A stretch of 64,000 bases of DNA from assembly GCA_904063045.1 (NCBI GenBank), contig CAJFCJ010000004.1, positions 2,411,713-2,475,712 on the forward strand. The letters run 5' to 3'. A program made the translations under genes and the position numbers. This document shows positions 1-64,000 of the stretch, one piece after another; position 1 is the stretch's first letter; each line of letters opens with the position of its first letter. The stretch comes from Dimorphilus gyrociliatus. Lineage: Eukaryota > Animalia > Annelida. The notes below the pieces were generated by a model, which did not search any database, was not told the DNA's origin, and saw only the letters and a program-made list of their open reading frames with translations.

Positions 1-3000
1 TACTTACTTAAGAAATTTCATCTTATTTTGCAAGCCAGCCATATTTAATGACAAATGGAATTTTCTAGTTTGCCAATTACGTATTAAACGTTTGAGGATC
101 ATTAAAAAATATCTGCAATTAAAAATGATATATCGATAAATTTTACCATTTGTCGCTCACTAAATTTCTATTATTTTCCCATTTACCATTCAGGCAACAC
201 GTGCCTGATAGAAATTAATCGGATAATTGTTTAAAACTATACAATTTACATAAATATACAAATAGATAGGATAGTAGGTTTTCTATAAATGTTTTTACCC
301 TATTCTTTATTTAGTGTTCAATTCTGTTCAAGCCTTTTTGTTTTTTTTTGCCCGGCTTCTTTTCATGTTTTACATCTAAACAACGATACGGAAAATTTTA
401 ATTTAGTTTAATGTTAACACTCTAGATGGCGTTACTATGCTTCCTTTTTTATCTATTCCTCGGCTGAATAATGATTTTAGTTGGATTAAAAAAACTTTTG
501 TATCCGCTTAAAAAGAAAAAAGGGAGTTTAGGGCTTTTTATTATATTAAAACGTTTAAGAAAATAATTACTATTTATAGGTAAAAAGAAAAAACAGTGAA
601 CTTGTTGCTTACTTAACAAAGAGAGGGTCAGAAAATGGAGAACGTTAAAGGATAGTATTACTAAACAGTTTGCCCTAGAATTTACCTTATTCTCAAATGT
701 TTGCCTGATGTTTAGCATCTTATGTTACTTTCACATTAACACAGACATCGTTACTAATTTTATTACTCTATTATACAAATTATTAGGCTGTTGGTTCGTA
801 TTTAGGTTTACTTGTTAAAAGTCGGTCGATTCAACTAAATTAGAAATTATATTGTAGTCAATAAGTAATTAGAAATAAACGAAATGAACAAATGAAAGAA
901 TGAATGAACGAATGAATGAATAAAAAAGTATAGAAAGAGTAATTGAAAAGAGTAAAAGTTGAAAAATAGAGAAAAACCCTTCAATATTTAATCTTTATTA
1001 AGTCGACATCCAGATGAGATTTTTTATGTTATATTTTATTCATCAATTTATAAATGTATGAGAAGAAACTATATATTAGATTATTATGGAATAAAAGAGA
1101 GCATTACGTAATATATATATCTATATATATATATGAATTTTACGATTGGCAGGCTACTTACCTATCAATAAACTTTCGGTACGTAAAAATAAATATATGC
1201 AAGTGTTAAATCGCTCTCACTTATGTTCCCTTTTATTAGTTTTCATTATATAATTAGGAAAACATTAAAGCTAAAAGCATCATAAATAATACCGTCACCT
1301 TACTCCTTTGATAATAAGTATATTTCCTTTTTTCCCTTTGTCTTTTATAATTTTTAGTTGTTTTAAGCTTAGTTATCTTCGGAATACTGTATCTCTCTCT
1401 CTCCCTAGCTCGCCCTATGTCTTTTGACACTTCACGATACCCCCCGCTTACATCCCCTCTGTCTTTCTCTCCTCTCGCTCCCACTCGTCCACACACACAC
1501 ACACACTTGACACCAACATACACTTTCTCTCTTTTTGTTACTCTCTTGCCATTCTTCAAACTGACTATAGAGACAATCGAGAAAATTACTCTTGAACGAA
1601 AAAGCACGAATTTGACTCTAGATTAAAATAATACCCAAATTACCGGTTGCTTAATTGGAATTGTGACGTCATCAATATAGAGCCTAATTGACAAGCAGAT
1701 GCGTGATTTGCGTCGCTCATTTGCGCCTCTCAGTGCTCTTCTTTTGATGCATAATTTACAAAGAACGAATGCCAATTTTCATAGGATTCGATTTAGTGCT
1801 CGCTTGCATTATTTTGTCAGAACAGATGCAAAACTCCTAGTACATTCTTCGACGTCTAAACATTTCCGGTTAATTAGTATTTGGCATTTATGAAAAGGAA
1901 GGCGTCTTTCATTCAAGTGCACACTTGCATAATTCTTTATTGTCGTATCGTTAGATGTTACCTTTAAAAGGAAAAGATAAAAAGAATATTGCCTGACAGT
2001 TGGAATCTTGTTACGATATTTCCTAGAACTTATTCTGCAAGTTGAACGACTAATCTTATTTTTCTAATTGATTCCTTATTTAGTTAATAGCTGTAAAATA
2101 TTTGACAAACATGCCTAGCTCGGGTCCTTGACTAGAGAAGTAAACACGATGGGCAAACAAAGGAAAAACAACTTCTCCCTCTGTTTACTAAATATAGTAG
2201 TTCCTGAAAGTTATAATGACAAGTAGGTTTATACATTGTTACGTATTGTGTTCATACTTCCTATACAAACTGAGTGCTATACTACTAAAACGGTACCTAA
2301 ACATTATGTACATATATAGATGTCTACTCGTTGTGAATAAGTATAAACAATGTATATTTATGCAAAATTTGATAACATCCGCGACAAAGTAGAAAATCAC
2401 TCTACATCCTTGCTAATGCATAAAAGATTATTTATACAGTACACAATAGGCCTTATGGATCGCTTACAGCAAAATTGTTTGCAGATCGAATTTGATTGAT
2501 CGGTATATTTCAGTCGCTTGCTAAAAACAAATGCTTGACCCGAAACATATACTGCACACCGAACTGCCTGTGTTTGATTGATATAAATAGGGCAGTACCA
2601 TTAACGACCGTATTTTACCACTGCAAAACATTGATTAGGCTTGGAAAGAAGGAAATTAGAAATAATTTGCAGTATGGCAGTTGAGCTACGAGAGAATATT
2701 GAATTCTCCATGGAATTTCTAGAGCCTTCCTAATCTTTGACGTCTGGTAACGCCTTAATAAGCGTTCCTCATCGATCGTCTTCTAGAGCCATATTGAAGA
2801 ACACGTTCGTTAAGGGGCAAAGGTGACGACCTTGATAGAGCATTGAGCTGGTCACGAGCCGAAATACCAAAGAGGAAAACAATCTATTTCTTATGCTAAT
2901 TAGTTTCGGTATTCTTCTTTCAAGATGAAACCGATATCCTAAGTGTATAGATAATCTTTACGGGAAAGAATAAAGATAAGTGTTCTTTTCCTTTTATTGT

Positions 3001-6000
3001 TTTACTTGACCAAGTCACATTCTTTTCTCGATGAAATAATCAATCTAAAATGCAATTTAGAGGTTATCTGTATACACGGAGGACGCCTAAATTCTCTTTT
3101 CGTAAATTTTTCTATTTGCTCCGTCGCAGCTCTTAATACCGACTCGTTTTACATTGCAGTAGCAGTTTGAACTCCCAATGGAAAACTTCTCAAGATTACA
3201 GTCATGAATATTGCGAAAATTCGGTTACGTCTTCTTTTCCAGTAATTTGCATACTTGTGAAAAGAAGAGTAAAAGGAAAAATTCCATAGTAAACCTGAAT
3301 CAACACCGTATGAGATTGTGTTATGCAAACACATATTTGGTTCTTCTGTAAATATCCTCTCTTCCCGGAGGATATACTTAGGCCTATCTGTTATATGTCA
3401 ATACCTTTGGGTGCAAGTTTGTTTTGCAGTGATAGCTTTTCGGTAAATGGTAATTAAACGTTTACAGAAGGCGTGAAAATGCAAAAATTCCATATATTCT
3501 CTTTTTATCTCCTTCTTTAATTTCCTGACTTTTTGTCTTTGATTCATCTTTGAAATTTGAAAGAGGAAAGAAAAATTCGTGTGATACTCAACTTCCTTCT
3601 CTAGTTAATTAACGTAATTCATGCGTACTTTAATAAGACGAGGCAAGGAAGAGAGGAAGCAGCAACCTAGTTATTAGGATTGTTAAAAGGGAAGTACAAC
3701 TAAGAAATATACTCATTAAGTATTTCGTCTCAGTGGGAAAGAAAGTTGCGAGCTCCAGCCATAAAACTCTATAAAAAGAATTGCCTCATTCTCTCACAAT
3801 GACAATATACTGTATTTCTCTGGCTAGTTTTCCAACAAATCCAATGAGTTTGGTGGTTGTTTAAAGAAAAAGGAATAGAAATTTAATAACACTTTACGAG
3901 AAAGCAATTTCCCTATAATTTTCCTTTCATCATTAGTCGTTCAATGCTTCGCTTGAATTCATTTAACAACGTTAAATGGAAGCAATTTGCTATTTCGTAT
4001 TTAAATTCAATTTTCATTCGGTATTATTTCTATTGTATGAAAAATATTCATAAGTATTCAAATATCTAATAAAGAAAACACTTTCTTTTCTTTTATTATT
4101 GAAAACAATAAGCTTCCCTCACCAATTACATATTTGCGTGCTTTTTTCAAATGTTTTATTTAAATAACAGTATAACAATCGCTTTTGAATACATTGCTTT
4201 TTTTTCTCCCTTCATGTATATATATATGTATTATCTGGCCAAATAGCGTAGAAATCGTAGACAATAATACTTGCTAAATATCCTGGAGCGGTAAACAGAA
4301 ACAATAACACACCTGGAATAACATTAAATAATTATTTTTAGGCCTTAATTCTATTTAGGGTCACAAATCGAGTTGATAAAAAAATACACCCTCTCTCTCT
4401 CTCTCTCTCTCTATCTCTTTTCCCGATGGTTCACCTAATTAATTTATCTATTACATAAAACTCTATTGAATTTTGGCCTATTTTATTTGTAGAGTAACAA
4501 TTGACGAATAAAAAAAAGTTACTAAGGGAAAGAAAAAACAACACGTGAAATTCGTAAAGTAAACTGTTACAGTTATGCAAACGACTGAAATGTAACTAAT
4601 GCATAGGCTTTTGAATAATTAAGGTCTCTATTGATTGCTAGCAGCCCAAGGACAAAAAGTCGTGTGTGTACATTGTAACGATCGAGTGATATCATAGATA
4701 CTTAAATACGGCTAAGCTTTGTCATTTCATCCAAAACTGTACCGCCCACTTCTTATTTTATGAATGAACGACGAGTGTTTAGAAAAAATACATGTTGTAT
4801 TAAATAACAAATGCAAACGAAGATTCATGAATATTTTAACAATCTACTAGAAAATGAGGCTACAAAATTGTAGGCCTACGTAAAGATACTTTTAGAAAAT
4901 TGTTTATCAATAGTGAGTTTTGAAGGACTGGAAATTATTTATTAACTATTTTTATACACAGCTGCATTTATTGTTGGCTAACAAAGGCACGTAGGTTGGT
5001 TTACAGCATTGTACTATGCAAATGAGCTTGGGGTTTGTAAACAGAAAACCTGCTTCTGTTCTCAATGGTGAAGGCCAGCCTACGAGATAGAAATACAAAC
5101 TGTTGTTTGTCACGATATATTCTGTCAGCGAGAACTATAAGGGTGAATGTGGGAAACGAGTTAACTGTAATAGTAGAAAAATACAATAAAGAGGAGGAGG
5201 AGTAAAAGGAGGCGGAAAGGGTGGTGGAGCGGGCGTAAATCTGTAAAACATTAATCAACTGATCAAAGTAAATAGTGGTATCGGCTGTTTTTGGCACGTC
5301 ATTAAGAATTCGGATGTCTTCGAATTTTAAAAAAGGCATTTGTATATACAAACACGTTTAAGAGTCGCATAAAGAGAGGCATTTTTCGAATCCATTTGTT
5401 TCCCTTTGGACTATGAATAGTATATAAAACAGCGGTAGTTGCCGATAAACAAGTTAGGTTGTCTGGAAAAGCTGTTACACTTTCCAAATGACAAAATAAT
5501 TACAATAAAAGCAAGGCGGCAATTACAAACAACTGTTCCAACAGCCTATCTGCCCTTTACCTCGGAACGTGACGAACGCGCGTGCAGGAGCACTTAAGAA
5601 GTCGCTGTGATCGATTCTTATTGCAGTGTTTTTGCAGTAAAAATACTCTAGGAAACAATGAACACTATTCAATAAGGAAAATAGTAGAGTTTATTGGCAA
5701 AACGATCGTAATTCCATATTTCCTCCTCCTAATCAGTCGAACAACTAATAAAAAGCTTAATTACATACGCTGAAAATAAATTATCATTAACTCTGTAACG
5801 TTTAATGACGTAACTGTCAACTCTTGTTAAGACTCTTCAGACAGTTTACTCCGAATTAATTAAAAGTGATACGTTCTTTATTCGGCTGTGTCGATCTCCT
5901 TTGGAGATAGCGTGTGTACAGCCTTAAAAGTAAACTTTTCAAGTTCTACCTTCCTTTACGTCATGTTTCATTAATTTTTTATAGATTTACCTTAATTTCC

Positions 6001-6164
6001 ACCTGTACTCGTGGGAAAACCTCTACAAAAAAAGTGACGTCTAATCAATGCCGTTATTAGACGGTGCTTTCGAACTTGTAATACAATTTTTTTTCTTCGC
6101 TATTGTCTCCTACTCCTTCCCTTTAAGTAGACGAACAGATGTAATTTTCATATTGGTTGCTTTA

Positions 6165-6222
6165 GTCGCCCTAGCAACGAATAACACCTGTTTAAACTAG
6201 GTGGCGTTGTTTTCGCGCCAAA
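6165..6222 (+). promoter_or_regulatory. Proximal promoter motif cluster upstream of the LHFPL gene: RFX X-box, CTCF-like motif, double E2F site
   Basis: GTCGCCCTAGCAAC (6165-6178) fits the X-box consensus GTNRCC-N(0-3)-RGYAAC. AACTAGGTGGCGTTG lies at 6195-6209. TTTCGCGCCAAA (6211-6222) is the classic overlapping E2F site. All are within 75 nt of ATG 6239. Motif matches only. Confidence 0.45.
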
Positions 6223-6238
6223 TTGTCAGTCGACTGCA

Positions 6239-7494
6239 ATGTTCCGCAACGATATATTGTGGACAAACCGAAAACAAGCGACTCTTGATCAACACGTGGT
6301 TATTTACGAAGAAAACAATTATGACTGCAAACCAAACTGTTATCATTTTTATATTCTAGTGTCATTACGAAGTCTACTTTGGACTTTTCTTTCTATATCG
6401 GCCGCTATCTTGGTGGTTTCTTCAACGCTCACACCAGATTGGCTAATAGCTCCTCCGTCAGCTCTTTCCGTTGGCAGTAATACTTCCGGATCCAAAACCG
6501 TATGGAAAAGGCAAACAATAGGACTAATTTTCCAGTGTTCTGCTAAAGTTCAATTCGATAAATTGTTGGAAATTTGTAAACCTGTACACGCCAACGTAAA
6601 TTGGGCATGGAAATCTTGTATCCTGCTTTTAGGAGCTAGTTCCCTACTTTTAACCGTTACGGCAATATCGTCTGTAATTTCAATCTGCGTGAAGAGCATA
6701 TGTAGAAAGAGCATTTTTACATTGACTGGTTTGGTGCAGAGCATTGCGGGTAAGAAATGCTTTTTGCCTTTAAAAAAAGAATTATGTAAATTAATATGAA
6801 GATGTATGCAAAGCACGGAATTCTTTAGGTTGCAGCTGCTGCAGATTTTGATAAGGTTATTTTTTTATGGTTTTATCTTTCACTTCCCTTAAACCAGGAG
6901 GAAATCCATGAATTTGTTATTATAAACTAATGAGAAATATCTCCAACATCTTGTAGTACCTTCACTCTTATTTGCCAAGTGTTATTCTATAATTTTAATC
7001 TAATCTCCCGTAATTTCATGCCAATTGAACCGTGCGAAAATCACATGAGTCTTTCAATGTTCAAAATAACTCAATTTAGTCCTACTGCGAAACCGTCAAA
7101 TAACGAAATTAAGTAGTGCGTCCAATTCCGTAACAATGTTTCATTACTCGGAATGTTTTAAGCGCCATCTTCTGTTTTAAGTCCATTTAGATAAGTCTTA
7201 TTAAATTTCAATTTTGTGTTGTTTGTCTTTAAAATAGGTTTGCTTCTCGTGGTTGGTATTGTTCTTTTTCCGGCTGGCTGGGGAAGCGATGCCAATACAA
7301 AGATATGCGGGGACGGCGTATCTCCGTTTTACGTTGGAGCTTGTCAACTAGGATGGGCATCATATGCCATTGGTTTAGCTACAATAATTATATTTGGTGC
7401 CGCCGCCTTATCGATGTATGCCGATAGCTCTACAAGTACAGATCAAGCTGAAAGGGAAATACTAAATGGACATAGATGTATTTGCTTAATCTAG
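6239..7494 (+). CDS. LHFPL: LHFPL/TMHS-family tetraspan membrane protein (LHFPL2-like), 2 exons: 6239-6749, 7238-7494
   Basis: RSLLWTFLS...DWLI, ICRKSIFTLTGLVQSIAG|GLLLVVGIVLFPAGWG, CQLGWA and C-terminal EILNGHRCICLI match LHFPL family motifs. The GT-AG phase-1 intron joins in frame. Start codon is uncertain (about 40 extra N-terminal aa). Confidence 0.9.
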
Positions 7495-7728
7495 CTGGGG
7501 AAAAGAAACTAGCGCATTACTATATCTTATCTACTTAGTGAAATTTTGAATATCTATTTTTCCATTTTATACGAGAAAGAAAAAGCTAATTAGAAAGGAA
7601 AAAAAACTCTGACATTTTTTTATATCAAAAGGAAAAAAAGAAAAGAAAGGAAAAAAAATTTCGTATATCTTAGATGGATCAGAAGTGCCAGAAGGATTTC
7701 TCGTTTTCCTCCACTTCTCATCTATCTC

Positions 7729-7825
7729 CTCTCTCTCTCTCGCTCTCTCATTGATATACATATACATATACAGTATATATATATATATACACACGCACAC
7801 GCACACACACACACACTCCTCTCTC

Positions 7826-7865
<40 letters not shown>
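7729..7865. repeat. Compound microsatellite (CT)n-(AT)n-(CA)n-(CT)n in the likely LHFPL 3' UTR
   Basis: Directly visible dinucleotide runs. Confidence 0.95.
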
Positions 7866-7870
<5 letters not shown>

Positions 7871-10800
7871 CCCCTTTTTTTTATTCTTATTTCTTTTTGC
7901 AATGATTACTGTAAAGGAATAACAAGAGAATCTGTCCTATGATAAAAAAAAAACAAAAAGAAAGCTAATTATCTATGCAACTACAAATAAAGAAGAATTT
8001 TGCAGAATATAATTCACTAATCGATACGTGACTAAAATACAAGTTTACTATTTGAATAAAAACAAATAAACAAACAAGATAAAAACAAAACATAGGGGGC
8101 TTCTCTCTTTTTTTGTTTGATTTGGTTTAATTTGAGTTTTTATTCATAAATCGTTTTTGATTATTGTTTCAAAGTGTTTTTACTGAATATTTTGTTAATA
8201 TTTTTATCCTTAAGATTTGATTTAAAAACGTTGAATACGTGACAATTTTTCGTCAAAGCGATTATTATATTAATATATATTTATATATTGTTCAGTTTTT
8301 TTTTTGTTTTGTTTCTTTTTTTTTGTCTCTCTTTGTTTACGCTTCGCTTTGCAATAGTGAATTTCTATGCCAATAAACAAAAAGCTTATTGTTCCTCTTT
8401 TAGCAGAAGCTCATTTTTACAAATTACCCTTTCCCGCATTTCGACAGATGCCGCTATTTATTGTATAAAGAGCGCCCTCTTTCACTTCAAACACTACTTA
8501 ACAATGTTTCTTAACTTTCTATTTATTCTCATGTTTTTCAATAGGCTCGTTTTTTTTTCTAATAATGGTTTGTTGAATGTAAATTATTGATTAACAAGAT
8601 CCTAAATAGTTTACAAATATATACATATTATGTATAATTGATCTATGGTAAAGGCTGTTACATAGGACTATAAAAGATTCAAGCATATTTACAATTTCTA
8701 AAAAGTTTCTCCTCTTTTAGAATAATTTAATTATACGTGATTTTCCTCACTTCTAACCCTGTAAAGTGACCAATTTGCAAGTAAAATAGAAAGGCATCTG
8801 TCATAAATTGAACAATATAGATAATTTCTAGTCTTGTTAAAAGTCAATCTAAAAATAGATTGCATGAATTGCTTATTTATATATATTACTAAGATTAATC
8901 ATAATAACTATATATATATATATAGAATATATTTACCTATGAAGGAAATTTATGTATAGAATGCTATGGTAACGTACTTAACGCTTATTCCTATTCCACT
9001 CAATACTGCCATTCATTTCGAAAAACCGATATTCAACCTTTAAATAAATTTAATTATTAAGGCTAAACTTTTTGGTATGCTAATTATTTTAAAAATAACA
9101 AATAATAGATTTAATTCTAAAGCTTTCTCCCATCTCCCAATCGTTCGGCTTTTGTAATAGTTACATTTAAACAGTCTTAACAAACATATACGCCATACGG
9201 CATTCTCTGCTCGTTTTTGTTCAAAAATATATGTTCAATGTTTCACTATATTGAATGTACAACATGATAAATTGTATAGCTTAATGCATCTGACTTTCCC
9301 CTTCAAGAACTTCCTTTGTTGGTAGAGATTCGTTCTTCTGGTTCCTTCAGATTGACGACTACGCATTTATAGCTTAGAATTGATCCGAAAATTGCATGAC
9401 ACTGTAAAATTAGTCGATGTCCTTTGTCTGTGCAAAAAAAAGTCCTGCCCTCTTCGCTGCAAAGTTATTTCCTTATAATATCTTAGTAGCATTATTTTTG
9501 ATGAATAGAACTTGACCAATTTATTCTTGATATTTGTGGCAAACGTTTCCTTCTCTCTCTCTCTCTGTAAAATTATTCATTCTCGGATTCTATGTTAAGT
9601 AGAAATATCAACAAAATTTAATCTTTCTTTCCTTCTCCCTCTGCTTTGAATAAATAGATCCTTATCATAATCCTCCTAGGATAAGTCACGATACGTAACA
9701 AAAAGATCACATTTTGGCAGATTGAAACAGTTTTTTCAACTCAAAAAGTTCACATTCTAGATGATTTTAAAAGGCAACTAGTGACATCTGTCGGTTTTTG
9801 TATAATTCATTTTTCTTAAGGATAGTATAAATGAGAATATAGAGAAAGAAATATACAGAATTTCTGTAATAAGAAAACTATATGTTTAATGAGAAATATA
9901 AAATCAATAAATTTCAAAATGATTATAAAAAACATCGGTGTAGGAAGTAAATAAGTGAATAAAGAATGCTTGGTTTTACAATGTGGAAAAAGATCTAAAT
10001 GAAAAGATCATTAAGTAGCAATTTTTAACCAACATGATCACCAACAATGTCTTACTTCCCGCTTTTCAATCCACCAATATGTATTGCAGTGTTTATGCTG
10101 TCATTGATCTACCGCATTTAGTTAAAAATGCCAGATATTCTCCGCATAGATACAACTGTAAGAGTTATGATAGTGGAGTTGCTATGGTGGACTATTTCAA
10201 AGGCTTTCCAAGAAACTACTGGTTCAATCTACAGCTAATGTATCTGCTATGCTAAATCAAAGAAAAACTTTTAAAATTCCCAGTTGTTTGAGAGTACACT
10301 TTGTTTTCAGTAGGAATATTTTAACATGTTTAATTATGTAGATGATTTCATCAAATTTTTAGATATAGTACACTTTTGCTGATTTCGCAAGTTTTGCAGG
10401 CCATTTGCAGTAAAAGTTTATACGTTAAATGATAACGCATTTCTGTAGGGTGTAAGGTAACGTAGGATATTGTTTTACGTAAGTCGAGATTGAATATTGT
10501 TTATACAAATTCTTATATAAAGTCTTTTCGCAGAAAGAACGTTCAAATTATCAAGGATAAATTGTATCAATTTACATAGTATTATCAGAATTAGGTGGGT
10601 CTGATAGAGAATAAACTATGAACGAAAGGAAGAAGAACTAATAATAGTTGAACGTTCTTTTTTATATAACAATTATTTGCTGAAAAAAGGAAATTCATGT
10701 ATTAAGATTGGAGGAATAAATCAGGTGAGCAGATATCTCAGCAACAAAATGTATAATATAAACATAGAAGTCGTTGTTATATAATATAATATAAGGTATT

Positions 10801-13800
10801 TTACTCGGATTTACATAGTATAAACTGTATAAAGCATTAGTAATAGCATATGAACGAGAATAAACGACTATTTCACTGGTATTTCTTTATTATTAAATGA
10901 AAACTTTTCCTTTTAGTTTTTGAATAGCTCTTTTAAAAAACATGGCATCTAACATATTTTATACAAAATACTACCAAGAATACTTAATACAAAGTTCCAG
11001 CTCTCTAAACCATTTTAATGAATACTTAACTCATCTACAACAGCCGTTATCACTCGAAGATTGAAGTGTGTAATGGATTGTATGAAATTTTATATCAATA
11101 TAAGTTAACTGATTGTCAAAGTTGTCTTGCAAAACCTTTGTTTACTTGATATAGAAATGAAATAGTTATCATTTATAGTTATGCTATAGATTTATAGAAA
11201 AAGCTACAGTCTATAATAGATAAAGGTTTTAAAATAGAGATACAACTTGATACTAAAATCTCCATTTGAAATATTCACAAATCTCTTAGATTCTATATTT
11301 AGTACTAGTACTTTTTATTAAGTCAAAGCTAACGATATGATAGTATATTTTCTCTGAGGCCAACTTATTTCCCATGGAAAAGATAAATAAAAAGAAGGAT
11401 TTTGTATCAATTAATTATGCGCTCACGCACACTTTCAAGGAAATGTTATCGTTATAATCTATTGCAGTTTTTGCTGAAGAAAAGAAAGTTTTTAGACGGC
11501 TACCAATATATTATCATTTTATTAATAATACTGTAAAATTCTTATTTTCTTTCTTTTTTTAATTAGTTGATTGGTTTAAAAGGAAGTTCTAAGGGAAACA
11601 GCATAAGTTCAGTTAAGAATTGTGAACCAATTGAATAGCTTAATTGGTTGTTGAGTTAGAAGGTTGTTATTTTATTCAAAGGAGATCAATATACAATTAT
11701 TTATTAGTGCAGTAAGTATGCATAAGAATTAACAGCCTTTTTGAAAAAGATAAACAATTTTAATGCATGAACAATTGAGCTATTTAAGAATTATTACTCA
11801 TGTAGCAGAGAACTAATAGCGAAGAAATCATATTGAAAAGTGCTAAATGGTATATCTTGATGAAATATATGCAATTGTAAAGGAAGTACTTGGTACTACT
11901 GTAGGCTGATAACAATAAAGTAACAATTTATATACTTTAAGAGGAAGTAACCTCTTAGTCTCTTGCAAGTCTATTTAAAGATGTAAATGAAAAAGAATTC
12001 GTCGAAGCAGCGAACTATTTAAAGAAATTGTTGACAGTATTTTCTTCAATATGACGACATAAAACGAAAATATACTCAATTGTGACTAGAAACAAGGCGT
12101 TCATAAATTTTTGAGTTGAATTCTTATTGAATCAGTTTGAACAGAAATACGCAGAACTATAAAAGAATTAACATCCTAAGGAAGGAAGACTATTCAATAA
12201 CAAAGAGTTTCCGCTAAGATGTATAACTGCGATATGAAGTTTTTTCTTAAGGCAAACGCAATATCACGAAAAATAGGACGTCATTATATAATAGATCCAA
12301 ATATTTCTCAATCCCTAAATCTGATCTTATAGTTCCATTCAATAGGTTAAATATTGAATTCATTAAAATTCAAAAAAATAAAAGGAGGACAATAACTGGA
12401 GATAATTTTGACTTTTGAAATATTCAATAGTGACATCTATAGTTCTTGTAAAACTTTTCATATTTTTCGCAATAATGAGAAATATATATTAATGATGAGA
12501 TTAGCAAAAACTATATAAAGAAAAGAATATATAATTTTCCGGTTATGGGAGTAATGTTATTGTTTAGTGTTAGTTTAAGGATTAAGAGCTGAATAGCTTT
12601 TTATATATTTACATTATATTAGATATTTTCATAAATTATATGAATTGATGAATACTATATGTAAATAGTGTATTAAATTGTAATTGGTTTGTTGAAAGTT
12701 TAGCAAGAAACGTTTCACACCCTTCCTTTTTTCTTATATACATATACTGTATATTAGTATTTAAATTAGATATACAGTATATATAAGAAAGGACGATAAA
12801 TGAGGGAGAATTATTGGATTAAAAGAAAAAAAATTGATTAAGAAACTATAGAAGATTATATATTGTATAGAGGACTGAAGGGAAGATATATATATATGTA
12901 TGTTTTTTTGTGGTTTATTCTATTCTTTCTTCTTTTTATTCAATATGCCACACCTATGTTGATTACTAACTATACTATATTTTGTTTTAAACATTCAGCT
13001 ATTTTTTCTATTCTATAACATTTCCTAATAGAATATGAAAACATGGATAATACAGATAATTAATGGCTGGTAGAAAAGGTAAAACGCCAGTAGAAAAGAA
13101 TAAAATGGCGGGTTATATTTCTCCCTTTTTTTTCTGTACTTTTATTCAAGATATATCGCTGAAAAACAGAATTTCTAGTCAAAAGAATCAAAACACTAAA
13201 CTTATGGGACAATGCCAAAAAGTATTTGATAAGTATCTCTATAAATTTTCTTTTTTCTTCTTCTTCTTTACAATCTAATAATCAATTCTTTTATATATTA
13301 AGAAGAAAATATGTATATATAGTATATACTATTGTGCATGATATATCCTTCGACTGTTAAAGAATCCCTTAGACAGTTTCCTGATGATTCATAGAAATAA
13401 TTTAGAATACTTTGTTAAAGTGTTACTTAATTTAAAAAGTAAGGCTTTCTTATTACTTTCAAGGAAAACACGTAAACAGAAAGAATCGATTAATTTATAA
13501 AATACGAAGTATTCCCTTTACGAGTACTCACATATTCAATCTACGTCATCGTAAGATATGCTAATATATATTTCTCTCTCCTTCTCTATACAGTATACTC
13601 TACATATTCTAAATTACACTAATTATGAAGTCATTAGTCGTTCAAGACAACAAAGACTTATTTGAAATAAATTCCTATATTAAAAAATAAATGAATATTC
13701 ATTAAATAGAATTGGCAAATCATTTTCTCTTTCTTTTTAAATTAGAGCACTTTTTATTAAAATAATCTTTTCAAAAGGTTACATTGAATATAATACGATA

Positions 13801-15481
13801 AACTTCAGTTTACTTTCTTTTTCCTTTCATGTCCTTCTTATCCTCTAATGTGGACGCAACCTATTCTCCAAATAATGCATCCTGTTTTTTTAAAAGAATT
13901 AAATTTGTATTAAATTAAATGAAATAGACATAAAATACAAATATATATATATTAATATATATATATATATAGTCTATACACTATATATAGTATATACATT
14001 AAAAAAGGCTTTTGTACAATGACGCGAATCTTGACTTTTTAAGTTACTTAATTAGTTATTTAATGTCAAATGAATAAGATTAAAATAATTTTCAATGAGT
14101 TCGTGTCTGTATGTCTGTGTGCATATGCGAATGCGTATGCTTATGTTTTTTTCTTTCTTAACGTTACAAACAATGAGGAGAGAAGAGAAGAGAAGAAAAG
14201 GGAAGGGATGAGAAGAATTATCGTTTCTTCCTAGTTTCATATCTTAGAAACAAACACTTGTGAGAAAAAGAAAAGAAATAAATAATAATTCTTCAATAGT
14301 CTACATTTTTTAAAGATCTTTATATTCTATATAAATAATAATGAACTAATTTTAGGATTTAGGATTAAATAGCATTTGACGTTTATATTCTCAGTTTGTT
14401 TTAAAGGTATATTTACATAAATAGATATTATATTCATTTCTTTCTTTCTTTTTGATCGATTAACAATCTTTCTGAACATAAGGAAAGGGGTGATTTATAA
14501 AAAGTTTGAATGGATATTACTAAAATAATTCAATTGTACAATAGAGTAATAGTGCACCTATTAGTTGTATAAATAAACAAAGTTCCAGGAGATTTTGTTC
14601 TTAACAAAAGAAAAAATTACTTGAGCGAATAAATTGAAATGTATCTTGAATAAATAAAGAACTTTTCGAATTTTAATTCTTTTACCTTCTTTACGTTAAA
14701 TGGAATAAAAGATAAAAAATCTCTTCTACCAGAGATAAGAAATATAAGAAATACATAAAATAATATCGCAAGTACAGTTTGGAAATATTTTTAATATAAA
14801 CATACTTTTGAAGTTTTTTATTTCATGGTCGCTTTCGGTCCTTTTCCTCTCAATAAGGTCTGTTCAAGTAATATATGAAACAGTTAACATAAAAAGTTAT
14901 ACAGTCTATATATAGGTATAAATTAATAATACCCTTTCTGTCGCTGTTTTCAAGAAGTCGCTTAACGAGTTGTCCAAGTCTTTGAAGATCCGTATCTTCT
15001 GCTAAAGAAAAAAATTTAAAGAAATTATTAAATTAGTGTAAATAGCGCTTTAAGAGTGAATAAACTAAGTTTTAATACCTGACGTCTCGTATGTTCTGAC
15101 TAGACAACAAACCAAACACAAAGCGGTTATCAGAATCAATATACTGCGCATATTTCGTTTATGGTCGTCTTTTAGCCAACAGAAATTTCCAAATGCTTAC
15201 AAGTCGTTAAGGATTAACAGTGGCCTTGCATTCAGTGCTGCCCCCCTCCCCCCAAAGCCTTTAGCCATTAGCATACTTAAATAAATTTCTCAAAGGTTTT
15301 ATATATTGAGAAGACACTAATATGAAAGAAGAAAAAAAATCCCAGCTTGAATAATAAACTCTATTTATGAAAATTATTCAATAGAAAATGCTAAAGCATT
15401 TCTTGAATATTCAAGAGAAATCACAATATTTCTGTTAATTTTTATTTATATACTTCGAAAGAAAAACGTTTCCCCTTCTTC

Positions 15482-17259
15482 CTAACAATTTTTCACCTTT
15501 AAAGGACACTTTGAACGTCTTTGGCAGAAAGAGTTTACAAGGTATTTTAATAAAAGGTAAATTAATAGCAATAGAATAAGTAGTAGTAAGAAAATAAAGA
15601 GAAAAACATCAATAAGAAGATACTTGTAAAGTGGCATGATCTGACCATAACTTTTTACATTATAATCACCAAATATTAATAAATTTTCTAATCTATTTGC
15701 AAGACTTTGCATATCAATTGTAGATTGTTTTTGAGCAAATCTCTTCATTTTTTCAACAGTTGTCTTCATTGAATTATTATGAATTATTTCAAATATTCTC
15801 TCTTGAAGGCTATCTTTACTTAATTCATGTAAATAAATAAAATTTCCAAAACCGTAATATTTTACTCTAATAGCGTTATGCTCTTGATCTCCAAATATCG
15901 GAATGCATAGGATTGGTTTACCGTAATAAAGAGCTTCGGCTTGGCTATTGTGTCCGGCGTGACTGATGAACATTACAATCTTGTCATTCGCTAAAAGATC
16001 TTTTTGAGGAAGCCAGTCAAATAATTTCACATTGGGCGGAATTACAATTGGAAAGTCCAGTTTTACGGACCAAATAAATAAGAGATTCTTCATTTCGCCA
16101 AAACTCTTGAGAAATAACTGAGCTAAAGACGATGGAAAAAGACCACCAAAACTGCCAAAAGAGACCAATACTATCTTCTTTTCTTTATTCTGAGCTAAAA
16201 TCTTTTCAAGATTATCCGTTAAATTTCCACTAGGTCTTAAAGTTAGCCCATATACTTGAAAAACATTCGGCCATACAGGTGTAGGATATTGCAATGGAGA
16301 ACCCCTTATTACAATGAACAGTTTCGATTTGGCGACTAATTCCTCCCAGCTGCGAACATCGTTTCCGTGTGAGTAACGTCTTAGTAACGTCTTATCTTCG
16401 GTTGGCAGTAAAAATTGTACAAGAAAATTGGTTCTTAGACAAATATCTAAAAATAGATTGCGAATTCTTTGAGAAAAAGTCATAGCTTCCGTAAATGGAC
16501 TAAATAGATTTGGACTAAACGACGGTAGCGCCAAAATCCTTAATGCAGGATCCGAGACAAAATTAGTCACAGTAATAAAAGGTATATCAAAATGATAAGG
16601 AATAATATGATGATATCTTGATAATATTACACCATCCATTATGGCGAGATCAAATTTGAAACGTTTAATTTTCTCCATGAGATTCCTATCATTTAACATG
16701 GCAACAGTTTCATTAAAGACATATCTTGAAAGAACTTCTTCTTGACTAACAAGTTTTCCATTTACAGCACCATTAAGACAACTTTTAAAGAAAGTTCTCG
16801 TTGAATTTTCAAAGTTCTTTTCTATATCATTATCTAAGGGTTCGTAGGTCCAAACCTATAAGTAATTAACAGTTATAATTTGTATTGTTTTGGCTTGTGT
16901 TAGGCCTATGCAAATGTAGTATATACGTATACTTCCCGTACCTTTATTCTATCCATGTAGCCTTTAATTTTATTTGGGGCAAAATTCGATTTTAAAACTC
17001 CCACAACCTGTTTAATTTTTCATTCATTAATTAATTGGGTCTTTTTTTATATATATACTAATATAACTATTAAAATCACCTCGTGTCCGTTCTTGGCCAT
17101 TTCATCTCCAATACTCCACACCATCATGATATGAGAGGCTGGAATATGGTTGGAAAGGAGCAAGATTTTTGCAGAATTTACTATTGTAGTGCATGATAAT
17201 GTGATAAAGACAAAAAGAAAAGTATATTTAATATGATCGTTGTTTCGTTTTATACGCAT
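15482..17259 (-). CDS. UGT: UDP-glucuronosyltransferase (GT1), 3 exons: 17259-17080, 17007-16942, 16855-15482 (about 539 aa)
   Basis: Signal peptide followed by SAKILL..SH..GHEV. UDPGT signature WLPQKDLL..FISHAGHNSQAEALYYGKPILCIPIFGDQ. C-terminal TM helix and KxKxx ER-retrieval end. Both phase-0 GT-AG introns splice in frame. The ORF-track start at 17316 is GTG; the first in-frame ATG is 17259. Confidence 0.95.
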
Positions 17260-17408
17260 GAATGTAAGAAAGTTATAATATCGCTCAATTCCAATATTTT
17301 TCAACGTACTCGCCACATTTGCAGAGTCACATGATCAAAATTTTGTTCGTGAGCCATCTATTGGCCACGTTATCGAAGCCCTACAATCTTTTCCTTCTCC
17401 GTGTATAT

Positions 17409-17423
17409 GAGCGCCATCTGTAG
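17409..17423 (-). promoter_or_regulatory. CTCF-like motif upstream of UGT (second copy at 17351-17366)
   Basis: Reverse complement CTACAGATGGCGCTC resembles the CTCF core CCASYAGRKGGCRS. Confidence 0.4.
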
Positions 17424-18229
17424 CATATATTTACAAAATATCGTTTTTGCAAACATTACCGAAAAGAAAACGTAGAAAAAGGATTATATACTGTATTTCC
17501 GTGTAGATGGAAAAAATCCCTAAGTCATACTGAATATTATTTTAAATAAAAAATGGATAAGTCAAAGTGAATGAAGTTTTTAATGCACAAAAAGTTGGCT
17601 GTCTTCCTCACCAAGAGGCTTAAAACAAGCCCTCTCTCTATATCTATAAATATAGATAAAGGTTGACACTTTAGGGTGCTAAACGTTACAATTTGTAATA
17701 TTTTCTTAATGAAAAAAATGTCATGGTTACATAATTTATTGAATACAATGAAAAACCGCTTATCTTAAACAAGACGTATTAGCATTCTTAGAATTGCTTG
17801 TTACGCAATCAACACGTAATAAGTAATTAACTTATCATTTAACAAAAGGGTACATGCTGTTAAACTACAGAGTCTGATGAAAACTTGAACGCTAAACGAA
17901 CATAGATTTCTAAAGAGGAGAGGAGAGGAGAGGAGGGGAGGGAGGGCAGGAGGAGAAGAAAAAGGCGAGAGAGAGAGAGAGAGGGAGAGGGGGGGAGGGG
18001 GTGAGGGTTGAGTGGAATAGAATTGAAGTCATTTTACAAAAAAGAACAAGCATACATAATACGTAATGTGTTTCTTTTAGATTTTAAGAGTAATTACTTT
18101 TACATATATTGTATAGTTTAACTGTTGTCCAACTATACACGATTACTTCTTATCTTTGCTATTGTTAACAATAATTTATGAATTCTTTTTAAATGTAGAA
18201 CTGTATGTCAATCCTTGTCTGTTTTCACT

Positions 18230-18232
<3 letters not shown>

Positions 18233-18270
<38 letters not shown>
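18233..18270. repeat. (AT)n microsatellite
   Basis: About 19 perfect TA units. Confidence 0.95.
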
Positions 18271-18275
<5 letters not shown>

Positions 18276-19021
18276 AGATAGGTATTCTGTTTGGTATCAG
18301 TCACGGTATATGTCTAATTATGTCATTTCATCGTGGACAATTTTAGTTCAATTATATATTGATATTGATTTTATTGACATTCTCTTAGATTCATTGCGTC
18401 AAATGTTTCACTTTTCTAGAATTGAGAGCCATCATATATATATATACTGCATATATATGGTATATGTATATATAGAATAATTTTTGACAGACACCAGATG
18501 TCCTCTACGTGACAGAGGCCCAGGAAGTAAGTTTTCTCCATATAAAAAAATAAGGCTAATATTTACTCTTGTCGCCTTGGCGAATGGTTTTTAACATATA
18601 ATAATTCCTGCTTATGCTGTCTGGTTTTAAGTGTTCCCTATTTAATCTTAATGGCTTTTAGTTTACACTGTTTTCTTACGAAGATTGAATTTGTATGATA
18701 TACTTGTTATTCAGTTGAATGAAAGAAACATAATATTTACTTGTATTATCATCAAGTTACAGGTAACATTTAAAGTACATAGTACCAATTATCTTCAATA
18801 GTCCTTCAATCTAGTACTACAAAGATTCGTCACGGTAAGCGACATGTAAGATTGATACTAATGTAAAAACAAGATATCACATTAACCCTAACCCTAATGA
18901 CATACACTACAATATTATGCTCACCAAAAATAGGGAAATATTCGTAAATTTTTAATTAAATTACAGAAAATATCAGGAAAGAAACTATAACGTATAAAAA
19001 TAATATATGTAACTTTTAAAG

Positions 19022-19696
19022 TTACTCCACACTCTTTATGCTAACTCTCTCATCTTCTTCGTTCAAGTAGTTTTCTTTGATGCACTCGGACAATTTTGGT
19101 AAAATGAGCTTCTTTTCGTTTGGTTTAAGGTATTTAAAGCCCTGAATAAAACCTCTACATTTATCACTTTCACAATTGCATTTAAAGTGCTCTTCCATTT
19201 CGTATTCCGTTGTACAATAGTCAAAAGTAATATTTTGCCCTGGTTTTATTGCTTTAACAGCAGTAAGTTGTCCAGTTTTAACGTCCAGCTTACAATTGGG
19301 ATTGCAGGAGTGATTTGTATATTTAATTGGTTCTACTACATCCATGTGTAAATTTTTGCTTATCTAGAAAAAAATAGAGAGCGTAACGTTATTCTTTTCC
19401 AAATGAAATCTGTTACTAAGTAATCATTTTAAGTTACCTGAACGGTAAAGCGTGATTTTTGTTTCACCACATTTCCTCTCATTACGTCTACTAATTCTCC
19501 AACAGAAATAGCTTCGAAAGCTTGAAATGATAGAAAATTTTTACCAATGTTCTTAATTCCAGCCTTTTCCAATTGAAAAGCAGTTTTAACACCTTTAAGA
19601 AAGTGAAATTGAAACAAGATCGAATGGTTTTATTAATATATATATACAGTATATTCATATACATAATCGTCTCTTTTAATAATCTTACTTACCCAT
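19022..19696 (-). CDS. Small SET + post-SET protein (putative lysine methyltransferase), 3 exons: 19696-19693, 19592-19438, 19363-19022 (166 aa)
   Basis: YTNHSCNPN, FDY and post-SET CNCESDKC motifs. ATGG|GTAAGT first exon. Introns of 100 and 74 nt with GT-AG splice in frame (501 nt total). Confidence 0.88.
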
Positions 19697-21780
19697 TATT
19701 AATACAGTGGTTGAGAGAATTCTAGCAAAATGAAAGTCTTTGGATAGATTGAAGCCAACTGAATATCAAAAGAAAGATCTTGTCCTTTATATAAGGACAA
19801 GGTGTCTATTATCGAACAGTACAAAGTTTAAAAGTTTAGCTACATGTCACCCTACTCTGTGACCCAGATGCTATCAAAATTTTCCACTACGTAAAGTAAC
19901 ACTGAGGCCAGTGTGACTTTTAAGTATGATTATAGGATTAGTGAAAACAATTATAAAAGACCAAGGTTAAGAATATTTAACCCCTTTACTCTTCTCAACT
20001 ACCGGAAAAACCTGTATAATACTATTTATATCACTATAGGAATAGTATAGTGTATTTTTTTGATATTGTCAAGAAACGCTAGTTTTTTTTTGAAGTTAGT
20101 ATTGTTAATAAAGAATGTAACTATATTAACCACATCATTTTCATAAGGATAGTGAAAAATATGAATTATTCAACAAAAATAATTCTATTCATGCATATAG
20201 GTCAAATCTTTCTAATCGCCGTCGTTATCAAGAAAGTAGAAGTCAAAGTACATTGTTAATGTGAAGTTTAAGATTACTATTACATCTATCCATTGTTTCT
20301 TTTTATAGTAGTTAAAAGTTTACCTGCGGTATTAGTTTAGTATTGAAAATACTGAAATTAGTTGCATTATTATTATAGTTTTCATTGAAGGGTTATACTG
20401 ATGATAAAACAGATTATTAAATTAAAAACGTTTAAAGGAATAGACATAGAGGACACGAGAACTAGTTGTTTTTTTTTTTAAATGACATTCTTAATACTTA
20501 GACTTTCTTTTTCTTTGTATATATGTTATCGAAGGTGATTACAAAGTTAATAATGTATCGTTCGATAAAAACCATAAAACCTTTGCTTTCAAGTACGAAA
20601 TATAATACAATATATCCTAATGGTCTGATCAAAAAACAAGAACATAAGAAACGATTCTATCATTCAAGTTAAACATGTCAATATAGGTTGTATCAACTGC
20701 AAAGACGTCTATATTTATAACGTATCAATTGTCACATTCAATCTGTTTAGGGACAGCCATTAATATATATATATATAAATTTTATATGTATATTAATCAT
20801 ACACATACGTACTATATACCTCTCATTCATCTTTGTATAGTTAGAAAACTCTATACTATTAAGAATTTCAAAAGGAAAGGAAACTCTAACACTAGATAAA
20901 ATATTATCAGGTATCTTCTAGTTTAGATAAAGCTCAGCTTTTTTTTATATATCAAACAGTTAACGAGAAAGAGCTATAACTAGTTTTTTATAACGCTTTG
21001 TTTATTACTTCTTATGTCTTTGTTTAAGATCGATTACTATTAATAGTACTATTACTACTACTGAAAAGTGTTCAAGCACTTGGAGTTATTACAATTTTCC
21101 GTTCACATTATTTAGAGAATATAGAATATCGCCAACTTCAATACGATTCTCTTATGTATAATTACGTAAGAACCGTTACATAATTAACTAATTTTTGAAC
21201 AATGTAAAAGAAAATTAAACGTTAAAACTTTTTAACAAACAGCAGATATTTGAATTTGCCTGAATAGGTTGGATCGTTTCTTAATTTAATCATTTGTTGA
21301 CTAAACGAAAATAAGTTACGTAGTCAATTCAATTAAAGTTGATTGAATAAATCTTTAAAATGAAAGGGAAAGAAGAGAAAATAGGCATTTAGTTCCTTCT
21401 TTCTCTTTTTATAATATACGTTGAAAAGCTTTTTCTTTCTAACATTGTTTTATAGAGTAAAAATATTTGTAATCCGTATTTAAAACATTTGTAAGGAAGT
21501 ATTATTTATCTGTTAGAGATTATTTCAATACTTATTTTTAATAAAATATCTAAAAGATTAGTGGCTAGCAACACTTTAGAAAATAATCTGTCTCATAAAT
21601 ATTCATATTTATAAGTTTTATTTTTCTCTTAAATAGAAGAAAACTTTTACTACGGTCTCTTAAAAGGCTATAGCTGCTACTGTGCTGCTATGTTCTTTTG
21701 AGGGATATATCTCATTTTTATCAACTTTGTTTCGAAAACTCTTACTAAAATCATTGTCAGTATCTGCTGGTTAAAGTATA

Positions 21781-24700
21781 ATGGGTTCGGGTGTATCGAC
21801 ACTAGATTATCATCTTAAATCTACTGCAATAAATGCTGGAAAAGGTAAACTTTTAATTGATTCTTTTTCGTTTTTCTATAATTAATTAACTTCTCTTTCC
21901 CATCCTTTCTCACTAGGTTTGTTCCAAGCTGTAAGAATTGGAAACAATCCCGTAGTATGCCAAAGACTATTAAAGCTAGAACCAAATCTGGCTTTAGAGC
22001 TTTACGATGGACTGATGAAGAAAACTGTTCTCAGAGTATGCAAATTTTTTTCCAAACGAATTTAAAGTTGACATTTGGTAAAGATGCATTAAAACAATAA
22101 CAGATTGCCCATCACCAACTTTCTGTAATAGATGAAAGTAGTCCGGAATATCAACTTCGATTACAAATCTATAATATAATTAAAAATGGTGTAGACGAAG
22201 CTATGAGAACAGCTATTTTAAAGGACAATCTGAAGTATATAGTAGATTTATTCAAAGGCGGTAAAATACAAACTTAATCAATGTTTTATGAATGCAAAAT
22301 TTATTTTCTTCTTTCTAAAAAGGTGCTGACGTTGTACAACTTGATAATCCTTCGTGTACGAACAAACTTGGTTGTTTAGGTCTGGCTTGTGATAAAAAAA
22401 CTATTAACAATGAAATAGTTAAATTCCTTACTGACAGCGATGAAAGAAACATTCCGGTAAAGTGTAAAATACCACTTGATGCTACTGAATACTTATAATA
22501 ATGATAAAAAAATCCAGGTACTTTGTGAGGAAATGAAACCTTTTTCTCGTAAAAGTCTATTTAACAAGATACAGGAAAAGGGAAGTTCAGATTTGCAAAA
22601 CGATTCAAGAAAGAAAATTGAAAATCATCTTTTCAAATTGATAGCAACATCAGATGTAGATGCGGCAAAAATGGTCGAGAAACTCGGGTTAATAGCTTTC
22701 ATATCTTTTTTCTTATCTATAGTATGTAAGTGTTGTAATTTTTATAGATATCAATTTTTTCCACTGAACTTTTCAAATGATAAGAGCGAAACTCCAATAG
22801 AAGTGGCGATAAAGAACAGAGCATTCAAAACAATAAGCAGTATTTTACGTTATGATGTAAAATATTCTTCAATTTTCTCGTTTTCTTTTATAATTGATTA
22901 TTTTTATTTGTTCTTTTTACTTAGAGAAATAACATACCAATAAATATCCAAGAGGCTAAGTATGAATTACTATTTATATTATTAACTTCCTTGTCCCCCA
23001 GCCCCACGAAAACTTCCCTCTATTAAGACTTTTACTTTTAACAGCCATCAAATTACAGTTGCCCTAAATATTGGTCGAAATACTGAGGAGTTATTCAAAC
23101 ATTTAAACGAGATTAACTCAATTGAAAATTTTTCTAAACATTTAAGAAATATCGATAAACGTGCAGTTGATGAGAGAGGTAAAATATAATGACAATGGGT
23201 TTAAATACTAATAATTGTAATATAGGTAATAATATTTTGAACCTTGCACTCATTAATGAATGCTCCGAAGATATTTTGAGAGTAATCCTAAAAAACAGTC
23301 AAGTATTGCATAATGTTGTTAATGACGATGGACTCGACTGTATTCAAATTACCATTAAACATCTTGAGAATAGATATTTGAAAATTTTATTCGAAGAAGG
23401 AATAAGTTTATTAAACCCAAGGCAAATAAATTACTTAGAATTTGCTAAAGGTGAGTAGTTCTTCCCTCCTCCCTCCCTCCCTCTCTCTCTCTCTCTCTCT
23501 CTCTATCATAGATAATACTTGTGTACTATGTAGAGGTGAATAAATTTGAAGAATTTGAAATGATTTTAACTACTGAAATGTGGAAAATTTTAAGAACGGC
23601 AGTGTCAGTGTCAGATATGAAAACTTTTCATGAAGTTACCGCTTGTGGTGGTAATCCTAAGATTATCAATCGCGACTTTAACTTGGAAGATTCATCGTCC
23701 CTTATGCATTGCGCTATCGAAAAAGGTAATCAAGTGAAATTAATAAGCAATCAATCGCTATTTATGTATCGATTTATTTTAGATCAGCGAAAAATGATAA
23801 AAGAACTATTTTTAATTGGAGTAGATATTGGTAATACGCATCATCCAGATGAACTGACTCCTTTACATTTAGCAATTCTCAAAGATAAAGATGCAATTGT
23901 CGATGAACTCTTCGCCTTTAATTTGCCCCAAAACTTGAATTTATCTTCACAGAGTTTGACTGAAAGTAGAACAGCTTTAATGGAAGCTGCTATTAGAAAT
24001 AAATTAGAAGTGGTAAAACTTCTAGTATTGAATGGAGCTGATACGCAACAGAAGGATAAGTCGGGAAGGACAGCTGCCGCTTTAGCGTCGAACAAAAATA
24101 TTGCGTATTACCTACAGAGTATAGAAGATATTGTAGATGAACTTCAAATATTAGACAATATTCCAGTTGGAGATAATTTGCAAAATCATCCAAGAATATT
24201 GCAGGAATGCGAAGGTTATTCTCTCGAACCTCAACCTTTAAGTAATATGGATAAGAGAAAAAGATACCTTAAAATTGTCAGGATTGATAATCATTTATCG
24301 TTCATGAGTATCGATAATCTAAATACAAAATTAGGTAGTGCTATCAAAGCTTCGGAATTGCAAGACGTCAAAAGTTTCTGCAATGACGGAGCTGATGTTG
24401 CCTGTTCAAGTGGTTCTTTAACGCCTTTAAGATTAGCTAATCAAACGCTAAACAAACTATATAATTTTTATAGGAACGCTAATTTTCATGAAGGTAACAG
24501 CCATGGATATGAAAAAATGCAGAAAGCTATTAGCGTATCTATTTGGATACAAAATAGATTAAACTTCGAGTTGTGTAGAGCAATTAGAGATAATGATTAT
24601 CCTAGACTGATTGGCTTAACTGAGGCAGGAGCTAGTTATACTCTTCCTGATATTGATCAAAAAACAAAAGTTAAAGAACGATTCACCTCACCATTTGGTT

Positions 24701-27700
24701 TAATTGGAATATCTTTGGAAAATCACGACAATGTGGACATTGTTAAAGCAGTATTAAAGTTTACTCCAGAGGAAAACAATCAAGTTTTGGTCAGCCATAA
24801 TTCTTTAACTTCAATAAACATTGCCCAAAAGTACAAAAGACATAATAGTGCTCAAATTATTATTCAATATTTTACCTTGAGTTTTAAATTACTACTTGAA
24901 AACGTAACAAACAATGACTCTTTAAGTCAGTTGGAAAAAGAACAATTGGTAAAAAAAATGGAAATTTTGATGAAGGATGGAGCCTTACCTTCAATAAATA
25001 CAAAGGAAATTCTAAAGCAAGCTCTTCAGTTCTCCAATTACAACTTATTTAGATTAACTTTGGAAAAAGGAGCCGACCCAAATTTAATAACTGAAGAAGA
25101 CATCGATAGATCACCTAATAATAGCGATATAAAAAACATCTTTTTATTTTATAAAAAACAACACGAAACCCATAATAACTTGGTTAACGCTCTCTTTAAA
25201 GGAGATTTAAAGTTTGTTACCGAATTTCATAGACGGGGTTGTAATACTGCTGGTTATAATTTTAACGGTGATACTTTTGTACTTTGGGCAACAAAGCTAG
25301 GTTCGAAAGCTTTAGTTGAGTATTTCTTAGGAGTAGGAGGTCCGCTTGATCATCGAAGTTTAAGTGAAACGAAATCTTTGGTTGAAATATCAAAGAACTC
25401 AAACAACGTCGATCTATATAGTTTAATTGAAAATGAGGTGAAAAAACGTTTAAAAATGTCAATTATCAGCGGTGATTGTAGTGAAATTGACATATTATGC
25501 TCTTCGAATTCATATCTGTTAGCCGATATCGAAGAGGACTTGCTTGCTAATGATAACGAAACAATTGGAACTTTGGCTGCTAAGAATTTTTCTATAGAAG
25601 TATTTAGAACACTACACACTTACAACGTTAACTTTCATAAGTTAAATAACTTGGGAGAATTTCCCTTAGCTATAGCGGCGTCTAAAGGAGATTTTAGCAT
25701 TGTTGAATTTCTTGTCGAAACAGCTGGAGTAAATGTACAAGAACAATATGGCAATTCAACAGCAGCTGATTTGGCGCAAGCCAAAAAATTCCTTGTAATT
25801 GCTCACTATCTAAATACGGGAGAATTACCAGAGGATGATTTAGACAGCAAAGAACCATTATACACTTTAAATGAACTATTAAACGCTGTTAAAAAGGCAA
25901 ATCATACAATTATTGATGAATTTATAGACGATGATTATAACGATCCAAAATTAAAAGTTCAACATTGTAAGCAGATGATTTTATGCGCAAAAAGGTTATT
26001 TTTTATTATTAGTTTTATTTTTATTGTGGTTATTAAAACTATTGTTATGTACAAACAAATCAAATATTCAAAAGGTGTTTTACCTACAACACAGAGAACG
26101 GAAGCTGGATATTGCTATAAAACTAGAAAGATTAGCTAAAGATATGGTTGATCCATATACTACCGGTATGTAAAGATTCATACATCATTCAATTTTAGTA
26201 TTTTATAACATTCCTATCATTTTAATTTAGGTCGAGTTCTTACGCTTTCCAATAAACTAAGAGAAGTTCTAACAACTATGACAAAGACAATCTATCAGTT
26301 AATTATAGAAACTGACGAAGTAGGTTCGGATACAGATAACTTGACGGCTATTAGACGACTAACTAAAGAGAGAATCTGTAAAACATTCCTGTCGAAAACG
26401 GATATTAACGGAGAGAAACAGGAATTACGGGAAATGGCCAAAAAAACCGAAACCGAAATCGACAACATTGATATACAAACAGACGAAATTAAAGAATCAT
26501 TAAAGAAAAAGAAAGATGAATTGGAGAAAGCTACTGATCCGGAAGAAAGACTATCCTTAAGAAAGGATATAGAGGAAACGGAGAGAAGGGTAAAAATTTA
26601 AGATATTTAAAGATTTACGGTATTCAATTCAAGCTGTAGGATAGTAAAAAACAACTTATTGTCTGTTTTGGATAAAAAGAGGAATAATAGCAACAGTAGG
26701 CTGAATAGAAGGTAAAAGTATATATCTTCCAATTTGGCTTTACATTTGAGAACTTCCTAAGCAACTACAATTTACTTCCAGTTTAATTAATTATTGAAAT
26801 GTATGTTTACTTGTAATATTTAGAAGATATACTTTATAATAGGCTCTTCAAGTAAAAATATAAGACATTCTTAATTTTGCTTAGGAAACTATATACTAAA
26901 GGATTCTAAGTATCCAATTATCTTTAGATTTTATCCCTCTGTTTATGAATTATTAAATTCTTTGTTTACAGATGCCTCTGTTGAACTATTATAGAATTTT
27001 ACTGAACGAAAAAACAAATATTATTAAAAAACATGAAGAAATATTGGAACTTAATCAAAGCAGCAGGGCGGAAGTGTATACATTCTTTAATAGAATAAAA
27101 AATCAACTTAAAATGTTATATGCTCAACACTACGTTCAAGATGATGAGAAGGAAAAAACTGACGATCAGTCTGAAAACGATAGCATTCGTAAAGTCATTG
27201 TCTTATTCAGCGATTCTGTAATGGAGTTGGCTATTGACGAAATTGACAAAAGTTCGTCTGATGGAGTAAGCCTTTATCATATTTAATTCTTCTTTTCCTA
27301 ATATCTTATTAACAATTAGAGAAAGATTGTCTCGATTCTTGCGAGAACTCTTCAGGCAACAAATAGCGATATAACAATAGACAACGAAGTACAATCAGAG
27401 GAACGTTTACTCTTAACAAGTGGTCTTCTCGATATTGAAATATCATTATCGAGTTACAGAATAGCGCTATTTTATCATCATCAAGTTGGTGTATTTATAG
27501 GTAAGAAGGGAATATTTACATATTTTTAGCTAATTATCAAATGAAAATATGCGGATTGTTTATTTTAATATAGACGACGAAGCCTTCAAAATGATTTACA
27601 ACTTTTCCGATTTCATAACATATGCAATATATACGAACAGATCGAAATTTAATGATATACAACCAATACAATTGAGTAAGTGAAATATATCTATAATTAA

Positions 27701-29467
27701 TATTTATTCAATTAGATAATCAATGTATTCTATTCATTTTTCACTTAAAAAAAAGATGAACAGTTCGCGCTTGCTGCTACTACGACATTAAGCTTAATAT
27801 CGGATATTGGAGAGAAATTAAAGGTATAGTATAGGAAAGTGTTTTTTCATTTTCCATCTTATTACTTGGATCTTTTCTTTGGAAATAGGCTAAAATTAAA
27901 TGTGCGGATGAAACCATTCGTGATACAACTATATATGAATTAAGCACGGAAGGAGTAATTATTACATCAAATGGACATTTATACGGTGATGAGAAAAATA
28001 TTGATATCTTTGGACTCTATCCAGGAACAAAAGAAGTAGCTGAAAAACGAAAGTTGCAATTATTACTAGAAAAAGGGGTGGCTAATCCGAATTATTACCC
28101 TCAAGGTTAACTATTTTAATCCATTTATTCTTTAAAATATTAATTAATAATTAATTATTTTTAGAGTCTATTGAAAAAGTCCTAAAGTATATATCGAGAC
28201 AAGAGATAAACAACTTCCTTGATTCGCAAGGTGTTAGCAAAAAGTCTATTCAAATTGAGTTGCAAAAATATTCCGGGATAGTTGATGATAAAGTTCTAAA
28301 ATTAAACCAGAAGTTTATAATTTCTCAAGCGAATGTTGAGGATCAGGTATTGATTACGTCATCTTTATAATTTTGTATTTTGGCCCGATTATTAACCTGC
28401 TGCTTTCGCTTCTTGATAACGTCTTTGTACAATTAAAAATTTGTAACATTCACTTTTAGGCACCGACTTACACAATTATAATTGATTAGCCTCAAGGTAA
28501 AAAATAGGACGATTTTATCACATTTGATGCTTTTAAGCGCTTCAATACTGTAACAATTTCGGTTAGCCAGCCGTAACATCAACGGTTGGTTATTCAATTG
28601 TTAAAGCACACACACAAAAAAAAGAAAGTTTCCTCTTTGAATTCTTTTCAGAGATTCACCTTTTATTACATTCTTTCAGATAACAAAAATGTGTGGCCAC
28701 ATTGATGAGCATGTTAAAAAGACGAGTGGAGAGCTGGAACAAGTAAGGCATCATCAACAGGTGTTTATGAAACAAGCACTTAACGATTTTAAAAATCAAA
28801 TGGCTATATTATTGACTACTTATGAAAAAGAAAAGGTTCTTGAGAGATGCCATCTTCTTACCTAATTATTTTAAAATCATAAATTTTGATTTAAACAGAG
28901 TGAAAGAACTGAGGAATTTAGAAAATTTAAATGGAGATTGAAGCAAATCTACGGCGAACAAAGCGATGATACGGTCGAAAAATTAAATAACGATAAAAGA
29001 GAGTTTGAGCAAAGAATTAAAGATTTTAATGAGGAAATGCAAAATTCTTATCATCAACTTTTCGAAACAATGCATAAGACTTTGGGACAATTTGCAGTAA
29101 AGGTAAAACTGTCAAAACTAACTGTTTTTTATTAAAAGTGTTTAAGAACCTTCTTGACACTTTGAAGTGATATTGTAAATAAAATAAATCATTAATGCTT
29201 TACTTCAATTCAGATGAACAATATGGAAATGAGTGTGAATTCTACGGAGAGTACAACAAGTCGATTAGGCGAGGTTGTCCATGATTTTAAGGACAAACTA
29301 AATTTATTCAAGAGACAAGTATATATAACTATAGATAATATTCGGATAATTTGAATAATTATTGAATATAATTTATATCTTTTCAGCTTGACTCGTTCGA
29401 CTTTAAAATTGAAGATATAATTCCCAATTCGGAAAGTCCACTTCCAAAAACTGATATATTCGAATAA
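21781..29467 (+). CDS. Large multi-exon ankyrin-repeat protein with C-terminal coiled-coil region; N-terminal MGSGVS myristoylation-type start
   Basis: The first exons splice in frame (21781-21844, 21917-22035, 22104-22260 and onward). Ankyrin motifs TPLHLA, TALMEAAIRNKLEVVKLLVLNGAD, FPLAIAASKGDFSIVEFLV. One very large exon of about 2.2 kb (about 23.8-26.0 kb). E/K-rich heptad exons at 26.2-29.3 kb. Last exon LDSFDF...DIFE* ends at 29467. Not every internal junction was verified. Confidence 0.8.
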
Positions 29468-30000
29468 GAGAGCGCACTCTACCAGCTGATTCTGTCTTGA
29501 ACAATTAAATATATATCTTCTCTTCTTTTGGCTTTTTGTAACAAATACATTAAACTTACATTATTAATAGTATTTTGTTGTAATATACAGAAATTAGAAG
29601 GTATAAAACTCTAAATGGTAAAAGTGATTTTTAAAGGAAGATGTAGGATATGAAAAAGGAATTAATCTGGTAAAGGATTCACCGTCCTTAAATCGTTAAA
29701 ATCTCCAGAGAGGATAAAGTAAAGTATTGATTTTAGGGTCGTTAAATTTCGATACATCGCATTTTGGAAGCGGAGACATCGGAATCCTTTCTTAAGAAAT
29801 TCCATTGTTGATGCACATAAACCGCAATTTTTAAACGATTTAGGTCATTTAATGACATAAACTAGTATAATAATAACAAGTTTCGAAATGTAATTCATCT
29901 TTACCCCTTCTTAACGACTTCTTTTCAAGAGCCGACTATAAATCAATTGTATCAATTGTAAGCATTCATCTGTCAAACTGTTTTTTTAAATTTTACGATT

Positions 30001-30120
30001 CGCGCCAAATTTTCGGCCCTTAAGGGCTCGTTTGCATATTCGAATTGCACGCGTCAGTCTTTATTGAAATCGCTGCGCGCTCATTCAACTGTCAGTCGCG
30101 TTAGATCCGCATCGCTCCTA
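30001..30120. promoter_or_regulatory. CpG-rich promoter-like patch with E2F consensus (TTTGGCGCG on the - strand at 30001-30009)
   Basis: Local CG-dinucleotide enrichment in an AT-rich background and an exact E2F motif. Target transcript unknown. Confidence 0.35.
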
Positions 30121-30154
30121 AGACCGGTATTTATTTTCTATTTTTTTTTCTCTT

Positions 30155-30157
<3 letters not shown>

Positions 30158-30195
<38 letters not shown>
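30158..30195. repeat. (CT)n microsatellite
   Basis: Directly visible. Confidence 0.95.
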
Positions 30196-30197
<2 letters not shown>

Positions 30198-32148
30198 ATT
30201 AACATTATTATTAATATTTTTTGTCCTATATAAATTAATATTCAAATTTATGGCCGTTTTAATAAAAACTAACAATTATTTATAATATTTAAGCAATAAA
30301 CTATTAAATTCTTATTAACTTACCACCATGCGAAAATTTGTTACCTTTAAACAGCCTTTTATGATTATTAAAGAGCTAAATCATCATTTTATATTTAGAT
30401 ATATTTTCTTAGGTAAATGTAGCTGTATGGAAAATTAATTCGTACCTTGTTAAAAGTTATAACTAGTTACGTACTTAAGCAATTTAATTACATTTTATCG
30501 CCTCCTTGCCAAAGGCTTATGTAATGTTATCAAAAGAGAAAATGGAGAATAAATTCTTCTTTTGTTCCCTATTCTTTTTTTCTTTAACTAATTTTCCACA
30601 TAATTTACTCAATTAATAGGAGTTTAATATTAACCCACTTCCGCTCTACTGTATTTTTCATGGTAAAAGGGGAGGATGATTGAAGGAGGTGGGAGGCAAA
30701 AAAAGAGAAAGAGAGAAAGAAATTCCTACCTTTTTACCCTTGGTCACTAAAATTTATTTATAAATAAACTAAACTACCTTCCGACCGTGCATGATCTATT
30801 ATTACGGCATTTACATTTAGGTCACGTGACTGTGATTTATGACATTTAGGGAGTTTATGCTCACCCTTTATGCTATGGAAGGGTTGTTTTTGGTATATTT
30901 ATTACCCGTTTCTTTTTTATATCGAATATAGGTGGTCCAAAGGTTTATTGGTAATATCTGTTACATTACAGTGTACCGGTGTATAAGAAATGACTGTTTT
31001 AATGTTTTATAACTTGATTTCTTGTTAAACATTTGCACATATGAAGAACTTTGATTTATTTTATGAACCGGCGAATATTTTATTGAAGGTTATTTAAATA
31101 AATTAAACTCCCAATTGCGCTTAAGATTAAGGAGAGGGGAAAGAGAGAGAGAGAGAATGAAAGAGGACGGGGAGAGAGAGAGAGAGAAGAATAAAAATTA
31201 ATAAGAGTAAATCGATAGGGTTAGGGTCATCTTAAATAAGAGTCTTTTAAGGTACAAGTTACTCTACACCTCGTTAAAAACGCCGTGGGAAAAATAGACA
31301 ATACCTTCAGTAAATCGTACGCAAGGGTCTAGTTATGTCACGTTAAAGGTCGTTTGTTCATTGTTGATGTAAAAAAAGTAAAGGTTATTATATTCAGACT
31401 TTTGACTCTTTTATAATAATGAAGAGGTCGGTTTATAAATAGGTAAAGTGACATTTGATTGAGGATTAGGAGTTTTAAGTACACAAATATCAAGTTTTGT
31501 AAATAATTCACATTCCCCCTCTTTTCTCCATCCTTATTGCATTATCGTCTTCACTTCCTTACCTTGAAATTAATACTAATTACTTATTCAACCGGAACCG
31601 TATGTCTTCTTGTTATCGTTGGATTTATCCTAAGAGGACAACTTTTAGGAGAAGTATTAAAAAAAAAAGCAGGAAGAAGAGATGAAAAAAGTAAACAATT
31701 TGTCTTCTTTCATCTTCCCTTGAAGTAAGGAATCGGTGCATGTTCGACCCTAAAAAAATATAAAGGGTTAAAAAAAAACTAGTAGCGCGATTAACTTGGA
31801 AGACCGTGCGAAACGCATGATCACGCTGATAAAAAGGTTACGGAAATGATCCTTTGTGACGTAACGACCCCTAAAAATCCTTACTGTCAACACCTGGGGC
31901 TATTTTCATTACGCCTTACTGGCTTTTCGAGACTTTTTATGATCATTTAATTTTGGCATCACGCATATTTATCATTCCCCTTAGTTTACATCTCCTTTAG
32001 GAGATCAACCAAGAAGCCGCCTCACCCGTTGTCATCCCTTTACCCTCCCATTCATAAACTACCTAAGATTCAAGCCATTATTGGCGAGTTCATAAGCTTT
32101 CAGAGCACCCTAAAGTGGGCCCTTTAATTGGCGTTTTTAACGTGTCCT

Positions 32149-32163
32149 CGCGGCGCGTTTGAA
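32149..32163 (+). promoter_or_regulatory. CDE/CHR tandem element
   Basis: CGCGG + 4 nt (CGCG) + TTTGAA, the canonical CDE-4nt-CHR spacing, about 635 nt upstream of the Rb-like ATG. Confidence 0.5.
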
Positions 32164-32797
32164 AAGGAATCAATAGTACCTGTAGAGGAGTTTCTATTTA
32201 TAGAAAGGCCCATACAGTACGATACAGTATGGTGTAATAAAAAAAAGCAGTAGCGTGTGAACATAAAAGGCTATTTTCATATTTTCGACCCAAGAATAGT
32301 ATTTTAAAATAATCTATTAAAAATTTATTTCACCGGTTCTATACCTTATTCAAAATTCTTTTGTGCCGCGTCAGAGCCTTCTTCCTACTACCTTACAGTA
32401 ATTTTCTTTTCATTCGGCAGCTGAAGAACGTTTTAGAATACCTCTTCTACCCAGTTGGAGTTTTATTGGGTACGTTTTGTTCCCATTATCATTAGGGATA
32501 AAAAAAAGTTTTTTCAAACAATAAACTATTGATAAAGTTTTTCCCCAAAGAAGAAAATTGAATAGAGACAAATCACCGACGAAACGTAATAAAGAAGAGA
32601 GAATAGGAGATATTAAAAAGGAGAAGACAGTTATATATATATATATATATATAGATATATATACAGTATATATATATACATATTCAATCTATACAAAGAG
32701 GACGAAGAGGAGGAGTTATTGAATACAATTTAAAAAATACACTCGATCTCATTGAAAAGGCGTTTTGGTTGAATATATATAGAAAAGAAAGTCTGAA

Positions 32798-35392
32798 ATG
32801 CTTAACGCCAATAAAGATAGAATCTTGTAAGTTAAATTACTTTTTTTTTTTACATCTAACGTATAATAATGCAATATACGTTGCATATAGTGAAACGCTC
32901 GTTATCTTAGGCGCCATCTACCCGTGCACTTGTTATATGACTTTGTGCGGCAGACCATTCGGAGGCGTTATAGCTAAAGAACAATATTTTTAAGGGCAAC
33001 AAATTTGGGAAATTTTATCGCTTTAGTGCTGGAAAAAATATTTTGTTTGACGAAAACAAGACATTTTATTTGTAAAATAGGAAATAAAAACGAAAACGAG
33101 ATAGATAGATAGAAGGAAAAAGAGGAAAAAATTGAGAGGAAAGAAGGATTTGAATATACTTAGTCACTTAGTCAAGGTTAGAGAAGAGAGAGAGAGAGAG
33201 AGGAAGTAAAGAATATTAAAAGATAATTATATATCTCTCTATCTATACACGTTGTACAGATTTATTCAATATACTATATATCGGCGTACGTATATATTTG
33301 TACACATGAAAGATGAATGAGGAAAATAATCAGAGGTAATTAATACGGGTAATTTCTAAAAGAATATCTATGTCTTAGTTTAATTTATTTATTCATTAAA
33401 TTCTCGAACCAAGTAGCAAAAAAGATAATTATCTTTTTGAGATTGACATCCAAGTGTCAAACTCTTCAAAGAGCAGAAAGAGAAAGCGACGAGGGCTTGC
33501 CGGCGGATAGAAAAGCTAGTTAATTACGTTTTTAAACTTGCAGATATTGCCGTCAGACGCAAACTTCTCCTCTAAATCGATATTTGAGAAAAGGAAGAAG
33601 AGAAGAATCCGACTTGGAAGTCGGTGTTTCAACAGCTACTCAAACATCGAGTGCACTCGATTCTCTTCTAATCGGCTTTCGACCGATACCATCGAGAAAT
33701 CTCATCAAAATTTTTGCCAGTTCTTATCAAACTCCAGATGATCTCATAGTAAACTATATTACCGATCTCTATATGAAATTAGCTAAAGAATTGCATAATG
33801 ACGCGATCCTGGGGCAAAAATTACAAATGGCGCTTACGCTTTTTTATAGGATTCTTGAAAAGATTCTATTAATGGAAAAAAGGAATTACAATGATAAAGA
33901 AATGACTTTAATCTTACGGAAGGAAATGTTTTACAAATGTCTTTTCGCTTGCGTCTTTGAAATCCTAATCTTTTCTTATGACTCTGAAAAGACATTTCCC
34001 TGGGTAATTCGGGTTCTGGATTTATCTGCCTTTAATTTTTACAAAGTAATTGAATTGGTAATTAGGGCCGAAGGCAGCCTAAGCCGTCAGCAGGTTATGC
34101 ATTTGAACAAGATCGAAGAATCCATTCTAGAGAGTCAAGCGTGGGCCACAAATAGCCCTCTTTGGTATCTTTATAAAGAAAACGGATACGCACTAAAGCG
34201 ACATCTCTCTAACAAAACTGATTCGGTCGAGTTATTTTTAAGAAAAGTACAAAATTTAGCCTATGCTAAATTGAAAAATTTCTCCTGTCATTTAAGAATT
34301 AATGAGATACTCTTTGATAAAATTTTATCGACGTTTCGCTTCGTTCTAACTAATCATACCACAATTATGATGGATAGACATATTGACCAAATAATTATGT
34401 GTATCGTATATGCTATTGCCAAAGCAACTGGTCAGAATATCTCATTTCAAAGAATTCTAACCATTTATAAAATGCAATCGCCGTCCAATATTAATATTTA
34501 TCGAAAAGTTCCGCTGACGAAGCGTTCTTTTAATCAGCTGACCTCAATAGAAACATCAATTGATGAACCTCTCGAAAAGAGGACGAAAACTGGTCAACGC
34601 TTTCCATTTTCCTTTACTCGATCAGATTATAAAGATTCCAGAGAAGAGAGAAGATATGTGAAAAAAACTGCAACTGACAGAAAAAATACCGTTGATATCA
34701 ATAATAACAATAATAATCATAATCATGATAATAATAATAATTATGATGACGGAGATAATGACGTCGACGGGAACGGCTGTGAAAATGATGATGATACTGA
34801 TAATAATAATAATGAAAACTGGATATCATCCAAGAGAAGACGATTTTCTGCTTTTAAAATGGTGAATAGATCGCATCTGTTACATAACGCCAATAAAGAG
34901 ACTGTAGAAAGGACATTGACTCAGTTGTCAACGAATTCTACTGTGCAAATAGTTTATCGACAAGGAGCTAATAAAGACAGAGAATACGGGGATATTATTC
35001 AGTTTTACAATTCCGTTTTTGTCTGCTTAGTAAAGGATTTTGTTCTAAAAATAGCAAAGTTATATAAGAAAGAAATGGAGGAAAAGGAGAGAGAAGATAG
35101 AAATGAAAAGAAAACTCGATTAACTGGTATTCACTCTACGAATTATCCAAGAAAATATGGAGATTTTCGAGTTTCCGTTCATTCATTTAAACCGGTTAAA
35201 ATAGAACAATCCGTGTCCTATCATTTTCAAACGTCTCCTTCTCATAAACTCTCTACGATTAATTCTATGATTAATAGAAACGATAATTCATCTTCAACAA
35301 CAGCAGCTAGAAGGAATTTAAATATGACAGAGAACTGGAATCAATCACCAACCCTTTTAAAGCTATTATTAAATAAGTTGAATAATAATTAA
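32798..35392 (+). CDS. RBL: Retinoblastoma-family (p107/p130-like) pocket protein lacking the N-terminal domain; proposed exons 32798-32826, 33544-35392 (about 625 aa)
   Basis: Pocket A (FYKCLFACVFEI, FNFYKVIELVIRAE, HLNKIEESILES.AW..NSPLW) and pocket B (LFLRKV, DRHIDQIIMC..YAIAK, GDIIQFYNSVF). The phase-2 donor TT|GTAAGT at 32827 matches the acceptor TTGCAG| at 33543. The first exon is inferred. Confidence 0.9.
34700..34815 (+). repeat. Imperfect (AAT/GAT)n coding repeat, an Asn/Asp-rich insert in pocket B
   Basis: Encodes NNNNNNHNHDNNNNYDDGDNDVDGNG..DNNNNE. Confidence 0.9.
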
Positions 35393-36510
35393 GATGTCTA
35401 GGAAAGCCTTTATTTCTCTTATTGTGTTATCTTTGTTTTAGTCTTTCTCGCCTCTTAGACTTTGTTATCATACTTTTATATCTTGTTTGTTTTATTTTAG
35501 AAATACATTTTTTTTAACCTCTTCAATCAATTTGTTAACATCGATTTATACTCCTTTTATTTAAATTATCAACAATTATATTAAAGCTTAGATTATTAGA
35601 GTAACACAAGGAATATATTTTATCATATAGGAAATAAATTGACTTAAACCTTTCAGAGTGCTGTTTGTATAGGAGCAACTTTACCAGGCACTAAATAACC
35701 GCTATGAAAGTAATCTTGTTAAATAATGTTTTAGTAATTGGGTAAATTTTATCCAAAAAAGGATTTTTTCTTTCTCATTCATTCTCTATTTTATTATCCA
35801 TTTCTCTCTCTCTCTCTTCCTTGTTACTTCAATCTCTTACTTTATCTTATGCTCTTTTCCCCAGAATCCCCTCTCTCCTTCCATCTCTTTCTGCTTGTTA
35901 CACACCACACAGACACACACACACACACACTCTCTCTCTCACACACATCATCATTTCTCTTGTCTCATCTGAACTAAATCCAACTACTGGCTAATTTTAG
36001 ATCGATATAAGAAGAGAACAACAACAAAATATAGGGAAATTTTTTTTTATTCTCTTTCATTTTTTCCTTCTTATGTCATTTTTTTTTCTTGGCCAAATTT
36101 TGGATGAGAAGAAGCCCCGAGTCGGAATACGAATTGCATTAGACAAGCCGCGTCGCTCTACTTGATCAAGCGCCGTATAGACTTTCAATAATAGTCTTCT
36201 TTTTGTGTAGCCTTTTGTGTTGGATGTATTATCTGGTTAATAAAACGTTAATATATTTATACTGGCCTGTTTGGCTAGGCATTTTTCAGTGTTTATTTTT
36301 ATGTTTGCGATTAGCACTCATCTTTTCTGGTCTATTTTTTGTATATACAGCATTTATATATAAAAGGAAAGTTTTGTCCTCTTTATCACTAGTTATTCTA
36401 ACTGCTACCCTCATCGTCAATTTTCCCTTTTCTTTCTTCTTTATTCTCTGATAACCTTTACTAAATTTTGTGCTGAAATCGTTACTGTCTCGGTTCAGAA
36501 ACGACCCAAG

Positions 36511-37624
36511 ATGATTAAACTGGAGGACGTTACCTCAGTAAGTGTCTTTTCTAAAAGAATGTATTCTTTTCTGACAGTGGAGAGACTACAGGAAACGTTA
36601 GATTTTTGAATTAAATAGCAATAATGAAAAATTAAATAAAAATAAACAAAGAGAATAATCCCATAATACACTATTCTTCTTTCTTTCTATTCCCGAACAG
36701 GCATTAGATTATAATAAATTTAGCTTTCTCTACTCTCAGCTACAATGCAAGCAGAATGATTTGAAAGAGCTGAGAGAATTTTTAAACGAAAGTCGTTCGA
36801 TTGAGGAAAATTATTGTAAAGGTTTATTGAAGCTATATTGTAAATTTCCAAAAGAGGATCATTTCAGTTCCTTTCAATCTCTCTGGGACAATCTGAAAGA
36901 TCTCGTCAGGGGGGCTTGCAATTTGCACCAAACTGTAGCTCACAATTTGAATGATATATCCAACAATCTTAAAAAGTATATGGGTATAACATCCTACTTA
37001 TTCTTAACGATTATTTGCTGTTTTTTTTAACTTGTCAATAGTTTAATGGAATTCCTTTTCCATTGTAGAAAGTGTCAAAACCAAAAATGAGGCTATTAAG
37101 ATGGAAGAGAGCAGTATACTTACGTTTAAAAGATCTTTAGATAACCTTGAAAAATCAAAAGAAAAAGCTAAAAGTGACTATAGGAGCGTAATTAATTATC
37201 TGAATGATTATAAGACTAGGTCGTTTGTTAAAGGCGACTGTTTGGAAAAGCTTATGTCAAAAGCTGAAAAGTCATCGTTGACCTTTAAAACTCTTGACGT
37301 CCGTTATGTCGATTCAAAGGACGAATTTGAAAGAAGACTTGAAAAGATGTATGGAAATATAGAAAAAGCAGAAAACCATCATTTAGATAACTTGAATAGC
37401 TTTACTATTGATTATTCGAACGTATGGACGAGTTATTCTTTAAATTTTGATCAGGTTCATTTTCTGTTTTATTGATAATTGAATTTAATGAATAAATAAA
37501 TGAGCTAATTAATTAATAGCTAATAATTTTATATAAACAGCTCCTTAAGCATAAAAATCTAAAGAAATTAAAGAAGAGCTCCTCCCCTCCTCGCTACTCT
37601 TCTCCTAGTCAGTCGAAAGGCTAA
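36511..37624 (+). CDS. F-BAR (FCH) domain protein, FCHo-like, F-BAR only; exons 36511-36537, 36701-36983, 37069-37454, 37541-37624
   Basis: LKELREFLNESRSIEENYCKGLLKL and SFQSLWDNLK..CNLHQTV follow the FCHo/PSTPIP F-BAR pattern. Junction phases 0, 1, 0 are consistent. Confidence 0.8.
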
Positions 37625-38100
37625 ATTGCAAACAATGCAAACAAGATGAAAGAGGATCTAAATCGGAAGGGAGAAGTCAATTGACTAAACAATTATTTTC
37701 GTATTAATTTCAGACTTACTGTCTTCTTTTAGTTGATTTTATTAACGAAATAATTAAGGAATTTGTTAGGCTTATGTATGGAATATTTTGCCTGTTAAAT
37801 TATAGATTTTACCAACCTACTCTGCCAACTAAACATATGTAACAATCTACGCAATAGCTTATTAATATTATTAATAAATAAACACTGAGTGCGTGCCAAA
37901 GTTCAATTTATCTTTAATGCCATCCAAGTCATTTTTACGTTTTAACCTACGCAACATATTTTCTAGACTAGCTACACAGCTGTAATATTCACGAACAACG
38001 CTAATGTCTCTTATTTTTTACATTTAGATAAATAAATCTTATACTTAGTATATAAATGTCGACTTTCTATAAATTTACTTTTATACTAAACTATGTAAGC

Positions 38101-40334
38101 ATGAAATTAATGACTTTTATATTCCTTATCCAACTGGTATCTTCCGAGAATATTGATCTCTTGGGAAAACCTGTAAAACAATCTGGTAAGAATAGAATAC
38201 TATTCGATGGGGTTTTGCACAAGGCCGAATTGGCTATTGATGGGGATGAGACTGATGGAGGGGAGTAAGTCTTACCATTAAAATATCTATTGATAATTAT
38301 AACTCTTTCTTAATCTCTCTTTCTTTTAATCCTTTATTTAAAGCTTTAAATCGTGCATGAATGCCGAACCGGATGGTGATTATAAATGGCTAATGATTGA
38401 TCTGGAAAGTGTATATAACATTAATAAAGTAAATTTAGTGCTAAGGGAATGTTGCTGTATGTCAAAAATAACTATATTATTTATTCATTATTATGTTAAT
38501 TGAAAAAGTAACTTTTTCTCTTCTCCTCTTCCTTTTCCAGTTGATCATTACAGAGAATTGTTTATTCGTTTATACACTAAACCTCCAGAAAAATGGTACG
38601 ACGGTGGAGATTTGTGCAAACATTTCAAAATTGAAAAAGATCCACCAAGAAAAATAAATATATCATGCGATAACCCCGTATCTGGCCGTTATGTTGCAAT
38701 ATCTATGAATTATAAACTTCCAATTTATAAGAACTTGCAGCTTTGCGAGGTTTGTTGAGAGAAAGATGTACAGACAACGAGAGCGAAAGAGAGAGAGTGG
38801 GAGAGAGAGAGAGAGAGAGAGAGAAAGAGGAAGAGAAATGGAAAGCTTGCATAAAAAAAATAATAACTTAATAAGGAGATAGTTTTTTGCGATATTTTTA
38901 GGTCTATATCGATGGAACTTTGACAGGCAACTCTGTAAAACAAGCCACGAACTACACACCCAAAATAGCCAGTACAAACTTTTACTATTAATTGCCTTAA
39001 TTTTTCTACTAGTTTTAAATTACACTTAATTGAAACAGGAACGACGGACCGTTTGTCAACCTCATCAACTTTGACTGTTACTCCCGTTCCAACGCCAACA
39101 AGCACAGAGAAGATTAAGTATAGTAAGAAAGCGGAAAAAGAATGCTCTAGCCAGGATTCTTGCGGATTAAGGTGTACCGATACAGTTGAACCATCGGGAT
39201 TAGAAGCCGTTCCTAACAGTTGGCCGTTTTTAGCGGCCATATTCCAAAGAACGCCTTATTTGGTGCGTCTAAAATAATTTTCCATCTCTTCTTCACCTTA
39301 GTCGTCTTTTGCGTCTTTGCTTTATCTTTAGAATATTTTGGGGTGAAAAGAGAGAGAGAGAGAGAGAGACAGATATATATATATATATATATCATGCATT
39401 AATAATATTTTTTTTCTCTTTCGTACTGTTACAGCGGTACATTTGTGCAGCAACGATTATTTCACATAAATGGTTAATTACATCAGCAAATTGCTTTGAG
39501 GGCGATCTAAAGTAAATTTTCTTTAAAAGGTATAAAACGAGTAGCTTTATATAATTTATTGATCGGTTTAGGAGTGAAAATTACATAGTCCTAGTTGGAG
39601 TGACAAACACTGAATTTGAAGAATTAAATTTTAACCAAAAGGAACACGAAATAAACCGATTTGTGTCCCAACCGGAATTTCCGGAAAAAACTGACAATGG
39701 TACTGTCCTAATTGAATTAAAGGAAGATCTTATGTGGAATCAACAAATACGTAGAATTTGTCTATCACCACAAAAACCCTCTAAGGCTGATAAATGTTTT
39801 CAAGTAGGTTGGGGTTCAAGGTTTCTTAACTTAAAAGGTTGTGATAATTAGATTTACAGCTTATCCTTGAATTTATACCTCTTCGACAATCATTCTTTTT
39901 GCAGAGGATATAAATAAACACCTGTTTAATTTGATGGAAATTGCTGTTAGTGAACACGATTGTTCCTCTAGTACAAATAATTCAACTAGATGCTTTCAAT
40001 CCGAAAAAGGCTTTTGCTACGTAAGTTTTATTATACTCTATAATCTATCTTTTTCTCATTTTCCTTCTCCTCTTCATCTTCCCCCCACCCCCTCCCCTTC
40101 TACTTAATCCACTAATAAATAACCGATATAATCCAAAGAAGGAAATAATGATTACAATTGATAAATTGATTGCAGTTTGATTATGGCGGACCAGTTGTTT
40201 GTAATAAAGGGGATAAATATACGCTTGTTGGTATAAGAGGATTAAGAACTGGTTGCGATTCAGCCTCTGAAATAGTAACAAACATACAGGAAAACGGTAT
40301 TTCTGAATGGATAGATAGCATTATAAATAAATAG
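38101..40334 (+). CDS. Secreted F-type lectin (fucolectin/F5-8C-like) domain + S/T/P linker + catalytically inactive trypsin-like domain, about 9 exons
   Basis: Signal peptide MKLMTFIFLIQLVSS. FTL motifs ELAIDG, WLMIDLESVY, RECC, GRYVAI, LQLCEVYI. Trypsin-fold motifs SWPFLAAI, ICAATIISHKWLITSANC, ICL, VGWG, DYGGPVVC. GT-AG junctions are in frame; one weak donor near 39838. Confidence 0.85.
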
Positions 40335-40680
40335 GCTTAATTAGTAATTAATAAATAAATTGGAATTTAAAACAGTATCCTATGAAGTATATAGTTAGAT
40401 GGATGTATTGTTTTCTGTCCTTGTTATGAATGTCTTCTTATTTGCTAGAAACAGGTTTTGAATAAAATTAAAAAGAAATGAGGTCAAATTGAGAAAAAAT
40501 ATATATATTTTATTAAAAAAACTATTCATATTAATGCCTGAAGGGAATATGTTAATTAGATTTATTCTAGAATAAGATATGGTTGAAGAGAAACTATTAT
40601 TTAAAAAGTGTTCAACTTTTTTTCTTGAATATCATCTTTATCACTTGCTATATATATTTATATATATATATTTAATTTCT

Positions 40681-41483
40681 TTAGGGTTTCGGGGTTGGTT
40701 TCGGGGTTGGTTTCGGGGTTGGTTTCGGGGTTGGCTTTGGTGTTGTTTTTACATTCTTGGCTTTAGCGGCTTTAGCCTTCTTCTTCTTTTGCGCTATCTT
40801 CTTCTTCTTTTCTGCTACCTTCTTCTTTTTAGCAGCTTCGTTCTTTTTCTTGGCTTCTGTCTTCTTTTTCTTGTTGGCTTTGCCACCTTTCTTACCAGGT
40901 CCTTTACCGTGTCCCTTTCCGGGTCCCTTTCCATGTCCCTTTCCGTGTCCCTTTCCGTGTCCCTTTCCGTGTCCCTTTCCGTGTCCGTGTTCAATTCCGG
41001 TTGTATTAAAGTCTGTAGAATTATGCAGATCTCCCCATTCGTCGATATCAGTATGATTTCCTACAGTGAAATTTCCATCCGCCCATTCTGTACCACTGTG
41101 TTCTCCGTCGAGATGTTTTTCAGTATCATCTGTCAGATGCCAGCCATCATCTCCCTATACAAAGAAATACTTATTCGCAATGATTGGCAAGAAGATAAGG
41201 ATTACACTGTTACTTTATTTATTCGTTTTGTTAAAAGAGAAATTTACTTTTTCTATAAAAGCTTTAACTAATCAAAACGGAATTAAAAGTTTAAAATAGA
41301 AAAAGTTGTTTTTTTAAAAAAACAAACAAAAACGAAAAAGATAAAGCAGCATAATTTATAATAGAAGAAGAAGAAGAAAAGAGAAAATTAAAATGGAATA
41401 TTTACCGAACCATGTTCAACAGTTGGAGAAATAAGGTTTTGTATCAGAAATACAGTTATAGATATAAAGATGAACGTCTTCAT
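40681..41483 (-). CDS. Secreted low-complexity block protein (183 aa): signal peptide, acidic N-glycosylated block, (GKGH/P)7, poly-Lys block, (TPKP)5; exons 41483-41406, 41154-40681
   Basis: Exon 1 MKTFIFISITVFLIQNLISPTVEHGS|GTAAAT. Acceptor TTTGTATAG|. Exon 2 is open for 157 codons to TAA at 40683-40681. Synonymous variation among repeat units supports coding. Absent from the ORF track because exon 2 has no start codon. Confidence 0.88.
40684..40742. repeat. 12-bp tandem repeat (GGTTTCGGGGTT)n encoding TPKP
   Basis: About 4-5 visible copies. Confidence 0.95.
40893..40990. repeat. 12-bp tandem repeat (GTGTCCCTTTCC)n encoding GKGH/GKGP
   Basis: About 7 visible copies with codon-level variants. 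Confidence 0.95.
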
Positions 41484-41591
41484 AATTAATACAAAATTAT
41501 AGTTAACGTTCCAAACACGATTGTTGAACTACTGCATTTAAAATGAATTATTGAAGTATTTTAAATGGTAAAAGGTAACAGGATGTAAAAT

Positions 41592-41627
41592 ATGCAAATG
41601 CGATAATTGATAACATTTTTGACGTCA
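41592..41627. promoter_or_regulatory. Octamer (ATGCAAAT, 41592-41599) and full CRE (TGACGTCA, 41620-41627) upstream of the secreted block-protein gene
   Basis: Exact motif matches 110-145 nt upstream of ATG 41483. Confidence 0.35.
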
Positions 41628-43627
41628 AACAATAAAAATATTGTTTCAATTGTAATAGTTAAAATCTATTTAGAGAAAATAGAAAGAAAACTGCGGGCAT
41701 CAAACTGTTACGCTTTTATTTAGACATGAAATATTCATATCCGATTTTATTAGTCATAATAATAATTTCAGAAATGTAAGCTTTATATCATAAACACACC
41801 TTTGGAAAAAATGTATTAATAGTTGTCGATGAATCATTCAAATAATTTATGTATTTCGGTGTATTTATAGTTTGATAAGCACTTCCATACGTGTAATATC
41901 ATTTATTATCATTAATCATACGATCGATTTTAATAGGTATTGCATAAATAGAGCTAATATAAACATGAATGTATATTATGCAAATTCTATAGCCTTTTTT
42001 TATAGATAAAAGTATATACTGTATTTATATGTTGTTTGTAAGAACATGACTATATTGAATTATTTAGAAATATACAGCTAATAGAATGTGATTTAACACA
42101 TTAATTTGAAAATTCACCAGATGTTGTCAATTAATTTGCAACTGGATAAATGCAATTGCTTCCTGTTGCTAAAGAGCTTATACGCTTTTGCTTACTCGGA
42201 AATTAACGGCTTATTTCACATTTCCTTTGATTCAACCCCTATCTTTTTGCCTCCCTCCTCCCTCTCTGCCTCTGTTTCTTTGTATTTCTGTCCATTTGTC
42301 TGTATAAATGAGCGTCTAGTCCCATCATCCCTCCCTATCTATCTTACTCGTTTATATTTCCCTCCTCTAGTCTTTCATCATTCCTAACGCTTATATTTTT
42401 CTCTCTTTTCATCAACTTTTAATTCGCCATTTATCAACTGTTCTTCAGTTATTTTCTACATAGAAGAAACAAATTCGCTGACTGACGTAGTTAGTATGAA
42501 AAATAAAGTTTTTATAATACAATTTTTGAATTTTCCTCTTTATAATGTAATTACCAATTATATTAATTGCTAAATAATTACCAATTGGTAACGATTACAT
42601 GGATAAAAGAGACAATAGAACTATCCATAGTTTTGTCTCTCTCTCTCCCTCTGTTTAACAAAATAAAAGTACATAAAAAAATGTTATAAATACTTTATTG
42701 TTTTTTGTTCTAAAAATGAGAAGAACGGAAATTAAAAGAGGAAAAGAGAAATTAAAAGAATATTAAGATGATTACCTTTCTTTATATAGATTTAATAGAT
42801 TGTTGAATATCTGAATAAAATTCTTATTTATTCCTCTTTTATTCAATTTTAACTAATCTTTTCCTCTTTTATTTCAAAACAATGACCTATTTATAGGTAA
42901 TTTTTAACGATTAACAAGTTTAGAATAATAATTAGGCAATAAATATTCAAGTTTCTTTATTCATCGTTTCCTTTTAGGTCTAATTCAATTAAAATTATAT
43001 ACTCTATACCTTTTCATCTATGTTTGAAGACTCAAAACCATAATTATTTCATCTCTCTTCTCCTCCTCCCACCCTCCCTCTCTTCTAGTTATTTGTAGGT
43101 AAAACTTTATCTAAGCTATGTAATTAGGTATTTTTCTCAAAGTATTAAATATTTATTAACTGTCACGAGTTATTAAACGCCTCTCTTATTTAATTATTCA
43201 ACATTTCATAACTTTTTTGTTAATATTACTAAAGAAAAAGCTACTGCTCTAAAAAATCTTAGTAATGCCCATTTTCTGTAATTCTTTCAAATTTAGAAGA
43301 GTTTCCGGGTAATTATTTCAAATAACGTTAATTTTAGGTGTATCCTCCATATAAAATATTGTGCTGTTATAGACATATATATATATAGGATATTTTCTCT
43401 CTTCTTCCCTCCCTCTCTCTCTCTTTCTGTTTCTTCTTCTAGACGAGATGAAATTATTGCCAATTTTACCAGCAAACGGTCTTCCTCCTACTAATCTTCT
43501 TTTAAACTCTTCTTTTCGACATACTAATATCATATAAAAAGGTTATTAGAATGATTATGTATGCGCTTTTGCTTAAATTTGCAAAGGATTTAAGAGAAAA
43601 GTGCAAAGGATATGAAGAAGACGAAAA

Positions 43628-43668
43628 AGAAGAAGAAGAAGAAGAAGAAGAAGAAGAGAGAGAGAGAA
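43628..43668. repeat. (GAA)n-(GA)n microsatellite
   Basis: Directly visible. Confidence 0.9.
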
Positions 43669-46600
43669 TAGAAAAAGGTTGTTTTATTTAGTTAAGCTGT
43701 GTTAGAAAGGAATAAAAGAAATACTTTTATTCTTAAACAAACAGTCTTAACCGAAAAAAAATAAATATTTTCTTTTTACCTATTTTCTCTCTTTATCTTA
43801 TTAATTACTTTGCTTAATGTAATAATAAACTAATTATTTTTTAGGCCTAAATTATCTTCTTTATCGTTTAAAGATTATAATATTAGCCATTATTCATTTA
43901 ATACTTAATCCCTTTTTGTGTTTTCTTTCTTGTTTTATTTTTAATTAAAAGATTAACTTTTTTTCTTTCTTTCGCCTTGGGAGTTTCCTCTTTGTCTCAT
44001 CTTCTTCGGCTAGTATTACTGCCATTACTACTGCTACTACTACCGCAGCAATCACTTCTACTTCTTCTCCTTATTCTTTTCCTTGTATTATAATCCCGTT
44101 GGAAAATATTTACATTTCATTTATTTCATTAGGAAAAAAAGTAATAATAGAGGAGAAAAATAGAGGAAATTCAGTTCAACTTTTAGTGATACGTTAATTA
44201 AAAATGAGTTGTCAAAAGAGCTAATGTCCTCTTTTGGGGACACGTCACATATTATTGCCAATAAAGGAAAACACCTGCTGAAAATATTTCCAAATAGTTA
44301 TAGAAACTTATATTTTAGAAAAAGTATGTCTATCGATTAGGAATTCTATATAAACTTTATCGGAAGAAGAGAAGTAAAAAACCGTTAAATTAAGACTTGT
44401 TAGCCTTTTTACGAATTCTAACAAGTGCTATCTCTTTAAATGTAATTTATTTTAGAACCACGTTGTTAATTATGTTTTGGAGACGATTCTGAAGACGACG
44501 AGAAGAAGAAGAAGAAGAAGAAGAAAAAGGACAAAAGAAATAGTTTTAGCTTTAACTTTGTCAGTTAAATAGGTTAATTGTGAAATAAATGATTTAAACT
44601 AGAATTTCACTTTAACGATTCATTAAACTACAATGAATAGGCAATAAGATGGCGAATTGTATGTAAAAAGTTGAGAGAAGATAGAGCGTACAGTATAGTT
44701 TATATGTTAGGCAGAGTAGTTGTAATTAATGTCGCAGGAATATAACTCAGTGGCAGCCAATGGTATTTTTTACATTGTTAAAAGAATACAACAGTCAACA
44801 TTTCACACGTGATGTGAAAATATCTAATTTTAAATGCCTAGCTATATTTGTTCCATAAACAATACCTTTTGAACTGTTTGCTTATCCTCTTACGTAATAT
44901 ATTTTACCCATATATAGCCTACAGTTTATCTTAGGATAGCTTTTCAATCAAAGTTTGTGACTATAGTCCATCTACAAGGCGATAATCCTTTAATATCAAC
45001 AAGATTTGGAGATTTTAAGTAGATCCTAGGCTAAAAATGGATATTAAAGCTTTAACAAGCACTATACCGTCTTACCTGTCGAATGGTCTAAATCTGTCTT
45101 AATTAGATGGAATGTAACAAATACATATATTTATATATATATATAAATAGCATACACAGTACATAAATATTATATACAGAATATATATAGATCAGTTTAT
45201 AAATAAAATGGAAATAGGTACATATTAGCATGTACTGTGTCTAATGTATATTTATCTAATATCTATAGTATATTATATTCATACTGTGATGAAATCAATA
45301 GAGAAAGAAATAACAAACAAATGATTTCTAAGCTCTTTTCTCCCAATTTCGTTCGTAGAGCATATGGTAATAGAAACAGAAAAGAGGAATTGTGTAAAAT
45401 GATATTAATCTTCTAAAAATATTGAGTTCTTCTTATATCAGAGACATCAATGAAATAAGATATCTTACTGTCATACAAGATTCGTTCTCTTTATTTATTT
45501 TATTCCCTATTACTTTTTATTACACATCGAAATTGTCTATTGATTTTACTGAATGAATTTTTATACTTGTTTTCTTAGATAGGATGGATTTTACTTGGTA
45601 AAAGTCTACCATCAGACATTTTCTTTTTCCTATTCCATTCGAAAAGGAAGATAGAAATGAAGATGAAAAAAGAAACATTATTTTCTATTTCTTCCCTTAT
45701 TTCCCACAAAAATAACTTTGGAAATTTTATTAATTATTTCAATTTAATTTTAGGTAACAAAATCCTTTTCCTCTTTGCCTTCCTCACTTCTCTTCTCTGT
45801 TCCTCTGTCTCTATCTATCTGTATTTTCTCTCTCTCTCTCTGTCTGTACTTTCCTACATTCTCTATTATGATAAGAAATTTGAGCCGACAGAAATTACTG
45901 TCAATGTGAGACAAATCTATATGAATATATACATTATACATATAGATATATACTAATATATATAGTATGTATTTATTTAAATGTAGCAGTGAATGAATGA
46001 TAAACGAATTGTCTTAGTTTTATAAATGTAAATGCTTTCTTCTCTTCGCTTCCCGTTGAGGAGGTTTTTTCGCCAAGAAACTTGTCTAAACTTTGAAAGG
46101 TTTCTCAGTGACCTTTCCGTACTTCACTGCACATGTACGATTCCATCTTATTTCTAATTCTTAATGCTAGAAAACTATCTTATTTCTTGCCTTTCAAAAA
46201 GGAATAATTTTTATTAAAGGAAAAGAAATATAAACTGAGAAATGAAAATCTTCCTCCCCTTCTTGTCTTGCTTTGCCTACTCGCTTCATTCATCCATTGT
46301 TGTTTATATAGAAAGTTAATGTTAAGAGAAGAAAAGAAATGAGATAATTTAACAATAATTGTATTGTTATAATTATTCAAATAAACTAATTTAATTATCT
46401 TATAATTTTTTTCTATTCCAAGCAGACGAATAATTTAGTCATTTACCAGTTTAATACTACTTATTGGCAGAGTAAAACCCCTTAGTTTATCTCCATACAA
46501 GTCAATCAAATGTAACCTTTTTGACAGGAAGAAGAGTGTGATCAGCATTGTTAAAAGTAGAAGGAATTTCCAATTATTGCCCAGAATGATTTCTAGATGA

Positions 46601-46703
46601 ATTAGAAGAGAGAGAGAGAAAAAATAAAGAATTCTTTTAAAGGTCAAACGATAAAATCATCTAAACTAAATAGAACAAAGATGATAATGTAATATTTTCA
46701 GTG

Positions 46704-48332
46704 TTACTCTTTCAACGAATTGATTGCGTATTCTCTAATAGATTTGCGTTGAACTTTGTTCGTATAGGTTTTATGAAGCTCATCAATAAAAACAACATTA
46801 TCAATATTGCATGCATAACCCAAAGCTGGAAAACTTGGTATGTTTTCACTGCAATACTGCAAAATGTTCTCTTTGAGAATCTCTTTGTTGTTGTCTAAAT
46901 AATTCTCCTTTAATTGAACAACAGCGCATAAACTCTCCCCCAAACGGTCGTCTGGTATTCCTACGACGATAACGTCTTTGATGCATTCAAAATGTATAAT
47001 TTTCTCTTCTAGTTCCAATGGAAAAAATTTTACGCTGCCGACATTTATCTCATCGCAACGCCTTCCCGTCACTCTTGCCGAACCATCCTTTTCTATTACA
47101 CCAAAATCTCCGGTATTATGCCATCCATTCAGTGGCACTACTTTACGCGTTGCCGACGGGTTGCCTCGATATTCTTTAAGGCATCCTCGATTTTTGACCC
47201 AAATATGACCTGTCTCTCCCCTTTCAACAACCTCTCCCATATCGTTTCTGATTGTAATCTGGCTGAAAGCTGGTAATTTCATTATAGGCTTAAGATTGTT
47301 TTTCATGAAAATTCGAAAGAACATTGCCCCAAATTCGACAGCTCCGTATACATCGATAAGTATAACATTTGGAAGTATGTCGAACAATCTAGATAAGAAG
47401 GTATTATTTAGAACTTGTCCTCCTGTTAGTATAAATTTTAACGTTCCATCCAACTCTTTTAACTCTTCTTTATGATTAAGTGAATCACAAAGTAAATAGC
47501 CCAAGAAGAAAGCCATTGGACATTTTTCCAATTTCAATACCTTTAAAGATTTTTTGCAGTTGGCTGTTTCTTGTGCGGTAAATTTGGAGAAAATTGATTT
47601 TCTACCTGTAACTATCGATGTTATTATAAATCCAAAACCACCTGTATAAGACATTTGCCGATCGACAAAAGAAGTATTCTGAAAGCTGTCATTCTCTATT
47701 ACTTGACATATATACGACCATTGACTATGCTGAACTAATTTGGGCATGCCAGTCGTTCCGGATGTAAGAAGAACTATCAAATCATTTTCCGAATTAACTT
47801 TGGGTAAATTAATAGTGTCATCATTGTTTTCTTTGATTAAATCATTATAGAGAAGGAGTTTTTTTGCGGGTATATAATCAAATTTTTTTGCTTCTCCTAT
47901 TAAAACAACAATGGGAATTTCCTCGATACTACTTGAAGGGATTTCCAACAAGTAGTTTTCCTCAATAACAAGAGCATCCGGTTTAATATGAGATAGTATA
48001 CCTTCCAGTTGAATTTTATTCGAGACTAATACTGTATTTAGTCCGAGTCTTTGTAAACCCATGAAAGAAATTGGAAATTCTCGACAAGTTGGTACTAAAA
48101 GTAAGACAAGTTCGGATTTCTTTACGCTTCTTAGAAAGTTCTTGGCAAAATTTCTTGACGACTTACTCCATTCAGAGAAGGAGAGGCTCGATCTATTTAT
48201 ATTTCCGTCGTAGAAAACTATCGCTTCATCGTCGTCTTTATTTTCATTCTCCCTTTCATCCAGAAACTGATTTAAACTTTTAAAGCATTCAACAAAATTT
48301 TCCTTAACTGCCCCGCATAAGTAGGAAGACAT
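46704..48332 (-). CDS. Acyl-CoA synthetase / AMP-binding enzyme (ANL superfamily, ACSF2/4CL-like), single coding exon (about 542 aa)
   Basis: LLTSGTTGMPK AMP-binding loop, YGAVE, GWHNTGDFG, GRRCDEINVGSVKFFPLELE, VGIPDDRLGE and terminal NKVQR Lys. The ORF-track start is GTG; ATG is at 48332. Confidence 0.93.
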   Translation of the reverse strand: MSSYLCGAVKENFVECFKSLNQFLDERENENKDDDEAIVFYDGNINRSSLSFSEWSKSSRNFAKNFLRSVKKSELVLLLVPTCREFPISFMGLQRLGLNTVLVSNKIQLEGILSHIKPDALVIEENYLLEIPSSSIEEIPIVVLIGEAKKFDYIPAKKLLLYNDLIKENNDDTINLPKVNSENDLIVLLTSGTTGMPKLVQHSQWSYICQVIENDSFQNTSFVDRQMSYTGGFGFIITSIVTGRKSIFSKFTAQETANCKKSLKVLKLEKCPMAFFLGYLLCDSLNHKEELKELDGTLKFILTGGQVLNNTFLSRLFDILPNVILIDVYGAVEFGAMFFRIFMKNNLKPIMKLPAFSQITIRNDMGEVVERGETGHIWVKNRGCLKEYRGNPSATRKVVPLNGWHNTGDFGVIEKDGSARVTGRRCDEINVGSVKFFPLELEEKIIHFECIKDVIVVGIPDDRLGESLCAVVQLKENYLDNNKEILKENILQYCSENIPSFPALGYACNIDNVVFIDELHKTYTNKVQRKSIREYAINSLKE

Positions 48333-48998
48333 GATCACTCTTTTGTTGATACCTATGGATATATCTAAAACGAGTGAAGTAGCCCACGTTCAAACGAATT
48401 TATCTCTGGTGAAAATAACATTTATATCAGCCTTGACCTTAATTCACTTTTTGTCGATATGGCCAATCGTATTCAGTAAATATCTAAAAGACTACTTGTA
48501 TAAAATTTTTTTACAATCTGTCTATCTATTCAATAAAAATTTATCATTGATAATTTTTGTTGATTAAAATAGAAAGAAATAAAAGAATCGTACGATCCTC
48601 TTTGATTTTTAAAAAATAAAACAATTCTTTCTATTTTATCATTTCTATTGAAAATTAGAAAATGGGATTTTGTAAGAGACATTTATTGCTTTTTATAACA
48701 TTTTTTTTGTCAATATTTAATGTAGATAAAAATACTTGAGACAGTTTTTCTTCTTTTTTTTTTATCATAGTCGCCTTTTGGCTATGATTCTAAAATTGGA
48801 ATAAACTAGAGTACCATTTTCTTTTTTAGATGACTGCGTAAATGCAGTAGGAATATAGTTAAAAGATGTGCATTTAATAATACGATTCAACTATGCCGTG
48901 TATTTATGGAATTATGTAAACGAAACCTTGACATTGGAGTTTTATAGTTGTGCTTATTATATTTAAACAGTATATACTATAGTCATTGGTATTTTTAG

Positions 48999-51453
48999 TC
49001 AATCGAATAGGGGATCTGGAGGTGGGGGTGTCACGTTAGCAGTACATTCGGGAGCCTCTAGACTATATAAATCAAGCGTCATTAATCTCACTTGTATTTC
49101 ATTAAGAATTAATTGGTGCAATTCTTCTCTTCCTTCGTCATCGACGATAATATTTTCTCTCCTTATTATACTCTCTAAACCATAGAACCACGCCTTACAT
49201 ATTTGATCATTTCTAAAGTGCATTACAAGTTCGATATAGCTACATTTCGCCTCTGCTGATCGGATCTTTATGGTGAAACTTTCCGATTTGAAGTTATTTA
49301 CTTGCGAAATATCTTTCAAGTCAACTGTAAAACGAACGTAAAATGAATAAACATTATATATACAATATATATACAATAATTATTTAATATTGAGTACATT
49401 ATAGATTAATCAATGATTAATAAAACTTACTACGAGGGGGTGTTTTATCACTGTTCGACGAACGGGGAGACTTTAAATGACTGATAACCTTTATAAGATA
49501 CTGGCCGTTGTTTGACAATATCCAATGGCTTTTAGAATCTTTTATCCCTTAATTAGGCAAAGAAATAATAGAATATTGTTTAATTAGTTAATTATTTAAT
49601 TAATTAATAAAATTTCTAGTTACCACTTAATTTCATATGACCAATACCATAATGCTTTTGCATTATCCTCACTCTGCGAGATTGAATAACATCTCCGCAA
49701 TAGCTCTCTAGCTTAGCGTTCAATTCTCTAAGTTTATAGAGGAAATTATTGAATTATAATTAGTAGACTTAATTAGTATTCAAACAAAAAATTACAGAAA
49801 ATTTTTGCTATCTCTTAGATTCTTATCTTTATCAATCGCCTCTCTTTTGTTATTATCATAGATTTCGGAGAAGGAAGCCTGTTGAAGATTTTCGTTTAAG
49901 CCATCAAAGTTAAAGATATCGGTTTTTTGTAAATTTGGAAGAACTTGATATAAAATAACGAATGACGCCGCTAGTTGAGCGTCTTTTTCGCTTTTTCCCA
50001 ACATTTCCGAGAAAGTTTTCGGAAAAAGATTTGCAGCTGAACAGAACAATTCTTCAAAAGCAAATTCATTGAATAGAAAGGTTAACGGTGGAAGAGAGTC
50101 GATAGAGTACGAAAGAGCATCCTCTACTTATTTAAGAAATGAAATAATAATTATTATTATCATTAATTAAGAATTCGTATGCAAATTAAATATGCAAATA
50201 TTTACTGTTCTGGTCTAATTTAAGGATCTTGAGAAGGTTTGTAACCAAACATTGGCTGACTTTAATAAATGAATACGTACTATTGATACAACTGAAAAAG
50301 AAATTCTTATCCTTTTCGTATAGATAATCTAAGCATCTTATAGTTAATTTTCCGTAGGAAAATGAAAAATCATCAATTGGATTATTCGGATTCTTTAAAA
50401 GAGAAATTAAAAAGATATTGATAGATAATTAAAAAGAAACAAGAACAATTCAAACCCTAAATCCATTCTGTTCAAGTTTATCTTTTAAACAACTATTTGA
50501 ATAGGAGGAAGTTATTTTCTTGACAAATTTATCGACTGTTTGTAAATCTTCCTGTACAAATGAAGAGAAAAGTAAATTTATTTTTTTAGTTTGGTTATTG
50601 ATTTTTTTGCCCCCGTCTACTACAAACAACGTTTTATTTTCTATATAAACATCTTTCGTGTTTGTTTTCTTTTTATTATTTTATTTTTTTTAGCTCAATG
50701 AATCGGCTTTTAAAAGTTGTAATTAATTTATTTCTTTGCTTTATTGTTGATCAATGGCAATGTATTGATTGGTGGAAAAATGTTAAATAAACCACAAATA
50801 GGCTTATTTAATTTTGACTTGAACGTGAAAAATTGTCTATAAGACATATGTACAGTCTAAAAATATTAGTATACAGTATATACTGTATATATAGACTGAT
50901 ATTTAAAACTAACTGTTACGGTGTGCGTTAGTTAATTGATTCTAGTAAAAGATGATATCTTTGCAACATGATTTGTAAAGAGAGGGAGGCAGGATTTCAA
51001 TTCCTTTATTCATTAATCAGAATAAATATAGGATACTGTTGTTTATATACAGTATTTTTACATTTTATTAACCTGATTCTCCTTATTCATTGGTGATAGA
51101 CTATGTAATCCTACCATAGCTTTTACGGCAACAATTTGTAGAGATTTTAACTGATTCATAATCTGAAACAGTAACGATGGCGTATTCATTGCGTCTCTTT
51201 CCAAATCTTTGATTGTACATTTAAAGAGCGGACACTCCAAAAAGATATCTCGAAGTTCGAACTTTAATTAAAAAGAAAGAATTAACTTGAACAGACGTTT
51301 TTATAAATGAACGAATATATAGATAAAAGAAAAGAAAAAAGAAAGATAAAAGACAGAAATCTATACTCAACCAGTAAGTCATTGTCCAGAAAATTTTCTG
51401 AAATATGACCGTTTAGTTTCTTCAACGCTTCTAGCTTTGTTCTAAGGTTTTCG
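48999..51453 (-). CDS. ELMO: Divergent ELMO/CED-12 homolog (ELMO domain + PH + C-terminal Pro-rich), multi-exon; 5' exons probably extend to about 52.3 kb
   Basis: Exons give KLEALKKL, NQLKSLQI, GFR|NPNNPIDDF..LDYL, FEELFCSAANLFPKTF and CKAWFYGLESII..ELHQLILNEIQVRL..PPPPDP, collinear with ELMO1 motifs recalled from memory. Start not resolved. Confidence 0.75.
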
Positions 51454-52521
51454 CTGTGAAAGTGTTATAAGACTTTAATGGTTATCAAATAAACATAAAG
51501 AAAATTTGACTTTGTCTTTCTCTTACAGCTATATACTATATATAATTAGTATTTATACAGTCTATACTAATATATATATATATATTCGCTCTGTATTCTA
51601 CTATTTCTGTATCAATTTAATGTTTCCTCCAACTGTGAATAATTAATCATTTCAAAGATAATTTTAGGGAAGGAAAGGAAGAGAGACTAGTTAAAAATGA
51701 ATGTAGAAACTAATATAAGAGGACAAGTATTCTTCTTCTTCATCATTATCATCATCACCGCCATCGTCATCGTGTTCTTTTTTTATCCTTCAGCATTTTT
51801 CTCATTTATAAATAAATGAGAAAAACAAGAAATATAAAAGATAAATATAGGCAAAGAAAATGAGTAAATGAATACGGAAATGTCTTAAAAAAAGAAACAA
51901 TATCTATCCTAGTTGTAAGACCTAAAGATTAAATCAATGCTTTAAACATTCCTTCATAATCTTTAATAAAATAATTTAATAACGGATTATTCTGATTATT
52001 TAAATAATATGCTTTAATATATTTTCGATAATTCTCCTCAGCTGTTGTATCTTAATATTAATAATAAAAAATAACAAAATATAGGATGCTCTACCTGCAA
52101 AGATCGGTTTTGACCTCCATATCTTCGAAGAGTGATGATTCGTAGCCGTTTCTTTGCTATTATCTCTTTTGTTTTTATTGGCTATAGAAAATTCTATAGA
52201 ATGAGTTTAGTAAGGGAGTTGAAAATTTTCTCCCAAACTACGGTTCTGTACAAAGACAATATTGATTCAGCGCATAGCTTGCAACAAGTAATTTGGCACA
52301 GGCCAAAATTGTTAGGTTATTGGTTAATGCTGGCAAAAAATATAGAAAAATTTTGTAATTCCTACTAGGCCTATTCTACATCTTTTTGTATCTTAGTTTG
52401 TTATTTATCCGGTGTTGATTTTAATCAGAAAAAAGAATTTTCTAGTTGTGCAAATTAATAAGATTATTGTAATAGCAATAAATAGTCTTTTTCCGATATG
52501 TTCAATAGAGATAGAGATATC

Positions 52522-52592
52522 TCTTCCTCTTTCTCTTTCTCTTTCTCCTCCTCTTCCTCTTCCTCCTCCTCCTCCTCCTCCTCCTCCATCTT
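52522..52592. repeat. Pyrimidine-rich (CCT)n/(CT)n tract
   Basis: Directly visible. Confidence 0.9.
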
Positions 52593-53022
52593 CTCCTTAT
52601 CCTTTTCCTTCTCTTTCTCTTCATCATTTCCCTCTTAGTATCATTTATAAATTAAAAAAAATAAAAACCATTTTTTATAAATAGAATTTAAATATTTTAT
52701 TTTCGTTTCAGATTTTTAACCAATTAACAAGAAAATTTCTAATTGTAAGCATCCTACAGACAAAATAGAACTCCTGAGTCCAAAGAATTGTCATAATCTG
52801 AGCATAAAAAGTTGTTTTATGTTAATGTCTAGCACCCTCATGAGCAGACCATTTTGTAATGTTTTCTGAAATTTTTTTTGTTTTATGTAGTATAACATCC
52901 AGCAGTTTTTTGTTTGTTTTATTATTAATATTTTGTTTGTTTGTAATTTTTATCTTGATTTCCCTTTCTGTTCCTTATCCGCATCTTCTTCATTTTCCTT
53001 TTTCAAAGAAGGTTACTTTATT

Positions 53023-56000
53023 TTAACAGAGTAGTTGACTTTCTTCCTCGTTTGAATGCGGACCATTTTCTGCGATACAACTCAAAAGTGGAGCCGTATC
53101 AACTATTGGTTCAGATGATCTTCTACCAAAATACGTGTTTGTTTCTGTCTTTTTACATTGCGGAGAACTATTCCGCCTTAATAATATATTTTCAATTGAC
53201 GAAAAAATTTGTCGTCTCCTGCAGAAGTCACCCGTTTTTAAATTTTTCATTACTACGGCATGAGGTAAGCTGTGCCGCCTAGGAACATTAGCAGTTTGGT
53301 AAACTGGTGAATTATCTGGAAGACTGTGTCGTCGCTTACCAGTAACGGATCCATTGCAACGTGTAATGTCCCATTTAGGCAAAGGTTTGGCGGATGAAGT
53401 AGGAGCACTTTTCCTTCTATCTACTTTTGAATGAGGAGGTTTTAAACAGTTTGAGGTTTTCGTAGGAGCACTGTATCGTCTTCCACTATCTTCTTCTGGT
53501 TTTAAGAGATTACCTTCTTGACCTTTCTTTCTCCACATCTTTTCGTTGTAGGTGAGATTTCTGATCATTTGTCTAGACAACTTGCCGGGAGCCACATTAG
53601 ACCACTCGATGAAGAGAGGACGACACATGAAGGTGATGAAATCTATATAGTAAATTTAATAATAAACCTAAATACAATATAATAGAGATATATACAGTAT
53701 ATTAAAATTTACAAACTTAAATTGATTGAAGGTTTAGTCTCTCTGTCTCGATCGTAAGTAATAGGAAGACCTAATTTCTTTTCAGAATCTCCTGCAAAAT
53801 GCATATATAATATATAAAATATAATATTTTCCACTTATTTTCATTCACCTTCTTATTGGATGAATTGATAAAGAATTTAAACCTATTTACGTGACCGCAA
53901 ACAATATTTCTAATCAATAAAATGTTACCTCCGGGCTAACTAATTATAGGATTATTATTATTTCTATCACTATTTCTTTAAACTTTTCCGTTGTTTTCTA
54001 GAAATATGTTTCTAGGAATTACAAGAATTGTCTTTAAATCTGGTAAAGAGTCTTTCTATTCTTCCGTTTGCAATATTCACTTCCGGAAGAGGAGAATGCG
54101 CAATACAAAAATCCTAGAATAATATGGACAATGGCGAAAGAGATTGGTGGGAAAGAAAGAAAGAATGAAAGACAAGTGAGTAGAACGGAAGAGAAAAAAA
54201 AGTATAGTATTAAAGGAGATAACATGAATAAATTCTATCTCTAATGGCCAAATAAGCTAGAATAAGCTGTTAGATGGATTGGACAGCTGAAACGAGGGTA
54301 AGGAACAATCCACTGAAAGGTTAACTGGTCACAATGATTGATTTTTTCATGCCGACCTTTTAATTTGAAAACTTTCAAGGTCTCGATAATAAAAGAAAAA
54401 GAATAAGATAAATAAAAGAAATTGTTAGAGAGTTTTTTCAATTACGAATTATCACCAGGCTTTTATTTAATGGGAATCCTAAATGTCTAATTATAGAAAA
54501 TCGTCCGCTAGGAGGCGCATGTGTTACTCGAAGAGTTTTTTCTTTCTTAAGCGAGCTCGCGCGCCCGCTCGCTAAACTTTAGAAGTAAAAAACAATCGAA
54601 CCTTGTAACCAGAATTCATCACACACTCTGTCAGCCCATCTTTGAGCAATCTTCCAAGGTTTACAAGGATTGCCTATATCGGCACACTTAAGCGCCATCT
54701 GCAGGACAAGAATTCGGTGCTGAGTATTGCGCCAATCAATGGGTATACATTTCCTAGAAAGAGTCAAAATTTTTGGCTGTTTTGTTACATCAGTAGCTAG
54801 AATCATCATTTTCATTAAATCCACAACAAAAGAAAATTGTTCGTTATTTAAGTTATTTAGCATGCCACTTTGGCTTATTGTGCCGACGCCCATGCGCCAA
54901 TGGTGCTCTTCCAAAATTGAAGAAGATCCATATAATGTAGCTAGGGGGCTCTTAGTAGCAATTAAAAAAGCCTGATTTACACCAGGATGATCGAGATCGT
55001 GAGTGAATGCTGCTAAAATTACGGCCAACTTTTCCAATGAATTTAAGTTGGGCTCAAGAGCTTGAAGACAACAATGTGATGCTTGAGCAACATCGGCAGC
55101 ATGAGTGCTATTGTGATATGGATTTGTAGGTTTGTAACCAGTTTCTAACAGACAAGCAAACTTCATGAGATTAACTATGTCAATTTGGAAGGTTGATATG
55201 AGCTGATGATAGTGGAAGAGGTGGAGGGCCATTGCCATTGTTGTTCTACCTGCAAGGGGTATACAAAGTTTTTGAGCTCTAGTTTTTTTAAATTGTCACG
55301 AACAATTATGACGGCACGAAATCATGATTAGGATTAATGATGAATGACTTTTTTTTTCAGGATTTTCTCTTTTTTTCGCTCTATCCTTACATCCCTTTCA
55401 AAACCAAGTAATCTTAATTCTACAGTAACATTATCACTATTTAAATAACCTATTCTAGTAATAAAACAGATAGCAAAAAGTATGATAATTATGGTAATTA
55501 AAATGACATAAATGATAAAGCTAATATAATAAAGCTTATGGTAATATCATAAAGATAGGACAATGAAATATTATAATAATGATAACAAATATATAAAAAG
55601 AAAAGTCAATAGTCTATAAAAAAAATTATCTGAGGTATTAAACATGAAAAACAACAAGGAAAATTGATAATTATGCTTTAAGAGTAAAATTGAATATGTC
55701 TCTCTCTCTCTCTCTCTCTCTCCACCTATCTATCTATCTATCTTTCCCCTTCCTCCTTCTCCCCAGCTCTTTTCCCTTTCGTTCTCTTCCGTTCCCTGTA
55801 ATTTTACTTTCTAGTTTTTCTTTGCAGATCGCTCTGTTTACTTTACAAAGTTATTTAGCTATTAGAAAAGTAATCAAACCGATCCATTGGCTGTTTAGTT
55901 GAAAGATTTTTATGCATTGATGCCTTTCCTCTTTACTAAGCGCCCCCTAGATCTACTACTCTGTCCTACAATCTGAATCCTTCTGGAATGACTGACAAAA

Positions 56001-56026
56001 TATATACATTACTCGATAAATTAACC

Positions 56027-56060
<34 letters not shown>

Positions 56061-56482
56061 TGATATAAGTGAAACTCGTGCTTCTTTTAGCCAAGAATAC
56101 ACTTGGGCCTATAATGCTAAGGGCAACTAATTCCAATATATTTTCCATAAACTTCTTTGCAAATATTTAATGAAAATGGAAGCAATAGCAAGATCTTAAA
56201 ATGCCAATAAAACAAATGAGCAGATGCGCCTGGGTTACTAATTTAATCAAATAGGCCTAAGCATCCACATTCTTCTTTCCAACCTACTATTTTCAGCTGT
56301 CTATATATTGAAGGTTACTTTTCATTGACATAAAAAAAGAGTCTTTACAAAATCCGTACACCATAATACCATTTAGAAGAAAAATTTTTTGCAGTTGACC
56401 TATTTTTTTCCCACTTACCGTTTGAGAACTGGTCGAGCACAAAAATATCGAAATTCCAATCGTCTATACCGGCAAGAAGGCG
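53023..56482 (-). CDS. PDE7: cAMP phosphodiesterase, PDE7-like; exons 56482-56419, 55249-54602, 53791-53717, 53642-53023; further 5' exons unresolved
   Basis: DWNFDIF, YHNSTHAADV, HDLDHPGVNQ, LEEHHW, ILATD, LKCADIGNPC, EFWLQ|GDSEKKLGLP, FITFMCRPLFIEW. The four exons total 1407 nt and stay in frame. Confidence 0.92.
54505..54518 (+). promoter_or_regulatory. CTCF-like motif in a PDE intron
   Basis: CCGCTAGGAGGCGC. Confidence 0.45.
55939..55952 (-). promoter_or_regulatory. CTCF-like motif in a PDE intron
   Basis: Reverse complement ATCTAGGGGGCGCT. Confidence 0.45.
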
Positions 56483-58913
56483 CTACAAATGAGAAACAGG
56501 GAATCGATTAATGGTGCTAATTAATTTTTTTTTTTTTTTTGAGGTTCAGTGCAAAGTGTTCGTCATCTTTAATTTCTCCTCCAAGTGGCTTTCATCCTAA
56601 CTGAAGGACAAGATGGTTCTTATTTCCTCTTTATATATAAATAATTTTGTTTGCAAGTATCATTTAGTGAATCTTATACAGTCTATAATCATTTTAAAAG
56701 AACTGCTTTAAAGTAAAAATGTATTTATTATAAACATTGAAAACTTTAATTTAACTTGGATTAAATAATTAAAGAAGAATAAAGACTGATTAGCGTTGTT
56801 ACAAGAATTTCTTATTTATTTTTAATACTAGTATTCTTCATATCTCCCGTCTCACCTTTCAACTTAAATTGAACAAACAATCTGTTTAAATATTATCAGG
56901 CCTGGTTTGTAGTCGTATTTAATAAGCGTAACATGACCGTAGATGAAAGAGGAAATACTTTCTTTCCTATTAATTTTTACATGGCGTATTGATGAACAAA
57001 GGGCTTTTCTATCTCTCTCTCTCTCCCTTCGTCTCTCCTACACACACATACATATTTACCCTTATAACTATACGAAACAATTACTGGAGGCTAGTACAAC
57101 TTTAAGAGGGCACATCTTACACATACAGCAAAGCTCTATCTATAGACTACGTATTATATGATACAATAATAGCAGCAATGTACAGACTATTTTTAAATAT
57201 ACTTATTAGATATACATACATAGAAAATCCTTTAGACAAGCTATACATAGAAATTGAATTGTGTTTACTCTATATATATTTTCTTTATATTCTATCTCCT
57301 CTATATGCGAACAAATTTCTCTAGATAAATATATTCCATACACATGCGTACACAACTAACAACAATGATAACAATCTCAATAATAGACTTTACTCTGCCG
57401 CATAAAGGCAGAAAGCACCCTAATAGGCGTCTTTTCCTAGAATTTTTCTACTCTAATTTTTCTTACTTTGACCAAGGGACGTGCATTTTAGTGCCTCGAA
57501 GACGTCTCCTGGGATATTTGCACTATATCCAATAATTAGAAGAGTCTAGTTAAATTTCAGATTTTTGCAGTACGGTTTACCCTAACGCTAAAGATTTGGC
57601 GTCCGTTTTAAAGATATATAGATATGTATCAACTATATCCTTTGAAAATATTCAACTTAACCTATTGCAAGTCAAAACATATAATAATATTTTATTCAAT
57701 ATCCTTTCTCTTTCTTTCATTTCTCTTTTAACTCTGCCTACTCCTTAATTACAACTGGATTTTCGATCGTATAATTAACTTTTCAATTTCTTATCCAACT
57801 TTTTCTTTTCTCTTTTTACTTCAAGTCTAATGATAAATAAATTTGTCAAAAGCTTAATATTAATCTCAACGTTGATTCTTTCTTTTCATTGCATTTTCAG
57901 TCTCTCTCTCTCTCTCTCTCTTATTCGTCTATCTGTCTGTCTTTGTCTCTCAGTTTTCTCTTTTTTCATTGCAACTTACTTGCTCCCGTTAATTCCTTTC
58001 CTTTTATTTCCCTTTGTATTCTGCTTTTGTATTATCGCTATTCTAATATTCAAATATACTGATCTAGTTTACAGAAAAGGATGATTATTGATTTTTTTCC
58101 CATTTCCTTTGTACTTCGTATGCCATTTTTAACCCTCGTCGGTTCCGAGTGCCAGTTTCTTCTCAAAATACTTCCCAACAGGTAGTAGTTGACACTTGAT
58201 ACATTCTCGAATATGTAGACTTTGCTAGCTTATATCCGACTAATAGGTATAAAGCCATTTTTCTTCTTGTACAAAGGTTTCAGACAGGCCTCTCTAGTTT
58301 TCAGCCTTGAAAGGTCACATCCACATGGTTTAGAAATGATAAAAGTTTTCCATAAAGCAGACAATCGCAAGGGCAAAAGATAATTCGATATAGATTCTTT
58401 TTCTCACGCTTCTATCCTCCTACGTAGAAACGTTGATACACAGGATGGAAACTTGCTGACAGACAAACAGATACGCACACTTATCAACACGCGCGTGAAC
58501 GTGGTTTATCCTTCCATTTAGCCTTTATCAAATGAGACTTACGCCTTTAAACATAGCCCTACTGCCCTTTAATTAGCGATGAAAATATCTGATTGGCTTA
58601 CTTAACACTTTATACAATTAATTGACTGCGCTTCATTTTTTGCAGGTCATGTTAATTGACTGCAGCACTATGTAATCTAAAGAGATACTTCACTCTTGAA
58701 GATGTTTGATGAGAAATCAGTTTGCACTGAACCGGAACCGTAAAAAAATAGAATAAGCTTATTTACTTGAGCTTGTTCAGGATAAATTTGATCAATAACC
58801 ACAGACGAAACCGGCCGTTTCGGAAACCATTTCCGATCGCTTGCAGACCTGCAGAAATTGCACGGTCGGGAGGAGAGAAAATCTGTAGAGAAAATTAGGC
58901 CTAATTATTTTTT

Positions 58914-58926
58914 GTCGCTTAGCAAC
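58914..58926. promoter_or_regulatory. RFX X-box-like motif upstream of the PDE gene
   Basis: GTCGCTTAGCAAC, in a CpG-rich patch. Confidence 0.3.
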
Positions 58927-59327
58927 GAAAAAAATCCGCTTAACCTTCGCTTATAACGATGGAGATGCGGCGTTCATTTGACAAGTCATCTGGAAAAAAA
59001 TAACGGTTTAGAGCCTTGACCTAGATTTATTCGAGGTAGAATTATAAAGTAAAGTGCTTCAAACCCCATCATAATCCTACTTTTATATGTATATATATAT
59101 ATATATATATTAGTATACATAAATACTTGATTAACAGTGATAATTACATAAGAATAAATACAGGTCGCCTATCGACAAGTGTATATAATCAATATCAGAG
59201 TTAACTATATTCAAAGGTTGACCACTCCAAAGGCTAGAAAGATCCGCAATAGTGCCCCTTTTCATGACGAGATAATGAAATATACTTTAGCCGGACACGA
59301 CGTTAAGTTAAATAGGCCTCAAAGCAA

Positions 59328-59335
59328 TGACGTCA
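59328..59335. promoter_or_regulatory. Full palindromic CRE upstream of the PDE gene
   Basis: TGACGTCA exact match. Confidence 0.35.
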
Positions 59336-61278
59336 ATTCGTTGGCGATTACTGGGGTCGAAAAGGGCGGATAATGAAGATTAATTAGAATAGACAACATC
59401 AGAGGAGAATAATGAGAGTGTGGAAACTGGTATAAATTTCTTGCTCTTATGAAAAGGAAATGTTTATTGAGTGGTCGTCTCGACATTTCTTTCTTTTAAT
59501 CTAGAATTCTTCAAATGGAGGATTATTTATAAACATTAGCCACTTACAGATATATACAATTTAACATAAGAGCCTCCTCCTTTGGTGTTTGTTTGGCCAA
59601 CGAAAAAAGAAAAAAACTTTACATCAAAACTAATAAAAAATTTTTTAAATTAATATATTAATTTTTTCATCTTTAATATCAATATATATAATTTTTTTTC
59701 TCCTTTTTCAACCTTCAATTAATTAACCTACGTACACTTTGACGTCTAATAAATAGTTTATTATTTTTTTTTACCTTTAGAGAGAAACAATAGAAGAAGA
59801 GAGATGGGAACAGAGAGATAAAGAGAGAGAGAGAGAGAGATAGACAGATAGATAGATAGACGTAAAGTCGAAAGAGGAGTGAGAGCGAGAGAAAGAGAGA
59901 CTGAAAATGCAATGAATAGAAAGAATATGCCTTTCTGCTCGTTCTTTACTCTTTCTCCCTCTCCTCTCTCTCCCAATTTGTCTCTCTCTACTCTCAACAT
60001 AAAAAGCAAATCAAGAGAATAAAAACCAACAGATTAGCAATATTTTGGAAGGAAATTATCCGTTAAATAGTTTGAAATAATCGAAAACATTAAAGTACTC
60101 TTAAATAACAGATGTTTGTTAGAAAATATAAAGAAAAGTTAATTTAATATGTTACATAAAAAAAATAAAATATGTCTACTTTAATACATATAAATACATA
60201 TATACATACATACTCTATATATACACACTCTATATTAATATAAAAATTGGTTTAATTTTAATAAAAGCATGCCTTTTATTAAAATCTATCCAATACTAAT
60301 TGGCTTGAAAGACGATTTCGGTGAATCTCCATATTCGATATTTCTTTATTGGAAAATATTTAATCAAATAACAAGAGGGGAGGACTTGAAATTATACAAC
60401 ATAAAGATTTTAACCAAGTGGAAAATATAGGTCAAGTAAACCTGATTACATTAAAAACAAAAACATAAAAATCTGGTTATGTACTGAAATATAATAGAAA
60501 AAAATATCTGCAGTACAAATAATACAATCTGCTAACGTCGATTAGTTACGGGGTCGCCGCAAGGCCGATACAAATTGACACCAAATGAAGAAATTAATTA
60601 GGCCTTTATCGTTAAAAAAGAGAGCGAGATTGATAGAAATTCAGAAGCTTCGACTGAAGAGCTCTATGGATAACACAGTTCTTTCGCTAGTATTTTTTTT
60701 TCCACTATAAATCCTGAATATAGTAGAAATAACCACTTCATTCAACATCCATATAACGCATCCGTGCATGAATATGTAAAATATAACCATTCATAAATAT
60801 ACCTAAAAACCTAATATATCCACATACGAATATAGATTCTTAAATGCGGACGCAATCACACACACGCACACATACATACACATACATTCACGTTCAGCCA
60901 TACGCCTCCAGAGCAACGTATATTTGTACTTGTATAAATCTATATGCTTTCAATCTTACAACTAACTCTGTTATCTTGAATAGTCAAATCCTTTCATTGT
61001 ATTCCTGTATTTCTGGGCAATTTTCTTCTATTCGAACAGAATTCCGTAAATAAAAGGCTCTTTTTATACAACTAGGCCTTCTAACGTTTTAATTCGACTA
61101 TCCAATGTAACGATAAAAATAAGAGTAGACGGAAAAAACAAGACATAGTATGTATATATATAAAAAAAAATGCTGATGAGTAGGTTCTCTACTAGATGAG
61201 AGAAACAACTCGTATTGTTATATATACATATTTGCTATCTCGCTCTCTGTGTCGTTTACTCTCTTTTCCTTTCTCTTT

Positions 61279-61297
61279 TCTTTCTCTCTCTCTCTCT

Positions 61298-61339
<42 letters not shown>

Positions 61340-61442
61340 CTGTCCCTGTCTATATATCTCTCTCTCTTCATTTCTCTCTCTCTCTCTCTCACTCACTCAC
61401 TTACTCACCAACCCACTCTCCCCTTTCTCTCTCTCTCTCACT
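61279..61442. repeat. Compound (CT)n-(AT)n-(CT)n-(CACT)n microsatellite
   Basis: Directly visible. Confidence 0.95.
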
Positions 61443-61740
61443 TCAAGTATAAATATATATGTATAAATCTTACTATTTCTGTTTTCCTTTATATCAATTT
61501 TTTTATCCTTTCTCTCTTTTCGTTGCATTTTTTATATAGACGTTAGGCTTTCTGACTTTTGTGAAATATGCTTGACTATTAATTATGATAGTAATAATAA
61601 TAATAGTAATAATAATAATGATAATAATAATAAATGATAAAAGTAAAAGGTATAATACAAAGGGAAAAAATCGCAAAAAAAAATAATTCCACAGGCGTCA
61701 AAAGAATATGAAAAGCCGGTTAAGAACTGTTGAAAAATAA

Positions 61741-61752
61741 AGGTCAAGGTCA
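61741..61752 (+). promoter_or_regulatory. Nuclear-receptor DR0 element
   Basis: AGGTCAAGGTCA, a perfect direct repeat. Confidence 0.3.
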
Positions 61753-62129
61753 TATCTTTGATCAATGATCGGATCGAATAGGATTTAGGCATTTTTTTCA
61801 ATTCATTCACTATCACCCTTGCCGTCAGTCAACAACATTGTTTACATTTAATAAACTTACCTAAAATTTTCTGACAAACAGAACTCCTACTTCCATTGCG
61901 TTTCTACGATAGAGAACGAATTTTGTCTCAATTATAAATTGATTAAATTGCATAAAATAACGTATAACACAAACCGTTGTACAACAAGAGCAAGTATTTC
62001 GCATCTGTCCCAGACATGCTCCCATATCTTCCTGATATTTATCGGTCTTTAGTTTTTTTCAACTACGCTAGTAGCATTCTGCAATCGATAATGGCTTCTG
62101 TCTCTCTTTGGGCATTGATTTTATACTAT

Positions 62130-62145
62130 GAACGCCACCTAGCGG
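62130..62145 (-). promoter_or_regulatory. Near-consensus CTCF motif
   Basis: Reverse complement CCGCTAGGTGGCGTTC. Confidence 0.5.
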
Positions 62146-63762
62146 TCGGTGTCATTGAAAGGTCACGACTGCCTATTGCGGTTCGAATCTGGTTCAGTTT
62201 CTTTTTTCAGTTTATAGTATTTCATTACTAGCTTTTAGGCCTAATTGTTTGCTTGACTTTAGAAGAATAGCAAAAAAGGTGAAGGCAACTGGATGAAATT
62301 TTATCAGAATTACATAAAATTTACCTATCACTTTATCTTAAATAATAAAGTTCTTGAGTAAATTTCATAAAAACTGAAGTAAATAATCAAAAAAAAGAGA
62401 AATTGAGAGAAAAATAGGAAAGAAAAACTTTTTTCCAATAGTTTTTCTAGTCAAACTTGTATCTATTGTATTGTAAACAATCAATATATTATTAATTATT
62501 TAGAGTTGACTATTTCATCTTCCACAGCAACTAGGTTTTCACATGGTAAAGACACATTTTTAGATTACTTAGTCTAACTTTTTATAATACAGTCCTACTT
62601 AGGATATTGCTTACAAATTGTACTTTCGATAAAAGCAAGCTCTAATGAGCATAAGATAGTAGAAGCGATAGGTGCTGTCTCTTCGAGTGTAAATCCTCAA
62701 ACAAACCGCTCTGCGGTTTTATCCTAATGATTCTTTCCAGGTCAGGTCTCTTATGAAAAACATAACGCACTAAACAAATAGGATTGGAGTACAAAATCAA
62801 AAGGATACATAGAGTATGTAGTGTGCATTTGTAGAAATATAAAGATATTCGTACAAGATTCATTATAATCTATATTTGCATCTGTTATATTTTTAAATCA
62901 TCATCATCTCCTTTTTCTTCTTCTTCTTCTTCTTCTTCTTCTCCTTTTCTTTTTTATCACGAAGAAAGAGTGTGCAACTGAGAAGTGTTAAAAGAAGCTG
63001 ATGGGAGGAAAGAGTAGAATAAAGAAAAGATGAAACTGTACTTCATTGATCTACAAAATTCCATCCAGGAATCTCCATCCCGAAAGAGGGAGGAAGGAAG
63101 AAAGGAGCATATTCATAAATTTCTACCAGTTAATTACTTGTTTATCTTTTAGTTTCATTCAAAAATTTCGGACCAACTAAAAGTTAATATAACGTTAATT
63201 ATCAACAGTCCAACTGATGGGAATTCTTTAATGCATTCCAATAAATTTTATTGTCAATTTTCTCATACTTCGTCCATTTTTCATAAGTTTTAGGCCGAAT
63301 CCAGGCAAATTAACAAGAAATTAACCATGTGACAACAACAATACGATTAATAATTCAAATTGAATAAGTAAAATAAAGAAAAAAAATCACGTGATTTAAA
63401 AAAAATGTATTATAGCTTCACGCCTTGACGTCGTCTATTAACCATGCTGTGGGAATGTCTATAATATACAGTATAATAGTTTTTGTTAGCAAGATTAATC
63501 CCCGAAATTGATACGTTCATTGTAAAAGAATAATAATATTTATTATATATTTTTGATATATATTTCGCCTTTGGCGTAAGGTATTTATTCGCTTGAACTA
63601 TTCAAGCAAGGATAATACGGCCAACTGATAATCTATCAACCCCTCCACCCCCTCAAAGTTCCATTATGATTACTAATATTAATATTTCTATTTTATTCAA
63701 TTTTATTTTTTATTAATTCCTTCTCCGTAATTAATATTCTTGAATATCTTTCGAGAATGATC

Positions 63763-63841
63763 TGTCTGTCTGTCTGTCTGTCTCTCTTTCTCTCTCTCTC
63801 TCTCTCCCTCTCCCTCTCCCTCTCCCTCTCTCTCTCTCTCC
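63763..63841. repeat. (CTGT)n-(CT)n-(CTCTCC)n microsatellite
   Basis: Directly visible. Confidence 0.95.
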
Positions 63842-64000
63842 TTTTCAAATGATTTGCCTAACCGCCAATAATAATTATCGATTTATCGAATCCTTCTCTT
63901 TCATTCCATATGAATAATTTGAATTAAAAAGAAAAGGGAGAGGAAAAATGAAATTAAAGTGTAAAAAAGGTTTCTTTTTTATTTTACAAAACTTCTGTCC

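Follow-up and report, generated by a model that had tools for sequence, protein, structure and literature searches.

The minus strand of the Dimorphilus gyrociliatus window (the whole stretch of 64,000 nucleotides that was analysed, to which all coordinates refer) carries a two-exon reading frame that is probably a real gene for a secreted protein. The explanation that we prefer, and hold as a serious possibility short of a probable one, is a real, unannotated, lineage-restricted gene whose product would be a small secreted glycoprotein acting as an extracellular polyelectrolyte. The locus combines an open reading frame of splice-compatible structure with a block-wise composition and signatures of selection on the reading frame, and it is a credible unannotated orphan gene. 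Its features, as read from the minus strand, and the plus-strand frame that overlaps them are the following.

41406..41483, minus strand: exon 1, 26 codons, with a signal-peptide-like leader; the start is the first in-frame ATG after a stop
41155..41405, minus strand: intron, 251 nt, phase 0, consisting of GTAAAT, a pyrimidine tract and a closing TAG, with a GC content of 0.22
41154..40684, minus strand: exon 2, 157 codons
40987..41154, minus strand: acidic block, residues 1-56 of exon 2
40891..40986, minus strand: GHGK array of eight units, two of which are GPGK, with a period of 12 nt and mostly synonymous differences between units
40747..40890, minus strand: Lys-rich region with five Lys clusters (K3-4 runs) in strict 7-residue register, period 21/42 nt
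40684..40746, minus strand: tail consisting of T and five TPKP units, period 12 nt
40681..40683, minus strand: stop codon TAA
40561..40566, minus strand: candidate polyadenylation signal AATAAA, about 115 nt past the stop, recognised by reading the letters only
40579..41271, plus strand: antisense ORF of 230 aa, Leu/Phe-rich and codon-aligned with exon 2, which appears in the ORF list in place of the exon

A first inspection of the DNA, made from its letters and referred to here as the sequence-only reading, had proposed a two-exon gene on the minus strand, and reading that strand and translating both pieces bore this out: exon 1 joins exon 2 in phase 0 at a predicted splice. The donor is G/GTAAAT, with the intron starting at 41405 of the minus strand, and the acceptor reads ...TTTCTTTGTATAG/G, with its AG at 41156-41155. 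The acceptor TAG closes the exon-2 frame directly upstream, so that exon 2 can be read only by phase-0 splicing. The gene model is self-consistent, comprising an ATG, a hydrophobic leader, a phase-0 GT donor, an AG acceptor and one terminal stop. The length of the intron counts against our preferred explanation, since the median intron of D. gyrociliatus is 66 nt (PMC7854359) and the 251 nt predicted here are about four times that value.

Exon 2 could also belong with a first exon other than the one proposed, in a gene model that is different or larger; that exon would lie upstream, somewhere in the 5.2 kb before the next gene, and the signal-peptide-like exon 1 would be a coincidence. Those 5.2 kb are free of annotated genes and yet contain conserved blocks, which speaks for such an exon. 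However, of the ORFs that begin with ATG and carry a phase-0 GT donor, exon 1 lies closest to exon 2, at 251 nt upstream, its phase fits an acceptor that permits no other reading, and the cluster of N-glycosylation sequons encoded by exon 2 (see below) is compatible with a secretory leader. We consider an alternative first exon improbable.

The interval itself (41484-46703, about 5.2 kb between the gene and an acyl-CoA-synthetase-like gene) has no ORF of at least 100 aa, which is unusual for so compact a genome; positions 43614-43657 are taken up by a (GAA)n microsatellite. Four blocks downstream of the acyl-CoA-synthetase-like (ACS-like) gene, at 45374-45560, 45688-45776, 46040-46186 and 46400-46662, are 80-86% identical at the DNA level to contigs of a related species (L001 and L003), compared with only 56-57% identity for the ACS protein. 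None of the three plus-strand frames is open throughout the blocks, the minus-strand ORFs listed there have only 66 and 70 aa, tblastx matches occur in all frames, and no Rfam family was found. Judging from these sequence comparisons, the blocks may represent conserved non-coding elements, a non-coding RNA or a conserved 3'UTR.

The absence of the gene from the mechanically generated ORF list, which the sequence-only reading had pointed out, is explained by the fact that exon 2 contains no in-frame ATG, GTG or TTG and is omitted from the list for this reason. The 230-aa plus-strand ORF listed instead was rejected as a real gene. It is a codon-aligned antisense shadow of exon 2, kept open by the absence of TTA, CTA and TCA codons from the sense frame, and it is also argued against by variation among the repeats that is synonymous only on the minus strand.

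This variation is one of the signatures of selection on the reading frame. Across the GHGK and TPKP units, 9 of the 11 differences from the unit consensus fall at third codon positions (P=0.0014 if the three positions are taken as equal); each of the nine is synonymous, and the remaining two are changes from His to Pro. Read on the antisense frame, the same nine would be first-position changes. Within the tail, the first TPKP unit is distinguished from the others by three third-codon-position differences, every one of them synonymous. The array periods returned by Tandem Repeats Finder (12, 21/42 and 12 nt) are all multiples of 3. Lysine is encoded by AAG in 64% of cases, versus 29% in five neighbouring genes of the window, and as a result of this preference no A-run in exon 2 exceeds 5, whereas the codon usage of the neighbours would lead one to expect a longest run of 13. 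Ribosomes are known to stall on poly(A) stretches within ORFs (PMC7295572). Duplication gave rise to the units, which means that the AAG bias is not fully independent of the repeat statistics, and (AAG)n slippage could mimic selection in the AAG and A-run signature. The GC content is 0.46 in exon 2 versus 0.22 in the intron, with the step lying at the predicted splice sites.

The same repeats invite another interpretation, namely that the frame is young and repeat-born or non-functional, generated by micro- or minisatellite expansion next to a chance ATG and hydrophobic stretch, and perhaps transcribed but yielding no protein under selection for a function. Every part of the protein is indeed a short tandem repeat, the searches revealed no homologue, and the proteome deposited for the genome lacks the gene; moreover, hydrophobic ORF starts occur by chance in AT-rich DNA, and the antisense frame is open too. 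Such an origin would have to be reconciled, however, with differences between units that lie at third positions and are synonymous, with periods that are without exception multiples of 3, with an acidic block of 56 codons that is open and only weakly repetitive and in which every Asn belongs to a sequon, with a sharp GC step placed exactly at the predicted splice sites, and with the presence of part of the locus in RNA-labelled sequencing runs. We regard a repeat-born or non-functional frame as unlikely, and return to the real, secreted product that we prefer.

The leader starts with Met-Lys, continues with an 11-residue hydrophobic core (residues 4-14, Kyte-Doolittle value 2.99) and ends in a polar stretch; it contains one Lys, and small residues at positions -1/-3 permit cleavage after residue 21 or 27. 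The product has no C-terminal hydrophobic tail and no second hydrophobic segment. The sequence-only reading had called a signal peptide, and core hydrophobicity and cleavage-site residues support an N-terminus that is signal-peptide-like. Hydrophobic ORF starts are common by chance in the AT-rich DNA of the window, as seen from other ORFs there; this counts against our preferred explanation and makes the sequon cluster the better, though indirect, argument for passage through the endoplasmic reticulum (ER). All four Asn residues of the acidic block lie within N-x-S/T sequons (NFT, NHT, NST and NTT), versus none of the three in the Lys-rich part, and at least four sequons were reached by only 0.03% of shuffles of the acidic block (P=0.0003). 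The placement of every acidic-block Asn in a sequon fits exposure to the ER lumen. On these grounds, the product would be secreted and N-glycosylated.

A second gene encoding a signal peptide lies next to the locus. It is a convergent multi-exon gene (38056-40334, plus strand), the product of which comprises the signal peptide, an F5/8-type-C (discoidin-like) domain and a trypsin-like domain. Alignment of the latter shows Asn in place of the catalytic His (TSANCF) and Tyr in place of the catalytic Ser (FDYGGP), so that the protein is probably an inactive serine-protease homologue. We considered whether exon 1 is a copy of the neighbour's signal-peptide exon and rejected the idea, the DNA score being within the range of shuffled sequences and the peptide alignment having P=0.09.

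The residue and motif counts given in the sequence-only reading were all reproduced by script. The acidic block (residues 1-56 of exon 2) contains 15 Asp/Glu, 1 Lys, 3 Trp and 6 His, and its last two units of about 17 aa (EW.D..N.T..N.T.I) form a weak internal duplication (shuffle P=0.03). The remaining 101 aa (residues 57-157) contain 38 Lys and 3 Glu. With the repeat arrays and the acidic-block duplication taken together, the whole protein is a modular repeat built from four kinds of short tandem repeat. The reported absence of Cys and Tyr was confirmed by residue count and extends to Arg, so that the whole product has none of the three, and Met occurs at the start only. The protein is about 17 kDa in size; the full product has 183 aa and its mature form about 160 residues. 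Its TPKP tail is, from sequence, a candidate stretch for mucin-type O-glycosylation.

Opposite charges, likewise proposed from the letters, are sharply separated along the chain. Computed for pH 8.1, the blocks carry -13.9 (acidic block), +9.1 (GHGK array), +20.9 (Lys heptads) and +5 (TPKP tail), which sets about +35, from Lys only, in the C-terminal two thirds against about -14 in the acidic block. The sequence charge decoration is -6.1 versus +8.2 +/- 1.0 in 2000 shuffles, none of which was so low. The chain loses net charge with rising pH, from a computed value of about +32 at pH 5.5 to +21 at pH 8.1, owing to 12 His residues that are divided equally between the acidic block and the GHGK array next to it. 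AlphaFold2, run without an alignment, gave a mean pLDDT of 59, and both points count against our preferred explanation. The model has one long helix in the Lys-rich region (residues 96-133, pLDDT 73-86) and, tentatively, a hairpin spanning residues 30-50; the remainder, which is most of the protein, is predicted to be disordered.

A composition of this kind also recalls the C-terminal tails of linker histone H1 and sperm nuclear basic proteins, and the product might be an intracellular, nucleic-acid-binding basic protein (linker-histone-tail-like or protamine-like) with a mis-read signal peptide. Shared with these proteins are the richness in Lys, Ala, Pro and Thr, the T-P-K motifs and an expected binding to polyanions, and PDB matches to the basic tails of ribosomal proteins point the same way. 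Those matches are, however, of low complexity only, with E-values no better than 6e-4, and a Pfam scan of exon 2 found no linker-histone or other domain. Unlike H1 and the protamines, the product combines a signal-peptide-like leader, in which one Lys precedes the hydrophobic core, with an N-glycosylation cluster that takes in every Asn of the acidic block, and it has neither a winged-helix domain nor Arg. The sequence-only reading had named a clear match to a known intracellular H1- or protamine-like protein as evidence against its proposal, and none was found in Pfam or the PDB. We judge an intracellular basic protein to be highly improbable.

Relatives of the preferred secreted product were sought in several collections. 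No protein of 86-275 aa among 5.8 billion clusters has a word in common with the acidic block, and phmmer of the block against 1.84 billion representatives returned one spurious repeat protein only. A sequence search with the whole of exon 2 gave a single match, spurious and of low complexity; Pfam gave 0 families at E<=0.1 for exon 2; and PDB sequences yielded only the low-complexity ribosomal tails mentioned above. The ESM Atlas contained no relative, nor did JGI metagenome loci and contigs, and the spliced junction, searched as a DNA pattern, was absent from JGI contigs as well. An Rfam scan (ending at 41297) found no non-coding RNA family, a search with positions 41298-41337 masked found no paralogue within the 64-kb window, and exact look-ups of the ORFs in and around the locus found none on record in other samples. 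In a full-text literature search for four-letter GHGK-type motifs, no described repeat of such a kind was encountered. The statement of the sequence-only reading that it recognised no family holds across the protein databases, Pfam, the PDB and the ESM Atlas. That these searches revealed neither an orthologue nor a paralogue counts against our preferred explanation.

Relatives of the ACS-like neighbour were found on Logan contigs from another species (L001-L006), on which the order of ELMO and ACS-like gene is kept, and all of these contigs end about 2.1 kb past the ACS gene. The gene studied here sits 5.2 kb past the ACS-like gene in the window, outside their coverage. On the most economical reading, the gene is real and lineage-restricted, and either young or fast-evolving.

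The ACS-like gene itself is a single-exon gene of the AMP-binding type (46704-48338, minus strand). The closest named relative of its protein is an ACSF2-like protein of Nematostella (26% identity), and relatives at 56-57% identity occur only on Logan contigs, which by sequence suggests a fast-evolving paralogue restricted to the lineage. Between the window (46704-49376, minus strand) and contigs L001 (1617-4329) and L002 of the related species, the ACS-like gene and the last exon of ELMO agree in order and orientation.

Part of the locus was detected in RNA-labelled sequencing runs. Between 13 and 47% of the words sampled from a 961-nt stretch of the locus occur in three such runs, which belong to two studies: a coral metatranscriptome, in which the animal can only be a minor member, contains 0.47 of the words, and two invertebrate metatranscriptomes contain 0.19 and 0.13. 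A share near 0.47 is the value expected from exon 2 alone, but it is not proof of it. Further runs of unspecified kind also contain part of the locus. The NCBI proteome of this genome itself lacks the gene, in that phmmer of the acidic block did not return the gene's own protein; as the ACS-like neighbour is represented in NCBI and UniRef and this protein is not, the gene is missing from the deposited annotation. That annotation comprises 14,203 genes and was built from transcriptomes and ab initio models (PMC7854359), and absence from a transcriptome-supported annotation (PMC7854359) counts against our preferred explanation. The window as a whole is AT-rich and compact.

If the product is secreted, it would act outside the cell as a polyelectrolyte. 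This mechanism is possible but more doubtful than the existence of the gene. The Lys-only C-terminal two thirds would bind polyanions, for example glycans of an acidic or sulfated kind in mucus, on surfaces or on microbes, and the N-glycosylated acidic block would compensate the neighbouring cationic block, either within a chain or between chains. Such charge compensation could lead to dense, coacervate-like packing in secretory granules. The 12 His residues would render the compensation dependent on pH or metal ions, tuned between the pH of the granule and that of seawater. A role in mucus, adhesion or cocoon formation may be envisaged. The sequence-only reading had suggested a self-coacervating, metal-responsive adhesive, mucus or cuticle protein, or else an antimicrobial precursor masked by its anionic block; its account of the structure is supported, and the functions that it named are possibilities. 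The lack of Tyr and Cys for curing, together with a size that is small for a structural polymer, counts against a cross-linked adhesive.

Annelid adhesives offer an analogy. In sandcastle-worm cement, Gly, Lys and His abound in the cationic partners. The cement of this worm (Phragmatopoma californica) consists of Lys-rich polycations and polyphosphoserine polyanions that are thought to coacervate in granules and to set in seawater (PMC5633886). Annelid origin, low complexity and oppositely charged blocks are common to both systems, secretion being a prediction in the present case, and the likeness is one of analogy, not homology. Here, however, both charges reside on one 17-kDa chain, the anionic part consists of Asp/Glu and N-glycan sites rather than phosphoserine, and the protein has no Tyr for conversion to DOPA and no Cys. 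No similarity to the P. californica cement proteins emerged from the database searches, as far as those proteins are represented there.

Two further groups of proteins resemble individual modules. His/Gly-rich stretches, as in kininogen domain 5, histidine-rich glycoprotein and the jaw proteins of Nereis and Glycera, bind metals or heparin. The regular Gly-His spacing of the GHGK array is shared with them and could likewise coordinate Zn or Cu and alter its charge around neutral pH; in contrast to them, the array has only eight copies, is half Lys and is accompanied by no cystatin or other domain (Pfam, PDB). With mucin-type Pro/Thr repeats, for example those of insect glue proteins, the product has in common a tail of Pro-flanked Thr in tandem units, synonymous variation and the format of a small repeat protein. 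It differs from mucins, which have a long Pro/Thr/Ser repeat domain and usually Cys-rich ends, in that the tail has only five units (20 aa, or 21 with the leading T) with a Lys in each, there is no Cys and the protein is far smaller.

The order of the charges would also suit a role in defence. In the precursor of a host-defence peptide, an anionic, glycosylated block would keep a polycationic C-terminal effector inactive until its release by proteolysis, as has been proposed for bipartite antimicrobial peptide precursors of Hydra. The Hydra precursors share this layout of two oppositely charged parts, are confined to particular taxa and reach very high expression (PMC10945409). Being orphan secreted proteins of bipartite charge, they also set a precedent for the explanation that we prefer. 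The product resembles Hydra arminin and periculin in its signal-peptide-like start, in an anionic part followed by a cationic one (here -14 and +35) and in its restricted distribution; it is an orphan, and the RNA-labelled runs indicate that it is probably abundantly transcribed. On the other hand, it has no Cys pattern and no Arg, and no canonical dibasic or furin-type site, nor any other evident processing site, marks the block boundary. Its cationic part, 101 aa in length, is far longer than in the Hydra peptides and non-amphipathic, being nearly devoid of hydrophobic residues, which makes amphipathic attack on membranes unlikely. Unlike the clustered Hydra families, moreover, the gene is single-copy within the window, with no tandem paralogue family in these 64 kb, and protein database searches revealed no sequence similarity to arminin or periculin. 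We rate a host-defence precursor as rather unlikely, and the extracellular polyelectrolyte remains the explanation that we prefer.

A more specific and decidedly speculative form of that explanation, which we put forward as a long shot, is a single-chain, self-compensating polyampholyte free of DOPA and Cys, in which an acidic glyco-block and a His-gated polycation would condense in granules and switch upon release into seawater. In this meiofaunal annelid it would serve as a glue, a mucus organiser or a granule packer, and its gene, consisting entirely of four tandem-repeat modules placed after a signal peptide, would be of recent assembly.

For an invertebrate genome to encode an orphan secreted protein of low complexity is unsurprising in itself, and on present evidence the protein does not constitute a new kind of system. 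If expressed and secreted, however, the protein would be a very small natural case in which both charge partners of coacervation are located on one chain, and its histidine switch, operating without DOPA or disulfide chemistry, would provide a simple template for biomaterials. Under the same condition, the gene would exemplify the way in which repeats, by expanding, give rise to a new gene for a secreted protein. For the D. gyrociliatus genome, the locus shows that genes escape the current annotation when their second exons are masked as repeats and lack a start codon.
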